Below, in pieces: positions 1 to 64,000 of a DNA stretch of 64,000 nt. Each line of letters starts with the position of its first letter. Positions within the stretch are counted from its first letter, which is position 1. Source of the stretch: Clostridia bacterium (GTDB lineage Bacteria; Bacillota; Clostridia; Christensenellales; CAG-138); contig JAFSPW010000110.1 of the NCBI GenBank assembly GCA_017451295.1, positions 40,213-104,212 of the forward strand, read 5' to 3'. Made by a program: the position numbers and the translations under genes. The notes under the pieces are model-generated. The model made no database searches. It saw only the letters and a program-made list of their open reading frames with translations, and was not told the origin of the DNA.

Positions 1-1510
1 CGGAGCCGCTTTCGTCCACCACGGGGATGCCGGCGCCGGAGAAGGCGCAAATCAGCAGGTTGCTGATGTTGCCCCGACCGACATGCGGGGTGGATTTGCT
101 GCCGCTTTTATAGGAGCCGTCCCCCACATAGCAGATTCTGTCCTTGCTCCACACGGTGCGGCCGGTGAGGGCGTTGATTTTTTTCAAAGTGGCATAGCCC
201 CAGCCCATGGGCAAATCATCCCCCTGGTAGGTGGTTTGGCTCACGGTGTAGCAGAAGAGGGTGTTTTCGTCCCCATCCTCCTCCAGCACGGGAGAGGCAT
301 CCGTGTCCCCGCCCAGATCGAGGGCATACAGCAGCCGCAGGGTGTCCGTGTCGATGCATTGGAGCATGCCGCCGTTGTCGGTGACAAAGAGATAATTCCT
401 AAACAGGGCGGCGGAGGATTCAAAGCCGTACCAACGCTTGCCCCTGCCGTCGTTTGAATTATAGTTGGGACCGGTATAGCGATACTTTACCCTGTCGCCG
501 GGGTTGATGGAGATGGTGCCCCGCTCCGGGTCATAGCTGGTGCGAAGCTCCACAAAGTAGATGATGCCGCCTTCGCTGGGCTGGATGAGGGTGTCGTTGA
601 CGATGAGGGGGCTGCTGTCAAAGGCGTTCCAGTTGCTTCGATAGGCAAAGTAGTCCCGGCCGCCAAACTCGTACTCTACCCGATTGGTGATAAGGTTGAT
701 GGCGTAATAATAGCTTACATCCGTACCCCGGGCGTTCTTTTTCATCAGGCCCGTGCCCACATACAGCATGGGCCGTCCCTCCGGGTCCAGGCTGGGGGTT
801 CCGAACATGGAGGCGCCCACGTTGATGGGCTGACGGGTCTGGGCGCCGGTAATCAAATCATAGAAATAGATGTTGCCGTCCGCCGAGGGATAGATGACCT
901 CGATGAAATCCTGGGTGGACTTATAGATGTCGTTGACGCCCAGCGTCGGCAAAACCTCCTGGCTCCAGCGAACCAGCAGGGGCTGACCGGTCCAGGAGGT
1001 GCCGGCATAGTCCCCTAACTTACCCACCATGGCCTGCCAGACGATATGGGTGGCTTTCAAAGTGATGGTGGCGGTGCCATAGGCGAAGGAGTCCCGATAG
1101 GGGGTGCCGCCGAAGGTGATGACACCGGGCAGCTGGGTATAGGCATCCTTATTGATAAGGCTCAATCCCATGGCCCGAGGAGCGGTGTCCCGAATCTTCT
1201 CCTCGTTGTTCACCCGGACGGCGGACTCCATGCCCGCCGTATCGCTGCCGGAGACAGAATAGGTCTGTTGGGCACTGAGCCGCTTTTTGGGGCGAACGCC
1301 GCCGGTCAGTTCCTGCTCCTCTGCGCCGTTTTCCGTTTGCGTGCCCTCCTCTGCAATGACGGGAAGCTGGAGCTCGCTTTGCTCTTTACGCTCCTGCAGA
1401 TAGTTCACGGCTGCCGAGGCAAGCAGTACCAGCCCCACCACCAGGGCAAGGGAAAGGGCCAAAAATATAAAAAAACGGGGTTGAAAGGTTCGTCTGGTCT
1501 TGCGGCGCAT
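1..1510 (-). CDS. Membrane-anchored PQQ-like beta-propeller repeat protein (BamB/YncE-like), 3' end cut by window edge
   Basis: Open minus-strand frame from ATG 1510; absent from ORF track because it runs off the window. Hand translation MRRKTRRTFQPRFFIFLALSLALVVGLVLLASA gives an N-terminal TM anchor, then repeated blade-like strands (IYFYDLITG, MLYVGTG, GIIYFVEL, LFVTDNGGMLQCID). Frame re-checked at 1022-1051 (THIVWQAMVG). Confidence 0.5.
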   Translation of the reverse strand, partial: MRRKTRRTFQPRFFIFLALSLALVVGLVLLASAAVNYLQERKEQSELQLPVIAEEGTQTENGAEEQELTGGVRPKKRLSAQQTYSVSGSDTAGMESAVRVNNEEKIRDTAPRAMGLSLINKDAYTQLPGVITFGGTPYRDSFAYGTATITLKATHIVWQAMVGKLGDYAGTSWTGQPLLVRWSQEVLPTLGVNDIYKSTQDFIEVIYPSADGNIYFYDLITGAQTRQPINVGASMFGTPSLDPEGRPMLYVGTGLMKKNARGTDVSYYYAINLITNRVEYEFGGRDYFAYRSNWNAFDSSPLIVNDTLIQPSEGGIIYFVELRTSYDPERGTISINPGDRVKYRYTGPNYNSNDGRGKRWYGFESSAALFRNYLFVTDNGGMLQCIDTDTLRLLYALDLGGDTDASPVLEEDGDENTLFCYTVSQTTYQGDDLPMGWGYATLKKINALTGRTVWSKDRICYVGDGSYKSGSKSTPHVGRGNISNLLICAFSGAGIPVVDESGS

Positions 1511-1685
1511 GGCAATGCCCCCTTTAAGAAACTTAGATAGAGAGTATATTACAACAATTGGGCGCAGGATTGCAAGATTCTATGTAAAACGCCTTGCAAA
1601 CGTTCTGTGAATTAGCAAACGGCAAAAAGAAAAAAAGCCCTTATACAAGAGCTTTCTTCGCGACGATGTGGGTAATCATGGGCGG

Positions 1686-1877
1686 TTAGTTGTTGTCCTT
1701 GTCCATGTCAATGACCTTTGCGCCATCATAATACCCGCACTTCTTGCAAACAGTGTGAGGGACCTTCAGCTCGTGGCACTGGGGGCACTCCACCAGGGTG
1801 GGGGCCGTCAGGTTGTTGTTGGCCGAACGGCGAGAATCTCTCCTTGCCTTGGATGTTTTTCTTTTTGGTACTGCCAT
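1686..1877 (-). CDS. rpmF: 50S ribosomal protein L32
   Basis: 63 aa, MAVPKRKTSKARRDSRR N-terminus and CPQC...CKKCG zinc knuckle typical of bL32. Directly downstream of yceD as in most Firmicutes. Confidence 0.95.
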   Translation of the reverse strand: MAVPKRKTSKARRDSRRSANNNLTAPTLVECPQCHELKVPHTVCKKCGYYDGAKVIDMDKDNN

Positions 1878-1889
1878 GATTACACCTCC

Positions 1890-2393
1890 TTATTTTTCGA
1901 AACTCAATGCTTTCAGCGCATCAAAGGCGCTCTTTTGGGGTTGGTCGGCGCAGCTGCACCGGGAACGGTTGAGATTGGTACCGCAGACGGGGCAAAGCCC
2001 CTTGCAATCGGGACGGCACAGACTCACCATGGGCAGATTCAAAAACAGATTGTCCATGAAGGCCTGCTCTAAATCCACCGTGTCTCCCTGGAAGGGATAG
2101 GCATCGTCTTCGGGGGTAATCATCCCCGCCCGGAGAAACCTTTCCTCAAAGGAGAAGGTGATGGGTTGCTGCACGGGCTCGTTGCACCGGGCGCATCGGG
2201 TGTCCAACACCAAAGAAGCCTCGCCCGTGATACGGAAGGCATCCTTTTCGCCGGTGATGGTTCCCTGCAAGGCGGCTTCTCCCAGGAAGGAAAGCTGCCC
2301 GCCGCCATAGGATTGGGCCGGGACGCTGCCGGTCCAGGCATAGGGCACGGGTTCGCCCAGCTGTTTTGCTGCCTGATGAACGGAAACTTCCAT
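1890..2393 (-). CDS. yceD: YceD/DUF177 family protein (large-subunit rRNA accumulation protein)
   Basis: C-terminal CRPDCKGLCPVCGTNLN motif and yceD-rpmF synteny. Start moved to ATG 2393, preceded by AAGGGGTG RBS. Confidence 0.85.
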   Translation of the reverse strand: MEVSVHQAAKQLGEPVPYAWTGSVPAQSYGGGQLSFLGEAALQGTITGEKDAFRITGEASLVLDTRCARCNEPVQQPITFSFEERFLRAGMITPEDDAYPFQGDTVDLEQAFMDNLFLNLPMVSLCRPDCKGLCPVCGTNLNRSRCSCADQPQKSAFDALKALSFEK

Positions 2394-2487
2394 AGCACAC
2401 CCCTTAAAATCAACCAAAGTGTATTCTACTTGCTTCGAGGCGGTTTGTCAACCACAAACTTGCCGAGATTTCCACATTTTCCGGGGA

Positions 2488-2772
2488 TTATGAGCGGGTA
2501 TCGTCAGGCGATTGGCCATCTTCCTCCACGGAAAAGGCGGCATGAGGGGAAACCGGCTCCGCCGGCGGCTCCTCCTCCTGGGGGGCATGGATACCGGAGC
2601 GCTTCAACTCCCCCACCAGATAGTCGATGGTGTCGGTCAGCTCCCGCCGCTCCTGCTCCATTTGCCGCAGTTGGGCAATGATTTCGTCCAGAAAATCATC
2701 CACCTGCTCCAGGTCGTATCCCAGCAGCGTACGGCGGAAAGATTTGTTGGCGATGTTCTCCACACTCAGCAT
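2488..2772 (-). CDS. DivIVA-domain cell-division protein (short, GpsB/DivIVA-like)
   Basis: LSVENIANKSFRRTLLGYDLEQVDDFLDEI matches the DivIVA N-terminal signature, followed by a coiled coil. Start set to ATG 2772 with GAGGA RBS. Next to sepF. Confidence 0.75.
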   Translation of the reverse strand: MLSVENIANKSFRRTLLGYDLEQVDDFLDEIIAQLRQMEQERRELTDTIDYLVGELKRSGIHAPQEEEPPAEPVSPHAAFSVEEDGQSPDDTRS

Positions 2773-2817
2773 AGCATCCTCGCAAAAAAGCGGGCCGGTC
2801 ACCCTGCCCGCCCGGTG

Positions 2818-3276
2818 TTACATCTCCTCGTACTCTCCGGTCTCGTTACCGATGACATCGTAGTTGGTGGGGGCCACCACGAAGATGCCCCGGCTAATCT
2901 TGGCGATGGTGCCGTTGATGGCATAGATGGCGCCGGAGATGAAGTCCAGAATCCGCTGGGCACAGGCCACATCCAGCTCCTCCATGTTGACGATGACGGG
3001 CTTGCGGGCCTTGAGATTGTCGATGATGTTCTGGGCATCCTCATAGCTGACGGGATGATAGACGATCATCTTCATGGCCGCCACGTTGGGGGTGGGGATG
3101 CTCTCGCCGCCGCCCTGCAGACGGGTCTCCCGGGACAGTTTGCGAGGTTCGGGCTCCGCGCGGCGCTTAGGCTGGGGGGCTTCCTTCTCCCCCTCCTCCT
3201 CGAACAGTTCGTCCTCGGGCTTGTCTTCACTTTCCTCTATGCCGATAAAATCCAGAAACTTATTGTAGATACCCAC
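2818..3276 (-). CDS. sepF: Cell division protein SepF
   Basis: C-terminal core KMIVYHPVSYEDAQNIIDNLKARKPVIVNMEELD...RILDFISGAIYAINGTI is the SepF domain. GTG start at 3276 sits 8 nt after AGGAGG. Confidence 0.85.
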   Translation of the reverse strand: MGIYNKFLDFIGIEESEDKPEDELFEEEGEKEAPQPKRRAEPEPRKLSRETRLQGGGESIPTPNVAAMKMIVYHPVSYEDAQNIIDNLKARKPVIVNMEELDVACAQRILDFISGAIYAINGTIAKISRGIFVVAPTNYDVIGNETGEYEEM

Positions 3277-3302
3277 TTGCTTGCCTCCTGAATGAATTTG
3301 CA

Positions 3303-3992
3303 TTACAATCTGTTGCGCTGACCGAAGATGGCGGTGCCGACCCGAACCATGGTGGCTCCCTCCTCTATGGCCTGGGGATAATCGTGACTCATGCCCATGG
3401 ACAGCTCCCGTAAGGGAAGCTCCGGAAACAGGCGCTGCATGCGAGAGCTCAGCTCATAGAGCCGGGCAAAGTATGCCCTAGCTGCCGTAGCCTCCACCGC
3501 AGGAGGCACACACATAAGCCCCCGCACCCGCAGGTGCTTGCAGCCGCAGGACGCCTCCAGCAGCAGCGGCAGCTTGTCCACAGCCACGCCGCCCTTTTGC
3601 GGCTCGTTTGCGATGTTCACCTGCAGCAGCACATCCTGAACAAGGTTCAGCTTTTTAGCCTGATTCTCCACCGCCAGCAGCAGGGATTCCCTGTCCACCG
3701 ACTGGAGCAATGCCACATTGCCAACAATGTATTTTACCTTATTGGTCTGCAGTTGTCCAATGAAATGAACCGTCGCCTGGTTCTGTTTATAAAAAGTTAA
3801 CTTTTCCCGGACCTCCTGGGCGTGGTTCTCCCCCACGCTGTGTACCCCGCAGGCAAAGGCCTCGGCGATACGCTCCGGCTCCACATATTTGGTGACCGCG
3901 ATTAGCTGCACATCCGCCCTTTTTCGGCCCGCTCTTTGGCAGGCCAAGGCCATGTTTTGCTCCACGGACTGTATGTTCTCTTCGATGCTCAT
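3303..3992 (-). CDS. yggS: YggS family pyridoxal-phosphate homeostasis protein
   Basis: 229 aa with LIAVTKY PLP-lysine context. Canonical position upstream of sepF/divIVA (ylmE position). Confidence 0.85.
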   Translation of the reverse strand: MSIEENIQSVEQNMALACQRAGRKRADVQLIAVTKYVEPERIAEAFACGVHSVGENHAQEVREKLTFYKQNQATVHFIGQLQTNKVKYIVGNVALLQSVDRESLLLAVENQAKKLNLVQDVLLQVNIANEPQKGGVAVDKLPLLLEASCGCKHLRVRGLMCVPPAVEATAARAYFARLYELSSRMQRLFPELPLRELSMGMSHDYPQAIEEGATMVRVGTAIFGQRNRL

Positions 3993-4004
3993 AGCTGCCT
4001 GCCT

Positions 4005-5288
4005 CTATGGAACGGGAGTGGGCCGAGGGGTGCTGGTGGGCGCCGGAGTAGCCGAGGCTGGGGCTTGCGGTTCGCTGGTGGGGCTGCTCTGCTCCTCCTC
4101 CTCGCCGTGATACTCAAAGCGCAGACCTCTGGTCAGCTGGATGCTGGGGTCCGCCGCCTGGATGATGGCGGTCTCCCCATCGGAGGAGGGAATGACCACC
4201 TGGATGGGCTGATAGACCCGACCGGTGTTCATGAACACATAGGGAATGCCGCCGTTAAAATAGATGCCCTTCACGGGGATGGACACGCCGCTGGCCATGG
4301 TGTGGATGGTGAAGGTCATGGTCCGGTTCTCCAGCACGGGGAGCACATCGGAATTGACTTCCAGGATATAGAGCACATAGTTGGTGGCGGGGCGCTCGGC
4401 AATGACCCGGCCGGTATAGGCGGAGTCCTGATACTTTACCCTAAGCTCATAGCTATTGCCTACCACCAGCCGATGGGAGTCCGCCGCCCGGACGGTAAAG
4501 GCCACATAGAAGCCGTTGGGATCCACCACCCGATAGACACCGGCGGCGTTATAGGACAGGGACACCGGGGAGGAGACCACCCGGCTAATCTGGGTGGCGG
4601 TGAGAGAATCCACGCTCATGGCGTTCTCGTAGCCGTCCAGATGGAAGCTGATATAGCCGGAACCGGCGTTGTTTACCAGGGCGCTCTCGGCGGTGAAGTT
4701 GCTGTGCATGATGTCCAGCTGCTGATAGCTGGCCGTCAGGGAGGCATCGGAGGGGACGATTTGCCGCATCAGGTTCTGCCGGGCAGTGAGCAGGTCGTTG
4801 AGCTGCTCGGCAAGAGCAATATAGTCGAGGCCCTCCTTACCGGCGGAAGCCCGGGTCATCTGCTCCACCACCTGCTGAATCTGCTGGTTATACTGCAGCA
4901 CCTCGTCAGGAAGGGTCATGCCGTCGGCGGAGCTGAGGCGAAGCAGGGTTTGCTGCTGCTGGTAAATCTGCTGCTCCTTGCTGATGATGTCCGCCATCTG
5001 GTTATCAAAGCCCTTTTTATAGAGCATGGCCACGGTGTCCCCGTCGGAAACGGTAGCTCCCTCCCCTACCAGGAAGCGGATGCTGTGGTAGTCGTCGGTG
5101 GAGGCCACGTTCTCCCGACGCAGAATGACGCCGGTGAACTCTATATCCCCCTCCACGGTGTCGCTGCCCAGGCGGCCGGTAGCCGGGTTCAAAATGCGGT
5201 AGCCGACATAGACCCCCAGCAGAAGCACGGGGACAAGCAGAAACAGATAGAACTTCAGTTTGAATTTACGCGTCCTCTTGGCCGACAA
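4005..5288 (-). CDS. HlyD-like membrane-fusion/adaptor family protein (single N-terminal TM, Pro/Thr-rich C-terminal tail)
   Basis: 427 aa. N-terminal KFKLKFYLFLLVPVLLLGVYVGY anchor, central coiled-coil-like Q-rich segment (EQQIYQQQQTLL, QQIQQVVEQ) flanked by beta-rich regions. Assignment is by architecture only. Confidence 0.35.
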   Translation of the reverse strand: MSAKRTRKFKLKFYLFLLVPVLLLGVYVGYRILNPATGRLGSDTVEGDIEFTGVILRRENVASTDDYHSIRFLVGEGATVSDGDTVAMLYKKGFDNQMADIISKEQQIYQQQQTLLRLSSADGMTLPDEVLQYNQQIQQVVEQMTRASAGKEGLDYIALAEQLNDLLTARQNLMRQIVPSDASLTASYQQLDIMHSNFTAESALVNNAGSGYISFHLDGYENAMSVDSLTATQISRVVSSPVSLSYNAAGVYRVVDPNGFYVAFTVRAADSHRLVVGNSYELRVKYQDSAYTGRVIAERPATNYVLYILEVNSDVLPVLENRTMTFTIHTMASGVSIPVKGIYFNGGIPYVFMNTGRVYQPIQVVIPSSDGETAIIQAADPSIQLTRGLRFEYHGEEEEQSSPTSEPQAPASATPAPTSTPRPTPVP

Positions 5289-5646
5289 CTTCCTTCACCT
5301 CGTAGCCCTGTTTTTGGGAGCGACCGTACTGCCGGTCGAAGTTTTCCTTGTTCTTGGCGATGTATCCATCATAGAGCGCCTGGCCGTCCATGCCGCTGCG
5401 GATGCACATGCTGACAAAGAAATGGAGCACATCCACCAGCTCCTCCTGGATGGCGGCCTGGTTCTGGGGCTTCTTGTTCTTCCACCATTTATACTGGACC
5501 TCGTTGAGGACCTCCATAATCTCCTCAATGCAGGCCAGGGCGTCCTTCTGCATCCATTCCTCGTAGGAATAGGAAAGGTTCCGCCGGGTCATAATGTCCT
5601 CGTCCAGGCTCTTTTGCAGATTAAAAATCACGTCGAGGCGATCCAT
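5266..5646 (-). CDS. Dimeric all-alpha dUTPase-like protein
   Basis: MDRLDVIFNLQKSLDEDI...EEIMEVLNEVQYKWWKNKKP...ELVDVLHFFVS resembles the dimeric dUTPase/MazG-like family. Start moved to ATG 5646 (AAGGAGAT RBS), 2 nt after the M16 peptidase stop. Confidence 0.55.
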   Translation of the reverse strand: MDRLDVIFNLQKSLDEDIMTRRNLSYSYEEWMQKDALACIEEIMEVLNEVQYKWWKNKKPQNQAAIQEELVDVLHFFVSMCIRSGMDGQALYDGYIAKNKENFDRQYGRSQKQGYEVKEVVGQEDA

Positions 5647-5648
5647 TG

Positions 5649-6923
5649 TTATCTCCTTTGCATCCAGTCGCTGAGAATAGCTTCCATCTCTTTTTGTACC
5701 CGCTTCACCCTGCCCACACAGGCGCACACCGCCCTGTGGGGGGAAAGAATGTGGGGCAGAATGGCCTCTATCTTTTTCATTGTAACACATTCCATGGCCC
5801 GGAGGGTATCCTCCAATGTGAATTCTTTGTTTTGCAAAAGCAATCTTTTGCCCAAAGCGTTCATGTGGGCGCTGCTGCCCTCCATGCCAAGAAGAAAGCT
5901 GCCCTTGAGCTGGGCGCGGCTGCGCATGAGCTCCTCCTCGGTGATGCCGGCGGTCAGCTTTTTAAGCTCTTGCAGGGACAAATCCAGCGCCTTTACCGCC
6001 TGCTTCTCCCCGGTGCCAAAATACAGGCAGATATCCCCCGTGTCCCGAAAGCCGGTGGGATAGGTATACACGGAGTAGGCAAGGCCCCTTTCCTCCCGAA
6101 TGGACTGGAAGAGGCGGCTGGAGGTGCTGCCCCCCAGGGCGTTGCTGAGCACCGCGAGCGCCGCATACTCCTCGGTATCCAGCGCATAGCCCGGCAGGGT
6201 CAGGCAGGCATGGACCTGCTCCGTATCCTTTTGTATAAACTGCCAGCGGCTGCCGGGAAGCGGCGTCTTCTCCGGGGTCATATCCCCGGGCGCCCGGGGG
6301 CAGTCGGCAAAGGCGGACTCGAGAAGCGTCAAAAGCTCATCGGTGTTGAATTTTCCGGCACAGGCGATAACGATGTTTCCGGACACATACCGCCGGGCCA
6401 TATAGGCAAGAATCTGTTCCCGGGTGAAGGAGCGAACCTGCTGCTCTGTGCCAAGAATAGGGGAAGACAGGCAGGTGTCCCCATAATACGCCATGGCGGC
6501 GGCTTCAAAGGCCTTGTCCTCCGGGTTATCCTCGCTCATAAGGATTTCCTCTATCACCACCCCCTTCTCCTTCTCCATCTCCACCGGGTCCAAAGAAGGG
6601 TGCAGGGTGATGTCCGAGAGCATGTCTACCGCCAAAGGCAAATCCTCGCCCAGGACCTTGGCATAGAAACAGGTGCATTCCTTGGCCGTGAAGGCGTTCA
6701 GGTTCCCGCCTACGGCATCCATCTGGGCAGCGATCTGGGCGGCGGTGCGGCGGGCAGTGCCCTTGAACACCATGTGCTCGATAAAGTGGCTGATGCCCTC
6801 CTCCGCCTTCGTTTCAAAGACGGAACCGGCGTTGACCCAAACCCCGATGCTGACGGAGCTCAGGTTTTCCATGGGCTCCATAATGACCCGGATGCCGCTA
6901 TGGAGCTTTGCCTGATAAATCAA
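5649..6923 (-). CDS. M16 family (insulinase/pitrilysin-like) zinc peptidase
   Basis: HFIEHMVFKG is the inverted HxxEH zinc motif. Position downstream of pnp matches mlpA/ymxG synteny. Start re-set to TTG 6923 (GGAG RBS), giving LIYQAKLHSGIRV. Confidence 0.8.
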   Translation of the reverse strand: MIYQAKLHSGIRVIMEPMENLSSVSIGVWVNAGSVFETKAEEGISHFIEHMVFKGTARRTAAQIAAQMDAVGGNLNAFTAKECTCFYAKVLGEDLPLAVDMLSDITLHPSLDPVEMEKEKGVVIEEILMSEDNPEDKAFEAAAMAYYGDTCLSSPILGTEQQVRSFTREQILAYMARRYVSGNIVIACAGKFNTDELLTLLESAFADCPRAPGDMTPEKTPLPGSRWQFIQKDTEQVHACLTLPGYALDTEEYAALAVLSNALGGSTSSRLFQSIREERGLAYSVYTYPTGFRDTGDICLYFGTGEKQAVKALDLSLQELKKLTAGITEEELMRSRAQLKGSFLLGMEGSSAHMNALGKRLLLQNKEFTLEDTLRAMECVTMKKIEAILPHILSPHRAVCACVGRVKRVQKEMEAILSDWMQRR

Positions 6924-7022
6924 TGAACTGAATCTCCTTTTTTGCCTATGATGCCCTGAAATAGAATGAACAAAACAGGGGCGTAATTGCACGCATTACG
7001 CCCCCTCAGTCAAGTCATAGGG

Positions 7023-9125
7023 TTAGTCGTTCTTCTCGTCCTCGGGAAGCAGGCCCTTGCGATCGAGGCTGATCTTGCCCGTCTTGGGATCGATTTCGAT
7101 GACCCGAACCAGGACCTTGTCGCCCAGATTCATCACATCCTCCACCTTGTTGACCCGCTTCTTGTCCATGCGAGAGATGTGGAGCAGACCGTCCTTGCCG
7201 GGGGTCAGGTTGATGAAGGCGCCGAAGGACTGGATGTTCACCACGGTGCCGAGGTACACCTCGCCCACCTCGATTTCCTTGACGATGCTGTCGATGATAG
7301 CCTTGGCAGCCTGGGCAGCGGACTCGTCGGGAGAGGCGATGGACACGGTGCCGTCGTCGTCGATGTCGATCTTCACGCCGGTCTGGGCAATGATGCCGTT
7401 GATGGTCTTGCCGCCGGAGCCGATGACGTCACGAATCTTATCGGGATCGATCTTGAAGCTGATGATGCGGGGCGCATAGGGGGACAGCTCCGTCCGGGGC
7501 TTGTCCAGGCACTCGCACATCTTGTCCAGGATGAATAGACGCCCGCGGCGAGCCTGAGCCAGGGCGCGGGTGAGAATCTCCTCATCGATGCCCTTAATCT
7601 TGATGTCCATCTGGATGGCAGTGATGCCGTCCCGGGTACCGGCCACCTTAAAGTCCATATCGCCCAGGAAGTCTTCGAGGCCCTGGATGTCGGTAAGCAC
7701 GGCGATGTTGCCCGTATCCACGTCCTTGATAAGGCCCATGGCCACACCGGCTACCATCTTCTTGATGGGAACGCCGGCGTCCATCAGGGCCAGGGTGCTG
7801 GCGCAGATGCTGGCCTGGGAGGTGGAACCGTTGCTGGAGATAACCTCGCTGACCAGCCGCATGCAGTAGGGGAACTCCTCCTCGCTGGGGAGCACGGGCA
7901 GCAACGCACGCTCTGCCAGGGCGCCATGGCCGATTTCACGACGGCCTGGGCTGCGGACGGGGCGGGTTTCGCCGGTGCTGTAGGGCGGCATGTTGTACTG
8001 GTGCATATAGCGCTTGGAATCCTCCAGGCCGATGCCGTCCAGAATCTGGGCTTCGGCGATGGTGCCCAGGGTGGCGATGGTCATAACCTGGGTTTGTCCC
8101 CGGGTGAACACGGCGCTGCCATGGGTCCTTTCCAGAATGCCGGCTTCGCACCAGATGGGACGAATCTCCTCCTGGCCACGGCCATCGGGACGAATCTTCT
8201 TGTTGATAATCTTGTCACGCATGACCTCTTTGGTCATGTTGTACAGAATGGCATCGATGTCCTTGCCCTCTTCGGGATGGGCCTCGTCGAAGGCGGCATG
8301 GGTTTCGGCCTTCACCTGCTCAGTACGCACTTCCCGCTCGTGGCGATCGAAGGTGTCCATCTGCCAGACCACCTTGTCCATGGCAAAGGCGCGGACAGCG
8401 GCTTCCAGCTCGGCATCGGGCTTATGGATGTTGACCTCCATCTTGGGCTTGCCAACCTCAGCCTGGATGTCGCTGATGAAGGCACAAATCTTCTTGATTT
8501 CCTCATGTGCAAAGAGGATAGCACCCAGCATCTCCTCCTCGGTGAGCTCCTGAGCACCGGCTTCCACCATCATGACGGCGTCCTTGGTGCCGGACACGGT
8601 CAAATTGAGGGTGCTCTTTTCCCTATCCTCCACGCCGGGGTTAAGGATGTACTTGCCGTCCACATAGCCCACAGCCACGGAACCCGTGGGGCCCATGAAG
8701 GGAGCTTCGGAGATGGACAGGGCGATGGAGGAACCCAGCATGGCCACCACATCGGGGGGCACATCCTGGTCCACGGACAGCACGGTGGCGATGACCTGCA
8801 CGTCGTTATAGAAGCCCTTGGGGAACAGGGGCCGCAGGGGACGGTCAATCAGACGGTCGGTCAAAATGGCCTTCTCGGAAGGACGGCCTTCGCGCTTGAT
8901 GAAGCCGCCGGGAATCTTGCCCACGGAGTAGAGCTTCTCCTCAAACTCCACAGACAGCGGCAGAAAGTCCACGCCATCCCGGGGAGCTTTGGCAACGGTG
9001 GCGCACACCAGCACTGCGGTGCCGCCGCAGCGCAGCAGGACGGAACCGCCTGCCTGCTCGGCATACTTGCCGGTTTCGACGACGAGCTTGCGATCGCCGA
9101 TCATGGTTTCAAATTGCTTGAACAT
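7023..9125 (-). CDS. pnp: Polyribonucleotide nucleotidyltransferase (PNPase)
   Basis: 700 aa with two RNase PH domains, a KH domain and an S1 domain ([20 protein letters not shown]). Sits downstream of rpsO. Confidence 0.97.
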
Positions 9126-9195
9126 ACCTCTTTATATCCTCTTTCTTAATTAATGCCTGGTTAGTATTCCCCGTTTTTGCGCGCAAAGGAGGCAG

Positions 9196-9233
9196 CGCCC
9201 AAAAATGGAAGGCGGGTGTTTTGCCCGCCTCCC
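9196..9233 (-). terminator. rpsO terminator / pnp leader hairpin
   Basis: Minus-strand RNA GGGAGGCGGG-caaaaca-CCCGCCTTCC followed by ATTTTTGG, between the rpsO stop and the pnp start. Confidence 0.6.
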
Positions 9234-9243
9234 TGCCTTGTCG

Positions 9244-9498
9244 TTACTTTCTGAGGTTCAGAGCTGCCAGGATGGCACGATACCGCTCGATGTCCTTCTC
9301 CTTGAGATAGTTGAGAAGGCCACGGCGCTGGCCGACCATCTTGAGCAGGCCGCGACGGCTGTGATGGTCGTTCTTGTTGTTGGCAAGGTGCTCGTTGAGG
9401 TGGTTGATGCGGTCGGTGAGCAGCGCAATCTGCACCTCGGGGGAGCCGGTGTCACCCTCGTGAAGGGCGTACTTGGTGATGATTTCCTGTTTGGTCAT
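9244..9498 (-). CDS. rpsO: 30S ribosomal protein S15
   Basis: [38 protein letters not shown]...HHSRRGLL is canonical uS15. Start moved to ATG 9498. Confidence 0.95.
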
Positions 9499-9606
9499 TT
9501 TGTTTTTCCTCCTTTTATTTAACCCCGCAAACAGAGAGGGAGCGAAGGTTTTTTGAACCCGGAGATGTGCTTCCACCCAGTACGCGGTTTAACCTTTGGT
9601 ATGGTA

Positions 9607-10542
9607 TCACAATCCTTTTGCGTTGTAAACACCTTTTCGATCAGAAACAAAAAGTTTTTTTGCCGCCTCCACATCCCGGCCAATCTGCTTTGATAGCTCT
9701 TGGGGGGAAGCAAAGGCCGTCTCCCCTCTAAGGCGCCGGTGCAGGGAGACGGAAATCTTCTTCGTGTACAAGGAGAGCTGCTCGTTTAGGATGTAGGTCT
9801 CCACGGTGCGCTCCCCTTGACCAAAGGTGGGGTTGGTACCCACGTTGGTGACGGCGGCATAGGTGGCATTTTCAAGGGTTACCGTGGAGGCATAGACCCC
9901 GTCTAAGGGCAGCAGCAGGTCTCCCGGCTCGATATTGGCCGTGGGAAAGCCCAGTTTTCGGCCCACCTGGCGATGGGCCACCACCCGGCCAGAAAGGGTA
10001 TAGGGACGGCCCAACAGGGCGGCGGCACCGGGCATGTCCCCTTCGCTGATACGGGCGCGGATGCGGGTGCTGGAAATGGGTTCAGCACCGAACAGAACCG
10101 GCTCGGCAATCTCAACGGCGATGCCCCGCTCCCGGCCCAGCTCCTGCAGGGTTTGGGCGGAGCCGGCACCGAACTTCCCGAAGGTATAGTTGAACCCGGC
10201 AGCAAGGCCCACCAGAGGATACCGTTCCTGCAAAAAGCTAAAAAATTCTTCCGGAGTGAGGCTCGCAAAAGCGGGCGTGAACTCCACTCGGTCCACCCTG
10301 TCTGCCCCCGCCCGAAGCAGCAGCCGTTCCTGCTCCTCTATAGAGCACAGCCTAGCGGTGGGACGGTTTAGGAGCTTTCCCGGCAGGTCCGTAAAGGTGA
10401 ACACCGCCAAGCGTGCCCTTAGCTTCTTTGCAAGGGAAGCCGCCTGCGCCACCAAAGCCTGATGCCCCAGGTGCACCCCATCGAAGGTGCCGAGGGCCAG
10501 CACCAGGGGCTGGGCTGGGTTTTGTATCGTCTGATTACTCAT
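9607..10542 (-). CDS. ribF: Bifunctional riboflavin kinase / FMN adenylyltransferase
   Basis: 311 aa. LGTFDGVHLGHQAL nucleotidyltransferase motif and C-terminal riboflavin kinase (GFPTANI, E.H..). truB-ribF-rpsO synteny. Confidence 0.9.
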   Translation of the reverse strand: MSNQTIQNPAQPLVLALGTFDGVHLGHQALVAQAASLAKKLRARLAVFTFTDLPGKLLNRPTARLCSIEEQERLLLRAGADRVDRVEFTPAFASLTPEEFFSFLQERYPLVGLAAGFNYTFGKFGAGSAQTLQELGRERGIAVEIAEPVLFGAEPISSTRIRARISEGDMPGAAALLGRPYTLSGRVVAHRQVGRKLGFPTANIEPGDLLLPLDGVYASTVTLENATYAAVTNVGTNPTFGQGERTVETYILNEQLSLYTKKISVSLHRRLRGETAFASPQELSKQIGRDVEAAKKLFVSDRKGVYNAKGL

Positions 10543-11410
10543 ATAGATGCACTTTCAGCTGGACCCGGCCCTCTGTCACCTGGCCCAGGCCCATAAACTC
10601 CTTGCCGCAATACAGCCGCACCAAGCCCTCCCCTGCCCGCACATCCGTGGGAAGGCCGTTTTTGGTGGGCACCAAGCGGTCGGCCTTGAGCACCAGAGGG
10701 GCATAGCCTAAGAGGGCATCCTCGCAGCAGACCAGGCACTTTTCAAGGCTCCCCTGCTCCTTCAAAGCCGTCAGCTCCTCCATGGTGAAGCTATGCTCCA
10801 GGGAGAAGGGGCCGGAACGGGTGCGAAGCAGAGCGCCCATATGGCCGCAGGTGCCAAGGGCATGGCCCAAGTCATGGCAGACGGTCCGCACATAGGTGCC
10901 CCGAGAGCAGGTCATCTCCATGAGAAAACGCCCCTCCCCCGTCTGCCGGAGCAGATGTAGCCGGGAGATGGTCACAGGTCGCTGCTTCTCGGGGACTTCC
11001 TTTCCCTGCAGCGCAAGGTCGTACAGCTTTTTGCCATTGCTCTTTAAGGCGGAAAAGGCGGGGGCTATCTGGACAATCTCCCCCAAAAAGGCCCCTAAGG
11101 CCGCCTCTACGGCAGAGGCTTGCACCTCTTTGGTGCCCTCCTCCACTATCTTGCCGAAGCTGTCCTGGGTGTCGGTGGCGGTGCCTAAGATGAGTTCAAA
11201 GCGATAGGTCTTATCCTTATCCACCAGATAATCAAAGAGCCGCACCGCTCGGCCCACGCACACCGGCAGAACCCCGGCGGCTCCCGGGTCCAGGGTGCCC
11301 AGGTGGCCCACCCGCTTCTGCTCGAAGAGGCGGCGCACGAAGACCACCCCATCGGAGCTGGACATGCCGGGGGGCTTTAGCAAGGGGACGATGCCCTCCC
11401 CTGTGTTCAT
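10535..11410 (-). CDS. truB: tRNA pseudouridine(55) synthase
   Basis: KPPGMSSSDGV...VGHLGTLDPGAAGVLPV contains the catalytic Asp motif (GTLDP). Operon position fits. Confidence 0.92.
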   Translation of the reverse strand: MNTGEGIVPLLKPPGMSSSDGVVFVRRLFEQKRVGHLGTLDPGAAGVLPVCVGRAVRLFDYLVDKDKTYRFELILGTATDTQDSFGKIVEEGTKEVQASAVEAALGAFLGEIVQIAPAFSALKSNGKKLYDLALQGKEVPEKQRPVTISRLHLLRQTGEGRFLMEMTCSRGTYVRTVCHDLGHALGTCGHMGALLRTRSGPFSLEHSFTMEELTALKEQGSLEKCLVCCEDALLGYAPLVLKADRLVPTKNGLPTDVRAGEGLVRLYCGKEFMGLGQVTEGRVQLKVHLYE

Positions 11411-12387
11411 AGCGTTTCTCCCTTTTGGAAGGCGGTCAATAGGGCTTCGGTAATCATAGCCTGGGCCGTGGGCAAATCTGCATGGATGGTGGCTCCCGCC
11501 GCCCGGATATGGCCGCCGCCCCCAAAGCGCTGGGCCAGGGTGGCACAGTCCACCTTGTCCTTAGAGCGAAGGCTCAGCTTCACCTCTTTTGGACCGCACT
11601 GCCGCAAAAAGCAGGCGGCCTGCACGGTTTCCACATCTCTAAGTTCGTCCACGATGCCGTCGCAATCCGCATCTATGGCACAAAGTTCACGCATCTCTGA
11701 AAGGCTCACGGCGCTGATAGCCACCTGGTTGTCTTCATAGAAGCGGGCGTTCTCCACCGCCCGGCTAAGGAGCCGAAGTTTTGGCAGGCGCTTGTTCCGA
11801 TACAGGCGACGATTGGCTTCGTATAAATCAAAACCGCTTTCCCGGACCTCGCTCATGAGCCGGAAGGTGCGGGGGGATACGGAGTTATAGGCAAAGTTTC
11901 CCGTGTCCGTGGACAAAGCCGTGTAGAGGCACAGACCCGCCTCCGGGCTCATGGGCACGCCCATGGCCTCATACAGCAGGCAAACGAGCTCCCCTGCGGC
12001 GGCACAGTCCTCGATATAGTTTACATCCGCAAAACCCTGGCCCCTATAGCCGGGATTGGTGATATGGTGGTCGATGCAGAGGCTGGGCTTCCCGGCGGCA
12101 CGCTGGGCGCCTATGCCGGCTCGCTCTAAGTCGGCACAGTCCACAAACACCGCCGCCTCTGCCTCCGCCTGCCGGTCGGGAGGGAGGATTTCACCTGCCC
12201 CGGGCAAAAAGGCGTACAGATGGGGCACCGGGTGGTCACAGCAGACCAGGGCGCTCTTGCCCATCTGCTGCAGCAGCGCCTGCAAGGCCAGGTTGGAGCC
12301 CAGGGTGTCCCCATCCGGGGAGACGTGGGCAAACAGCAGGAAGCTCTGGTACCGGTTCAAAAAGGCGACGGCATCATGTAGGCTCAT
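11407..12387 (-). CDS. nrnA: DHH/DHHA1 phosphoesterase (NrnA-like oligoribonuclease/pAp phosphatase)
   Basis: HVSPDGDTLGS, CIDHH and C-terminal FGGGGHIRAAG motifs. 4-nt overlap with truB. Confidence 0.7.
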   Translation of the reverse strand: MSLHDAVAFLNRYQSFLLFAHVSPDGDTLGSNLALQALLQQMGKSALVCCDHPVPHLYAFLPGAGEILPPDRQAEAEAAVFVDCADLERAGIGAQRAAGKPSLCIDHHITNPGYRGQGFADVNYIEDCAAAGELVCLLYEAMGVPMSPEAGLCLYTALSTDTGNFAYNSVSPRTFRLMSEVRESGFDLYEANRRLYRNKRLPKLRLLSRAVENARFYEDNQVAISAVSLSEMRELCAIDADCDGIVDELRDVETVQAACFLRQCGPKEVKLSLRSKDKVDCATLAQRFGGGGHIRAAGATIHADLPTAQAMITEALLTAFQKGETL

Positions 12388-12742
12388 GCTCGTCCTTCTC
12401 CCGGTTCAACTGGTTGAGTACCTCTGCGATGTGGACGCTGTAGGCGATGCCTTGGTCCAGGGTGAAGCTGAACTTGGGAATGGCCCGAATCTGCATCCGC
12501 TTCCCCAGCTCCCAGCCGATGTGCCCGGCGGCGCTGTTCAGGGTGCGGATGGTGGCGCTGCGGACCGCTTCGTCCTGGTCATAGACGGAGACGCTGACCT
12601 TGCAGTACTTCAAATCCCTGGTCACATTCACCTCGGAGATGGTGGTCATGGAGGAGATGCGGGGGTCCTTCATATCAAAGATAATGGCGGAGAGGGTCTT
12701 TTTAATCTCCTCGTTCAGCCGTTCGGTTCGATTGTTTGCCAT
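12374..12742 (-). CDS. rbfA: Ribosome-binding factor A
   Basis: 122 aa; RTERLNEEIKKTLSAIIF...DPRI...ISEVNVTRDLKYCKVSVSV is the RbfA signature. Downstream of infB. Confidence 0.9.
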   Translation of the reverse strand: MANNRTERLNEEIKKTLSAIIFDMKDPRISSMTTISEVNVTRDLKYCKVSVSVYDQDEAVRSATIRTLNSAAGHIGWELGKRMQIRAIPKFSFTLDQGIAYSVHIAEVLNQLNREKDEHEPT

Positions 12743-12802
12743 ACTGATTCTCCTTTTGTCTAAAAAACGGGCGCCAGAGGACGCCCGCCGGGTTGGTTTT
12801 GT

Positions 12803-15304
12803 TTAGCGCTCCACCTGCTCCATGGTGTAGGCTTCGATGACATCCCCTTCGTGGATGTCGTTGAAGTTCTCAAACGAGATGCCGCACTCGTAGCCGGTGG
12901 CGACTTCCTTCACATCGTCCTTGAACCGGCGCAGGGAGGAAATCTTTCCGTCGTAGACCACAACGCCGTCCCGGACCACCCGGACCTGGGCGGAACGGGT
13001 GACCTTGCCGTCCTGGACATAGCCGCCGGCGATGGTGCCCACGCCGCTGATTTTGAAGGTGTTGCGGACGGAAATCCGACCCATATCCACCTCTTTGAAC
13101 ACGGGCTTAAACATGCCCTTCATGGCGGCCTGCACATCCTCGATGGCGTTATAGATGACCCGGTAGGTCCGCACGTCCACCTTCTCCTTCTCGGCCGTGG
13201 CGCGGGCGGCACCGTCGGGGCGGACATTGAAGCCGATGACGATGGCGTTGCTGGCGGAGGCGAACATAACGTCGCTCTCCGTGATGGCGCCAACGGCGGC
13301 ATGGATGCAGCGGACACGGACCTCGTCGTTGGAGAGCTTCTCCAAGGACTGCTTCACGGCCTCGGCAGAGCCCTGCACATCGGCCTTGATGATGATGTTC
13401 AAGTCCTTCAGCTCGCCTTCGGCCATCTGGTTGAACAATTCGTCCAAGGACACCTTCTGCTTGGCCATAATCTGGGCGGCCTTAATCTTGTCCTTGCGCT
13501 CCTCCGCCACCTGACGGGTCAGCTTATCGGCATCGGCCACGTTCATGACGTCGCCGGCTTCGGGAACCTCGTTGAAGCCCAAAATCTCCACGGGCGTGGA
13601 GGGACCGGCACTGTTGACACTGCGGCCCTTATCGTCAATCATGGCCCGGATACGGCCATAGGCGGTTCCGGCGATGATAGTGTCTCCTTTTTTTAGCGTG
13701 CCATTCTGCACAAGAACGGTGGCGAGGGGACCCCGGGACTTGTCGAGCTTGGCTTCGATGACCGTGCCCTTAGCAAGGCGATTGGGGTTGGCCTTGAGCT
13801 CGAGCACATCGGCCTGAAGCAGCACCATCTCAAGCAGCGTGTCCAGATTCTGGTTCTTCTTGGCAGAGACGGGCACCACGATGGTATCGCCGCCCCAGTC
13901 CTCAGAGACCAGGCCGTATTCCGTCAGCTGCTGGGTGACCCGGTCCGGATCGGCGCCGGGCTTATCAATCTTGTTCACCGCCACCACGATGGGCACGTTG
14001 GCGGCTTTGGCATGGTTGATGGCTTCCACGGTCTGGGGCATGATGCCGTCATCCGCCGCCACCACCAGAATGACGATATCCGTCACCTGCGCGCCCCGGG
14101 CACGCATGGAGGTGAACGCCTCGTGACCCGGCGTGTCGATGAAGGTGATTTGGCGGCCCTTGCACATGACGGTATAGGCACCGATGTGCTGGGTGATGCC
14201 GCCGGCTTCCCCTGCCGTCACGTTGCTGTGGCGGAAGGCATCCAGCAGGGAGGTCTTGCCGTGGTCCACGTGACCCATGATGGTGACCACCGGGGGACGG
14301 GGCTGGAGCTGGTCCTCCCGATCCTCCTCCTCGGCATTGTCGGTGAGCACGTCCTCATAGGACTTGGCCAGCTGCTGCTCCAGGGTGATGTTATAATCGC
14401 TGGCAATCAGTTCGCAGGTATCAAAGTCAATCTCCTGGTTGATGGTGGCCATGATGCCCAGCAGGAACAGCTTCTTGATGATTTCGGCGGCGGGCTTGCC
14501 AATCTTCTCGGACAGATCCTTGACCGTGATGGTCTCGGAGGTAATCACCGCATGCTCAATCACGACCGGTGCGGGCTTGACCGCCTCCTGCTTGTTGCTC
14601 TTGCCCTTGCGGCGGTTGCCCATGGAACCGTCTTCGTCCCACACCACCGAGGGTCCGTTCTCTCGCTGCATAGCTTTCTTGTTCTTAGCTTTCTTATCCT
14701 TATCGTAGGAATTGTTGTTCTTCTTGTTCTGATCCCGAGATCCCGCACTGGGATTGATGACCACAGCCCGGTTGCCGGAAGGAGCGCTCTGGGGCCGCTC
14801 CGGCCGAGGAGGACGCTGGTCCTTGCGGGGGGCGTTTGCACCCGTTTGCCCGGCGGGCTGGGTGGGACGGGGACCGTTATTGCGGCGCTCGGCCTGGGGT
14901 GCGGCGGGACGGGGCCGACTGGGCTCCGCTACATAAGCCGGTTTCTCCTCGGGCTTGGGCGCAGGGGCAACAGGGGGTTCCGGGGCAGCCGGCGGCTCCG
15001 GTGCGGCGGCGGGGGTTTCTGCCGCTGCTACAGAATCGGCCTGCCGGGCCTCGTTCACCTGGTCCTGAGCATCCACCACATAGGCGTTGGTTTCCCCGGA
15101 TTCGAGGAATTTTTTCAGCCGTTCAGCCTTCTGCTTTTCGGCCTGCTCCCGCTGCTGCCGCTGCTCCTTCTCCAGGAGCTTCGCTTCTGCGCCGCGAGCC
15201 TCGCTCAACAGGGCGGCCACCGCCTCCCGGTTGGCCTTAATCTTTTCCAGCAGACCTTGCGCCTGGGTCTTTACGGTTTTTGCAGTATCAAAATAGTTTG
15301 CCAT
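12803..15304 (-). CDS. infB: Translation initiation factor IF-2
   Basis: 833 aa. GTPase core [27 protein letters not shown]. Low-complexity Pro/Ala/Lys N-terminal region. Confidence 0.97.
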
Positions 15305-15308
15305 GTAT

Positions 15309-15623
15309 TCAACCCCCTACTTGCGTTTGGGATGCCAAAGCATCCTGTATCATTCGTGCAAATCCTGCGTCCGTCACCGCCATGACGATGTGGCTTGGCT
15401 TGCCGATGGCCTTGCCCACCTCGGGGACAAGAACCAAGGGCACGCTGTGACGAGTACACAGGGCGGCGTATCTATCCTTTGTGGCCTCGGCCGCCGCCTG
15501 CTCTAACAGCATCAGTTTTGCCTTGCCGCTTTCTACGGCACGACTGGCGGCAAAGTCGCCGCTTTGGCACTTCCCGGCCCGGCGGCATAGGCCCAGGCTG
15601 TTAAAAAGTCGAGTCTGCTCCAC
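15309..15623 (-). CDS. ylxQ: L7Ae-family RNA-binding protein YlxQ
   Basis: LGLCRRAGK...[12 protein letters not shown] pattern of the L7Ae/YlxQ family between ylxR and infB. Track start 15629 is TTG abutting the RBS; GTG 15623 lies 6 nt after AGAGGTGA. Confidence 0.7.
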
Positions 15624-15861
15624 AGGCAATCACCTCTTTGAGGCTCGCCTTGGTCTCTTCCGACAAAGGCTGCTCCAATGCGCGCTCCAAGGCCCGGGTT
15701 TTGAAAGCCTTCATCAAGCAGGCCTCACTTTTGCACAGATACGCACCCCGACCGTTTTTCCGGCCCGTTTCATCGGCAACGATTTGGCCTTCCTGCGTGC
15801 GTACCACCCGAACGAGCTCCTTCTTGGGCTTCATTTCCCGACAGGCCACGCACATACGCAT
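15601..15861 (-). CDS. ylxR: YlxR/RnpM (DUF448) RNA-binding protein
   Basis: [19 protein letters not shown]...GRGAYLC is the DUF448 signature. Start is ATG 15861 or TTG 15879, just after the nusA stop at 15881. Confidence 0.8.
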
Positions 15862-15880
15862 GGGAACTTTTTTTACCAAT

Positions 15881-16939
15881 TTATGCCTCCGAATCGGCCA
15901 TGGCGGACTCCGCCTGGCTCTGGCTCTTGATGTCAATCTTCCAGCCGGTGAGCTTTGCGGCCAGGCGTGCGTTCTGCCCCTCCTTGCCGATAGCCAAGGA
16001 CAGCTGGTTGTCGGGAACGATGACCCGGGCGGCCTTCTCCTCCTCGTTGATATAGACCATGAGGACCTTCGCCGGGCTCAGGGCCTTGGCGATATAGATG
16101 GCGTTGTCCGGATCCCACTCGATGATGTCGATCTTCTCGTTGCCAATCTCGTTGCAGATGCGCTCCACGCGAGCGCCCCGCTGCCCCACGCAGGAGCCCA
16201 CGGCATCCACCTGGGGATCCGTGGAGAACACGGCAATCTTGGTGCGGAAGCCTGCCTCCCGGGCGATGGACTTAATCTGCACCACGCCGGACATGATTTC
16301 GGGCACTTCCATTTCAAACAGGCGCTTGATAAGGCCCGGATGGGTACGGGACACCAGCACCTGGGGACCGCGGCTGTCCTTGCGGACCTCCAGCACATAG
16401 ACCTTGACCCGCTGATTGTTCTCGTAGGTCTCGCCGGGAATCATTTCGTTGGCGGTCAAGATACCGTCGGTCTTGCCCAATTCCACATAGGCGTTGCCCT
16501 TCTCCACCCGCTGAACGATGGCGGTGAGAATCTCGTTCTCCTTCTCGGCATACTCCTCATAGATGTTGCCCCGCTCCGCTTCCCGAATGCGCTGGACCAC
16601 CACCTGCTTGGCGGTTTGGGCGGCGATGCGGCCGAACTTGCGGGTGTCGGCTTCCTCCTCCACCACATCGCCCACCTCGTAGAGGGAGTTAAGCTTCTTG
16701 GCCTGCTCCAAAGACATCTCCACCGTGGGGTCGTTGACCTCCTCCACCACGGTCTTGCTGGCATAGATGTGGATTTCGCCGGTGCTGCCGTCGATTTCCG
16801 CCCGCATGTTGCCCTGGGAATTGTAGTTGCGCTTATAGGCGAAGATTAAAGCGGATTCCACCGTGGACAAAAGCACGTCCTTGTTGATGCCTTTTTCCTT
16901 TTCCAGTGCGTTGAGAGCCTCGATAAAATCTAAGTTCAT
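15881..16939 (-). CDS. nusA: Transcription termination/antitermination factor NusA
   Basis: 352 aa. N-terminal domain, S1 ([14 protein letters not shown]..) and two KH domains ([20 protein letters not shown]). Confidence 0.95.
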
Positions 16940-16963
16940 TGTCGTTTCCCTTTCATTGGTATC

Positions 16964-17434
16964 TTAAAATTCAATATAGGGGCGGATTAGCGCCGCCTGC
17001 TTCTTTTGAATGCTGTGTTCCTTGCCGCCCTCGGTTTTTATGGTGAAGCTGTCCTCATCATAGGCCGTCAAAAGACCGTGGAGCTGCTTCAGGCTCTTTC
17101 CGGAGGGCATTTTCAGCGGCGAATAGAGCTTGACCTCTATATCCTTTCCCAGATTTCGCTCATAATCCTTAGGGAGCTTTAAGGGACGGTCCAGCCCCAG
17201 GCTGCTGACAGAGAGGGTGTAGGCCTGCTCGATGGGGTCCTGCTCGTCCAAAATGGGCTCCAGGGCACGGCTGACCGCTTCGCAGTCCTCGATGGTGACG
17301 CCGCCTTCCTTATCTATATAGAAGGTGAGCACCCAGTCCCCGAACTCCTTTTGGAACTCCACATCCCAGAGCACAAAGCCCATCTGTTCGACGGTGCTTT
17401 GGCACAGCTGCTGGCAAACATCCGTAACCTTCAA
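16964..17434 (-). CDS. rimP: Ribosome maturation factor RimP
   Basis: GFVLWDVEFQKEFGDWVLTFYIDKEGGVTIEDCEAVSRAL is the RimP pattern. Start re-set to TTG 17434, 6 nt after GGGAGG. First gene of the nusA operon. Confidence 0.85.
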   Translation of the reverse strand: MKVTDVCQQLCQSTVEQMGFVLWDVEFQKEFGDWVLTFYIDKEGGVTIEDCEAVSRALEPILDEQDPIEQAYTLSVSSLGLDRPLKLPKDYERNLGKDIEVKLYSPLKMPSGKSLKQLHGLLTAYDEDSFTIKTEGGKEHSIQKKQAALIRPYIEF

Positions 17435-17538
17435 TGGCTGCCTCCCTTTCAAAATGAAAGAGTGGGTCGCCCCACTCTCCACATTCGTTCACATTCCAAC
17501 GATGGCAGTATACCACAGCTGTTTCAAAAGTGCAAGCC

Positions 17539-18126
17539 CTATTTCAGGGTTCCTGAGACGAGATACATCTGCTCATCATCCACACAGGCGGTTATGTCCA
17601 CATACCCCTCCAGCAAGGCGGCAAGCTCCCTCGCCGGCGGCAGGCTGACAGACACATTCTTAGCTGCTCCCATATGATGGGCCGCCAGCTGCTCCCGGCT
17701 CATACCGTGGGCGATGGTCAGCGTGCCCCCGAAAGCGAGCAAGCCCGTCAAATGGGAAACGAGTCCCTTCGGGTCGCAAAAATGCGGGAATGCATTGTAG
17801 ATTAAGATGCAGTCGAAGGGTTCTTTATAGGTAACCGCGCCCGCATCCTCGCACAGGATACGAACCTTCGGACAGGCGGCAAACTTTTCCCCGGCCAGCT
17901 GGGCCATCTTGGGGGAAATATCCACCCCCACCACCAAAGAAGCACCTCGATTCAAATAGTCCCCTATCAGAACGCCGGTGCCGCAGGCCACATCCAGCAC
18001 TCGCTTTCCTTCCCTCACCTGGGCGGCATCCAAAATGGCGGCGATGACCCGCTCGTTGCGCCGGATGCCGGCATCCCATTGGGGGGCCAGCCTGTCGAAA
18101 AACTCGATTACATCCCGATTCTGCAT
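17539..18126 (-). CDS. Class I SAM-dependent methyltransferase
   Basis: VLDVACGTGVL (motif I) in a 195-aa Rossmann-type protein. Confidence 0.7.
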   Translation of the reverse strand: MQNRDVIEFFDRLAPQWDAGIRRNERVIAAILDAAQVREGKRVLDVACGTGVLIGDYLNRGASLVVGVDISPKMAQLAGEKFAACPKVRILCEDAGAVTYKEPFDCILIYNAFPHFCDPKGLVSHLTGLLAFGGTLTIAHGMSREQLAAHHMGAAKNVSVSLPPARELAALLEGYVDITACVDDEQMYLVSGTLK

Positions 18127-18149
18127 GGCTTTCTCCTACAACAGCCGCT

Positions 18150-18181
18150 TCAAAAGAATCCCCCTGTCAAGCGGCAGGGGG
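18150..18181 (-). terminator. Intrinsic terminator after the decarboxylase operon
   Basis: Minus-strand CCCCCTG-ccgcttga-CAGGGGG followed by ATTCTTTTG, 20 nt after the oadA stop. Confidence 0.5.
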
Positions 18182-18200
18182 ACAGCAACGGTGGCTTAGA

Positions 18201-19637
18201 TTAGAGGGACAGGTCCTCCACATACAGCTCCCGCACGGTGTTTGCGGCGGGGGCGGCTTCCTTCTTGGGGGCTTCGGGCTTTGCTTCCGGCTCCACAAGG
18301 CCGTCACGCACGTCGAAGAACTTGGTGGCAACCTGGGGGAAGAGGGCGTAGCTGAGCACATCCTCCTCCTGCTTGGCCCGATCGCCCAGCTCCTTCCTGT
18401 ACTTCTCCAGCTCCGGCTCCAGCAGGTCGGCCGGGCGGCAGGTGATGACCTTCTCGTCGCCGATGGCCATCTTGCGGACCTCCTCGTTCACTTCGCCGGG
18501 GAGCTTGCCGTAGGCGCCGCGAAGCAGCTCCTTGGAGTTGTTGGGGAAGGTCTTGTAGCGGCCCATCAGCACGTTGAACACGGCCTGGGTGCCCACAATC
18601 TGGCTGGTGGGGGTCACCAGGGGGGGATAGCCAAAGTCCTTGCGGACCCGGGGAATCTCAGCGAGCACCTCATAATATTTATCCTCGGCGCCGGCATCCT
18701 TGAGCTGCTTGACCAGGTTGCTCAGCATCCCGCCGGGCACCTGATAGAGCAGGGTGTTGGTATCCACCATCAGGGACTTGGTGGTGTAGATGCCTTCCTT
18801 CATCATCCGTTCCTGGACGCCTCTGAAGTGCTTGGCCACCTCTGCAAGGGCGGAAAGGTCCAGCCCCGTATCCCGCTCGGTGCCCTTCAAGGTGGCTACC
18901 AGGGATTCGGTGGCGGGCTGGGCGGTGCCGTTGCCGAAGGGGCTCAGGCACGTGTCCACAATGTCCACCCCGGCCTGGGCAGCCATCAGGTTGACCATGT
19001 CGCCGGTGCCGGTGGTGTTGTGGGTGTGCAGATGGATGGGCACAGACACCTCCGCCTTCAGCTTCTTTACGAGGCTGTAGGCATCGTAGGGCAAGAGGAG
19101 GTTCGCCATGTCCTTGATGCAGATAGAGTCGGCCCCCATCTGCACGAGCTCCTTGGCGAGCTTCACAAAGTATTCCTCGCTGTGCACCGGAGAGGTGGTG
19201 TAGCTGAGCGCTGCCTCGCACCAGCCGCCGTACTTCTTGGTGTACTTGATGGCGGCTTCGAGGTTCCGGGTGTCGTTCAGGGCATCGAAGATACGGATGA
19301 TGTCGATACCGTTTTCGATGGCCTTGCGGCAGAAGGCTTCCACCACATCGTCCGCATAGTGCTTATAGCCCAGAATGTTCTGGCCTCTAAAGAGCATCTG
19401 CAGCTTGGTGTTGGGCAGGGCCTTGCGAAGGGTACGCAGCCGCTCCCAGGGGTCCTCGTTCAAGAAGCGAAGGCAGGCGTCGAAGGTGGCGCCGCCCCAA
19501 ACCTCCAAAGACCAGTAGCCGATGGCATCCAGGGCCTCGCAGGCAGGGAGCATATCGCTGATGGGCATACGGGTGGCCGCCTTGCTCTGGTGACCGTCCC
19601 GGAGAATGGTATCTGTGATATAAAGTTTATTTGCCAT
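18201..19637 (-). CDS. oadA: Oxaloacetate decarboxylase alpha subunit, carboxyltransferase (5S-type) domain only
   Basis: ITDTILRDGHQS...HLHTHNTTG motifs of the HMGL-like carboxyltransferase. No biotinyl domain at the C-terminus; it ends in a PEAKPEAPKKEAAPA linker. Confidence 0.8.
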   Translation of the reverse strand: MANKLYITDTILRDGHQSKAATRMPISDMLPACEALDAIGYWSLEVWGGATFDACLRFLNEDPWERLRTLRKALPNTKLQMLFRGQNILGYKHYADDVVEAFCRKAIENGIDIIRIFDALNDTRNLEAAIKYTKKYGGWCEAALSYTTSPVHSEEYFVKLAKELVQMGADSICIKDMANLLLPYDAYSLVKKLKAEVSVPIHLHTHNTTGTGDMVNLMAAQAGVDIVDTCLSPFGNGTAQPATESLVATLKGTERDTGLDLSALAEVAKHFRGVQERMMKEGIYTTKSLMVDTNTLLYQVPGGMLSNLVKQLKDAGAEDKYYEVLAEIPRVRKDFGYPPLVTPTSQIVGTQAVFNVLMGRYKTFPNNSKELLRGAYGKLPGEVNEEVRKMAIGDEKVITCRPADLLEPELEKYRKELGDRAKQEEDVLSYALFPQVATKFFDVRDGLVEPEAKPEAPKKEAAPAANTVRELYVEDLSL

Positions 19638-19645
19638 ATTTCACC

Positions 19646-20818
19646 TCAATGACCAAACAAGGACAGGAACACGCCCGCCGCAATGGCCGAACCGATGACG
19701 CCGGCCACGTTGGGGCCCATGGCATGCATGAGCAGGAAGTTGCCGGGCTTGGCTTTCTGGCCTTCCACCTGGGAGACCCGGGCGGCCATGGGCACGGCAG
19801 ACACACCGGCGGAACCGATGAGGGGGTTGATCTTATCCTTGAGGAACAGGTTCATAAGCTTGGCGAGCAGCACGCCGCCGGCGGTGCCGCCGCCAAAGGC
19901 GAACACGCCCAGAAGGACGATGAGCAAAGTCTGCAGCTTCAGGAAGTTGTCAGCGGTGGCGGTGGCGCCCACGGAGATGCCCAGGAAGATGGTGACGATG
20001 TTGCACAGCTCGTTCTGCGCGGTTTTGCTGAGCCGCTCCGTCACGCCGCACTCCTTAAACAGGTTGCCCAGCATGAGCGAGCCCACCAGGGGCGCCGCAT
20101 CGGGCACCAGGAAGCTGACGAAGATGGTGACAGCGATGGGGAAGATAATCTTCTCCTGCTGGGACACGGCGCGAAGCTGCTTCATGGAAATCTGCCGCTC
20201 GGCCTTGGTGGTAAGCAGCCGCATGATGGGGGGCTGAATGACCGGCACCAGGGCCATATAGGAATAGGCGGCCACAGCCACGGCGCCCAGAATCTCCGGC
20301 GCGAGCTTGGTGGTGACCAGAATGGCCGTGGGGCCGTCCGCACCGCCGATGATGCCGATGGAGGCCGCCTGATTGACGGGGAAGCCCACCAGCAGGGCCA
20401 GCCCATAGGCAAGGTAGATGCCCAACTGCGCCGCAGCGCCCAGAATCAGGGACTTGGGGTTGGCGATGAGGGGGCCAAAGTCCGTCATGGCGCCCACGCC
20501 CATGAAGATGAGGCAGGGATAGATGCCGAGCTTCACGCCCAGGTACAGATAGTCAAGCAGACCGCAGTTCTTGGGATCGGAAAGGGCAGCCCAATCCACA
20601 TGACCTGCATAATATTCCGCATGATAGAGCCCCGCACCCGGCAGGTTGGTCAGCAGCATGCCAAAGGCGATGGGGAGCAACAGCAACGGCTCGAACTTCT
20701 TAACGATAGCCAGATACAGCAGCACGCAGGCCACGGCCAGCATCACAAGCTGCAGAGGGTTATCGAAAATCTGGACGAAACCCGTCGTTTGTAAGAAATC
20801 AAGAATGGCACTGCCCAT
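19646..20818 (-). CDS. oadB: Sodium ion-translocating decarboxylase beta subunit
   Basis: 390-aa polytopic membrane protein ([18 protein letters not shown]) typical of the OadB/GcdB/MmdB family. Confidence 0.85.
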
Positions 20819-20836
20819 AGCTTGTTGACCTCACAA

Positions 20837-21196
20837 TCAAGCGATGGTGCACAGCAGCTGGCCGGAGGAAACGGTGGAACCCTTTTGCACGGACAGGTTG
20901 GAGACGGTGCCATCGCAGGGGGCGATAATCTCGTTTTCCATCTTCATGGCTTCGAGAATCATCAGGATGGTGCCGGACTTGACGGCCTGGCCGTTGCTCA
21001 CCCGCACATCGAGGATGTTGCCGGGCATGGGGGCGTTGATGTTCTCGCCCTTGCCGGCGGGGGCAGCGGCGGGAGCGGCGGCGGGGGCAGGTGCAGCCTT
21101 GGGGGCGGCGCCGGAGATTTCCTCCACCTGAACCTGATAGGTGGTTCCGTTGACATTCACATTAAAAGTACGCATAGTTAGCTTTTCCTCCCTCAA
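20837..21196 (-). CDS. Stand-alone biotin carboxyl carrier (biotinyl-domain) protein
   Basis: 119 aa with an Ala/Pro linker and the EAMKMENEI biotinyl-lysine motif. Confidence 0.85.
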   Translation of the reverse strand: MREEKLTMRTFNVNVNGTTYQVQVEEISGAAPKAAPAPAAAPAAAPAGKGENINAPMPGNILDVRVSNGQAVKSGTILMILEAMKMENEIIAPCDGTVSNLSVQKGSTVSSGQLLCTIA

Positions 21197-21525
21197 TCAT
21201 TTACTTTTTTGATAGACAGAATCCGAATCGCGCTCACATCCTCGCCCATAACGGTGGCGATGGCGGCGGAGATGGCAGCCACCATACCCTGGCGGTCTGC
21301 GCTTTGCTGTACCGGCGCAGCCGGAGCCACGCTTTGGGGCGCAGCGGCGACGGCCTTTTGGGCCTCTTTGGCAGCGGAACCGGCCATGATTTTGCCCAGC
21401 AGCGTGATGATGAGAATCAACGCAATCAGGCCCACAAAGACGGTGCCAAAGCCCACCACGAATACCTGGATGAACGGCGTATCAGTGGATGCCGCCGCCA
21501 TTGCCAAACTCATGTTGGTCAACAT
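21193..21525 (-). CDS. oadG: OadG-like decarboxylase gamma subunit
   Basis: Single TM (FVVGFGTVFVGLIALILIITLLG), Ala/Pro linker, C-terminal AAISAAIATVMGE tail as in OadG. Start moved to ATG 21525 after AGGAGGGA. Confidence 0.55.
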   Translation of the reverse strand: MLTNMSLAMAAASTDTPFIQVFVVGFGTVFVGLIALILIITLLGKIMAGSAAKEAQKAVAAAPQSVAPAAPVQQSADRQGMVAAISAAIATVMGEDVSAIRILSIKKVND

Positions 21526-21650
21526 TTTTCCCTCCTGCATTTTTTGTTGCATGACGAGTCTCAATCTAACCCATCTTTCAATGTATTCGACGCTATTCCT
21601 TTTTTTCCTTCCGCTTTTTTGAGAATGAAGGATATATTTTTTCACAAGCT

Positions 21651-22352
21651 ATGGGTATGCTGATACTGTTCTTGCGTACCATCCTTCTATACGGCTTCAT
21701 CCTGTTCATTCTGCGTATGACGGGAAAGCGGCAGATTTCCGATCTGCAGCCCTATGATCTTTTGATCACCATGACCATTGCGGACGTGGCGGCCACCGCC
21801 GTTTCGGACACGGGCACGCCGCTGGTCTACAGTCTCGTTCCCATATTGGGGCTGTTTTTGTCCCAGCAGGCTATATCCGCCCTGTGCTTGAGGAATCACG
21901 CCTTTCGACGGATGGTCTGCGGTGCGCCGCTGCTGCTTGTGAAGGAGGGGGTACTGGACGAGCAGCGCATGCGCGAGGCCAACTATACCGTAAGCGACCT
22001 CTGCGACCATCTTCGAGAGGAGGACATCTTCGATCTATCCAAGGTGCAGTACGCCATTTTGGAGACCAACGGCAGCCTTTCCGTGTTGCAGAAGCAGACC
22101 GAGGGCCAGAGCCCCAAGCTATCGCACATGCTGATACTGGACGGGGCGTTGTGCTTCACGGCTCTAAAGCACCTGCACATCCCCCCCAAGGCCCTGCGGG
22201 GGCTGCTGCGGCACATGGGAATACAGCAAGTACAGCAGGTGTTTTACTTCCAATATATGGGGGACGGCTCCGCCCGCTTCCAGCTCAAAAGCCGCTATGG
22301 GGCCAAGGTCTATACGGTGTCCAAAAAGGAGGGAAAGGCCCTGTGTTCATAA
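21651..22352 (+). CDS. DUF421 (YetF-like) membrane protein
   Basis: LRTILLYGFILFILRMTGKRQISDLQPYDLLITMTIADVAA is the characteristic DUF421 N-terminus. Confidence 0.7.
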   Translation: MGMLILFLRTILLYGFILFILRMTGKRQISDLQPYDLLITMTIADVAATAVSDTGTPLVYSLVPILGLFLSQQAISALCLRNHAFRRMVCGAPLLLVKEGVLDEQRMREANYTVSDLCDHLREEDIFDLSKVQYAILETNGSLSVLQKQTEGQSPKLSHMLILDGALCFTALKHLHIPPKALRGLLRHMGIQQVQQVFYFQYMGDGSARFQLKSRYGAKVYTVSKKEGKALCS

Positions 22353-22711
22353 AAGTCCGCCGCCTGTTTACCGCAGGAGCTATCCTTGCCCTGCTGCTGT
22401 TGTTTATCCTTCCGGGGGTGTACATTCGTCAATCCTGCAGGGAGCTTTCAAGCCTCGCCATGGCGGTAGCCGAGAGCCGAAACCAAGCGGACTTTGAAAA
22501 GCTGTATGCAGGCTACGACGAGTTTTCACAGACATTGGACTTCTTCGTGCCAAACGTGCTCATCAGCCCCGCCTCCCAGGCTATGGAGCGCATGAAAGCA
22601 TACACAGAGCAGGGGGAAGCCACGGAGCTATGGCGGGCAGCAAGGGACTTTTGCCTTGCCTTAGGGGATATTGCGGCGGCAGAGACCCTGGACAGCCACC
22701 TGTTTTTGTAA
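22343..22711 (+). CDS. DUF4363-like small membrane-anchored protein
   Basis: In-frame GTG 22343 follows AAAAAGGAGGGA and overlaps the DUF421 stop. One N-terminal TM plus a helical domain. DUF421/DUF4363 pairing is common in Firmicutes. The upstream part of track ORF 21884..22711 overlaps DUF421 out of frame. Confidence 0.45.
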   Translation: MFIKVRRLFTAGAILALLLLFILPGVYIRQSCRELSSLAMAVAESRNQADFEKLYAGYDEFSQTLDFFVPNVLISPASQAMERMKAYTEQGEATELWRAARDFCLALGDIAAAETLDSHLFL

Positions 22712-22786
22712 CATTTGGGCAACATAAGTGTAAACACCCCCTCCCCCGGCTTGTCCTTTTGCGCCGGGCTTCCTATACTGATACGC

Positions 22787-23656
22787 ATGAAAGACGCTAA
22801 ACGACACCATCGGCCTTTGCTCTGGGCCCTGTCCCTGCTGCTGCTCGGGGCCATGATATGGTTCGGTCTGCCGCCCTACTATCAGCCTTTGGCTATCGGT
22901 GTGGCAGTCCTTTGCCTCCCCTGCCTCCTTTGGTCCAAATGGGGGCCATGGCTCCTGTGCCTTTGCCTCATGGGGCTGGGCGTGCTGCTGTGTACCTTCC
23001 GGGCCGCCGGATACCACTATGCCGCCCTGCTGCCCTTGGGGGCGGCGGTGCTGCTCGTTGTGTTTCGCTTGGGGAAACGGCGGCTGAAGGTCTTTGTGTC
23101 CATAGGAACGGGACTACTCTCAGCTTTTCTGCTTTCAGCTTTGCTGCCGATTCTCGCGGCGGCGTATGCCGGACAGCAAGCAGATGCCCCCTATGTCATC
23201 GTGCTGGGGGCGGCGGTGTATGGACAGACCCCCTCCATCTCGCTACGGCATCGGCTCGACAAGGCGGCGGCGTATCTGAATGATAATCCCGAGGCTACCG
23301 CCGTGGTGTCCGGAGGCCAGGGCGAAGGGGAGGATATCTCCGAGGCGGAATGCATGCGCCGGTACCTTGTGGACAAGGGCATAGACGAAAGCCGGATCCT
23401 AATGGAGGCTGCTTCCACCTCCACCCTGGAGAATCTGACCTTCTCCAAGGCGGTGATTGAGGCCTCCGGCGGCGATGCCGCAGAGGTGGCCATTGTATCG
23501 AGCGCCTATCATCTCTACCGGGCAAAGGGCATGGCCAAGTCCCTGGGCATGGAGGCCCGGGGCATCGCCAGCCAGGACGGCTACCCCGTCTACATGGCGG
23601 GGATGTATATCCGGGAGGCCCTCGCGGTATGGAAGCTGTGGCTGTTTGGGGTATAG
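22787..23656 (+). CDS. YdcF/DUF218 (ElyC/SanA-like) family protein with N-terminal TM region
   Basis: YVIVLGAAVYGQTPS...VVSGGQGEGEDISEAECM...STSTLENL...IVSSAYHLYRA is the DUF218 core. Start placed at MKDAKRHH (22787). Confidence 0.7.
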   Translation: MKDAKRHHRPLLWALSLLLLGAMIWFGLPPYYQPLAIGVAVLCLPCLLWSKWGPWLLCLCLMGLGVLLCTFRAAGYHYAALLPLGAAVLLVVFRLGKRRLKVFVSIGTGLLSAFLLSALLPILAAAYAGQQADAPYVIVLGAAVYGQTPSISLRHRLDKAAAYLNDNPEATAVVSGGQGEGEDISEAECMRRYLVDKGIDESRILMEAASTSTLENLTFSKAVIEASGGDAAEVAIVSSAYHLYRAKGMAKSLGMEARGIASQDGYPVYMAGMYIREALAVWKLWLFGV

Positions 23657-23658
23657 GC

Positions 23659-23796
23659 GCCCCTCTGGCAGGGTTTGTTTCCCTCTGTCTATGCATCCTG
23701 CCGGTCGCTGCCGGTCGTTTCCAATACTTTTTTTAGAATCGTTTTTTAAAAACGCCCTATACTAGTTTTATGTATTGACCGGCAGGGACCGGCAGG
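23659..23796. repeat. Twin element copy 1: conserved preface + palindromic arms (2 x 10-mer each) + conserved AT-rich core
   Basis: Arms 23697-23717 (CCTGCCGGTCGCTGCCGGTCG) and 23777-23796 (GACCGGCAGGGACCGGCAGG) are reverse complements (19/20). Core 23754-23777 GCCCTATACTAGTTTTATGTATTG. Confidence 0.8.
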
Positions 23797-23818
23797 ATTG
23801 GGGGTGTGAACCCATTTT

Positions 23819-23956
23819 GCCCCTGGGGGCAGGGTTTGATTACTTCCAAAGCGAAACTATGACGGCCGATGTCGGCCATTTCTAAAAACTATTTTAGATT
23901 AAAAATAAAAAAATGCCCTATACTAGTTTTATGTATTGGCCGACATTGGCCGACAT
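23819..23956. repeat. Twin element copy 2: same architecture, different arm sequence
   Basis: Arms 23859-23877 (ATGACGGCCGATGTCGGCC) and 23938-23956 (GGCCGACATTGGCCGACAT) are reverse complements (17/19). The identical 24-nt core lies at 23915-23938. Preface GCCCCTGGGGGCAGGGTTTG matches 23659-23679. Confidence 0.8.
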
Positions 23957-23978
23957 ACGCACACACAAGAGCGCAGCC

Positions 23979-24698
23979 TCAGGCTTTGGCGGAGGCAAGA
24001 AGCTCAGAAATCTCCTTCTCGGTAAGATACCGCCACTGGCCGCTCCGTAGCTCCCCCAGCGTGAGCGGGCCATAGCCCTCCCGCTTTAGCCGCAGGGTTC
24101 TGTGGCCCACGGCTTCCAGCATGCGGCGAATCTGCCGGTTCCGGCCCTCGTGGATGGTGATGCAGATGCCCGTGTCCCCCTTGGGCGTGGTGGTGGTATA
24201 GTGAATCCTGGCAGGGGCGGTCATGCCGTCCTCCAGCAGGACGCCGTTGATAAGCTGTGCCCGCTCGGAGGCGGTGAGCTTGCCATCGCACACGGCGTAA
24301 TAGGTCTTTTCCACCCGAAACTTGGGGTGGGTCATCTTGTTGCACAGCTCCCCGTCGTTGGTCATAAGAAGCAAACCCTCGGAGTTTAAGTCAAGACGAC
24401 CCACATTATACAGCCGCTGCGGGATTTCGGTGAAGAAATCCTGCACGGTCTTTCGGCCCTGGGGGTCGCTGCTGCTGCAGATGACGCCCCGGGGCTTATA
24501 GAATAGGATGACGATGCGTTTCTCCTCGGCGGACAGGGGCTGCCCGTCCACTAAGATGGCATCCCCCTCCTCCACGCTCATGCCCAGGGTGGCGGGGATA
24601 CCGTTCACGGTGACCCGCCCCTCTTCGATGAGCTTTTCCGATGCCCGACGGGAAGCCACCCCCGCCGCCGCCATAACCTTTTGCAGCCGCTCTGCCAT
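23979..24698 (-). CDS. rluB: 23S rRNA pseudouridine synthase (RsuA/RluB family)
   Basis: N-terminal S4 domain (RLQKVMAAAGVASRRASEKLIEEGRVTVNG) and catalytic GRLDLNSEGLLL motif. Confidence 0.85.
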   Translation of the reverse strand: MAERLQKVMAAAGVASRRASEKLIEEGRVTVNGIPATLGMSVEEGDAILVDGQPLSAEEKRIVILFYKPRGVICSSSDPQGRKTVQDFFTEIPQRLYNVGRLDLNSEGLLLMTNDGELCNKMTHPKFRVEKTYYAVCDGKLTASERAQLINGVLLEDGMTAPARIHYTTTTPKGDTGICITIHEGRNRQIRRMLEAVGHRTLRLKREGYGPLTLGELRSGQWRYLTEKEISELLASAKA

Positions 24699-24708
24699 GA
24701 TTGCCCTC

Positions 24709-25824
24709 CTATGCGGTCAGGTACGCCTCCATACACTGCCTGAAAATGCCGGACCAGGTCCTTTTATCCGCCCCCTCGAAGGTGTACAGGGGGACGGTGT
24801 TCACCAAGGTTCCGTTGACGAACAAACGGCATTCCCCCGCCTGCTGGCCGGGGGATACGGGGGCTTGCAGGGACTCAAAAATCTCCGTTTCCCGGGTGAT
24901 GCCCTCGCTGCCGTCGGTTTTGACGGGATACAGTATATCCTGTTTTGCCGCCACAGGCAATGCTTTTTTCTCGCTGCCCATCACCGCCACCTGGCCAAGG
25001 CTTTGTCCGCCCGGTAAAAGCGGCTCCAGCCGGTAGTGAGAAAAGCCCTCCTCTAAGATGAGCCTCGCATCGTTCCACATGTCAGGGGCATGGAGCACCG
25101 TGCCGATAAGGAGCATGCCCTCCCGCCTCGCCGCAAAGCACAGGCACCGGCCCGCCTTTTTGGTGTAGCCGGTTTTGATGCCGCAGCCGCCTTCGATTTG
25201 GGTCAGGACCTTGTTCTTGGTCGTAAAGGTCCTCCGATGGCTGCCGGAGGTGGTGGTGTAGCGCTGGGTGCTCACCATCTTTTGGAAGGTGGCATTCTGC
25301 ATGGCGGCGGCGGCGATGCGGCTTAGGTCCAGGGCGGTGGTATAGTGCTCGGGGTCGTGGAGGCCGTTGGGGGTGACAAAGTGGGTGTCTGTGCAGCCCA
25401 GGGCCGCCGCCCTCTCGTTCATCCGCTGGGCAAAGGCGGCTACGGAGCCGTCCACATACAAAGCGATGGCTACGGCGGCATCGTTGCCGCTGGCCATGAG
25501 CAAGCCATAGAGCAAGTCTTCCAAAGTCAGCTGCTCCCCGGCAGAGAGGTACAGGGAGGAGCCCTCCACCCCGGCCGCCTCCGCAGGAACGGTAATCACA
25601 TCCTGCAGCTGCCCCTGCTCGAGGGCCAAAAGGGCCGTCATAATCTTGGTGGTGCTGGCCATGGGGAGCCGCTGTGTCTCGTTCTTCCGATAGAGAAGCC
25701 GCCCGGAGGCGGCCTCGATAAGGACGGCGCCCTGGGCGCTGATGCTTCCCTGGGCCTCGGCCGTCTTGAGGGGAAGGGGCAGCACCAGCAGCAGGCACAG
25801 CACGAGCGGCAATAGCCGTTTCAC
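24709..25824 (-). CDS. D-alanyl-D-alanine carboxypeptidase (S11, DacB/DacF-like)
   Basis: SxxK (ASTTK), SxN (ASGND) and KTG (IKTGYT) motifs with a signal-peptide-like N-terminus. Start re-set to GTG 25824, forming a GTGA overlap with the ytfJ stop. Confidence 0.8.
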   Translation of the reverse strand: MKRLLPLVLCLLLVLPLPLKTAEAQGSISAQGAVLIEAASGRLLYRKNETQRLPMASTTKIMTALLALEQGQLQDVITVPAEAAGVEGSSLYLSAGEQLTLEDLLYGLLMASGNDAAVAIALYVDGSVAAFAQRMNERAAALGCTDTHFVTPNGLHDPEHYTTALDLSRIAAAAMQNATFQKMVSTQRYTTTSGSHRRTFTTKNKVLTQIEGGCGIKTGYTKKAGRCLCFAARREGMLLIGTVLHAPDMWNDARLILEEGFSHYRLEPLLPGGQSLGQVAVMGSEKKALPVAAKQDILYPVKTDGSEGITRETEIFESLQAPVSPGQQAGECRLFVNGTLVNTVPLYTFEGADKRTWSGIFRQCMEAYLTA

Positions 25825-26219
25825 GGCTGGACCTCTTGGGAGCGGGTGGCTTTTTTTAGCTCCTCCACCAGCTTGGGCAGTTGACAAATGGCCCTGTCCA
25901 GGGTGGACTCGTAGGTAGCGGGAACCACATTGACCTCCTCCCCGGTGGTGACCAAAAAGGCCTTGGGGGTAAGGGACACCCCAGCTACGGCGGTGCCGAG
26001 GAAGGGATAGCCCTCCTGGTCGGAGAGGGCGGCGGCCTTGGCCACCTTGCCCATGGGAGCATACTCCCCGCCGCCGGAGAAGAAGCCGAAGGCCACCTTG
26101 GACACAGGCACCACCACCCCGTTGCCGGCGGGGATGGGTTCCCCCACGATGGTGTTTACATCCACGATGGTTTTGAGCCGGGACATGGTGGTTTCAATGA
26201 TGGATTCAACGGATTGCAT
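25821..26219 (-). CDS. ytfJ: Sporulation protein YtfJ (GerW family)
   Basis: 132 aa; VNTIVGEPIPAGNGVVVPVSKVAFGFFSGGGEY is the YtfJ signature. Confidence 0.8.
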   Translation of the reverse strand: MQSVESIIETTMSRLKTIVDVNTIVGEPIPAGNGVVVPVSKVAFGFFSGGGEYAPMGKVAKAAALSDQEGYPFLGTAVAGVSLTPKAFLVTTGEEVNVVPATYESTLDRAICQLPKLVEELKKATRSQEVQP

Positions 26220-26712
26220 GGTATCGCCTCTTTTCTTTCAGATATTCCTTTATATTCTGTGCGAGCGTGAAGCGGCCTATTCCAAAAAGTTGGAGGGCGC
26301 AGATGTTTTTGTCAAAACAGGCCCGGGGCTGCAGGTTCACCCGGCAGTTTAGGGACAGGCCCGCCGTTTCCAAAAGGGCATAGAGGGCGCCCAGGGCCTC
26401 CACGGTGAAGGCGCCCTCCTCCCTTACCCCGAGGTACAAGGCGCCGTCCAGGCGCTCCACCTGTATGATGGGGGTGAAGCCCTGGCCCTTACCCTGCGAT
26501 TTTAGTTTCTTTCGCCGCCCCCTGCCATCTAGCAGGTGGAGGCTGAAATAGGGCTCCTGCAAAAAGTCCCCCTCTATTCTCAGCCTAAAGAAGGAGGCGA
26601 TGTACACCTCCCCCCTGCAGGATGTGGCTGAAAGGCGGAGACTCATGCGGATGCAAAAGGGCCACAGGAGCAGATACCCCAGGGAAGCCACGGCAAACAG
26701 AATCCAAACCAT
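26206..26712 (-). CDS. DUF2953 (YtfI-like) sporulation-associated membrane protein
   Basis: N-terminal TM (MVWILFAVASLGYLLLWPF), located immediately upstream of and overlapping ytfJ. Start moved to ATG 26712. Confidence 0.45.
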   Translation of the reverse strand: MVWILFAVASLGYLLLWPFCIRMSLRLSATSCRGEVYIASFFRLRIEGDFLQEPYFSLHLLDGRGRRKKLKSQGKGQGFTPIIQVERLDGALYLGVREEGAFTVEALGALYALLETAGLSLNCRVNLQPRACFDKNICALQLFGIGRFTLAQNIKEYLKEKRRYHAIR

Positions 26713-26822
26713 AGCATAAGCCTGGCCCCTTTTGGCCAGATTTACACAGGGTTTCCCATCTTTTTCACAATTGGGCCATGCACAGGGCCGGATTTCTGCT
26801 ATAATAGGAACATTGAGGCAGT

Positions 26823-27665
26823 ATGTTTGGGTATGTGACCACAGTTGAATCGGAGCTGAAGGTGCGGGAAGCAAGGAGCTATGCAAGCTGGTATTGCGGC
26901 CTGTGTCAATGTATGCGCCGCCGATACGGCCGCTTTTCTACGCTGTTCCTGCAGTATGACTGTGCGTTCCTTGCGCTGCTTTTCTCCGGGGAACTGGGGG
27001 AAACGGTGGACGCCAAGGCCTGCCGCTGCCTGCACCGGTGCCATGACCCCCAGCGAAAGTACCGTTTGGAGACACCTGCGCTTGCTTTTGCGGCGGCGGT
27101 GAACGTGATGCTCAGCTACTATAAGTGCCTGGACGACTGGCAGGATGAGCGGAACCTTATCAAGGGGGCGGCGGCTCTGCTGCTAAAAGGCGCCGTCCGC
27201 AAGGCCGCCCTTGACCAGCCCGGGCTGCTGGAACTGACAAAAGCCTACGCCGATGAGCAGCGATTTGCGGAACGGGACGGCGGCGGCGTGGATAAAGCCG
27301 CGGACCCCACGGGGCAGTATCTGTCGGCCATGGCGGATTTGCTCCCCTTTCCTGAGAAGGAGCGGCTGCCGCTTAAGTGGCTATTATATAACCTTGGCCG
27401 ATGGATATACCTGATGGACGCCTGGGACGATCGGCAGAAGGACAAAAAGAAGGGGGTCTTCAACCCCTATGTAGCAGCGGGCTACAGCAAGGAGCAGGCT
27501 GCCTTTGGGCTCTATGCCTCCCTGGAGGAGGCGAAGAAAGCCTTTGATTTGCTCTCCCCCACCCGGGACCGGGGGCTTATGGAGAATGTGCTGACGCTGG
27601 GGTGCGCCCAGCGGACCCGACAGGTTTTAGAGGACGGCAAGGAGGATGGGGATGAACCCGTATAA
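26823..27665 (+). CDS. DUF5685-like protein (Cys-containing N-terminus, function unknown)
   Basis: MFGYVTTVESELKVREARSYASWYCGLCQCMRRRYG...LQYDCAFLALL matches my recollection of the DUF5685 N-terminus. An extended -10 (TGcTATAAT, 26797-26805) lies upstream. Confidence 0.45.
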   Translation: MFGYVTTVESELKVREARSYASWYCGLCQCMRRRYGRFSTLFLQYDCAFLALLFSGELGETVDAKACRCLHRCHDPQRKYRLETPALAFAAAVNVMLSYYKCLDDWQDERNLIKGAAALLLKGAVRKAALDQPGLLELTKAYADEQRFAERDGGGVDKAADPTGQYLSAMADLLPFPEKERLPLKWLLYNLGRWIYLMDAWDDRQKDKKKGVFNPYVAAGYSKEQAAFGLYASLEEAKKAFDLLSPTRDRGLMENVLTLGCAQRTRQVLEDGKEDGDEPV

Positions 27666-28272
27666 AGTGCTGGGCGTCAGCGAAAACGCCACGCCGGAGG
27701 AGATTCGTAAGGCCTATTTGGACCTCGTGAAGAAGTATCACCCGGACCGCTATGCAGACGGTCCCATGAAGGACATGGCCAACGAAAAGCTGAAGGAAAT
27801 CAACCAGGCCTATGAGCTGTTGACCAAGAAGAAGGACAGTTCCTCCACCCGCTCCTCCTATTCCCGCAGCACCTATTCCCAAAGCGGGTACTGGCAGAAC
27901 CAGGGGAGCTATGCCGGGGAGTATGCGGCGGAGTTTTCCCGTGTTCGCAGTTTCTTTGCCCAAAACAACCTCAACGCCGCCAAGGCGGTGCTGGACGCAG
28001 TGCCGCTGCACAACGCCGAGTGGCACTATCTCTATGGCATTCTCTACTTCCGTTGGGGCTGGTATGACCAGGCCAAGCAGCACCTTTCCATGGCCGCCAG
28101 CATGGAGCCGGGGAATGTGGAGTACCAGAACGCCTATTCCACCGTGATGAACACGGGGCGTGGGTTTCGGACGGGGACCATGAACCCTAACGGCGCCGAG
28201 TGCGACACCTGCGACATCTGCAGCACCATGCTGTGCCTCAACTGCCTGTGCAACTGCGGAGGCTGCCGCTGA
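27652..28272 (+). CDS. J-domain protein with TPR-like middle and Cys-rich C-terminal tail
   Basis: NPYKVLGV...KKYHPDRY (HPD motif), then a TPR-like stretch (WHYLYGILYFRWGWYDQAKQHL), then CDTCDICSTMLCLNCLCNCGGCR. ATG 27652 is 6 nt after AAGGAGGA and overlaps the upstream gene by 14 nt. Confidence 0.85.
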   Translation: MNPYKVLGVSENATPEEIRKAYLDLVKKYHPDRYADGPMKDMANEKLKEINQAYELLTKKKDSSSTRSSYSRSTYSQSGYWQNQGSYAGEYAAEFSRVRSFFAQNNLNAAKAVLDAVPLHNAEWHYLYGILYFRWGWYDQAKQHLSMAASMEPGNVEYQNAYSTVMNTGRGFRTGTMNPNGAECDTCDICSTMLCLNCLCNCGGCR

Positions 28273-28808
28273 TGGAAAGAAGCAGGCTCTCCCCCGGCCG
28301 CCGCGTGTCATTGGGGGCCATGGTGTGTGCGCTGACGCTGCTGTTTTTGTATGCATCGGAGGTGCTGACGGGCTTTCGGTTCATCTGCTGCCGCATCTGC
28401 AGCTTTTTTGTGACGGTGCTGGTGCTGGAGGATTTGTATCTGGAAGCCTGGCTTTGCTACCTGTGCGTGTGTCTGCTGGGGTTTTTGCTCTGCCCCGACA
28501 GGCTCAGCTGGTTTATGTATGTGGCGCTCCTCGGCCATTACGGCATTGTGCGCCGGTTCTTCCAGCGGTTCATCACCGTGCCTGCGGTCCGGTCGCTCTT
28601 CACGGTGCTCTACTGCAACGCCGGGGCCGGGCTGGGGCTCTGGGCCATCCACACGATTGCGGGGGTGGACAGCCTTTCCCTGCTGCCGGATATCCCGCTG
28701 GTGGTGCTGGTGCTGCTTGTAGAGGCGGCGTTCTTTTTGCTGGATATTCTGTTTGAAGCCGCGACCAATCTGTATCAAAAAAGAGTCCGGCGCTTCCTGC
28801 TTCGATAG
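28272..28808 (+). CDS. Polytopic membrane protein of unknown function, Cys-rich in first helices
   Basis: ATGA stop/start overlap with the J-protein gene. About 5 hydrophobic segments (ICCRICSFFVTVLVL, LCYLCVCLLGFLLC ...). No family recognised. Confidence 0.4.
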   Translation: MERSRLSPGRRVSLGAMVCALTLLFLYASEVLTGFRFICCRICSFFVTVLVLEDLYLEAWLCYLCVCLLGFLLCPDRLSWFMYVALLGHYGIVRRFFQRFITVPAVRSLFTVLYCNAGAGLGLWAIHTIAGVDSLSLLPDIPLVVLVLLVEAAFFLLDILFEAATNLYQKRVRRFLLR

Positions 28809-28844
28809 CATAGCAAGCGGTTCCTATGCCCATACTATGGCAGT

Positions 28845-31229
28845 ATGGGCCGGAGAATAAACAAACGATATTTGCATCATCGCAACCACCGCCGCCTGTG
28901 GCGGTGGCTGTTTTGCCTTGCCGGGGCGGTGCTGGTGCCTGTCATCGCCCTGGCTGCGTATGTATTGAGCCGGGATGCCTGGCGGGCTTTGAGCGAGGAG
29001 AAGCTGCGCTTTGAAACCCTGTCGTTGCAGGTCTATGACCGGGAGGATAGGGTCTGCTCCATTTTGGGCCCCGGGGAAAACCGGCTGCTCGTGGATGTTG
29101 AGGAGCTGCCGGAGCATGTGAAGCAGGCTTTCATCTCCGCCGAGGATGCCCGGTTCTATGAGCATCCGGGCGTGGACGTAATACGGGTGCTCGGGGCGGC
29201 CTGGAGCGACATCAAGGCCGGGTCCTTTGTGGAGGGGGCCAGCACCATCACCCAGCAGCTGATAAAGCTCACACACCTGACCAGCAAAAAGGAGCTGTCC
29301 CGGAAGGTGGACGAGGCCATCCTATCGCTGCTACTCGAGAAGCGGTTCACCAAGGACCAGATTCTGGAACTGTATCTAAACACGGTATACTTTGGCGGCG
29401 GCTACTACGGTCTGGAGACCGCCGCCCACGGGTACTTCGGCATCAGCGCAAAAGAGCTCAGCTTAGCCCAGGCGGCGCTGCTGGCCGGGGTATTAAAGTC
29501 CCCCTCCCGGTTTGCCCCTCACCTTCGGCCGGAGGCTTCCCTGGGGCGGCGAGGGGTCATACTGGATTTGATGGCGGAATACGGCTGCATCACAACGGCG
29601 CAGGCGCAGGCCGCCAAGGCGGAGCCCCTGAGTCTCAACCGGGACCCGGCGCTCGAAAAGCGGGGCTACTATGTGGACTATGCCCTGCAGCAGGCCTGCG
29701 ATTTGCTGGGGGTGAGCATGGATCAGCTGCTTTCAGAGGGGTATCACCTGTACACCGCCATGGACCAGAGGGCAAACGGGCTCTGCGAGGACCTGTTTTT
29801 GGAGGATGACCTGTTCCCTGAGGTGAACGGGGAGCACGCCCAGGGGGCCATCTTCCTTATGGATGCCCAGCAGGGGCAGGTCATCGCCCTGGTGGGGGGA
29901 CGGGACCAGACCGTGGCCCTGGGCTATAACCGGGCGGTGCGTATTCGCCGTCAGCCCGGGTCCGTCATAAAGCCCATATTGGTCTATGCCCCGGCCCTGG
30001 AAGCCGGGTACACGGCGGCGGATGTGCTGCTGGATGAGGCAGCCACCTTCGGAGACTATGCCCCCTCCGATGCCAGCAAGCGGTATTCCGGCTGGGTGAC
30101 CATGCGGGAGGCGGTGACGAGATCCCTGAACATTCCGGCGGTGGAACTGTTTGACCGGCTGGGCATCGGCCGGTGCAAGAGCTTTGCCCGGAATCTGGGC
30201 ATCCCCTTTGATAAAAACGATACCCGGCTGGCACTTGCCCTGGGGGGCTTTACCTATGGGGTGTCGCCCAAGGACCTGTGCGCCGCCTATGCCGCCTTTG
30301 CCGCCGGCGGGGTCTATCGAGCCCCTGTGGTGGTTCGCCGCATCACGGACCGGGAGGGAAAGACGGTGTATGAAGCCTCCCCCGCCGCCCGCCGGGTGAT
30401 GAGTGAAGGGAACGCCTTCATCCTCACGAGCATGCTGCAAAGCGTGGCCACGGAGGGCACGGCCAAGGTGTTGGGGGAACTGGATATGGAGGTAGCGGCC
30501 AAGACCGGCACCGTGGGGGATGCCACGGGGAATAGGGACGTGTGGCTGGCAGCCTACACCAGGGACTATGCGGCGGTCATCTGGATGGGCTTTGACCAAA
30601 GCGGGGGCGGGCGGCTCCTGCCCCCGGATTCCGGCGGCGGCGACTACCCCGCAGGGCTGATGAAGCGGGTGCTGGAAGGGCTGTACCTGGGCAAGCAAGC
30701 ACCGACCTTTACCCAGCCCAGCTCCGTCATCTCCGTGCGGCTGGACGGATACACCATGCAGGAACGGCACGAGGCGGTGCTCGCCACCGCCTTCACCCCG
30801 GAACGGTATGACCTTTGGGAGTACTTTGTCCGGGGCACGGAGCCCCGGCAGGAGAGTACCTATTGGGCGGAGCCGGAGCCGCCGCAGGATTTGCAGCTAA
30901 GCCGCATCGGCACGCAGGTGACCCTCACCTTCACGCCCCCGACAAGCTATGCCCGGTATCTGCTCTATAAGCAGGACAGCAACGGCTATTCGAGGCTCCT
31001 GTTCACCTTTGAAGGGGACGAAGCGCCCAGGTACACGGATTCCGTGGCGCTCGACAGAGGCTTTATCTCCTACTATGTGGTGCCCCTGCACCCGATGATA
31101 CTCATTAACGGCAGTCCCTTAGCTGGTCCCGCCTCCAAAGCGGTCAGCACCACGGTGCTTTTAGAGGGGCTGGCAGAAAATGAAGCCAATCCTGCAACAG
31201 AGGCCGATAATTCGACAGATTCTGCATAA
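28845..31229 (+). CDS. Class A penicillin-binding protein (PBP1A family: glycosyltransferase + transpeptidase)
   Basis: GT51 motifs ISAEDARFYEH and GASTITQQL. Transpeptidase motifs SVIKP (SxxK), SLN (SxN) and KTGT. N-terminal TM anchor. Confidence 0.9.
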   Translation: MGRRINKRYLHHRNHRRLWRWLFCLAGAVLVPVIALAAYVLSRDAWRALSEEKLRFETLSLQVYDREDRVCSILGPGENRLLVDVEELPEHVKQAFISAEDARFYEHPGVDVIRVLGAAWSDIKAGSFVEGASTITQQLIKLTHLTSKKELSRKVDEAILSLLLEKRFTKDQILELYLNTVYFGGGYYGLETAAHGYFGISAKELSLAQAALLAGVLKSPSRFAPHLRPEASLGRRGVILDLMAEYGCITTAQAQAAKAEPLSLNRDPALEKRGYYVDYALQQACDLLGVSMDQLLSEGYHLYTAMDQRANGLCEDLFLEDDLFPEVNGEHAQGAIFLMDAQQGQVIALVGGRDQTVALGYNRAVRIRRQPGSVIKPILVYAPALEAGYTAADVLLDEAATFGDYAPSDASKRYSGWVTMREAVTRSLNIPAVELFDRLGIGRCKSFARNLGIPFDKNDTRLALALGGFTYGVSPKDLCAAYAAFAAGGVYRAPVVVRRITDREGKTVYEASPAARRVMSEGNAFILTSMLQSVATEGTAKVLGELDMEVAAKTGTVGDATGNRDVWLAAYTRDYAAVIWMGFDQSGGGRLLPPDSGGGDYPAGLMKRVLEGLYLGKQAPTFTQPSSVISVRLDGYTMQERHEAVLATAFTPERYDLWEYFVRGTEPRQESTYWAEPEPPQDLQLSRIGTQVTLTFTPPTSYARYLLYKQDSNGYSRLLFTFEGDEAPRYTDSVALDRGFISYYVVPLHPMILINGSPLAGPASKAVSTTVLLEGLAENEANPATEADNSTDSA

Positions 31230-31234
31230 AAAGA

Positions 31235-31263
31235 TTGACTATTCATGACGGGGTGTATATAAT
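31235..31263 (+). promoter_or_regulatory. Near-consensus sigma-A promoter for the GntR gene
   Basis: TTGACT (31235-31240), 17-nt spacer, TATAAT (31258-31263), 27 nt upstream of the GTG start. Confidence 0.6.
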
Positions 31264-31290
31264 ATGCTGTATTAAAAGTAACAACTGGGA

Positions 31291-31968
31291 GTGAGTAAGC
31301 GTATGGATTATCGTGAATTGATGAATGCGGTGGGTCCCCGCACGGGTCAAACCCAGGAGTGGGTATGCCGGGTGCTGCGGGAAGGCATCACCAGCGGCAA
31401 GCTGCAGCCGGGAATGCAGCTAAAACAGGATGAAGTTTCTGCCGCCCTGTCCGTCAGCCACATTCCCGTGCGGGAAGCCTTGCGGCAGTTGGAAGCCCAG
31501 GGATTGGTCACCATCCATCCCAACCGGGGCTCCGTGGTGACCTCTTTGGATCGCTCCGCTTTGGAGGATATGATGGAGATTCGGGCCAGCATCACCTATC
31601 AGCTGGCAAAGCGAGCTGTCCCGCTGATGACACAAGAGGACTTTGCCCAGATGCAGGAGCTCATCGAGGCCCAGAAGCAGACCGCCGATGCCTTTGAAGA
31701 GGAGCGGCTGAACTATCGCTTCCATGAGATTATCACCCATCGGGCCAACAACAAGGTGGCCGATATGTTCATCGACCTGATTCACTATAATGCCGATCGG
31801 TATCTAAGGGGTGCGTTCTATGCCGATGAGGCCCGCCGCACCCGCTCTATCAGCGAGCACCAGGCCATTTTGGATGCCTGCCGGGCCGGGGATGCGGACA
31901 AGGCCTGCACCCTGCTGCACGACCATATTCTGGATGCCCGCAACTGCATCCCGGAGAACATGGCCTAA
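31291..31968 (+). CDS. GntR family transcriptional regulator (FadR/FCD subfamily)
   Basis: Winged-helix LKQDEVSAALSVSHIPVREALRQLEAQGLV plus an all-helical FCD-like C-terminal domain (HEIITHRANNK, EHQAILDACRAGD). Confidence 0.85.
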   Translation: MSKRMDYRELMNAVGPRTGQTQEWVCRVLREGITSGKLQPGMQLKQDEVSAALSVSHIPVREALRQLEAQGLVTIHPNRGSVVTSLDRSALEDMMEIRASITYQLAKRAVPLMTQEDFAQMQELIEAQKQTADAFEEERLNYRFHEIITHRANNKVADMFIDLIHYNADRYLRGAFYADEARRTRSISEHQAILDACRAGDADKACTLLHDHILDARNCIPENMA

Positions 31969-31971
31969 GGG

Positions 31972-32139
31972 TCAGGTATAGATGCGGTAGTATAGGACCA
32001 GTCCCAATACTGCAAGCACCAAAAGAAGCAACAGAATCATGGCAAGAGCGGCAGCAATGCCGCTCTTTTTTGCGGTGTAGAATATGTACAGGCCTGCATA
32101 CAGGAGCACGCCTCCTGCCATGGGCAAGAAAAACACCAT
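31972..32139 (-). CDS. 55-aa two-TM small membrane protein (unannotated; candidate germinant-receptor D-type subunit)
   Basis: Hand-found ORF below the track's 60-aa cutoff. AAGGAGGT RBS, ATG 32139, MVFFLPMAGGVLLYAGLYIFYTAKKSGIAAALAMILLLLLVLAVLGLVLYYRIYT, stop at 31972. Starts 12 nt after the gerAC stop. Confidence 0.5.
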   Translation of the reverse strand: MVFFLPMAGGVLLYAGLYIFYTAKKSGIAAALAMILLLLLVLAVLGLVLYYRIYT

Positions 32140-32151
32140 TATATACCTCCT

Positions 32152-33309
32152 TTATTCGAGCGCCGGGTCCTTGGGCGCATGGGACAGCTTTACATTCACA
32201 TCAAATGCAGCTTCCATCTGCTGCAGGTGGGAGGAAAAGGCGTATGCCTCCCAGGCCTTTGTGGTCTGAAAGCTGCCGATAGCCTCCTCCCCCAGGCAAA
32301 ACACATCCGCACCGGCGGCTTTCGTGGCCTCAAACACCCTACAAAGCTCCCCTTGCAGGTGGGTACGGATGGCCTCTATCAGCTCCCCGGAAGGGGCATC
32401 CACCTGTAGCGGCTGTTCTACATCCGCTTCCAAAGTGAGAGTGCAATAAAAGGTGTTCCCCTCCATCCTGCGGCGGGGCTTTTTTAGGGCATAGAGGGCC
32501 ACATTGACCGTCTCCCCCCGAAAGGGAATTTGGGCATGGCCCTGAAAGAAGGTGCCCTTTGCCATGAGCACCAGCATGGTATGCTGGCCGCTAAGAAGCC
32601 CCACCATCCTATCCTGGGCAAAGACGGCGCTGCCGCAAAGGGTGCTGCCAAGCTGTCCTTCCCCCAGGAGGCGGCCGCCCAGATAGGGATAGGCTTGTCC
32701 CCCGGCCATGTCCGCCCGGGGCAGGCCGTCGTTCTTGCCGCAATAGGGCAAGAGGGCGTCTCCGGTTTCGTTTTTGAAGGCTTCCAGCATGCGGTTTAGC
32801 CCCCAATCCTCCACAAAGCCATAGTTGCGTTCGTATCGCTTCACGTTGGATTTGAGCCGGTTCAGGCTGGGGTCGTCGTTGCTGATAAGGCCCAAAAAGG
32901 TCTCCTCCATGTCCGTCTCCACCACGATGACCCGGATGTTGTGGCGAATCTTCAGCCGCCCCAGGGCGCCGTCCGTAATGGCCCGTATCTCCCCCGCCTC
33001 GGCAAGGTCCCTCGAGAAGGCCATGAGGGTGGTGCGCTCGAAGGACAGCTGAGCCGGCAGGGTGCCGGACAGGGCTTCGATGGCATCAAAGAGGCTTCGC
33101 TCCTCCGCCTGAACCAGGGTGGTGTTGCCCCTGCCCTCCTCCTCCCCTGCGTCCCGGTTCAACAGGAACACGAACCGATAGGGCAGGTTCTCCCCTCGCT
33201 CCACGCCGATGTCCAGCACATAGCAGAAGCTGTCCAGGGGTGCCCCCTGAAGACAGCCCGTAAGCAGCAGCTGACAGCCCATCAGCATTAGGCAAAGCAA
33301 GCGTTTCAT
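32152..33309 (-). CDS. gerAC: Germinant receptor C subunit (Ger(x)C lipoprotein)
   Basis: MKRLLCLMLMGCQLLLTGC lipobox and GerAC-like body. The N-terminal 319 aa of track ORF 32152..34266 overlap gerAB out of frame and are rejected. Confidence 0.8.
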   Translation of the reverse strand: MKRLLCLMLMGCQLLLTGCLQGAPLDSFCYVLDIGVERGENLPYRFVFLLNRDAGEEEGRGNTTLVQAEERSLFDAIEALSGTLPAQLSFERTTLMAFSRDLAEAGEIRAITDGALGRLKIRHNIRVIVVETDMEETFLGLISNDDPSLNRLKSNVKRYERNYGFVEDWGLNRMLEAFKNETGDALLPYCGKNDGLPRADMAGGQAYPYLGGRLLGEGQLGSTLCGSAVFAQDRMVGLLSGQHTMLVLMAKGTFFQGHAQIPFRGETVNVALYALKKPRRRMEGNTFYCTLTLEADVEQPLQVDAPSGELIEAIRTHLQGELCRVFEATKAAGADVFCLGEEAIGSFQTTKAWEAYAFSSHLQQMEAAFDVNVKLSHAPKDPALE

Positions 33310-34385
33310 ACTTTCCTCCCCATAAGCAGCAGCATCCCCAGAACAGGCAACAAAAACAGCCAGTATCCCCAGCGATACACCGCCGCCGTGGCGGTCTGAA
33401 TGGGGGCCGCATCCAGGTTGACCAGCAGCAGTAAACCGCACACCAGCAGCACCCAAAGGGCACCGGCGGGACGAATGTCCTGCACATGAAAGAGGGCACA
33501 GAACAGCAGCGCCGCCCCATAGATACAGAACCCGGCGGCAACCAACCCGCAGAGCACCCAAAGAAACAGCACCAGCACATCGAGCCGCAGGGCCAACCGC
33601 TCCTGCCGGGCGGCCATGGTCATGCAATAGATGGGGGCGCTGACCTCCTTTAGGTCCGTGGCAAAGAAGGTGAGCCCCACCCCGAGCTGCATCCCCACGG
33701 CCCCGATGCCGCCCAAAAGAAGCCCCACGGTCAGGCTTTTTCTGGCATGTATGAGTCCCTGACAGCCCCTGGCCACGACCAGCAGCCCGAGTCCCGGGGG
33801 CAAAAAGCGGGCCGTGGCCTCCAGCGTTTGTCGAAGAAAGGCCTTCCAGCCGGGGCTGAACAGGGGGTATAGGTGGTGAAGGGCGAAGGCGGGGCTGGCT
33901 AAAGCTAAGGTCAGCACCAGGCTGATGAGGGCCGAAATGACCATCAGCTTTCCCGTGCGAGCGATGCACTCCATGCCAAGGCACACGAGCAGCAGCAGAA
34001 CCGGCAGCATCCAGGCGCCCATGGGCACATAATCCGCCTCCACATAGATATACCGCTCCATGGCCAGGGTGAAGCGAAACAGGGGCAGCAGGGCGCAAAG
34101 GGCAAAGCCGAGCATCAGGGATACGCCAAAGAGATACCGCAGGGGCGGCCAAAGCCCATCCAATACATCTATCAGACTCTGCACACGCCTTGCCTCCATG
34201 GCCTTGACAAGAAGGAGCAGCAACAGCAGCGACAGCAGCAGGCCTGCCCCTGTGGCAAGATAGCATACGTTCCCTTTTTCGTAGGTCTCCCCCACGTTGA
34301 CGGAGAACACACCCGAAACGAGGGCACCCAGACCCACCGCGGCGGCGCTCTCCTGCAGACCGAAGCGACCAAGGCGCAGGTTCAT
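33306..34385 (-). CDS. gerAB: Germinant receptor B subunit (APC-type permease-like)
   Basis: About 10-TM protein beginning MNLRLGRFGLQESAAAVGLG. ATGA overlaps with both neighbours. Confidence 0.8.
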   Translation of the reverse strand: MNLRLGRFGLQESAAAVGLGALVSGVFSVNVGETYEKGNVCYLATGAGLLLSLLLLLLLVKAMEARRVQSLIDVLDGLWPPLRYLFGVSLMLGFALCALLPLFRFTLAMERYIYVEADYVPMGAWMLPVLLLLVCLGMECIARTGKLMVISALISLVLTLALASPAFALHHLYPLFSPGWKAFLRQTLEATARFLPPGLGLLVVARGCQGLIHARKSLTVGLLLGGIGAVGMQLGVGLTFFATDLKEVSAPIYCMTMAARQERLALRLDVLVLFLWVLCGLVAAGFCIYGAALLFCALFHVQDIRPAGALWVLLVCGLLLLVNLDAAPIQTATAAVYRWGYWLFLLPVLGMLLLMGRKV

Positions 34386-35974
34386 AGCCCCGCCTCCCCG
34401 TTCATATCGTCCTGGGCTTGCCCCTGGCCCCGGATGGTACCGCGGTAGAAAAGGGGCTCCCGCTGGACGGTCTTGGGCGCCACGGGAGAGAGAAAGGGCA
34501 CGCCGAAGGATTTTTGGTTGGCTAACAGCGCCAACGCCCCCAACAGGCCGCAGCTGACCCCCAGCAAGCCGCCCCAGACCGCCAGCAGGCACAGCAGCAC
34601 CCGATAGTAGGCCACGGTGATTTGCAGGTCATAGTTGGGAATGACGAAGTTGCCGAGGCCCGTCAGGGCCACGATGATAAGGGCCACCGTGGAGACGAAG
34701 TTGGCGGACACCGCCGCCTGCCCTAGAATGAGACCGCCGATGATGCCCACGGTTTGGCCCACGGCCCCGGGCGCCCTCACCCCCGCCTCCCGAACCAACT
34801 GGAACACCAGCAGCAAAAACACCATCTCCATGCCCATGGGCATGAACACCAGCTTTCGGGAGGAGATGACGGTGGAGAGCACCTCCGCCGACAGCAGCCC
34901 CTGATGGTGATAGGCAAGGGCCAGGAAATAGGCGGGCATGAGCACGGACACCCCCACCCCAAACAGGCGCACGAACCGAAGGATGGAGCCCGTGGGCCGC
35001 CGTAGATAGGTGTCCTCCGCCGTCAGCAGCAGCCCCGTCAGGGTGATGGGCAGCACCAATGCCTGGGGACTGCCCTCCACCAGGATGACCACCTTCCCTC
35101 CCATGATGGCGGCTGCCGCCCGGTCGGGCCGTTCCGTCAGCAGCGTTTGGGGCACCGGGGACAGGGGGCTGTCCTCGATGCGCTGGCCCAGGGTCCCCGC
35201 CGACAGCAGCATATCGGTGCTGATGGCGGACAGGCGCCGCTTCACCTCCTGCAGAAGGGACTGGTTGCACACGGTGCCAAGATAGCACAGGGCCAGCTTG
35301 GCGTTGTTCTTGCTGCCAGTCTCGCGAAACTCGCACACCAAATCCGCCCGGCGAATCATGCGCCGCAGCAGGGTGATGCTGGTACGCAGATTCTCATGGA
35401 AGGCTTCTGCGGGGCCGAGAATGGTGCTTTCGTTTTCCGCCGTGCCCACGGCCCGGCAGGCATAGCCCCGCACATCCAGCAAGATGGCCGCGGGCTCGCC
35501 CTCCAGGAAAACCGCCGCCCGCCCCTCTAAGATGGCTTCCTCCACCTCAGGCCAGCTTTGGGTGGGCTCCGCCTCCAAAAGGGAAAAGACCTCTTTTATG
35601 GCATAGTCAACAACATCGGTTCCTCTCTTTGGCGGCATTGCACTTTCCATGGCTCGCTTTAGGACGAAGTCGTTTATCTGCTGGGCATCGGCCATGCCGT
35701 TTATGCCGACCACGCAGGCAGGCACCTGGCCGCAAAAGAGGAAGTCCCGAAGTATCAGGTCCGGGTTGATTTGCCCCCAAAAGGCGGAGGTGAGCCGGTC
35801 TTTGTTCCCTTTCAGGTGCCGCTCGACCCGGCGTTCGTCCGGGTATTGAGGGGCTTTTTGTCGAGAACGGCCATGAAAAAAGGACGGGGCTCCCGCTTCC
35901 GTTTCCAGAAGCTCGAACCGACCGTCCGGCGTGTCAAAACCAAGCTTTTGTGCCAAGGCATTCCATCTTTCCAT
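34382..35974 (-). CDS. gerAA: Germinant receptor A subunit (GerA family)
   Basis: 530 aa. Soluble N-terminal domain plus C-terminal TM bundle (RRPTGSILRFVRLFGVGVSVLMPAYFLAL..., GLGNFVIPNYDL) characteristic of the GerAA/SpoVAF family. Confidence 0.85.
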   Translation of the reverse strand: MERWNALAQKLGFDTPDGRFELLETEAGAPSFFHGRSRQKAPQYPDERRVERHLKGNKDRLTSAFWGQINPDLILRDFLFCGQVPACVVGINGMADAQQINDFVLKRAMESAMPPKRGTDVVDYAIKEVFSLLEAEPTQSWPEVEEAILEGRAAVFLEGEPAAILLDVRGYACRAVGTAENESTILGPAEAFHENLRTSITLLRRMIRRADLVCEFRETGSKNNAKLALCYLGTVCNQSLLQEVKRRLSAISTDMLLSAGTLGQRIEDSPLSPVPQTLLTERPDRAAAAIMGGKVVILVEGSPQALVLPITLTGLLLTAEDTYLRRPTGSILRFVRLFGVGVSVLMPAYFLALAYHHQGLLSAEVLSTVISSRKLVFMPMGMEMVFLLLVFQLVREAGVRAPGAVGQTVGIIGGLILGQAAVSANFVSTVALIIVALTGLGNFVIPNYDLQITVAYYRVLLCLLAVWGGLLGVSCGLLGALALLANQKSFGVPFLSPVAPKTVQREPLFYRGTIRGQGQAQDDMNGEAGL

Positions 35975-36003
35975 GGGGAAAGTGTTGACCGCTTTCCCCT
36001 TCC

Positions 36004-36729
36004 CTATTCCTCCATTTCAAAGAAGGCGCGAAGGGTGTTGGTCTCTGCCTCGGTGATGGTGACGATGTGCTTGCTCCCCGCCATGCCGTAGCTGAGTTTC
36101 ACCCGCTCCCCGGGGAGAATCTGGCGGCGATACACCACCGTCATATGGGAAAAGGCATCCATATCCACCGCTGCGGGCAGAGCTTCCAGCGCTAAGTCCA
36201 GATAGGCCACGTTGTGCACATGGTGGTTGCAGTCAATCATGGCTCGGGTGATGGAGGTCTGCAAGGTCCATACGGGCTCGAACGCTGCCGGCTCCCGAGG
36301 GAAGGCAAAATCCGGGTAGTTCTGCCGCTCCGGCTCCGGTTTGTAGGGAGCCATTATCTCCGGGGTGATGCGCTGCACATGGGTGTTGTTCTCGTCCAGC
36401 ACCATCCAGGCGGAGGTACCCTTGGCGCACAGCCGCCCTGCTTCATCATGCAGCAGAAAATCCCGGCCCGTCTGCAGGCGGTTGGCCTGCTGGGCCCAGG
36501 TGATGCCATGGACAGTCTCGGTCATCTTGGGCCGATGCAGCACTTCCAGGTGCCAGCCCACCACGACCCAGGAAAGGTGGCACTTGTCCCTGTCCCCCAG
36601 GCCCTGGCCGATGCGGGTGCCATGCAAACAGGCCAGGTTGCTCATCATGGTGATATAGCCCTTGTTGCTCAGGCCCAGGTCCGTGCCCGTGTCCTCCAAG
36701 CGCACAAAAAAGTCTTGTTCTACCTGCAT
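36004..36729 (-). CDS. Acyl-ACP thioesterase
   Basis: 241 aa double hot-dog. WVVVGWHLEVLHRP, TSAWMVLD and DCNHHVHNVAYLD motifs resemble the FatA/FatB-type bacterial acyl-ACP thioesterase. Confidence 0.75.
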   Translation of the reverse strand: MQVEQDFFVRLEDTGTDLGLSNKGYITMMSNLACLHGTRIGQGLGDRDKCHLSWVVVGWHLEVLHRPKMTETVHGITWAQQANRLQTGRDFLLHDEAGRLCAKGTSAWMVLDENNTHVQRITPEIMAPYKPEPERQNYPDFAFPREPAAFEPVWTLQTSITRAMIDCNHHVHNVAYLDLALEALPAAVDMDAFSHMTVVYRRQILPGERVKLSYGMAGSKHIVTITEAETNTLRAFFEMEE

Positions 36730-36744
36730 ATTTTCCTCATCTTT

Positions 36745-37069
36745 CTACTTGATTATCTGTAGATTCGCATCCGTCATCAGCCGTTCCAGAGAGTAGCAGA
36801 ACAGCAGTTCCTGTGCCCCATACTCCTTGCAAACCTCCGCCACGCTGCCCCGATAGTAGCGCGGATCCACCATGACGATACGCCGATAGCTGGGAACCAG
36901 CAGGGGCGTCCCAAAAAAGGCTCGCATACTTGAACACGAACAGCAGCAGCAGGTTGACCGTCACGCTGATGAGCAGAAAGAGCTTTTTGCGTTTGGGCCA
37001 TCTGTCCATGGCAAAAAGGCGAATAAAAAGGTAAGGGATGAAAAAACCATAGGCGCCAGCCTTTATTCA
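36745..37069 (-). pseudogene. Deletion scar: internal MBOAT (AlgI/DltB-like) fragment fused out of frame to the C-terminal tail of a DHHW-like protein
   Basis: Frame A reads GAYGFFIPYLFIRLFAMDRWPKRKKLFLLISVTVNLLLLFVFKYASLF, an MBOAT region normally about 60-110 aa into the protein, preceded by an in-frame stop. The +1 frame continues PLLVPSYRRIVMVDPRYYRGSVAEVCKEYGAQELLFCYSLERLMTDANL, which resembles DHHW-family C-termini. Confidence 0.45.
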
Positions 37070-37170
37070 AAAATCTACTTATTCTATCATGGCCCCCCTG
37101 GTTTTTCAACCACCATTCGCCCTGTGCTATCCACGCAAAAAGCCACCTGAGCATTAGGTAGTATACCGCC

Positions 37171-37275
37171 CAAAGCACCGGGAATGCGGCCCCAGTACAC
37201 GGGCCACTTCAAATCGCGAAAGCCCGCCCCGGGAATGAGCACAATTGGATATTGAGTTTGGCAGGAGTAAGGCAA
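37171..37275 (-). pseudogene. Orphan 5' fragment of the lipase gene (left copy of a 100-nt direct repeat)
   Basis: 37171-37270 is 98/100 identical to 41453-41552. Encodes MPYSCQTQYPIVLIPGAGFRDLKWPVYWGRIPGAL versus MQDYSCQTQYPIVLIHGAGFRDLKWPVYWGRIPGAL of the intact gene, then diverges and stops. Confidence 0.8.
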
Positions 37276-37366
37276 GTGGCTAAAATTGCCATTTACCGCC
37301 GTAGAAGAAGCAGTATCTTCATAGTTTGTTTTGGTAAGTGATCAACATGAGCGCTTACCAGATTTC

Positions 37367-37406
37367 TGGCAAGGGCAAAGGATAATTTCCATTTTTGCCG
37401 TTGCCA
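37367..37406 (+). promoter_or_regulatory. 13-bp-arm inverted repeat (operator-like) overlapping the -35 of the hipA-like gene
   Basis: TGGCAAGGGCAAA (37367-37379) pairs with TTTGCCGTTGCCA (37394-37406), 12/13 complementary, 14-nt spacer. Confidence 0.6.
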
Positions 37407-37429
37407 AAGCGGATAAAACGGGGTATAAT
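37401..37429 (+). promoter_or_regulatory. Sigma-A-type promoter of the hipA-like gene
   Basis: TTGCCA (37401-37406), 17-nt spacer, TATAAT (37424-37429). RBS GAAAGGGGG lies 7 nt before ATG 37457. Confidence 0.55.
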
Positions 37430-37456
37430 AACGGTGGTAAGAAAGGGGGTTAATTC

Positions 37457-38959
37457 ATGCCTGACCGAATTACGATACAGAAGATAGCGGAATTAACCGA
37501 AAAGATCGGGAAACTCCCCAAAGGCTATATCTCCAAAAAGACCGTGAACGGTAACGTTTATTTTTATCATCAGTGGTCGGAAGGCGGCGTAAAGAAAAGC
37601 AAGTATCTCCGCGATGAGGAGATCGCCGGGCTAACCGATCAGATTGAACTAAGAAAAAAGTTGCAAAAAGAACTGGCTGAAATCAAGGCGGGCAACGTTG
37701 CCTCGCCCAAAGTTCAGAACGGTTTTTTGAAGTGTACCCTGATGCATAAATGCACACCCGTAGTCGAACTCAATCTCGATAACGAAACCGGTTTTATTCA
37801 GAAAATCGGTGCTGTTTTTGCGCCCGAGCATCTGCCCGTTGGCGTCGGTATGAAAAAGGGCGCCGTCGATCGCGCGGCACTGAACGCTTGGTGGACGGAA
37901 AGATCCATCCCCGCCAGCCGCTCCGGTGTGCGCGAGGCAATGGAAACGCTGCAGATCACCGATACAAAAATGCTGTTGATTCGCTGCTTCGGTCTCTCCC
38001 TTTCAGACCAGTATTGGATCCGCCCCGAAAACTCCGAACTTACCTGGGAAAAGATCAACTTTTTTGAAAACGAGTTTTCCGATGATATCGGCGACGTACT
38101 GTTCGGCGCGGATAAGAAACCGGATCCGCTCAATTTCTCTTCGCCCGATAATACCTCCGACGGCAATCTGAAAAAGCGATGGAAAATCATTGACGGCAAG
38201 CGTTGCCTTGTCAAAGGCGGCTCCAACCCCTACCGTCAGCAACCGTTGAACGAAGTCGTCGCCTCAAAGATCATGCGTCGGCTGAATATTCCCCACGTGC
38301 CGTACACCGTGACCTGGAACAAGGGCGCTCCGTACAGCGTGTGCGAAGATTTTGTCAGCGAAGATACCGAGCTTGTCCCGGCGTGGCGGATCATCCAGAC
38401 CAGGAAGCAGCCAAACAGCAAGTCGATGTATCAGCATTTCGTTGACTGCGCGGACGCACTCGGGATCCCGAATGTCAAAGAGTTTTTGGATCAGATGATT
38501 GTGCTCGATTATATCATTGCGAACGAAGATAGACATTTGAACAACTTCGGCGCAATTCGTAACGCCGAAACGCTTGAATGGCTCTGCATGGCGCCGATCT
38601 ATGATAGCGGCTCCTCACTTGGATATGACAAGAGCGTACCGATGATGCGGGACGGGTCGGAGGTAGTCTGCAAACCGTTCAAAAAGCACCACGAAGAACA
38701 GTTAAAACTTGTTTCATCTTTTGACTGGATCGACTTCTCCGCGCTTTCCGGCGTCGGTGAAATGATTACGGAAATCCTCTCCGACGAAAACGCAAAGGAT
38801 TATATGGAAGAAAACCGAATTCGCGTTATTGCTGAGCTGACAGAGCGTCGGATCAAAAATCTGCAAACTCTTGCCAACTCAAAGACGCACAAGCAGACCA
38901 TCACCACCGATGACGAAGTCGGCAAAAACATTGCCGCATCGTATGAAGATAAGAAATAA
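37457..38959 (+). CDS. HipA-homologous Ser/Thr kinase with about 90-aa N-terminal extension and about 100-aa C-terminal extension (monocistronic)
   Basis: Catalytic-loop motif IIANEDRHLNNFG and Mg-binding MAPIYDSGSS, with KRWKIIDGKRCLVKGGS in the ATP-binding region. No HTH/HipB-like ORF on either side. Confidence 0.8.
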   Translation: MPDRITIQKIAELTEKIGKLPKGYISKKTVNGNVYFYHQWSEGGVKKSKYLRDEEIAGLTDQIELRKKLQKELAEIKAGNVASPKVQNGFLKCTLMHKCTPVVELNLDNETGFIQKIGAVFAPEHLPVGVGMKKGAVDRAALNAWWTERSIPASRSGVREAMETLQITDTKMLLIRCFGLSLSDQYWIRPENSELTWEKINFFENEFSDDIGDVLFGADKKPDPLNFSSPDNTSDGNLKKRWKIIDGKRCLVKGGSNPYRQQPLNEVVASKIMRRLNIPHVPYTVTWNKGAPYSVCEDFVSEDTELVPAWRIIQTRKQPNSKSMYQHFVDCADALGIPNVKEFLDQMIVLDYIIANEDRHLNNFGAIRNAETLEWLCMAPIYDSGSSLGYDKSVPMMRDGSEVVCKPFKKHHEEQLKLVSSFDWIDFSALSGVGEMITEILSDENAKDYMEENRIRVIAELTERRIKNLQTLANSKTHKQTITTDDEVGKNIAASYEDKK

Positions 38960-39057
38960 TAGAACGGCAAGTAAGTGCTGCACGCTCGCAGACTTGAAAT
39001 TTTCTGTAGAGTCCAACAGGGTGATGGGCAGAGCCCGGACGATGTCGATGCGCTCGG

Positions 39058-39086
39058 TTGAAATAGATGCAGCCGTATGGTAGTAT
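39058..39086 (+). promoter_or_regulatory. Sigma-A-type promoter of the membrane/PBP gene
   Basis: TTGAAA (39058-39063), 17-nt spacer, TAGTAT (39081-39086). AAAGGAG RBS before ATG 39117. Confidence 0.5.
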
Positions 39087-39116
39087 ACAGAAAACAGATA
39101 GTAAAGGAGTGCTGCA

Positions 39117-40637
39117 ATGAAAAAATGGCTGCAGGTTTTGCTGATCTACTGGCTGATTCCCGCCGTGGGACTGATTCTCGCCGTGGGAGCGGTTGCACGG
39201 ATACCCCTGATTTTTCTGGACTTGAATGTAAATGAATGGTTTTTTGCCTGGTTTGTCCCCATTGTAACCGTATTTCTGTATGTTTTGCTGCGAAAAAAGC
39301 TGGACCTTCCCTTCGCCGCAAGGGTCAATGCCGGGATTCTGATTATACTTTCGGTATCCTTGGCGGTCATTCTGGCCATCACCTCCGGCAGCACAAATGG
39401 TAAAGAGTTCAGCATATTCACCATGCTGACGTTCCCGTTTCTGCTGCTGTCGCTGCTAATGATGGTGGCGGACAGTGCGCTTGCTTTGTTCGCCTGCATC
39501 TTTGCCACCTATGCAGCCGCTATGATTACCTGCCTCGTCCTGTCATCATGCAGTGGAGCTAACGAGCCGGACAGGGTGCAACAGCCACCTATCCGCCGTC
39601 TTTTGCCCTATTTGTTAACCGTTGCGGTGGTCCTGCTCTGCGGAACATTCAGCGTAAAGCAATACCAAAACCGTCCCGAGGTTCGGTATGCGGGGCATGG
39701 TTTCTCGTATATGCATGGATACTCCTCCACGGATTTCACCGATTACATGGTGTATAGTGAGAACTCGAAACTGGTCGAGCTGGACCATCAACCGAGCTTT
39801 ACCATTGAGGATGAGAAGGAGATGCCCGTCATGGACGGTGCGGAAGCGTGCTATCCGGTGTATGCGGCGGTGGCCAAGGCCGTATACCAGGGCATAGAGG
39901 GCATTGAGATGGCTGCATTGCAGACGGATTATGAATATACCAACGGCAAGATTGTCAGCTTCACCAACACCGTGCGTGGATTCTCCCGTCTGTTGGATAA
40001 AGAGGTGAATTTGCTTTTCGGCGCAACGCCCTCCAAAGAACAGCTTGCGGAGGCTGCAAAGAAAGGTATTGCCCTCACCATAACCCCCATCGGTCGGGAG
40101 GCCTTTGTGTTCTTTGTAGAGAAGGACAACCCCATCGACAATCTCACCAGCCAGCAAATCCGGGCCATCTATCACGGAGAGGTAACCAACTGGAAAGAGC
40201 TTGGTGGCAAAAATCAGGAAATCAGGGCCTTTCAACGCCCCCAAAATTCCGGCTCCCAGGCTGTTATGGAATACTTCATGGGGGATGTGTCCCTGATGGA
40301 GCCGGACAAGTATTTCGTCATCAGCGCAATGGGGGACACTATAGAGAAGGTGGCCCAATATGCCGACGAGGACGGCGCCATGGGCTATTCCTTCCGCTAT
40401 TTTGTGGAGGAATTGAATCAAGAGGATGGAGTGAAGATTCTCTGTGTTGACGGCGTTGCCCCGACCCTGGAGAACATCGAAAACGGACTATACCCGCTGA
40501 CGGTGGATCTTTGCCTCATCACCCGCGCCTATGACCCTAAAGCGAATGTGCAGAAGATGATTGATTTTATGCTCTCCCCGGACGGCCAGGAGATTATAAG
40601 AAGAACCGGCTATGCTGCTCTAAAGAGCAATGAATGA
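39117..40637 (+). CDS. Polytopic membrane protein fused to a PstS-like (PBP_like_2) periplasmic-binding domain
   Basis: About 6 hydrophobic helices in residues 1-180. The C-terminal domain has FTNTVRGF..., LTITPIGREAFVFFVEKDNPIDNLTSQQIRAIYHGEVTNWKELGG, QRPQNSGSQ and GLYPLT motifs typical of PstS-family binding proteins. Confidence 0.7.
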   Translation: MKKWLQVLLIYWLIPAVGLILAVGAVARIPLIFLDLNVNEWFFAWFVPIVTVFLYVLLRKKLDLPFAARVNAGILIILSVSLAVILAITSGSTNGKEFSIFTMLTFPFLLLSLLMMVADSALALFACIFATYAAAMITCLVLSSCSGANEPDRVQQPPIRRLLPYLLTVAVVLLCGTFSVKQYQNRPEVRYAGHGFSYMHGYSSTDFTDYMVYSENSKLVELDHQPSFTIEDEKEMPVMDGAEACYPVYAAVAKAVYQGIEGIEMAALQTDYEYTNGKIVSFTNTVRGFSRLLDKEVNLLFGATPSKEQLAEAAKKGIALTITPIGREAFVFFVEKDNPIDNLTSQQIRAIYHGEVTNWKELGGKNQEIRAFQRPQNSGSQAVMEYFMGDVSLMEPDKYFVISAMGDTIEKVAQYADEDGAMGYSFRYFVEELNQEDGVKILCVDGVAPTLENIENGLYPLTVDLCLITRAYDPKANVQKMIDFMLSPDGQEIIRRTGYAALKSNE

Positions 40638-40658
40638 ACGTTCCCCCAATCCACAAAT

Positions 40659-40720
40659 AACGGGACTGCACCAGCTGGTGCAGTCCCGTTGAAGCCACCT
40701 GATGCTCAGGTGGCTTTTTG
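40659..40720. terminator. Two back-to-back hairpins between convergent genes
   Basis: Hairpin 1 AACGGGACTGCACC-agct-GGTGCAGTCCCGTT (40659-40690) has its T-tract on the minus strand (TTATTTGTGG). Hairpin 2 AAGCCACCTGA-tgc-TCAGGTGGCTT (40692-40716) has TTTTG on the plus strand. Confidence 0.6.
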
Positions 40721-40738
40721 TCCCGATGATTTATGCTG

Positions 40739-41560
40739 TTAAAGTCCCCTGGTCTTCAAGCCACGGACGATGTCGATATATACATCCACAATGTCTGTCA
40801 CCCCCTGGCCGGAGCCCTTGGCAAGGGGGCGACGCCTGAGGTCGATGGCGTCCAGATGGGAGATACCCTGCCGGCCGTTGCCCCGTAAGACGGTGAAGTT
40901 ATCGCCCCACTTGGCGGAATCAAGGCTCACCAGGCCGTCGTTCTCCCCTTCGATACGGCTAAGGACGAAGTTAGCTGTGGACAGGTTGATATCCGAAAGG
41001 GGATGGGCCATAACACAGCCGAAGCTCTGATAGAACACCCCAGGCACATCCGGGTTGTTCTTGTTGAAGGCGGTCATATGCTCCGTGGTGAAGCCTTCGC
41101 ATACCGCCAGAAAGTCCGGCTGCTTATCCCCCACCAGGCGAATCCAGTTGTTCACCGCAAAGGCGGCCAAACTGAAAATGGCCTTGGGCGCTCGAAAAAG
41201 CTTGTCAAGAGTTTTAGAGCCATGATGTGGCGTGGCGATGGTGGTGATGCTGGCGATTTTATCCCCGGCCCCTAGGGAGGAGGCGGCCATGCGGGCCTCC
41301 AAGCCGCCCTTGCTGTGGGCAATCAGGTTTACCTTTTGGGCGCCGGTCTCGGCTAAAACGCTTTCAATACGGCGGACGATTTCCCGGGCGTTGGTTTCGG
41401 TGCTGGCCCAGCAATCCTGCAGGCCATAGTATATTGCCGCCCCTCTGAGCTGCAAAGCACCGGGAATGCGGCCCCAGTACACGGGCCACTTCAAATCCCG
41501 AAAGCCCGCCCCGTGAATGAGCACAATTGGATATTGAGTTTGGCAGGAGTAATCTTGCAT
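40739..41560 (-). CDS. Secreted-type triacylglycerol lipase / alpha-beta hydrolase
   Basis: PIVLIHGAG oxyanion region, AHSKGG (GxSxG-type nucleophile elbow), C-terminal HLDAID. Start taken as ATG 41560; ATG 41575 is an alternative. Confidence 0.75.
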   Translation of the reverse strand: MQDYSCQTQYPIVLIHGAGFRDLKWPVYWGRIPGALQLRGAAIYYGLQDCWASTETNAREIVRRIESVLAETGAQKVNLIAHSKGGLEARMAASSLGAGDKIASITTIATPHHGSKTLDKLFRAPKAIFSLAAFAVNNWIRLVGDKQPDFLAVCEGFTTEHMTAFNKNNPDVPGVFYQSFGCVMAHPLSDINLSTANFVLSRIEGENDGLVSLDSAKWGDNFTVLRGNGRQGISHLDAIDLRRRPLAKGSGQGVTDIVDVYIDIVRGLKTRGL

Positions 41561-41610
41561 TTCTATTTCTCTCATCGGGATGAGTATAGCATGATTCCCT
41601 GATAATGACA

Positions 41611-41639
41611 AGAAAAAGCCGCCCCTTGCGGAGCGGCTT
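41611..41639 (-). terminator. ppdK intrinsic terminator
   Basis: Minus-strand AGCCGCTCC-gcaa-GGGGCGGCT followed by TTTTCT, 17 nt after the ppdK stop. Confidence 0.6.
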
Positions 41640-41655
41640 GTGCGGGTTCGTTGGA

Positions 41656-44286
41656 TTAGTTCTGCTTGTCCTTGATCGCAGCCTGAGCGGCGGCCAGACG
41701 AGCGATGGGGACCCTGAAGGGGCTGCAGGAGACATAGGTCAGGCCCACCTTGTGGCAGAACTCCACGGAGGAGGGATCGCCGCCATGCTCGCCGCAGATG
41801 CCCAGCTTGATGTTGGGACGGGTCTGACGGCCCAGGTCGGCAGCCATCTTCACCAGCTTGCCCACGCCCTTCTGATCGAGGCGGGCGAAGGGATCGGACT
41901 CGTAAATCTTGCGATCATAGTAGTCCTTGAGGAACTTGCTCGCATCGTCACGGCTGAAGCCGAAGGTCATCTGGGTCAAGTCGTTGGTGCCGAAGGAGAA
42001 GAACTCGGCTTCCAGTGCGATTTCTTCGGCGGTGAGGGCCGCACGGGGAATCTCAATCATGGTGCCCACGTGGTAGTCAATCTGCTCGCCCCGCTCCTCC
42101 ATGACCTTGGCGGCGGTGTCCACAACCGTCTTCTTCACGAACGCGAGCTCCTTGACTTCGCCCACCAAGGGAATCATAATCTCGGGAACGATGTTCATGC
42201 CGGTTTCCTTGCGAACGTTGAGGGCAGCCTCGATAACCGCACGGGTCTGCATCTCGGCAATCTCGGGATAGGACACGGCGAGGCGGCAGCCACGGTGACC
42301 CATCATGGGGTTGAACTCGTGGAGGCTCTCCACGGTGGCCTTGAGCTGCTCGAAGGTGAGGCCCATTTCCTTGGCCAGATCCCGGATGTCCTCATCGGCG
42401 GTGGGCAGGAACTCATGGAGCGGGGGATCCAGGAACCGGATGGTTACCGGGCGGCCCTCCATGGCCTTGTACATGCCCTCGAAGTCACCGCGCTGCATGG
42501 GCAGGAGCTTGTCCAAAGCCTTGCGGCGGGCTTCCTCGGTGCTGGAGACGATCATCTCACGGACGGCGGGGATACGGTCGGGAGCAAAGAACATATGCTC
42601 GGTACGGCACAGGCCGATGCCCTCGGCGCCGAACTTCACGGCCACAGCGGCATCGTGGGGGTTATCGGCGTTGGTGCGGACCTGGAGGCGACGGGCGGCA
42701 TCCGCCCAGCCCATGAAGCGAGCGAACTCGTTGGCGATGGTGGCATCGGTGGTCTTGATGGCCTCGCCGTAGATGTTGCCGGTGGAGCCGTCGAGGCTGA
42801 TCCAGTCGCCCTCATGATAGGTGCGGCCGGCCAGGGTGAAGCACTTGTTGTCCTCGTCCATGGTGATTTCACCGCAGCCGGAGACGCAGCAGGTGCCCAT
42901 GCCGCGGGCCACAACGGCGGCGTGGCTGGTCATGCCGCCACGGACGGTGAGGATGCCCTGGGAGTGGTTCATGCCTTCGATATCTTCGGGGCTGGTCTCC
43001 AAGCGGACCAGGACCACCTTATGACCGGCCTTGTCCCAGTCGATAGCATCCTGGGCGTTGAACACAATCTGGCCGCAGGCGGCGCCGGGAGAGGCGGGCA
43101 GGGCGTGGGCCACGGGCGTGGCAGCCTTCAGGGCGGCGGCATCGAACTGGGGATGGAGCAAAGCATCCAGCTGCTTGGGGTCAACCATGAGCAGGGCTTC
43201 GTCCACGGTGATGAGACCTTCATCTACGAGGTCGCAGGCAATCTTCAAAGCGGCCTTGGCGGTACGCTTGCCGTTACGGGTCTGGAGCATGTAGAGCTTC
43301 TTATCCTCGATGGTGAACTCCATGTCCTGCATATCGTGATAGTGGGCTTCGAGCTTTCCGCAGATGTCCACAAACTGCTCGTACGCTTCGGGAATGACTT
43401 CCTTGAGCTGGTCGATGGTTTGCGGCGTGCGGACGCCGGCCACCACGTCTTCGCCCTGGGCGTTCATCAAAAACTCGCCAAACAGGTGCTTTTCGCCGGT
43501 AGCGGGGTCACGGGTGAAGGCAACGCCCGTGCCGGAATCATCGCCAGTGTTGCCAAAGACCATCATCTGCACGTTGACGGCAGTGCCCCAATCGCCGGGG
43601 ATGTCGTTCATGCGGCGATAGTAGATGGCCCGGGGGTTGTTCCAGGAACGGAACACGGCCTTGATGGCGCCCAGCAGCTGTTCCTTGGGATCGGAGGGGA
43701 AGTCGGCGCCAATCTTGGCTTTATATTCGGCCTTGAACATCTGGGCCAGCTTCTTCAAATCATCGGCATCGAGCTCGGTATCCAGCTTCACGCCCTTCTC
43801 GGCCTTCATCTGGTCGATGAGCTCTTCAAAATACTTCTTGCCCACTTCCATGACCACATCGGAATACATCTGGATGAAGCGGCGATAGGAATCGTAAGCA
43901 AAGCGGGGGTTGCCGGTCTTGCGGGCGAAGGCTTCCACCACGGTGTCGTTAAGACCCAGGTTCAAAATGGTGTCCATCATGCCAGGCATGGAAGCACGGG
44001 CGCCGGAGCGAACGGAGACCAGCAGGGGGTTATTCAAATCCCCGAACTTCTTGCCGCTCATCTGCTGGAGCTTTTCGACATACTGGTCAATTTCGGCCAG
44101 GATGTCATCGTTAATCTTTTCGCCGTCGTCATAGAACTTGATGCAGGCTTCGGTGGTGATGGTGAAGCCCTGGGGCACGGGCATGCCCAGATTAGTCATC
44201 TCAGCAAGGTTGGCTCCTTTGCCGCCCAAGAGGTTGCGCATGTCCTTGGAGCCTTCGGAGAACAGGTATACATATTTGTGTGCCAA
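41656..44286 (-). CDS. ppdK: Pyruvate, phosphate dikinase
   Basis: About 876 aa. ATP-grasp N-terminus (GGKGANLAEM), phospho-His domain (GGMTSHAAVVARGMG), PEP-utilising TIM barrel (CGEHGGDP). Start re-set to TTG 44286, 7 nt after GGGAGGA, giving LAHKYVYLF. Confidence 0.95.
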   Translation of the reverse strand: MAHKYVYLFSEGSKDMRNLLGGKGANLAEMTNLGMPVPQGFTITTEACIKFYDDGEKINDDILAEIDQYVEKLQQMSGKKFGDLNNPLLVSVRSGARASMPGMMDTILNLGLNDTVVEAFARKTGNPRFAYDSYRRFIQMYSDVVMEVGKKYFEELIDQMKAEKGVKLDTELDADDLKKLAQMFKAEYKAKIGADFPSDPKEQLLGAIKAVFRSWNNPRAIYYRRMNDIPGDWGTAVNVQMMVFGNTGDDSGTGVAFTRDPATGEKHLFGEFLMNAQGEDVVAGVRTPQTIDQLKEVIPEAYEQFVDICGKLEAHYHDMQDMEFTIEDKKLYMLQTRNGKRTAKAALKIACDLVDEGLITVDEALLMVDPKQLDALLHPQFDAAALKAATPVAHALPASPGAACGQIVFNAQDAIDWDKAGHKVVLVRLETSPEDIEGMNHSQGILTVRGGMTSHAAVVARGMGTCCVSGCGEITMDEDNKCFTLAGRTYHEGDWISLDGSTGNIYGEAIKTTDATIANEFARFMGWADAARRLQVRTNADNPHDAAVAVKFGAEGIGLCRTEHMFFAPDRIPAVREMIVSSTEEARRKALDKLLPMQRGDFEGMYKAMEGRPVTIRFLDPPLHEFLPTADEDIRDLAKEMGLTFEQLKATVESLHEFNPMMGHRGCRLAVSYPEIAEMQTRAVIEAALNVRKETGMNIVPEIMIPLVGEVKELAFVKKTVVDTAAKVMEERGEQIDYHVGTMIEIPRAALTAEEIALEAEFFSFGTNDLTQMTFGFSRDDASKFLKDYYDRKIYESDPFARLDQKGVGKLVKMAADLGRQTRPNIKLGICGEHGGDPSSVEFCHKVGLTYVSCSPFRVPIARLAAAQAAIKDKQN

Positions 44287-44327
44287 GATTGATTCCTCCC
44301 TATGTGTATTATTCATTTGAACGACTC

Positions 44328-44356
44328 ATTATACCAGCCGAAGAACGGTATTGCAA
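44328..44356 (-). promoter_or_regulatory. Sigma-A-type promoter of ppdK
   Basis: Minus strand: TTGCAA (44351-44356), 17-nt spacer, TATAAT (44328-44333). Confidence 0.55.
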
Positions 44357-44400
44357 GTTTTTTCATGGATTTTTGTGATGGATTTGCAAGAAATAATTCA

Positions 44401-45162
44401 TCATGACTGCCCCAACGAAACGCTCTCCAGGCCCAGCAGCATATCGGCGGTCTTGCGGATGCCGGGCAGATACTCGAGGGCATAGGGCAGCAGGCAGGAA
44501 AAAACCTCTTTTCGTAGGGCCGGCTTTAGTTTTACCCTCGCCAGCTGGTCATCCTCCAGCAGCAGAATCCGGCGCATAGCTTCCAGGGCGGTTTTGTCCG
44601 CCGCCCTGCCGATGGGGCTGCAGGCGGTGCAGACGGCGCCGCCTCTTTCGACACTGAAGCGGACGATGGCATCCTGCCGCAAATCCCGGCCGCAACCGGC
44701 GCAGTGGGTGATGGCGGGGCGAAAGCCCAGCAGGGACAAGAAGCGCAGCAAAAAGCACACGGCCATGTCCCCCGGCTCCACATCCCCATAGGTAAGGTAG
44801 GACAGGCAGTGATAGAGGAGGGAAAAGACCTCGGGGCTGCTCTGCTGCTCCTGGACCCCCTCCAAACAGGCGGCAGCGCACAGGGAGGCGGCGGCGTACC
44901 GGGCCACATCCTCCCTGAGGGGGTAGAAGCTTTCCAGCACCTCCCCCTGGTCGATGATGTATTTGTTTTTGTGGTAAAACAGCTGATAGTCCCCGTAGAC
45001 AAAGGGCTGGGTACAGGCCAGCAAGGGCGAAGTGGTGCGGCGGCAGCCCCGGGCCTTGGCGTCGATGCGGCCCTGCTCCGCCGTAAAGAGGGTGAGTATT
45101 CTATCGTTGTCCCGGTAATCCACCGTCCGAATCACCATGCCCCTGAGGGCCGTGTCCGCCAT
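44401..45162 (-). CDS. recO: DNA repair protein RecO
   Basis: 253 aa. OB-fold N-terminus (GMVIRTVDYRDNDRILTLFT) and zinc motif CAGCG...CTAC. Downstream of era. Confidence 0.85.
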   Translation of the reverse strand: MADTALRGMVIRTVDYRDNDRILTLFTAEQGRIDAKARGCRRTTSPLLACTQPFVYGDYQLFYHKNKYIIDQGEVLESFYPLREDVARYAAASLCAAACLEGVQEQQSSPEVFSLLYHCLSYLTYGDVEPGDMAVCFLLRFLSLLGFRPAITHCAGCGRDLRQDAIVRFSVERGGAVCTACSPIGRAADKTALEAMRRILLLEDDQLARVKLKPALRKEVFSCLLPYALEYLPGIRKTADMLLGLESVSLGQS

Positions 45163-45256
45163 GCTGTTTCTCCTTCAGCCGGGCATAGCGCAGATAGGCA
45201 TCCACCCGCCCGGTTCCATAAAAATCCTGAAAGGCTTTCTTCTCTTCTTCGGTCAT
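45101..45256 (-). CDS. yqzL: YqzL-like small protein (51 aa)
   Basis: Hand-found: TATAGGAGGTGTCT then ATG 45256, MTEEEKKAFQDFYGTGRVDAYLRYARLKEKQ.... The TG.VDaYL motif and the era-yqzL-recO position match B. subtilis yqzL. The 3' end overlaps recO by 62 nt. Confidence 0.45.
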   Translation of the reverse strand: MTEEEKKAFQDFYGTGRVDAYLRYARLKEKQHGGHGPQGHGDSDGGLPGQR

Positions 45257-45299
45257 AGACACCTCCTATAGAGGGAGTATGGCCAAAGGGAAGCGAGTC

Positions 45300-46184
45300 T
45301 TATTCGTAGCCCAGTTCATTGAGGACGGATTGCCGGTTGCGCCAGTCGTCCTTAATCTTCACCCACAGCTGCAGGTTCACCCGCATGCCCAACAGCCACT
45401 CCATGTCCTTGCGGGCTTCGGAGCCAATCTTTTTTAGCATGGCGCCGCCCTTGCCGATGATGATGCCCTTATGGCTCTCCCGCTCGCAAAGGATGGTGGC
45501 ATAGCAGTCCATGAGCTGCTTGTCCTCCCGCAGCTGCATTTTGTCCATGCTGACGCCGATGCCGTGCGGCACCTCGTCCTTGAGGAGTTCCAGGGCCTTT
45601 TCCCGAATCATCTCGGCGCAAATCAGCCGCTCCGGCTGGTCCGTCACCATGTCCGGGGGAAAGTATTGGGGACCTTCCACCAGGTAGTTTTGCAGCAGCT
45701 CTTCAAGCTCCTGTAGGCCCTTTCCCGTGAAGGCGGAGATGGGATGGATGTTGTCAAAGCCCGCCGCTTCCACGGCCTGGCGAGCTTCGTCCAGCTGGAG
45801 CTTGGTGGATATGTCGCATTTGTTGAGCAGCACCACCACGGGGCAACGAGCTTTTTTGAGCCGGGAAAGAATCTGCTTGTCCCTGTCCATGACCCCCTTG
45901 CGGGCATCCACCAGAAAGAGGATGGCTTCCACATCCATGAGGCAGTCGTCCGCCGTCTTCTGCATGTACTCGCCCAACCTGTTTTTGGGCACGGTCATGC
46001 CGGGGGTATCGAGGAAAATCATCTGGTACTCGTCCCGGGTCACTACGCCCGTGATTCGGTTGCGGGTGGTTTGGGCCCGGTCGGTGACGATGGAAATCTT
46101 CTGTCCCACCAGGGCGTTGATAAGGGTGGACTTGCCCACATTGGGGCAGCCGATAAGACTGAAAAATCCGCTTTTGTAGGCCAT
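45300..46184 (-). CDS. era: GTPase Era
   Basis: GCPNVGKSTLINAL (G1), DTPG (G3), NKCD (G4) and a C-terminal KH domain. Confidence 0.95.
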   Translation of the reverse strand: MAYKSGFFSLIGCPNVGKSTLINALVGQKISIVTDRAQTTRNRITGVVTRDEYQMIFLDTPGMTVPKNRLGEYMQKTADDCLMDVEAILFLVDARKGVMDRDKQILSRLKKARCPVVVLLNKCDISTKLQLDEARQAVEAAGFDNIHPISAFTGKGLQELEELLQNYLVEGPQYFPPDMVTDQPERLICAEMIREKALELLKDEVPHGIGVSMDKMQLREDKQLMDCYATILCERESHKGIIIGKGGAMLKKIGSEARKDMEWLLGMRVNLQLWVKIKDDWRNRQSVLNELGYE

Positions 46185-46186
46185 GG

Positions 46187-46600
46187 TTACCTCCCTAAAT
46201 CCTTGGGGCCGAAGGCATGGGGCAACAGCTCCTCAAAGGTGCTGATGTTCACCTTGGTCCTGTCAGCATTGGCGGTGATGATGATAAAATCCCCCTTGCA
46301 GAACTCCGCCATGACCTGGCGGCACACCCCGCAGGGGAACCCGGGCTCCTCCCCCGCCACCACGGCGATGGCGGTAAAGGCACGGTGACCGTCGTACACC
46401 GCCTGAAAGAAGGCGGTGCGCTCGGCACAGTTGGTGGGACCGTAGGCGGCGTTTTCGATGTTGCAGCCGCCATAGACCTGACCGTCCGCCGTTAAGAGGG
46501 CGGCTCCCACCTGATAGTGGGAATACGGGGTATAGGCATGGGTGCGGGCTTCCTGGGCCGCATCCAGTAAAGAATCTATCTGCTCCTGGGGCAGGGTCAT
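46187..46600 (-). CDS. cdd: Cytidine deaminase
   Basis: 137 aa with CAERTAF and PCGVCRQ zinc-binding motifs. Confidence 0.9.
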   Translation of the reverse strand: MTLPQEQIDSLLDAAQEARTHAYTPYSHYQVGAALLTADGQVYGGCNIENAAYGPTNCAERTAFFQAVYDGHRAFTAIAVVAGEEPGFPCGVCRQVMAEFCKGDFIIITANADRTKVNISTFEELLPHAFGPKDLGR

Positions 46601-47037
46601 CTTGTTTCACCAATCCTCTCTAAAATGTCCCGCTGTCGGGCGCGCATGACCTGCTCCTCCTCAGGCACCATGTGGTCATAGCCCAAGATGTGCAAGGTGC
46701 CGTGAACCGCCAGAAAGGCCAGCTCCCGGGACAGGCTGTGGCCATACTCCTCGGCTTGCTCCACCGCCCGACTGCGGCAGATCATGATGTCCCCCAGATA
46801 CCCTTCCGGGGTGCCCAGGACCGTTTCCCCCTCGAAGCTAGGGAAGGTGAGCACGTCCGTCACCCGGTCCACCTGGCGAAAGTCCCGGTTGAGCGCGCGA
46901 ATATGCTCCGCTCCCGCCACGAGGACGGTGATGTCCCCCTGGGCGTTCTCCATCTCAAGAGCCGTTTGACAGGCGCGGCGAATGCCCTCCTCCTCCTCTT
47001 TGGTCAGGGCCTGGTCCTCGGATAATACTTCAATCAT
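46597..47037 (-). CDS. ybeY: rRNA maturation RNase YbeY
   Basis: HGTLHILGYDH metal-binding motif, 146 aa. Confidence 0.92.
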   Translation of the reverse strand: MIEVLSEDQALTKEEEEGIRRACQTALEMENAQGDITVLVAGAEHIRALNRDFRQVDRVTDVLTFPSFEGETVLGTPEGYLGDIMICRSRAVEQAEEYGHSLSRELAFLAVHGTLHILGYDHMVPEEEQVMRARQRDILERIGETR

Positions 47038-49187
47038 GGTTCCTCCTTGGGATAGCTGATTCTATCGTGCAGTATGCCGGTGAGGGTCTTCAAAAAGGCT
47101 TCCTGGACCCGGCTCATTTCGCTGAGGGTCAGGGGACAGGCCGCCAGCTGCCCATCCTCCAGCTTGCCCTGAAAGACCTTAGCCACCATATCCTTCACCT
47201 GGGCGGGGCTGGGGTTCTTCAGGGAGCGAACCGCCGCCTCGCAGCTGTCCGCCAGCATCAAGATGGCGCTCTCCCGGCTGTCGGGCCGGGGGCCGGGATA
47301 GCGGAAGTCCGCCTCCTTGGCCTCCCCCTCCTGCCGGGCCTTGTGGTAGAAATAGGCCACCAGGGTGGTGCCGTGGTGCTGGGCCACGATGCGGCGCACG
47401 GCTAACGGTACCTTATACTTGCTGAGCAGCTCCTCCCCCTCCGCCACATGGCCGATGATGATGCGGGCGCTCCGCTGGGGCGGCAGCTGGTCGTGGGGGT
47501 TGATGCCGTTGGCCTGGTTCTCGGAGAACAGCAGGGGGTCCTTGAGCTTCCCCACGTCGTGAAGGGAAGCTGCGGCCTTGCTGAGCAGGGCGTTGGCGCC
47601 GATGGCTCTGGCGCCGCTTTCTGAGAGCAGGGCCACCATCTGGCAATGGTGATAGGTCCCCGGGGCGCTGTTCATCAGCCGCCGCTGCAGGGGGTGGTTG
47701 GCGCTGAGCAGCTCGTTTAGCTTCGATTCGGAGGGCAGTCCAAACAGCAGTTCCCAGATGGCGGTGAAGCCCATGGACAGCACCAGGGCCAACAGAGCGC
47801 CGAGGAACACAAGCCCGAAGGCCAGGAAGGCCGGCAGCCACCCGCCGCCAGCAAGCAGTACCTGGGCCGCGACCATGAGGCCCCCCAACCCACCGGCCAC
47901 CGCCGCCGCCAGAACACTGCCCGTGCGGCGGGTGTCCACGCTCATCAGGCTGATGGCCACCTGCCCTGCCGCCAGGAAGGCGGCTGCATAGGCGAAGGTC
48001 TCCCCGCCAAAGAGGCCGCCTTGGGGCAAAAACAGGCCGCCGGTAAGGCTAAGAAGCACATTGGCGCTGCGGGCGGTCTTCTTTTCATGGGTGGCCGCAA
48101 TCATGAGCGTTCCCATAAGAAGCGGGGCGATGCGGCTTTCAAACAGGGTGAAGGCCCAAACGAGGGCCAGGGTGAGCATGAGCGCCAGGCTGAGCCGAAC
48201 CATGACCAGGGGGGCAAAGGCGGTCTCCCGTTCCGCCAAAAGAAGGTAGAGGGCAAAGGCGCAATAGATGGGGATTAGGTACAGGGCAAAGCCGAGACCC
48301 CGATGGGAGGCGGTGCCGTCCTCCAGCATGTTGAGGGCGGCCAGGTGGGAGATATCCTCCCCGGAAAGAGTGGTCCCGGCCGGCAGCAGCAAGGCGCCCT
48401 TGCGGACGCTGACCGGGTTTACGGCGGCTGCGGCGGCGGAACGCTTTTGCTCCGTCTGCACCTGGTCCACCACCAGGGAGGGCTGCAGGTACAGGTCTAT
48501 CAAATTCCCCGCCAGCTCCGTTTTTTCCACGGCGGACAGGGCGGATTGCTTCAAAGCAGTCTTTACCTGCTCCCGAGCGGCGGACAAATCCGTTTCCCGA
48601 ATGCCCTCCTGCATGGGGGCGAGGACGGCCTCGGTTATGGCAGCGCGCAGGCTCCCGGTGTCCGGGGTTTCCCCTGCATCGTGGAGGCTGTTTTGAGGCA
48701 GATAGCCGTTCAAAAGAGCATAGGCCATGGTGGCATCCAGAGCCTCGCCCAGGCCGTATTCCTCTATCTTTGCGGCAAGGGCCGGGGGCAGGATGATGCT
48801 GTCCCAGGCGGTGCGGTTATAGCGCTTGCCGTCATGCTCCTGGGCGCCCTGCCCCCAGAGGATGACCATCTCCTGCAGGAACAGGTCGTATCGGTCGAAC
48901 CAGCCGGAAAGGCCCTCTTCTGCATCTAAAACGGCCTTTGTATCCAGGGCATAGACGGGCTCCGTCTTGTCTCTTGCCACCTGGCGCTGCCAGTCGGTGC
49001 GATAGGGGTCAATGCCCGAATAGGGATAGAGTAAATCCGCAGAGAGCACATCCCCGGCCTGAAGGTTCAGGCGGGTGTCCGGGTATCGTAAACACAGCAG
49101 CAGCCAGTTTTCCAGGCACACCAAAAGAAGCAGCAACAGCCCCGCTGCCTGCCGCCAGGCCCGTTTACCGACCCTTCCTGCGTCCAT
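47034..49187 (-). CDS. pgpH: 7TM-HD phosphohydrolase (PgpH/YqfF-like)
   Basis: Extracellular N-domain, 7 TM helices, C-terminal HD domain (HHCQMVA...LHDVGK). phoH-pgpH-ybeY synteny. Start moved to ATG 49187 (GGGAGA RBS), 13 nt after the phoH stop. Confidence 0.75.
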   Translation of the reverse strand: MDAGRVGKRAWRQAAGLLLLLLVCLENWLLLCLRYPDTRLNLQAGDVLSADLLYPYSGIDPYRTDWQRQVARDKTEPVYALDTKAVLDAEEGLSGWFDRYDLFLQEMVILWGQGAQEHDGKRYNRTAWDSIILPPALAAKIEEYGLGEALDATMAYALLNGYLPQNSLHDAGETPDTGSLRAAITEAVLAPMQEGIRETDLSAAREQVKTALKQSALSAVEKTELAGNLIDLYLQPSLVVDQVQTEQKRSAAAAAVNPVSVRKGALLLPAGTTLSGEDISHLAALNMLEDGTASHRGLGFALYLIPIYCAFALYLLLAERETAFAPLVMVRLSLALMLTLALVWAFTLFESRIAPLLMGTLMIAATHEKKTARSANVLLSLTGGLFLPQGGLFGGETFAYAAAFLAAGQVAISLMSVDTRRTGSVLAAAVAGGLGGLMVAAQVLLAGGGWLPAFLAFGLVFLGALLALVLSMGFTAIWELLFGLPSESKLNELLSANHPLQRRLMNSAPGTYHHCQMVALLSESGARAIGANALLSKAAASLHDVGKLKDPLLFSENQANGINPHDQLPPQRSARIIIGHVAEGEELLSKYKVPLAVRRIVAQHHGTTLVAYFYHKARQEGEAKEADFRYPGPRPDSRESAILMLADSCEAAVRSLKNPSPAQVKDMVAKVFQGKLEDGQLAACPLTLSEMSRVQEAFLKTLTGILHDRISYPKEEP

Positions 49188-49200
49188 GGCTTGTCTCCCT

Positions 49201-50163
49201 TCAGTTCTGCTTTTCGCCCCGTTCATAGGCCTGGATGATGCGCTGCACCAGCTCGTGGCGGACCACATCCTTATGGGTCAGGCGAATGACCTTGATGCCC
49301 TCCACATCCTGCAGAATGCGGATGGCGTGTATAAGGCCGCTGACCTTCTCCTTGGGCAAATCCACCTGGGTGATGTCCCCGGTAATCACCGCCCGGCTCC
49401 CCTCCCCCAGACGGGTGAGGAACATCTTCATCTGCTCGATGGAGCAGTTTTGGGCTTCGTCCAGGATGATATAGGCGTTGTTCAGGGTGCGGCCGCGCAT
49501 ATAGGCCAGGGGAGCCACCTCGATGGCGCCCCGCTCCATAAGGCTGCGATAGGTCTCCATGCCGAAGAACTCCTGCAGCGCATCGTACAGGGGGCGCAGG
49601 TAAGGGTCCACCTTGTTCTGCAAATCCCCGGGCAAGAAGCCCAGCTTTTCCCCTGCCTCCACAGCGGGCCGGGTGAGGATGATTCTGTCCACTTCCTTAT
49701 TCTTAAAGGCCAGCACCGCCATGGCTACGGCCAGATAGGTTTTGCCCGTGCCTGCCGGGCCCACGCCAAAGACCAGCTCATACTCCTTTAGGGCAGAGAT
49801 GTATTTCTTTTGGCCCAGGGTCTTGCACTTGATCTGCTTCCCCTTGGCGGTGAGGGCCACCACATCCCCCATGATTTCGGAGATAAGGTCCGCATTCCCC
49901 TCCCGGGCAAGGTCCACCGCATAGCGGATGCGGCTGCGGTTGATGGGCTCCCCCTTGCGCTGCATGGACAAGAGTTTTTCCAGCACCAGGCGGCAAAGCT
50001 CGGCATTCTCCCGCTCCCCCTCGATGCAGATGCCGTCCCCATCGACGGTGATGAGGGTGCCGGTCTCCTGCTCAAAGAGGGTGACATTTTCATCCAGCAC
50101 GCCAAAGAGGCCGGCGGCATCCTCCATACTGGTCAGCTCGATTTTTTCCTTGATAACATCCAT
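49201..50163 (-). CDS. phoH: PhoH-like ATPase
   Basis: GPAGTGKTYLAVA Walker A and IILDEAQN Walker B in a 320-aa PhoH-family protein. Confidence 0.9.
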   Translation of the reverse strand: MDVIKEKIELTSMEDAAGLFGVLDENVTLFEQETGTLITVDGDGICIEGERENAELCRLVLEKLLSMQRKGEPINRSRIRYAVDLAREGNADLISEIMGDVVALTAKGKQIKCKTLGQKKYISALKEYELVFGVGPAGTGKTYLAVAMAVLAFKNKEVDRIILTRPAVEAGEKLGFLPGDLQNKVDPYLRPLYDALQEFFGMETYRSLMERGAIEVAPLAYMRGRTLNNAYIILDEAQNCSIEQMKMFLTRLGEGSRAVITGDITQVDLPKEKVSGLIHAIRILQDVEGIKVIRLTHKDVVRHELVQRIIQAYERGEKQN

Positions 50164-50167
50164 GGGC

Positions 50168-51331
50168 CTATTGGTCTATCTCCTTTGTTATGCCGATGTT
50201 CTCCTCTGCAGTTACGGTGCATACCCCCCACAGCTCCCCGTTCTTTTCCAGGGTGTAGGGGTTCAGCATGAGAATCTTTGCCTGCCGGGGCACCTGCAGC
50301 AGTGCCTGCAGCTGGGCTTGTTCCATGGCGGCCTGCTGTTGCTCCTGTACAGACAGCGGCCGCTGCTGCTGTATCTTCTCCCGATAGACCCCTCTTTGTA
50401 TGCAAAGCGGCCAGGGGGAAAGGGGTACGATGCTTTCTATGACCTGCTCGTGCTCCCAAAAGGGGCTGCGGGTCTGTACAAGGGTTTTGTCTCTCCAACA
50501 GATGGCGCCAAAGGGTGCCTCCTCGTTGGAGTATGCCCAATCCGTCTGGGTTTTAGGGGCCATGACCTGTGCTTGGTACACAACCGCCGCCTGGACCTGG
50601 CCATAGGCGTGGGTACGGTAGCTGGTGCTGCCGTCATAGGCGGTGACCTCCCCCGAGATAAGGACCTGGCCGGGTTGGACTTTGTCCCCCACCTGCACCT
50701 TCGCCTGCCCCCGCAAGGCGGTGATGGCGGTGATGACCCCGGCTTTGGCGGCAATCACATGGCAGGGAAAGCTCAAATCCCGGGGAGCATCGGGCGGCTG
50801 AAGGGTTTCCCGCACCTTCACCCGAAGGACGATGCCGTCCACATGGAGGCTGACGAAGGACAGCTCCTCATACCGGGCGGCGATGTCGCTGCCGATGTCC
50901 ATAAGGTACAGCCTGTCTGCCCGGGCGCCGGGAAAAAGCCCTTGGTCATAGAGCGCCTGGCGCAGGACCGTCCCGTCCATCTGCCGGCAGCCTTCGATAT
51001 CCAGCAGCCAAATCCGCCGGGACGCCCACCAGAAGACCAGCAGGGTAAGGCACATGCCGATTAGCAGCACCCAACGCTTAAGCAGCCTTCGCACAAGGAA
51101 GACACCGCCCCGCTTGCCTTTGATATGAATGCGGCAGCGGCACCGGCGGTTGAGGGCGTGGAGGCGGCGAAAGTCCCGGCTTAGGAGGGAACAGGTCAAG
51201 CTTTCCCCGTCCCTGTACACATCCCAGAGGGCCACGCCTTGCTGCCGGAGCAACCCCAACAGGCGCTCCGGGTACACCCCTTCAATTTGTAGTATAACAT
51301 ATCCCAACAAAAAATGCCACATGAACTTCAC
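50168..51331 (-). CDS. yqfD: Sporulation protein YqfD
   Basis: 387 aa; LLGYVILQIEGVYPERLL N-terminus and a central TM as in YqfD. yqfC-yqfD-phoH order matches B. subtilis. Confidence 0.78.
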   Translation of the reverse strand: MKFMWHFLLGYVILQIEGVYPERLLGLLRQQGVALWDVYRDGESLTCSLLSRDFRRLHALNRRCRCRIHIKGKRGGVFLVRRLLKRWVLLIGMCLTLLVFWWASRRIWLLDIEGCRQMDGTVLRQALYDQGLFPGARADRLYLMDIGSDIAARYEELSFVSLHVDGIVLRVKVRETLQPPDAPRDLSFPCHVIAAKAGVITAITALRGQAKVQVGDKVQPGQVLISGEVTAYDGSTSYRTHAYGQVQAAVVYQAQVMAPKTQTDWAYSNEEAPFGAICWRDKTLVQTRSPFWEHEQVIESIVPLSPWPLCIQRGVYREKIQQQRPLSVQEQQQAAMEQAQLQALLQVPRQAKILMLNPYTLEKNGELWGVCTVTAEENIGITKEIDQ

Positions 51332-51597
51332 ACCTCAAAGCCCCAGGATTGCAGGTCTCCCGTGATGAGGGCGCGGCTTTGGCCCAGCTCCTTCACCTGC
51401 AGGTTCTCCCCTTTGACCAGCAGGGTACCGGCACCCGTCAGCAGCAGCACCTCCCCCTGTGTGCAGCGGCGCAGGCTTTTTAGGTTTTCCACCAGCATGC
51501 TGTCCCGGCCCAGGGTGGTAATTCTTGGGACGTTCGGGTCCAGGTCCTCGGGCAAATCCAGCCATTTCAAGGTTTTTTGCAGCCATACATGTTTCAT
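51328..51597 (-). CDS. yqfC: Sporulation protein YqfC (YabP family)
   Basis: 89 aa of YabP/YqfC-like beta-rich sequence (LLVKGENLQVKELGQSRALITGDLQSWGFEV), overlapping the yqfD start by 4 nt. Confidence 0.75.
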   Translation of the reverse strand: MKHVWLQKTLKWLDLPEDLDPNVPRITTLGRDSMLVENLKSLRRCTQGEVLLLTGAGTLLVKGENLQVKELGQSRALITGDLQSWGFEV

Positions 51598-51678
51598 GGT
51601 TTAGTGTATGCGGTTATTGGGGATGTACAACGAAAAATTTGGATGCTATAATGGCGGCAAACGATAGGAGGTATACAG

Positions 51679-52617
51679 ATGGAACAGATACAAGAGCCAA
51701 TGGTTGAACCCCTGCAGGAGCCCCAGGCACCGAGCAGGAAGCAGATGCAGTCCGTCTTTGGCAGCATAGGTCTGGGCCTGGCTATTGCGCTGCTTGCCAG
51801 CCAGCTTATTCAGGGCGTAGTGATGGCCCTGCCGCTTGGCATCGACATGCAAAGCAACGCCTTCCTCTTTGGCGGGCTTAGCACGGCCTTGGTCGCCCTG
51901 CCCGTTTTCTTTTTGTTCGTAAAGTCCCTGCAACGGCAGTTGCCCCAAAAGCACAGCCTGTCCGTGGGCGCCTTTTTTGCCCTGGTGTGCATCAGCTATG
52001 CCTGCATGGTGGTGGGGAACATGGTCGGCATGGGGGTCAATGTTCTGGTGTCCCCCGGCTCCGTGGATTTGGTGGCTCAGCTGGCAACCGCCAGCGGCTT
52101 GACGCCGCTGACTGTGGTGGCCTTCGTGGTGCTGGCGCCGGTGTTTGAGGAGCTGATTTTCCGCAAGCTCCTGGTGGACCGGGTGCTGCCCTATGGGGAG
52201 TGGCCCGCCATCCTCCTGTCCGGCATCACCTTTGGCCTGTACCATGGAAATTTGACCCAGTTCTTCTATGCGGCGCTGCTGGGCATGGTGCTGGCCTATG
52301 TGTACATTCGCACGGGGAATGTGCTGTACACCATGGGGCTGCACGCCTGCGTCAACTTCCTGGGCGGGGTGCTGCCGCTGCTGATTCCTGAGGCCAGTGC
52401 GGTGATTTTGCTGGTGGCCATTGCGGGCATCGTGCTGTTCTTTATGAATAAGAAGAAGATTCACTTTGAAAAAGCCAAGTATCCCGGCACCATCTCGGCC
52501 ATGTTCCTAAACGGCGGCATGATCGTGTACATGCTGCTGTGCCTCATCCTCATCGCCTCCGTGGCCATCCTCATGGCCAACCCGGAGCTTTCCAACCTCT
52601 CGGCTCTGATGCAGTAA
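51679..52617 (+). CDS. CPBP family intramembrane glutamic endopeptidase (CAAX protease-like)
   Basis: EELIFRKLL and FGLYHGN motifs in a polytopic protein. An extended -10 (TGcTATAAT, 51644-51652) lies upstream. Confidence 0.8.
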   Translation: MEQIQEPMVEPLQEPQAPSRKQMQSVFGSIGLGLAIALLASQLIQGVVMALPLGIDMQSNAFLFGGLSTALVALPVFFLFVKSLQRQLPQKHSLSVGAFFALVCISYACMVVGNMVGMGVNVLVSPGSVDLVAQLATASGLTPLTVVAFVVLAPVFEELIFRKLLVDRVLPYGEWPAILLSGITFGLYHGNLTQFFYAALLGMVLAYVYIRTGNVLYTMGLHACVNFLGGVLPLLIPEASAVILLVAIAGIVLFFMNKKKIHFEKAKYPGTISAMFLNGGMIVYMLLCLILIASVAILMANPELSNLSALMQ

Positions 52618-52671
52618 GGAAAGCATACAGCAATCCCCTCCGCCTTTGACGGAGGGGATTTTTGTGTCTCA

Positions 52672-54387
52672 TTATTCGGAATACTCCGCCGGCGGGGGTT
52701 CCGGGGTGGCAAAGTCCTTGGGCGTTTTGGTGGGTTTGGGGGTCTTGGTGGGAGAAGGCGTGGGGGTGGGCTTGGTGCCGTAAATCCACTGCTCCTCTAT
52801 CTTATCGTAGCTGGCGGTGTAGGTATAGATGGTTTTGGGGTTGCCGCCGTTGGTATACTTGTCCACGAAGGTCTTGATGACATAGCCGTCGTGGGCGTTG
52901 CGGGTCTTCACCTGGTAGTTGGTGTCCTGCTTGTTGTCATACTTAATCTCCGGGGTCAGGGCCTTATCCTCGGACACCATCTCCGCCCGGGTCTTATAGG
53001 TGATGCCGGGTTCCTCCATGCCGTACACATCCACATGGATGTCCTTGCGGCGGGAGCTGTCCTTGTTCTTGGTGATATAGACAAAGAGGTAGATGGTATC
53101 GCTCTTGTTGTTCTTGAACTTAAAGTCGATATGGCCATAGTCCACCGTGGCGTCCCAGCCCAGGTCCACATAGTCCGAGGGAATGGAGTGGGGCCGATGA
53201 TAGGTGATCTCCACCCCGGCCAGCAGCAGGGCGTTATACATGGTGGTACTGACCTGGCAGATGCCGCCGCCGGGTTCCTTCCTGTGGTCCTGCCCGTAGA
53301 TGGCGGGGGCCAGGGCCCAGCCGTTCTTCTCACTTCTATCGCCGGTGGCCTTGTTGAAGCTGAAGCTCTCCCCGGGCTTTAGGGTGATAAGGTTCATCAG
53401 CTCCGCACCCTTGCTGATGTTCACATCCCGTCCCTGGCGGGTCTCGAGCAGTTCTTTGGCTGTGGAGCTGGTGCCGGTGAAATAATAGTCCGTAGTGAAG
53501 CTGGACAGATGGGTGGTGGCCTTCTTCAGGCTCTCCACCGTCACCGCCGGCTCAGAGACGGTCACATCCGGGGTAAAGGAAAGCTGGTAGGTGCCGCTTT
53601 GCAGGGCCGTTTGAATCTGGCCGATGACGCCCTGGGTATCCAGCTGCATCCCGTTGACGCCCTCGGTATAGACGAACTTGGGCTTGTGATAGGTGGTCTT
53701 GCCCACCGTATAGGTATCGTACTCCACGGTCATGGAGGCGTTGGTGGCATGGCCGGGCACCCGCTCATTGAGGGCAGCGAGGGCGGCGGTAAGGGCCTCC
53801 TTATCATAGCTCATGGTGAGGGACAGGGCCGCATTCTCCCCTGCGGCGGCGGCCTGCTCCAGGGCCGTATCCATATCAAAGTAGGCACCGATGTCCCGCC
53901 GGGTCAGGGTGGCATCGAAATACTCGTTCTTTAGCGTGATGGCCAGGCTGTTGAGGGCCTCCTCAAAGGCGGTGTTCAACGTTCCCTGGGCCTCCGCGGC
54001 CGTCATGCCCCCCACCTTGATGCCGTTGACGGTGACGCCCTTTTGGATGGGGGTTGCAGGAAGCGTGCTCCCCTGCTGTCCCTCCACGGGACTTGCGCCG
54101 GGCAGAACGGCGGTCTGCGTCGCCGCCGGGAGAGCCTGCTGCTGGTGTCCGTTGCGAATCATCAGGTAGATGGACCAGACCAGAATCGTCAACGCCAGCA
54201 GAAACACAGCCAAGGCCACCCCAAACACACGCCGCTGGCGCTGGCGTGCCTTCTTGCGGGCGGCCGCCCGGCGACGGGCAGCGGCGCGGCGGGCTTTCTC
54301 CTCTGCCGTGGGTTCCTGCTTGGGGGCCGGGTGCATATTCGTCATTTGCAACGCTTCCTTCTCCGGAGCGCTATTGTTCGTATACAT
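52672..54387 (-). CDS. VanW family protein (N-terminal TM, PG-binding-like repeats, VanW domain, Pro/Thr tail)
   Basis: C-terminal VanW core (STTMYNALLLAGVEITYHRPHS...YGHIDFKFKNN), Arg-rich cytoplasmic N-terminus and a single TM. Confidence 0.7.
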   Translation of the reverse strand: MYTNNSAPEKEALQMTNMHPAPKQEPTAEEKARRAAARRRAAARKKARQRQRRVFGVALAVFLLALTILVWSIYLMIRNGHQQQALPAATQTAVLPGASPVEGQQGSTLPATPIQKGVTVNGIKVGGMTAAEAQGTLNTAFEEALNSLAITLKNEYFDATLTRRDIGAYFDMDTALEQAAAAGENAALSLTMSYDKEALTAALAALNERVPGHATNASMTVEYDTYTVGKTTYHKPKFVYTEGVNGMQLDTQGVIGQIQTALQSGTYQLSFTPDVTVSEPAVTVESLKKATTHLSSFTTDYYFTGTSSTAKELLETRQGRDVNISKGAELMNLITLKPGESFSFNKATGDRSEKNGWALAPAIYGQDHRKEPGGGICQVSTTMYNALLLAGVEITYHRPHSIPSDYVDLGWDATVDYGHIDFKFKNNKSDTIYLFVYITKNKDSSRRKDIHVDVYGMEEPGITYKTRAEMVSEDKALTPEIKYDNKQDTNYQVKTRNAHDGYVIKTFVDKYTNGGNPKTIYTYTASYDKIEEQWIYGTKPTPTPSPTKTPKPTKTPKDFATPEPPPAEYSE

Positions 54388-54489
54388 GCCGCCATTATAC
54401 AGGCAATTTACAGAATGTTCAACCGATGTTGCAAAAAATATGCTAAAATTTTACCTGTCTGCGAAGAATGAAAAAGGAGAGCATCTTTT

Positions 54490-54951
54490 ATGTTTCATAT
54501 CGTTATGGTGGAGCCGGAGATTCCCCAAAACACGGGGAATGTGGCCCGCACCTGTTCCGTCACCGGTTCCTGGCTGCATCTGGTTCGCCCGCTGGGCTTC
54601 TCCATCGACGACAAGCACCTCAAGCGGGCGGGGCTGGACTACTGGCACACGCTGAACATCACCTATCACGACAGCCTCCAGGAGCTCTTTGACCAGTACC
54701 CGGAGGGTCGTTTCTTCTTTGCCTCCACCCACGGCGGCAACCGATATACGGACCGGCAGTTCAGGGACGGGGACTTCCTGGTCTTTGGCAAGGAGACCGC
54801 GGGACTGCCCAAGGAACTGCTTTTGGCCCACCCCGACACGACCATCCGCATCCCCATGGGCCAGAACCAACGCTCATTGAATCTGAGCAATTCCGTGGCC
54901 ATCGTCCTATATGAAGCCCTGCGGCAAAACAATTTTTTCGATTTAATCTAA
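54490..54951 (+). CDS. trmL: tRNA (cytidine/uridine(34)-2'-O)-methyltransferase, SpoU family
   Basis: 153 aa; MFHIVMVEPEIPQNTGNVARTC and LVFGKETAGLP...SLNLSNSVAIVLYE are SPOUT/TrmL signatures. Confidence 0.8.
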   Translation: MFHIVMVEPEIPQNTGNVARTCSVTGSWLHLVRPLGFSIDDKHLKRAGLDYWHTLNITYHDSLQELFDQYPEGRFFFASTHGGNRYTDRQFRDGDFLVFGKETAGLPKELLLAHPDTTIRIPMGQNQRSLNLSNSVAIVLYEALRQNNFFDLI

Positions 54952-54958
54952 AAAACGC

Positions 54959-54987
54959 TTGCATTCTGTGGATGCCTGTGGTAATAT
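54959..54987 (+). promoter_or_regulatory. Sigma-A-type promoter of rpmB
   Basis: TTGCAT (54959-54964), 17-nt spacer, TAATAT (54982-54987). Confidence 0.55.
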
Positions 54988-55023
54988 AGCCCCGTTCGAT
55001 TTTTGCAAAGGAGGTGGACTTGA

Positions 55024-55215
55024 ATGGGTAAGTTCTGTGAAGTCTGCAACAAAGGCAAGATGTCCGGCAATAATGTCAGTCATTCCAACCGCAAGACCAA
55101 GCGTAGCTGGGCTCCCAATGTACAGCGGGTGCATGTCATCGTTGACGGCAAGACTCAGATCATGAATGTTTGCACGCGTTGCCTCCGTTCCGGCAAGATC
55201 GTCCGCAGCGTCTAA
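55024..55215 (+). CDS. rpmB: 50S ribosomal protein L28
   Basis: 63 aa; CEVCNKGKMSGNNVSHSNRKTKRSWAPNVQ is the bL28 signature. Confidence 0.93.
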   Translation: MGKFCEVCNKGKMSGNNVSHSNRKTKRSWAPNVQRVHVIVDGKTQIMNVCTRCLRSGKIVRSV

Positions 55216-55273
55216 AGGCAAACGGCACGCCACCTTCCGGGTGGCTTTTTTTATTATAGATTTAGGAGGCACC

Positions 55274-56011
55274 ATGGAACGCATCACCAGCCGCACCAAC
55301 CCCCGGGTTCAGCTCGCCCGCTCGCTGCGGGAGGGGAAGCACCGGCGGCAGACGGGTCTGCACTTTGTGGAAGGGGACAAGCTCGTGCAGGAAGCCCGGC
55401 TCTCCGGGGCGGAGCTTATGACCGTGTTTGTCCGGGAAGGCTATACGGGGGAGCTGGACTTCCCCTGCGAGGTGCTGCTGGTGACAGATTCCGTCATGGA
55501 GTCCCTGTGCCTCTCCAACACACCCCAGGCCCTGTGCGCCACGGTGAAGACCCCGGCGCTGTCCCTGCCTGAACAGATGGCGGGTCCCGTGCTTCTCTTG
55601 GAGGATTTGCAGGACCCGGGCAATGTGGGCACCCTTATCCGCACGGCGGATGCTCTGGGCGCCGGGTGCGTCATCCTGTCCCCCCGGTGTGCGGACCCCT
55701 TCTCACCCAAGACCCTTCGCTCCTCCATGGGCTCCGTATATCACCTGCCGGTGTGGGTGGGTGAGATTCCCGAAGCGCTGCAGCTGCTCAGGGACCGGGG
55801 CTATACCTGCCTGTGCGGGCATTTGAAGGGCAGCGAAACCCTGCCCGAGAAGACGGACAAAATGGCCCTGCTGGTGGGGAACGAGGGCAACGGGGTCAGC
55901 GACCGGGCCGCCGCCCTCTGCTACACCTATCGGCTCCCCATGGCGGGTAAGGCCGAATCCTTGAACGCCGCCGTCTTCGGCGCCATATTGCTCTACGAGC
56001 TCACCCGATAA
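55274..56011 (+). CDS. TrmH-family (SpoU) RNA 2'-O-methyltransferase
   Basis: ITSRTNPRVQ N-terminal substrate domain, LEDLQDPGNVGTLIRTADA, LLVGNEGNGVS, SLNAAV SPOUT motifs. Start moved to ATG 55274 after AGGAGG. Confidence 0.8.
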   Translation: MERITSRTNPRVQLARSLREGKHRRQTGLHFVEGDKLVQEARLSGAELMTVFVREGYTGELDFPCEVLLVTDSVMESLCLSNTPQALCATVKTPALSLPEQMAGPVLLLEDLQDPGNVGTLIRTADALGAGCVILSPRCADPFSPKTLRSSMGSVYHLPVWVGEIPEALQLLRDRGYTCLCGHLKGSETLPEKTDKMALLVGNEGNGVSDRAAALCYTYRLPMAGKAESLNAAVFGAILLYELTR

Positions 56012-56125
56012 ACCCTCCAGCTTCCTATATGTAATGCACTCCCCCGTATTGACTTTTCAGGGGGAGTGTGTTACTTTGTCTATAGGATTATTTAGCATCC
56101 TAATTGATTATAGGAGGAACCATCC

Positions 56126-57616
56126 ATGAAGGTGAAACTGGCGGCTGCGGCTTTGGTCGCTGCCTTGCTTTTGGGCTGCACGGCCCAGGTGACCACGACG
56201 CCCCAGCAGCAGCAGGCGGAGCAGACAGCAACGACCGCCCCAGCCACGGCGGTGCAGGAAACGGCTCAGCCGGTCGAAACGGCGCTCCCGTACCCCAGGT
56301 TTAGGAGCGTGCCGGTCCACGACCCCTCCGTGATGCGGACGGCGGACGGCACCTATTACATCTACGGCAGCCACATGGCCGCCGCCAAGTCAACGGATTT
56401 AATACAGTGGGAGCTTATCTCCCGGGATGCCGGTCGGGGCTGCACGCTGGTAGAGAACGTGCAGCAGCAGATGCAGGAGGCCCTGTCCTGGGCCCAGACC
56501 AACACCTTCTGGGCGCCGTGCGTCATTGAGCTACAGGACGGCCGCTACTATATGTACTACTGCACCTGCCGGGGGGACAGTCCCCTGTCTGCCCTGGGCC
56601 TGGCGGTGGCAGACAGTCCCGAGGGACCCTTTGAAAACAAGGGCATCTTTTTGAAGTCCGGCATGGAGGGCTACGATGCCACCTACTACCCCAACGTGGT
56701 GGACCCCCACGCCTTCTTTGACAAGGAGGGGCGGCTGTGGATGGTCTACGGCTCCTATTCCGGGGGCATCTTCATTTTAGAGATGGACCAGCAGACCGGC
56801 TTCCCCCTGGAAGGCCAGGAGCCCTACGGCAAAAAGCTGCTGGGAAAGAACCATTCCCGCATCGAAGCGCCCTACATGGTCTATAGTCCCGAGACGGACT
56901 ACTACTACCTGTTCCTGTCCTTCGGGGGCTTGGAGGCCGGGGACGGATACAACATCCGGGTGTGCCGCAGCAAGAACCCGGACGGACCCTTCGAGGATGC
57001 CAAGGGGCAGGATATGATTAATTGCGGCGGTTCCGACGGCAGCTATTTCAACGACCCGGACTATGCGGGCTACGGCACCAAGGTCATGGGGAGCTATGTG
57101 TTCCATGAGGCCAATGACGGCTGGGAGGGAGACACCCTCCTCTCCCCCGGCCACAACAGTGTGTATTACGATGAGCAGACCGGGGACTACTTCTTGATTT
57201 TCCACACCCGCTTCGGCCACAAGTGGGGCTATGAAGTATATGTACACCGGCTGTTTATCAACGAGGACGGCTGGTTCGTCTGCTCCCCCACCCGCTATGC
57301 CGGTGAAACGGTGCAGCCTGTGGCGGCAGCGGACAGAGCCGGTGCCTATCGGCTGCTGTGCCACGAGCTGGACATCAACGGCCAGCCCCACGAGTCCGTG
57401 TACGCCGCCTTGGAAGCGGACGGCACCGTCACCGGCGGCTACAGCGGCACCTGGACCGCCGCAGAGGACGGGCGCTTTACCATTACCCTGGGAGAGGATA
57501 CCTACACGGGGGTCATGAACCTGGGCTACGACGAAAGCCAGGGGGAATGGGTCACGGTGTTCACCGCCATGGACAAGGACGGCATCAGCCTCTGGGGCAT
57601 TCGGGACCATCAATAA
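56126..57616 (+). CDS. Glycoside hydrolase family 43 lipoprotein (arabinanase/xylosidase-like)
   Basis: Lipobox LLLGC. VHDPSVMRTADGTYYIYGSH, WAPCVIE..YYMYY and IEAPYMV are GH43 five-bladed-propeller catalytic motifs. A C-terminal beta-sandwich-like domain follows. Confidence 0.8.
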   Translation: MKVKLAAAALVAALLLGCTAQVTTTPQQQQAEQTATTAPATAVQETAQPVETALPYPRFRSVPVHDPSVMRTADGTYYIYGSHMAAAKSTDLIQWELISRDAGRGCTLVENVQQQMQEALSWAQTNTFWAPCVIELQDGRYYMYYCTCRGDSPLSALGLAVADSPEGPFENKGIFLKSGMEGYDATYYPNVVDPHAFFDKEGRLWMVYGSYSGGIFILEMDQQTGFPLEGQEPYGKKLLGKNHSRIEAPYMVYSPETDYYYLFLSFGGLEAGDGYNIRVCRSKNPDGPFEDAKGQDMINCGGSDGSYFNDPDYAGYGTKVMGSYVFHEANDGWEGDTLLSPGHNSVYYDEQTGDYFLIFHTRFGHKWGYEVYVHRLFINEDGWFVCSPTRYAGETVQPVAAADRAGAYRLLCHELDINGQPHESVYAALEADGTVTGGYSGTWTAAEDGRFTITLGEDTYTGVMNLGYDESQGEWVTVFTAMDKDGISLWGIRDHQ

Positions 57617-57630
57617 AGCATAGACAGCAA

Positions 57631-57670
57631 AGCACCCGGTTCCTGCTTGGAGCCGGGTGCTTATTTTTTG
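57631..57670 (+). terminator. Intrinsic terminator of the GH43 gene
   Basis: AGCACCCGG-ttcctgcttggag-CCGGGTGCT followed by TATTTTTTG. Confidence 0.7.
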
Positions 57671-57682
57671 TTTATTTTTTGT

Positions 57683-57849
57683 TTATACTAATCCGCGTCT
57701 AAAACATGTGCAGTCGGCGAGCAAATTCTGCGTTGGTTCCATGAGGAGAATCGCAGATTGACTGGGAACCGTCAATCAAGATTTGACGAAGCAGAACCGG
57801 CACAGAAGGTGCCGCCCAATGTGCATGGGTTAGGCGTGGATTAGTATTA
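57683..57849. other. About 165-nt hairpin-dense element bounded by imperfect 17-nt inverted repeats
   Basis: TTATACTAATCCGCGTC (57683-57699) versus the reverse complement of GGCGTGGATTAGTATTA (57833-57849), 14/17. The interior carries four 6-7-bp stems, three of which interleave. Confidence 0.4.
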
Positions 57850-57852
57850 CTA

Positions 57853-58860
57853 TCAGAGCAGGAGAATCCCTGCCTGCCGGCAGGCGGAGCGGGTGTCCGG
57901 GTCCCAAAGGCTGCTTTGGACCTCGCCGATGTGGCAGGTGCCAATCATGAGCATGCAGAGCCGGCTTTGGCCGATGCCGCCGCCCATGGTCAGGGGCAGT
58001 TCCCCATTGAGAAGCATCTGGTGGAAGGGCAGCTGCCGCCGCTCGGTGCAATGGGCCGCCTCCAACTGCCGCTCCAAAGCCGGGGCATCCACCCGAATGC
58101 CCATGGAGGAAATCTCCAGGGCGCAGGAGAGGGTGTCGTCCCACATGAGAATGTCCCCGTTCATGGTCCAATCGTCATAGTCCGGGGCTCGGCCGTCATG
58201 GGGCTTTCCATCCCGCAGAGCGCCGCCAATCTGGGACAGGAACACGGTCTTATGCAGCCGGGTAATCTCGTTCTCCCGCTGCTTGGGGGTCAAATCCGGG
58301 TACAAGTCCGCCAGGTCCTGGGTGCTGATGAAGAACACCTCCCGGCTTAGCTTCATGGGCAGGCTCGGAAAGGCCACGCACAGGGCATCGGCGGTTTCGC
58401 ACACGGCATCCACAATGGCCCGGACCGTTCGCTGCAGGGTGTCCTCGTTGCGCTCCTCGGGCCGGATAATCTTCTCCCAATCCCATTGGTCCACATAGAT
58501 GGAGTGGAGGTTGTCGAGGCTCTCGTCCCGGCGGATGGCGTTCATGTCCGTAAAGAGGCCCTTGCCCGGCCGGAACCCATAGCGCTTGAGGGCGAGCCGC
58601 TTCCACTTAGCCAGGGAATGGACCACCTGGGCATCCGCCTCGGCGGCGGGAATATCGAAGCTGACCGGCCGTTCATAGCCGTTCAAATCGTCGTTGAGGC
58701 CGGAGCCGGACTGCACGAACAGCGGGGCCGACACCCGGCGCAGGTTCAGTGCGCTGCCCAGATTCATCTGGAAGCTGCTCTTGATAAACTCAATGACCCG
58801 CTGCATCTCATACACGGATAAGGGGGCCCGATAGCCTTCGGGAATGATAATACTGCTCAT
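57853..58860 (-). CDS. asnA: Aspartate--ammonia ligase
   Basis: IIPEGYRAPLSVYEMQRVIEFIKSSF...SAPLF...GGGIGQSRLCM is the AsnA (class II aaRS-like) signature. Start moved to ATG 58860 after GGAGAGGAA. Confidence 0.88.
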   Translation of the reverse strand: MSSIIIPEGYRAPLSVYEMQRVIEFIKSSFQMNLGSALNLRRVSAPLFVQSGSGLNDDLNGYERPVSFDIPAAEADAQVVHSLAKWKRLALKRYGFRPGKGLFTDMNAIRRDESLDNLHSIYVDQWDWEKIIRPEERNEDTLQRTVRAIVDAVCETADALCVAFPSLPMKLSREVFFISTQDLADLYPDLTPKQRENEITRLHKTVFLSQIGGALRDGKPHDGRAPDYDDWTMNGDILMWDDTLSCALEISSMGIRVDAPALERQLEAAHCTERRQLPFHQMLLNGELPLTMGGGIGQSRLCMLMIGTCHIGEVQSSLWDPDTRSACRQAGILLL

Positions 58861-58889
58861 GGTTCCTCTCCGATTCAATCTATTTGCTA

Positions 58890-58918
58890 AATATAATATA
58901 TAAGTTCTTTCTTGTCAA
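58890..58918 (-). promoter_or_regulatory. Sigma-A-type promoter of asnA
   Basis: Minus strand: TTGACA (58913-58918), 17-nt spacer, TATATT (58890-58895). Confidence 0.55.
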
Positions 58919-58992
58919 TCGGTTTTCGGGCCGGGTTGCGCCTTTGGCCCCGCTGTGGTAGAATGCGGGTACTACGATGGGAGGTTAGGGGT

Positions 58993-59868
58993 ATGAATGC
59001 ATCGTTCATCCGCGCCCAGCTGCAGAAGCTGAAATACAAGCAGGAGCCCCTGCAGGTGGAGCGCATGGGTCAGGATGTGGCCGGGGCGCTGCTGCAGCGG
59101 GACAGGCTGAAGCTCGACACGGAGGAAATCTCCTTCTCCCATGCCAAGGGGGCTCTGCTGACGGATAAGAAGACGGATGCCGCCGGGGCCATCCTGTATC
59201 TGCACGGCGGCGGCTACTGCTGCGGGGACTTGGTCTATGCCTGCGGCTATGGCTCGGTACTCGCGGCGGACACGGGGGCGGCGGTGCTGTGCCTGGCGTA
59301 TCGGCTGGCGCCGGAGTGTCCGTTTCCCCAGGGGCTGGAGGATGTGCTGGAAGCCTATCAATGGCTGCTACATCGCTATGCCCCCGAGAAGATCGCCGTG
59401 GCCGGAGAGAGCGCCGGCGGCGGGCTGGTGTTTGCGCTGTGCCTATTGTGCAAGGAAAGAAACCTGCCCCTGCCCGGCGGGCTGTTGGCTCTGTCCCCCT
59501 GGACGGACATCACCCAGACCGGACCCTCCTATATCTTCAATCAGGAGGCGGACCCCTCCATGACCCGGGAGCATCTCAACCGCTTTGCCGAGGCGTATGT
59601 GCCCCGGGAGGAGGAACGGACGAGTCCCCTCTGCTCCCCGGTGTATGGGGATGTGCGTGGGTTCCCTCCCTGCCGCATCTATGTGGGGGAGAATGAAATC
59701 ATGCTCAGCGACTCACGGCGCATGGCAGAGGCTCTGCAAACCGCGGGCTGTGACTGCCGGCTTACCGTGGCCCCGGGCATGTGGCACGGGTATGTGCTCT
59801 ATGACCTGAAGGAACGGCGGCAGGACAAGGCCGCCATCGCCGCCTTCTTGCGGGAGGTTACGGCATGA
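58993..59868 (+). CDS. Alpha/beta hydrolase, family IV (HSL-like) esterase/lipase
   Basis: LHGGGY oxyanion motif, GESAGG nucleophile elbow and a late His (WHGY). Start moved to ATG 58993. Confidence 0.8.
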   Translation: MNASFIRAQLQKLKYKQEPLQVERMGQDVAGALLQRDRLKLDTEEISFSHAKGALLTDKKTDAAGAILYLHGGGYCCGDLVYACGYGSVLAADTGAAVLCLAYRLAPECPFPQGLEDVLEAYQWLLHRYAPEKIAVAGESAGGGLVFALCLLCKERNLPLPGGLLALSPWTDITQTGPSYIFNQEADPSMTREHLNRFAEAYVPREEERTSPLCSPVYGDVRGFPPCRIYVGENEIMLSDSRRMAEALQTAGCDCRLTVAPGMWHGYVLYDLKERRQDKAAIAAFLREVTA

Positions 59869-61139
59869 GCAGCAAGGGGTGGATGCCGCTGGACAATGCG
59901 GCGCTAATCTTCCCCGCCATCCGCCGCAAGAAGTGGAACAATGTCTTTCGCCAGTCCGTCACGCTGCAGGAGGATATTGACCCCCAGCTGTTGCAGCAGG
60001 CGGTGGATGAATTGATGCCCCGGTTCCCCTCCTTCTATGTGCGGCTGCGGCAGGGCATGTTCTGGTACTATCTGCAGCAGGTGGATGCCCCGCCCCGGGT
60101 GGCGGAGGATTATGCCTATCCCCTGACGTTCATGACAAAAAAGGAGATGGGGCGCTGCTGTCTTCGGGTGCTGTACTATAAAAACCGGCTGGCGGTGGAG
60201 TTTTTTCATGCCCTAAGCGACGGGGGCGGGGCGCTGATGTTCACGAAGACCTTGGCGGCCAAATACATCTCCCTTCGCTACGGGGTGAGTATTCCCCCTA
60301 CGGACGGGGTGCTGGATGCCAGTCTGCCGCCCCAAAAGGAGGAGTTGGAGGACAGCTTTCAGAAGCACGCCGCCCCCTTTGCGGCCTACTGCCCGGAGGC
60401 GGAAGCCTATCATCTGCCGGGTAAGCGGGTGCTGGGGTCCTTCCTGCACCTTATTACCGGGGTGATTCCGGCGGACAGGCTCCACGATGTGGCCAGGAGC
60501 TATGGGGTCACCGTCACCGTCTTTTTATCGGCGGTGATGGCCGAGAGCATAGTAGCGATGCAGGACCAGCGGGTGCCCTTGAAGCGGCAGAAGCAGGTGA
60601 AAATCACCATCCCGGTGGACCTGAGGCGGGTGTTTCATAGCCGGACCCTTCGCAACTTTGCCCTCACCGTGAATCCGGGGGTGGACCCTCGCCTGGGGAC
60701 CTACACCTTGCAGGAGATTTGTGAGAGCTTTTCCCACCAGCTGTCAGCGGAGAACACGCCCCAACGCATGGCGGGGCGGATTGCCCAGAATGTGGTGCCG
60801 CAAAAGAACCCGCTGCTCAAGGGCGTGCCGGTCATCATCAAGAGCCCGGTGATGCGGGCGGTGTATAACCGCCGGGGGGAGAAGCTGGGGTGCTTGAACA
60901 TCTCCAACCTGGGGGTGGCCCGTCTGCCGGAGGCCATGGCGCCCTTTGTGGAGCGAATGGAGTTTATCATCGGCGTTCAATACTCCTATCCCAACAACTG
61001 CTCCGTCATCACCTGCAACGGCGTCACCTGCATCAACATCATCCGCAGCACGCAGGAGCCGGAGCTCGAACGGCGGTTTTTCTCCCGGCTGGTGGAGCTG
61101 GGGGTGCCGGTTAGAATTGAAAGCAATCAGGAGGAATAG
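59865..61139 (+). CDS. HxxxDG acyltransferase (condensation/WS-DGAT/alcohol-acetyltransferase-like superfamily)
   Basis: FFHALSDGGG active-site motif about 130 aa in. N-terminal WMPLDNAALIFPA. 424 aa, two-lobed size typical of the superfamily. ATGA overlap with the esterase gene. Confidence 0.55.
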   Translation: MSSKGWMPLDNAALIFPAIRRKKWNNVFRQSVTLQEDIDPQLLQQAVDELMPRFPSFYVRLRQGMFWYYLQQVDAPPRVAEDYAYPLTFMTKKEMGRCCLRVLYYKNRLAVEFFHALSDGGGALMFTKTLAAKYISLRYGVSIPPTDGVLDASLPPQKEELEDSFQKHAAPFAAYCPEAEAYHLPGKRVLGSFLHLITGVIPADRLHDVARSYGVTVTVFLSAVMAESIVAMQDQRVPLKRQKQVKITIPVDLRRVFHSRTLRNFALTVNPGVDPRLGTYTLQEICESFSHQLSAENTPQRMAGRIAQNVVPQKNPLLKGVPVIIKSPVMRAVYNRRGEKLGCLNISNLGVARLPEAMAPFVERMEFIIGVQYSYPNNCSVITCNGVTCINIIRSTQEPELERRFFSRLVELGVPVRIESNQEE

Positions 61140-61144
61140 AGGCC

Positions 61145-61834
61145 ATGTACTGTGTAAAATGCGGCGTACAGCTGCCGGAGGGTGCAAAAAAATGTCCCCT
61201 GTGCAGCACCCCGGTGTGGTGCCCGGACACGAAAGCGGAGCCTGCCTCCACCTATTCGGACCGGTATCCCATCATCAGCCGTCAGCGGCGGATTACGGTT
61301 ATGTCCCTTATCACCGTGGCCCTATTGGCGGCCATGGTGGCCTGTCTTTCCATCTGCCTGCACATCACCGGCAAGGTGGGCTGGTCCGCCTATGTGCTTT
61401 CTGGCTGCCTGTGCTTTTATACGGTGTGCCTGCTGCCCTTCTGGTTCAAGCGGCCCCATCCCATGGTGTTCGTGCCCGTGGCCTTCGGGGCTGCCCTGGC
61501 CCTGCTGCTGTTCATCAACTGGTACACCGGCGGCCACTGGTTCTGGCCCTTTGCCTTCCCGGTGACCATGATTGTGGCGGCGTTGACCATCGGTGCGCTG
61601 GCCCTCTACCGCTATGTGAAGGGGGGCACCCTGTTCATCACCGGCGGGCTGCTCATGGCTTTGGGCGGTGCCTGCATGCTCATTGAGCTGTTTACCCATC
61701 TGGTGTTCTCTGCTCCCATGTTCGGCTGGTCCCTCTACGGGGCAGTGGTCTTCGGCATCTTCGGCGGCTTCCTTATCCTGTCGGGCATCATCCGTCCCCT
61801 GCGGGAGCATTTGGAACGGACCTTCTTCATCTGA
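61145..61834 (+). CDS. Zinc-ribbon-anchored polytopic membrane protein
   Basis: YCVKCGVQLPEGAKKCPLCSTPV (CxxC...CxxC) followed by about 5 TM helices. Starts 5 nt after the acyltransferase stop. Confidence 0.55.
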   Translation: MYCVKCGVQLPEGAKKCPLCSTPVWCPDTKAEPASTYSDRYPIISRQRRITVMSLITVALLAAMVACLSICLHITGKVGWSAYVLSGCLCFYTVCLLPFWFKRPHPMVFVPVAFGAALALLLFINWYTGGHWFWPFAFPVTMIVAALTIGALALYRYVKGGTLFITGGLLMALGGACMLIELFTHLVFSAPMFGWSLYGAVVFGIFGGFLILSGIIRPLREHLERTFFI

Positions 61835-61940
61835 TGAAAAAGCGGCCGCCCCTCCTCCATGTATGACGGTCATGACTGTCTGTAAGTTTAGGAAATGCCC
61901 GTCAAGGCCGTCATGGCCGCAGACAGGAGGGATGCAAAAA

Positions 61941-61995
61941 GGCCGTTAAGAAAGCCTGTCACAGCAAGGTGACGGTTTTTGCTTTCTTAACGGCC
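61941..61995. terminator. Long bidirectional hairpin between convergent genes
   Basis: GGCCGTTAAGAAAGC (61941-61955) pairs with GCTTTCTTAACGGCC (61981-61995). An inner hairpin CTGTCAC/GTGACGG and a TTTTT tract lie inside; AAAAA precedes the stem. Confidence 0.65.
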
Positions 61996-62013
61996 CGTTG
62001 TGTTTGTGCGGGG

Positions 62014-62397
62014 TTATGCTTCTGCGGGTGCCTTGGGGTCGGGACCATAGGCATTAGCGCCCTGCTCACCGGCGCGGCAGTACCACACCAGTATGAAAAT
62101 CCAGCCCACCAGGGGAATGAGCCAGAAGAACCAATAGCCGCCGGACTTGCCAATGTCGTGCAGCCGCCGCCAAGCCACGGCCAGACCCGGAATCAGCGTC
62201 GCCAGAGAATAGAGACCGGCCAAGCTGTCCAGCAGGGTAGACATAGCGCCCTGACCGGCCGCCCTTCCCAGAATACCCAGGGCAGCGCTGACAAGGAAGT
62301 TGAACAGGAAGAAATACCAATACTCGCTGCGCCGGGCACGGCCGCTGAAATTGGCATAGTTCTGGAAACAATTCTTGACTGCGTCCATCATAGTCAT
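62014..62397 (-). CDS. DUF805 (YhaH/YhaI-like) inner-membrane protein
   Basis: NYANFSGRARRSEYWYFFLFNFLV and AVAWRRLHDIGKSGGYWF are DUF805 hallmarks. Start moved to ATG 62397 after AAGGAGAGG. Confidence 0.75.
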   Translation of the reverse strand: MTMMDAVKNCFQNYANFSGRARRSEYWYFFLFNFLVSAALGILGRAAGQGAMSTLLDSLAGLYSLATLIPGLAVAWRRLHDIGKSGGYWFFWLIPLVGWIFILVWYCRAGEQGANAYGPDPKAPAEA

Positions 62398-62613
62398 ACA
62401 ATCATACCTCTCCTTTTCTGCGTTGGGTTCCTTTTGAACCGTGAGATTAGTATACGCCACGAATCGGCATTTTGCAACCACTATATAGCATTCACGGAAT
62501 ATGCCGCTGTTGAAAGTTGGAAGGCGGTATGGTACTATAGATGCACTGCAAAAAAGGATGGGGTGTCTATCTTCATAGAGACTGTTATCAGTCTTGAATT
62601 GTCAAGTCAAGTG

Positions 62614-62650
62614 CAAAAAAACAGGAGAGAAGGAACCCCTTCTCTCCTGT
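62614..62650 (-). terminator. Intrinsic terminator (probably the ancestral rubrerythrin terminator)
   Basis: ACAGGAGAGAAGG-aacc-CCTTCTCTCCTGT with a 7-nt T-tract on the minus strand. Lies 14 nt beyond the rubrerythrin 3' remnant. Confidence 0.65.
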
Positions 62651-62663
62651 TCGTTCATAGGAT

Positions 62664-62714
62664 TTAGCCGAAGTACCGCCTGAGGAAACCTGCAAAGGTC
62701 TTGCCGTGGCGGGT
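62664..62714 (-). pseudogene. Duplicated 3' end of the rubrerythrin gene (remnant)
   Basis: The minus strand reads ...RHGKTFAGFLRRYFG-stop versus ...RHGKAFAGLLKRYFGE-stop at the end of the intact gene (63332-63385). About 50 nt aligned with about 5 mismatches and one 3-nt indel. Confidence 0.6.
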
Positions 62715-62740
62715 GACTGTTGGCAATAACCTGGCGGCGT

Positions 62741-63025
62741 CTAAACCCGGCCGCAGGCATCGGCGCCCGTCGGGCCGGTCACGCTGTCCTCATACAGCCA
62801 TTGGGGATCGATATCGATATCATCCGGCCATGTCACGCAGCCATTCTGAACGAAAACCTGCGCCCGAAACGCCGAATCCTTCAGGCGCATATAGCACTTT
62901 CGTTCCAGCAGGGGGGTCAGGTCAAAGAAACGCTCCTCCCCATTGGAAAAGTGAACGGCCAGCGAATACTCATCGCAGAGTGAAACATCGACTGCATCAG
63001 GCGGCAGCATTCGCACTTTTGTCAC
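62741..63025 (-). CDS. DUF2442 family protein
   Basis: Small protein (VDVSLCDEYSLAVHFSNGEERFFDLTPLL...VTWPDDIDIDPQWLY) matching the DUF2442 pattern. Always paired with DUF4160 in my experience. Start ambiguous: GTG 63025, GTG 63016 or ATG 63010. Confidence 0.6.
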   Translation of the reverse strand: MTKVRMLPPDAVDVSLCDEYSLAVHFSNGEERFFDLTPLLERKCYMRLKDSAFRAQVFVQNGCVTWPDDIDIDPQWLYEDSVTGPTGADACGRV

Positions 63026-63026
63026 C

Positions 63027-63293
63027 TCACTTGAGGGGCTCAATCTTGTAAGGCATTTCATCCTGCATGGCCAGCTCCCAGTTTGCCCGGAGCTCGTCCT
63101 GATGAATCAGTGTCCATGCCTTCACAATCGATGCCTGCTTAGACGGCAAAGAGCCGGCGATGATTTCCCCATCGAAATCCACCTCTGCTTTGCTGTCGCC
63201 GTACCGCGCATGAAAGTGAGGCGTGTGATGCTGTCCGGTCTTTTCCCAGTACATGGAAATGATTATTCCGTAAAACATCGAGATCGTCGGCAC
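63027..63293 (-). CDS. DUF4160 family protein
   Basis: PTISMFYGIIISMYWEKTGQHHTPHFHARYGDSKAEVDFDGEIIAGSLPSKQ is the DUF4160 signature. GTG 63293 lies 9 nt after AAAGGAGG. Confidence 0.7.
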   Translation of the reverse strand: MPTISMFYGIIISMYWEKTGQHHTPHFHARYGDSKAEVDFDGEIIAGSLPSKQASIVKAWTLIHQDELRANWELAMQDEMPYKIEPLK

Positions 63294-63331
63294 GCTACAC
63301 GCCTCCTTTCATTTGTTAAGTGCTGCAGAAA

Positions 63332-63877
63332 TTACTCCCCGAAGTACCGCTTGAGGAGACCTGCAAAGGCCTTGCCATGGCGGGCTTCGTCACGACCGAT
63401 TTCGTGGACGGCGTCATGGATGGCATCGAGGTTGAGGGCCTTAGCGCGCTTAGCTAAGTCTGCCCGGCCCTGGGTGGCGCCGTATTCGGCCTCGGCCCTT
63501 AGCTCCAGATTCTTCTTGGTGGAGTCGGTGAGGCACTCGCCCAAAAGCTCGGCAAACTGGGCGGCGTGGACGGCCTCTTCCATGGCGGCCTTTTCAAAGA
63601 AAGCGCCGATTTCGGGATAGCCCTCCCGGATGGCCACCCGGCTCATGGCCAGGTACATGCCCACCTCGGAGCACTCGCCGTTGAACATGCTGCGAAGACC
63701 TTCGATGATGTCTTCCGGTGCGCCCTGCGCCACGCCCAGCACATGCTCGGCGGCCCAGACCTTGTCTTCCTTCTGCTCGATGAACTTGGATGCGGGGGCC
63801 TTGCAGACCGGGCACTTCTCCGGTGCGGCATCTCCTTCATAGATATACCCACAGACGCTGCATACAAACTTTGCCAT
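63332..63877 (-). CDS. Reverse rubrerythrin (N-terminal rubredoxin domain + C-terminal ferritin-like diiron domain)
   Basis: CSVCGYIY...CPVCKAP rubredoxin centre at the N-terminus. ExxH diiron motifs (EEAVHAAQF, DEARHGKAF) lie in the four-helix bundle. Confidence 0.85.
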   Translation of the reverse strand: MAKFVCSVCGYIYEGDAAPEKCPVCKAPASKFIEQKEDKVWAAEHVLGVAQGAPEDIIEGLRSMFNGECSEVGMYLAMSRVAIREGYPEIGAFFEKAAMEEAVHAAQFAELLGECLTDSTKKNLELRAEAEYGATQGRADLAKRAKALNLDAIHDAVHEIGRDEARHGKAFAGLLKRYFGE

Positions 63878-64000
63878 GATACATTCCTCCGATTTTTAGA
63901 ATAGGGGTTTTTGCAGACCGCTTGCCTGCGACTACATTTTACTTGGACAGGCCGCCCCTTGTCAACAGAAAGAAACAGTTTTTTCCTATTCGGCGGGGGA

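Follow-up and report, generated by a model that had tools for sequence, protein, structure and literature searches.

Integron arrays consist of compact, single-gene cassettes that are mostly promoterless and co-oriented, stand behind one promoter and include toxin-antitoxin cargo. Arrays of this type without an integrase are reportedly those named CALINs by Cury et al. in 2016. Tandem genomic islands and their remnants at the 3′ ends of tRNA and tmRNA genes are said to have been described by Williams in 2002. The pdif modules of Acinetobacter plasmids are small, often encode toxin-antitoxin pairs and are bounded by dif-like sites of XerC/XerD.

The fda gene of Streptococcus thermophilus, with ICESt1/ICESt3, is a known case of cis-mobilizable elements (CIMEs) and of tandem accretion at a gene 3′ end, and tRNA-Lys is a site of IMEs (PMC5704250); the work on CIME accretion (Pavlovic 2004; Bellanger 2011) is taken here from the summary in that review. 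The DhiTA toxin-antitoxin module has been studied in Dickeya and E. coli, where toxicity, neutralization and autoregulation were found (PMC8198452). On Thermus plasmids the pair gives persistence, and deletion of the second open reading frame results in toxicity (PMC12724237).

The locus described here is the 3′ end of the rubrerythrin gene rbr in the window, i.e., the whole stretch of 64,000 nucleotides that was analysed. A 0.6-kb insert in this genome is explained, and its cargo is named as a known toxin-antitoxin family. The insert, or cassette, is CIME-like in that it has no integrase, displays attL/attR-type direct repeats derived from the 3′ end of a protein-coding gene and appears to restore the target gene through an element-borne copy. 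Genes for integration and transfer are absent between the repeats, which enclose two toxin-antitoxin genes only. As with CIMEs, integrase-bearing elements are present at the same site in related genomes, and stacks formed by successive insertions are found. Cassettes at the rbr end differ from CIMEs in that they are far smaller and are apparently fused to the target transcript.

Anatomy of the rubrerythrin locus

The features, all on the reverse strand, are as follows.

63936..63965 (-), sigma-70-like promoter of rbr, TTGACA-18-TAAAAT, with 11/12 consensus matches
63332..63877 (-), reverse rubrerythrin gene rbr, 181 aa, intact (Pfam RUBY_RBDX and Rubrerythrin)
63339..63384 (-), repeat copy 1, attL-like, the live rbr 3′ end (repeat search and copy alignment)
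63369-63376 (-), probable crossover block GGCAAGGC within repeat copy 1 (copy alignment)
63332..63338 (-), last codons and stop of rbr as supplied by the cassette, GGAGTAA (...G-E-stop) (sequence and copy alignment)
63294..63331 (-), 38-nt spacer with a ribosome-binding site and no promoter-like or terminator-like site, homologous to the spacers of L188 and L182
63302-63309 (-), ribosome-binding site AAAGGAGG ahead of the DUF4160 gene (sequence)
63027..63293 (-), DUF4160 gene, DhiT-type toxin, 88 aa, GTG start (PF13711, 77.6 bits)
62741..63016 (-), DUF2442 gene, DhiA-type antitoxin, 91 aa (PF10387, 46.2 bits)
62714..62740 (-), 27-nt cassette tail from the DUF2442 stop to the displaced rbr end (sequence)
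62664..62713 (-), repeat copy 2, attR-like, native rbr end, displaced and decaying, which retains a stop of its own, CTAA (repeat search and L057 comparison)
62613..62651 (-), intrinsic terminator native to rbr, with a homologue directly after rbr in relatives
62014..62397 (-), DUF805 gene, the native downstream neighbour (Pfam; same synteny in G014)

A repeat search detected one 46-nt direct repeat (62668-62713 against 63339-63384), with 42/46 positions identical and a period of 671 nt. The first-pass annotation, made from the letters of the window, had described a duplicated rbr end with about five mismatches and a 3-nt indel. The repeat is real, but it has four mismatches (T/C, G/A, C/T and A/G) and no indel. 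Its significance is borne out by 100 shuffles of the 2-kb region, in which the best 46-nt window reached 29/46 (mean 26.5), and chance similarity is ruled out. The copies part ways after ...CTTCGG, where the live gene continues with GGAGTAA and the displaced copy with CTAA; the native gene end is thus ...G-stop, as against ...G-E-stop in the end supplied by the cassette. Between the copies are 625 bp (approximately 617 bp in the first-pass annotation), and these hold, as was stated, only the DUF4160 and DUF2442 genes, co-oriented with rbr. The strong terminator reported beyond the second copy has a perfectly paired stem of 14 bp at 62620-62651, a T-run after it and a fold z-score of -6.9. The GTG start at 63293 and its ribosome-binding site also hold.

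From rbr to the second repeat copy, the ORF list and a consensus scan display no other notable open reading frame and no promoter-like or terminator-like site. In a crude consensus scan, the rbr promoter is the sole promoter-like site upstream of the cassette, and none was seen between it and the DUF4160 gene. An Rfam search produced sub-threshold noise only. Upstream of rbr are genes for a DinB-type polymerase, a flavodoxin-like protein and two unknowns. The GC content of the cassette is 54.1%, against 58.2% for the genome.

In strain L057 (97.8% identical), the two copies differ at 1/46 positions, so the repeat was originally almost perfect. Three amino-acid-changing substitutions in copy 2 of the window are specific to this strain and, on that comparison, represent later decay. 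The rbr gene itself differs from that of L057 by 13 nucleotide changes and no amino acid change. The repeat copies share species-specific synonymous variants, and the similarity of copy 2 to rbr ends abruptly at -53, with nothing traceable further upstream.

These properties bear on whether there was an insertion at all. It might be supposed that copy 2 is what remains of a tandem rbr paralogue that has decayed, or that rbr and the pair are ancestral and the relatives have lost the pair, and full-length tandem rbr paralogues are indeed present in L137 and L142. In L179 and L181, moreover, rbr is followed by the toxin-antitoxin pair with no duplicate end. An old paralogue, however, is not expected to be 45/46 identical in a recent ancestor, to share species-specific synonymous variants or to be cut off sharply; on this recent identity and the abrupt boundary the paralogue stub is rejected, and an origin of the locus in which nothing was inserted is very improbable. 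The empty sites of relatives also stand against it. In seven species of the genus (L002, L003, L004, L006, L009, L028 and L029), nothing stands between rbr and a terminator that is homologous to 62614-62650, and on this alignment they are empty sites. This is the arrangement that the first-pass annotation had proposed looking for in relatives. G014 shares the terminator and the DUF805 gene, which follow its last rbr-end copy. A duplicated rbr end without an insert was found in no relative compared. Together with the presence of the cassette behind an rbr end in other organisms (see below), these comparisons uphold the proposed insertion into the 3′ end of rbr.

Within the species, the cassette is present in all 16/16 contigs. 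No same-species empty site was found, as all contigs with exact rbr, DUF4160 or DUF805 proteins hold the cassette. In the JGI metagenomes the predicted empty-site junction was unmatched; a 46-mer control was equally unmatched, which indicates that the species is absent there.

The toxin-antitoxin cargo and its hosts

The two genes had been considered functionally uncharacterized, but by family models they belong to the DhiT/DhiA type II toxin-antitoxin family (PMC8198452, PMC12724237). Both proteins exceed the Pfam gathering scores, with 77.6 bits for PF13711 (cut-off 23) and 46.2 bits for PF10387 (cut-off 23.9). Against NCBIfam NF048015 (toxin_DhiT), the toxin scores 72.7 bits, which is under the 100-bit equivalog cut-off, in a full-length alignment (protein 1-82 to model 1-83 of 84 positions). 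The DUF4160 protein is therefore classed, by score, as a member of the DhiT family and not as a DhiT equivalog. The gene order is toxin then antitoxin, co-oriented and adjacent, and the DUF2442 gene starts after a gap of 10 nt, close to the DUF4160 stop as first described.

The pair resembles the DhiT/DhiA modules of Dickeya dadantii 3937 and of a Thermus thermophilus plasmid in having the same two Pfam families, the toxin gene first, products of ∼88 and 91 aa and a gap of a few nucleotides (PMC8198452, PMC12724237). It differs in that dhiTA has its own autoregulated promoter, whereas none was detected for the cassette in the crude consensus scan; growth inhibition by the toxin and neutralization by the antitoxin are known from homologues. 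Between the window and L057, the two genes together display 5 nucleotide changes and 0 amino acid changes, 0 in each protein, a pattern that marks both as genes under purifying selection. Searches of PDB sequences gave no match for either protein, PADLOC gave no match, and plasmid and phage collections contain only relatives of the toxin with <60% identity.

A survey of other DUF4160/DUF2442 loci for flanking target duplications had been suggested in the first-pass annotation. The second pair of this genome (C71) has no flanking repeat, and close relatives of the pair are found in other, unrelated contexts. Flanking duplications as a general trait of these pairs are thus rejected.

The toxin-antitoxin cassette, still preceded by an rbr end, is also found in other organisms. 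The window and L188 are 76% identical in DNA over a stretch that starts at -55 of the rbr-end copy ahead of the cassette and takes in the spacer and the two genes; in L188 the unit is in the second array position. In L182 the same pair is followed by a Zn-ribbon cassette and a third rbr-end copy. Recent transfer is not visible, the nearest cassette being 24% diverged in DNA. The right junctions of this one cassette vary: -53 here, -135 in L182 and -41 (or -60 with a deletion) in L188. As one fixed site should give one junction, the differences count against a site-specific unit. In addition, rbr-end copies within one genome are more alike than the copies that flank the same cassette in another genome, so that close relatives as donors, or gene conversion, would be needed.

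The main rival explanation is homology-driven insertion without a site-specific enzyme, from donor DNA in which the pair already stood behind rbr, as in L179. A circularized fragment with an rbr end may have entered by a single crossover of the Campbell type, or homology-facilitated illegitimate recombination may have been anchored in the conserved rbr gene; by either route the recipient gene end would be duplicated. The right junction differs from host to host and there is none in L179/L181, as would be expected of independent, anchor-driven events. Whatever stands behind the donor rbr would land behind the recipient rbr, which would account for cargo genes that are co-oriented and close to the rbr stop, and for the presence of functionally related ones, for example rubredoxin. 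A recombinase is not necessary, in line with its absence. We consider this route unlikely on balance, and the reasons come from a wider comparison of rbr ends.

The rbr 3′ end as a docking site

A probe for the rbr end has matches in 108 of 240 genomes of the family, and 9 of these 108 have extra, displaced copies on the rbr contig. As controls, the era end matched in 120 genomes and the asnA end in 16, with 0 such duplicates in each case. These counts mark the rbr 3′ end as a locus-specific docking site among the genomes compared. Homology-driven insertion, in contrast, should be served by any conserved gene. Its reuse extends over six or more genera in a single family of Clostridia, and is seen in additional rumen assemblies as well. 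Use of rbr as an att site was not found in the literature searched.

A tyrosine recombinase (Phage_integrase) of one family is present in 5/240 genomes, and in 5/5 cases it adjoins a displaced rbr-end fragment, not the whole gene, ∼190-260 nt away. The association identifies, within this set of genomes, a tyrosine-integrase family dedicated to the rbr end, in agreement with the earlier view of the gene end as an integration site. Mismatches between attL and attR of G173, G103 and G014 flank invariant blocks that intersect at GGCAAGGC, and this 8-bp block is the probable crossover point of the integrases.

The cassette stands apart from the known integrase elements, whose rbr homology starts at -69 or -80, against -53 for the cassette; this is also a difference in att boundary from the CIME pattern. 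The rbr-end integrases have an arm-binding-type N-terminus, with arm-like repeats beside attR. The cassette has no room for arm sites, which counts against its having been moved by such integrases. In line with the lack of a recombinase noted in the first-pass annotation, a relative of the rbr-end integrase was not found in this 75%-complete genome. None of this family was found in any genome that holds mini-cassettes only. Neither an autonomous element with a -53 boundary nor one with this toxin-antitoxin pair beside attL was found, and comparison of the cassette with the elements of G006, G173, G103 and G014 displayed no similarity beyond the rbr end.

The cassette might instead be a deletion remnant, that is, an integrase-bearing island between attL and attR that was eroded to its addictive pair and never moved as a small unit. 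Such decay is seen at the rbr end in G014, where a 2.7-kb remnant flanked by attL/attR has kept the arm-like repeats by attR and lost the integrase. Deletion is the standard account of CIME origin, and toxin-antitoxin modules are typical island cargo and the part hardest to lose, SGI1 being a case cited in the IME review (PMC5704250). However, one deletion edge would have to fall flush with the core, which requires loss of the arm region and of all homology from -69 to -53, and the other 27 nt past the DUF2442 stop. Comparably tight junctions are found in 13/13 cassettes and in three hosts of this pair. Nothing is shared with known rbr-end islands except the rbr end, so that derivation by deletion, one criterion of a CIME, finds no support in shared element sequence. 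An origin as a remnant is, on these grounds, quite improbable.

The favoured reading of the insert as a mobile cassette is better set beside similar units. At least 14 genomes or contigs have mini-cassettes without a recombinase at the rbr end. These are 0.24-1.4 kb in length, contain one or two open reading frames and are usually promoterless and co-oriented with the target gene. The length of duplicated rbr varies from about 40 to 209 nt; it is not fixed, and a transposon target-site duplication is rejected. Of 21 displaced copies that adjoin inserts without a recombinase, 16 start between -57 and -41, which is 0-12 nt upstream of the GGCAAGGC block or just inside it. Mismatches of mini-cassette copies with the live copy are only to the right of the block and mostly at third-codon positions, a pattern that would follow had every live end been derived from another functional rbr gene. 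A diversity-generating retroelement is excluded, there being no reverse transcriptase open reading frame and no adenine-specific mismatches.

Against this, the clustering of the left edges may in part be a detection effect: copies shorter than about 35 nt are missed, and CACGGCAAGGC is the best-conserved stretch.

Several arrays have flanking rbr-end copies that are 95-100% identical, in keeping with homology-driven insertion. On the other side, the left edges fall within 16 nt in those 16 of 21 copies, beside the probable crossover that was independently derived from the integrase elements. Cargo open reading frames end 0-27 nt from the rbr-end copy at 13/13 junctions read. Stacks hold up to four rbr-end copies and cassette order differs between G105 and G110, which points to a repeatedly used site. 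No mosaic signal was found in rbr by sliding identity against 21 relatives, a comparison of little power since identity is 60-90% everywhere.

With integron arrays and CALINs, the rbr-end arrays share cassettes that each end in a copy of one site and the lack of a recombinase beside the array. Unlike in integrons, the site is a double-stranded coding gene end and not a folded attC, neither IntI nor attI heads the array, and the reading frame of a host gene must survive insertion. The 46-mer folds no better than shuffles (z -0.59, -0.65 and -1.42 for the copies, on either strand), and an attC-like folded site is rejected. As in island arrays at tRNA and tmRNA genes, fragments of the target 3′ end mark the borders of inserts and the outermost fragment is the original; here, however, the target is a protein-coding oxidative-stress gene and the inserts are miniature operon members. 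pdif modules are similar in having no recombinase inside and in being flanked by copies of a short site whose recombinase is supplied from another locus, but the rbr core has no dif-like sequence and is inside a chromosomal gene.

Origin and present role of the cassette

The explanation that we favour, and hold with about even confidence, is that the insert is a non-autonomous, att-flanked, CIME-like cassette that is now fixed, held by toxin-antitoxin addiction and co-transcribed with rbr. It would have entered rbr by recombination at the core ...CACGGCAAGGC..., which precedes the stop codon by about 40-45 nt. In the manner of an integrative island, it would have brought its own copy of the last rbr codons (copy 1 and GGAGTAA), so that the rbr gene stays intact. 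Copy 2, which is the original gene end, would have been displaced 671 nt downstream together with the native terminator. The recombinase probably came from elsewhere, either as an rbr-end-specific integrase acting in trans or through an element of this type beside which the cassette rode (accretion and cis-mobilization, as in CIMEs), and it would since have gone from the genome.

With no detected promoter or terminator of its own, the cassette would form the last part of the rbr transcript, which would end at the old rbr terminator, and co-transcription with rbr is probable from the anatomy. The toxin-antitoxin pair is thus predicted to be expressed under the control of an oxidative-stress gene. 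Recombination between the 46-nt repeats would delete the cassette, and the loss of antitoxin would then penalize the cell. Such a penalty, a probable form of addiction, helps to explain why the cassette is kept in every sampled strain.

A broader and doubtful proposal is that recombination at the last ∼50 bases of rbr may provide gut and rumen Clostridia with an open-ended platform for gene capture. Mini-cassettes without a promoter would be swapped among species and form stacks under the strong, stress-induced promoter of rbr. The coding mimic of the gene end in each cassette would be the equivalent of attC, with the recombinase encoded elsewhere, and the whole would be a functional analogue of integrons that works on a double-stranded site inside a gene. 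If an enzyme acts in trans, this would represent a natural system for gene capture that is compact and distinct from the integron family, with an 8-bp crossover candidate and candidate integrases. If homology was responsible instead, the locus would be a clean natural record of how conserved genes anchor the acquisition of foreign genes.

The rbr 3′ end serves both integrase-bearing islands, some of which carry restriction-modification-like and WYL genes, and recombinase-less miniature cassettes. The cargo of the latter so far consists of toxin-antitoxin pairs, rubredoxin, Zn-ribbon proteins, a NUDIX protein and lipoproteins; another array carries RelB and ParE.

The insertion behind rubrerythrin

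The reverse rubrerythrin gene, rbr, is followed by a DUF4160 and a DUF2442 gene and then by a second copy of its own 3′ end. Genomes are designated G (240 of the family; G000 is the window's own), fetched loci L and contigs of G000 C.

Features of the rbr locus
63965-63936, minus: sigma-70-like promoter upstream of rbr
63877-63332, minus: rbr, 181 aa (Pfam RUBY_RBDX and Rubrerythrin)
38 nt after the rbr stop, minus: spacer with ribosome-binding site AAAGGAGG
63293-63027, minus: DUF4160 gene, GTG start
10 nt, minus: gap between DUF4160 and DUF2442
63016-62741, minus: DUF2442 gene
27 nt, minus: tail from DUF2442 to the rbr-end copy
62713-62668, minus: rbr 3′-end duplicate, 46 nt; has a stop of its own (CTAA)
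62651-62620, minus: strong terminator, 14-bp perfect stem, then a T-run
3′ of the terminator, minus: DUF805 gene

The rbr-end repeat displays 42/46 identity at a period of 671 nt. The best 46-nt window in a shuffle control (n=100) reached 29/46, thus the repeat is not due to chance and the similarity reported in the first-pass annotation is significant. The indel that it placed within the repeat is absent; the copies simply part after ...CTTCGG, the live gene continuing with GGAGTAA and the displaced copy with CTAA. The protein end, natively ...RYFG-stop, is now ...RYFGE-stop.

The genus sample comprises 17 genomes, with rbr protein identity of ~77%. In seven species, a hairpin of the type GAGAGRRAGG...CCYYTCTCTC lies within ~25 nt of the rbr stop and is homologous to the terminator 3′ of the displaced copy. 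In G014, DUF805 is likewise 3′ of the homologous terminator. These arrangements show that the 671 bp are an insertion, as had been proposed, into an ancestral order of rbr, terminator, DUF805; that the present order is ancestral, or the second copy a paralogue stub, is highly improbable.

DNA-level conservation of the hairpin (62613-62651; L002-L029, L086, L087) spans two genera, which is unusual for a plain terminator. The hairpin is preceded by AGGGAYTTTT, and in G162 it is repeated with each rbr-end copy. Clusters of short direct repeats (TTGTCCA, GTGTACAT, GGTACTTTT or AGTGYAAAT, varying by species) are found directly 3′ of the terminator, ~60-200 nt past the rbr stop, in L002, L003, L004, L009, L028 and L029, and may be ends of other elements inserted there. 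The rbr protein of the window shares 83-89% identity with those of rumen assemblies (L099-L111; labelled Lachnospiraceae, Oscillospiraceae or Clostridia) and only ~77% with those of its own genus. Transfer of rbr could not be shown, as DNA identity is 60-90% to both groups alike.

The toxin-antitoxin cargo and its relatives

The DUF4160/DUF2442 pair had been described as functionally uncharacterised. It corresponds, however, to the dhiTA family (PMC8198452, PMC12724237). In Dickeya dadantii 3937, DUF4160 is the toxin and DUF2442 the antitoxin. The pair functions in E. coli as well as in Dickeya, and its promoter is repressed by the DhiTA complex (PMC8198452). A pair of the same kind raises plasmid persistence in Thermus thermophilus, where introduction of a plasmid without the second open reading frame was impossible (PMC12724237). 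A comparative study gives DUF4160 as an effector domain (PMC12065111). Judged by its full-length alignment to NCBIfam toxin_DhiT (72.7 bits; equivalog cut-off 100 bits), the window's DUF4160 is a member of the DhiT family, not an equivalog. The cassette and its proteins have no match among solved structures, PADLOC models or Rfam families. Toxin relatives of <60% identity occur on 37 plasmids and in five phage records.

DUF4160 homologues of 81-92% identity are found behind an rbr end in three other organisms, with differing surrounding genes. At L188 the order is rbr, terminator, HHH-like open reading frame, second rbr-end copy (from -55, counted from the end of the rbr stop codon), toxin-antitoxin pair, decayed third copy and terminator. 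The unit has been displaced to second place here by a later insertion. The 76% DNA identity between the window and L188, from -55 of the preceding rbr-end copy through the spacer and both genes, indicates that rbr end, spacer and pair form a conserved unit. At L182 a copy starting at -135 comes immediately after the pair, and then a Zn-ribbon cassette and a third copy. The flanking duplications that the first-pass annotation thought worth surveying are not a general feature of such pairs: an rbr end precedes the pair in the three organisms, but at L179/L181 the pair lies between rbr and terminator with no duplicate, and a second DUF4160/DUF2442-like pair in G000 (C71, L027, 4489-5017; toxin 40% identical to the window's, genes overlapping) lacks direct repeats on its flanks. 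Further close homologues are located elsewhere, L185 in a primase and excisionase context.

Integration at the rbr end

An 86-nt rbr-end probe, run on the 240 family genomes, matches 108, nine of which have extra partial copies 3′ of rbr on the same contig. Control ends of era (120 genomes matched) and asnA (16 matched) show nearby duplicates in none. The probability of all nine cases falling to rbr is roughly 0.001, and the rbr end is a docking site that is specific and repeatedly used. No paper naming rbr as an integration site was found in a literature search. The loci read, those matched by the probe and others fetched via rbr protein and DUF4160 homologues, contain two kinds of insert: islands with a tyrosine integrase (Phage_integrase family), and mini-cassettes of 0.24-1.4 kb without any recombinase, single or stacked, with a maximum of four rbr-end copies (G162).

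Inserts at the rbr end
Island, G173: 2.9 kb; WYL regulator, integrase
Island, G103: 13 kb; methylase-like and helicase-like genes, WYL regulator, integrase
Integrase copies at the rbr end: G006, G165; truncated in G198
Island remnant, G014: 2.7 kb, integrase-less; same arm-like repeats kept beside attR
Mini-cassette, DhiTA pair: window, L182-L184, L187-L189
Mini-cassette, RelB and ParE: G105
Mini-cassette, rubredoxin: G125
Mini-cassette, small Zn-ribbon proteins: G014, G162 (twice), L100, L106, L182
Mini-cassette, NUDIX-like protein: L106
Mini-cassette, lipoproteins: G003, G110, L127
Mini-cassette, other cargo: several small unknowns

The integrase family is present in 5/240 genomes and is specific to the rbr end, since each of the five copies has an rbr-end fragment, not a whole gene, ~190-260 nt away. 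By eye, G103 (L088, oriented 6322-10498) carries restriction-modification-like defence cargo, with 637-aa methyltransferase-like and 756-aa helicase-like genes; a 389-aa open reading frame resembling the G173 WYL regulator adjoins, together with the integrase. Another element borders the G014 locus, as a 561-aa open reading frame just 3′ of DUF805 (L023 7118-8803) is, by eye, a putative large serine recombinase.

About 20 mini-cassette genes have the orientation of rbr and three the opposite one. Most begin 15-40 nt past the rbr stop with a ribosome-binding site ahead, and the last open reading frame ends 0-27 nt ahead of the next rbr-end copy at 13/13 junctions read. A rubredoxin or four-cysteine Zn-ribbon cassette lies right behind rbr in at least seven genomes (loci include L085 of G125, 1817-1972; L023, 2781-3002; L086, L100, L106, L182). 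This recurrence hints at a functional link, as rubrerythrin electron donors or partners, and not at random cargo. The window's cassette might be simply what deletions have left of a large island, decay of the kind shown in G014, but improbably flush deletions would be needed repeatedly in several hosts, and this origin is considered quite improbable.

In the three integrase-linked pairs, attL/attR mismatches flank an invariant block on both sides (GGCAAGGCGCTGAAGGG in G173, CACGGCAAGGCCTTCGCAGG in G014, ...CACGGCAAGGC in G103). The blocks intersect in GGCAAGGC, at -45 to -38. If no mutation or conversion has occurred since, this is the most likely place of strand exchange. Copies linked to an integrase start at -69 (-66 in the shorter frame of G173) or -80. 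Among mini-cassette copies, 16/21 start at -57 to -41, which is at the block or ≤12 nt upstream, and the other five at -60, -65, -88, beyond -100 and -135; positions are approximate for the left edges of decayed copies, and any copy under ~35 nt would escape detection. The window's displaced copy starts at -53.

Live and displaced mini-cassette copies mismatch only to the right of the block, mostly at third codon positions, the pattern to be expected of live ends that each derive from some other functional rbr gene. A gene end had been envisaged as either brought or regenerated; of the two, brought fits this pattern better, for G003, G110, G151 and G162 at least. For the window, a donor whose rbr end hardly differed from the native one is required.

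A site-specific origin of the cassette has about an even chance. It is favoured by the locus specificity and dedicated integrases, left edges clustered beside an independently inferred crossover, stacks with differing cassette order in G105 versus G110, and compact cassettes. Against it, no relative of the rbr-end integrase was found in genomes with mini-cassettes only (the window's is 75% complete), known elements have other boundaries and need arm sites, absent from the cassette, the same toxin-antitoxin cassette has three different right junctions, and rbr-end copies within one genome are all alike. The varied junctions and the likeness of copies would suit a homology-driven route, by Campbell-type single crossover or homology-facilitated illegitimate recombination anchored in rbr. 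That route leaves locus specificity and edge clustering unexplained and is regarded as rather unlikely.

Maintenance of the cassette and other gene-end duplications

All metagenome contigs with exactly identical rbr, DUF4160 or DUF805 proteins have the cassette; the JGI metagenome collection does not contain the species. Strain L057 is 97.8% identical to the window, and its own two rbr-end copies differ at 1/46 positions, so the three amino-acid-changing differences in the window's displaced copy are later changes, in a stretch now untranslated. The two strains differ by 13 nucleotides in rbr, two in DUF4160 and three in DUF2442, with no amino-acid change in any of them. This two-strain comparison shows purifying selection on all three genes and none on the displaced copy.

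From the rbr promoter to the old terminator, the sequence has no further promoter- or terminator-like site, so the pair should be transcribed with rbr. The 46-nt repeats would permit deletion of the cassette, and a cell losing the antitoxin in this way should be at a disadvantage, which fits with the presence of the cassette in every sampled strain and with purifying selection on both genes.

A few other gene-end duplications flank inserts in G000. The last 34 nt of a 322-aa open reading frame, stop included, repeat perfectly 2247 nt downstream (C112, 5257-5294 and 7504-7541), enclosing a 685-aa gene of opposite orientation. In C66, a 271-aa frame has its end repeated 2 kb downstream (7210-7268 and 9253-9311; 59 nt, 90%), with two double-zinc-ribbon proteins and an XRE-like frame in the interval, which a pair resembling, by eye, RelE/ParE and RelB adjoins. 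In C49, the end of a 238-aa frame resembling, by eye, an RNA methyltransferase (15605-15636/16261-16292), and a second segment of 84 nt (16180-16263/16821-16904) are each repeated ~650 nt downstream, enclosing 157-aa and 151-aa frames, an arrangement that resembles a stack of two cassettes at a further gene end.
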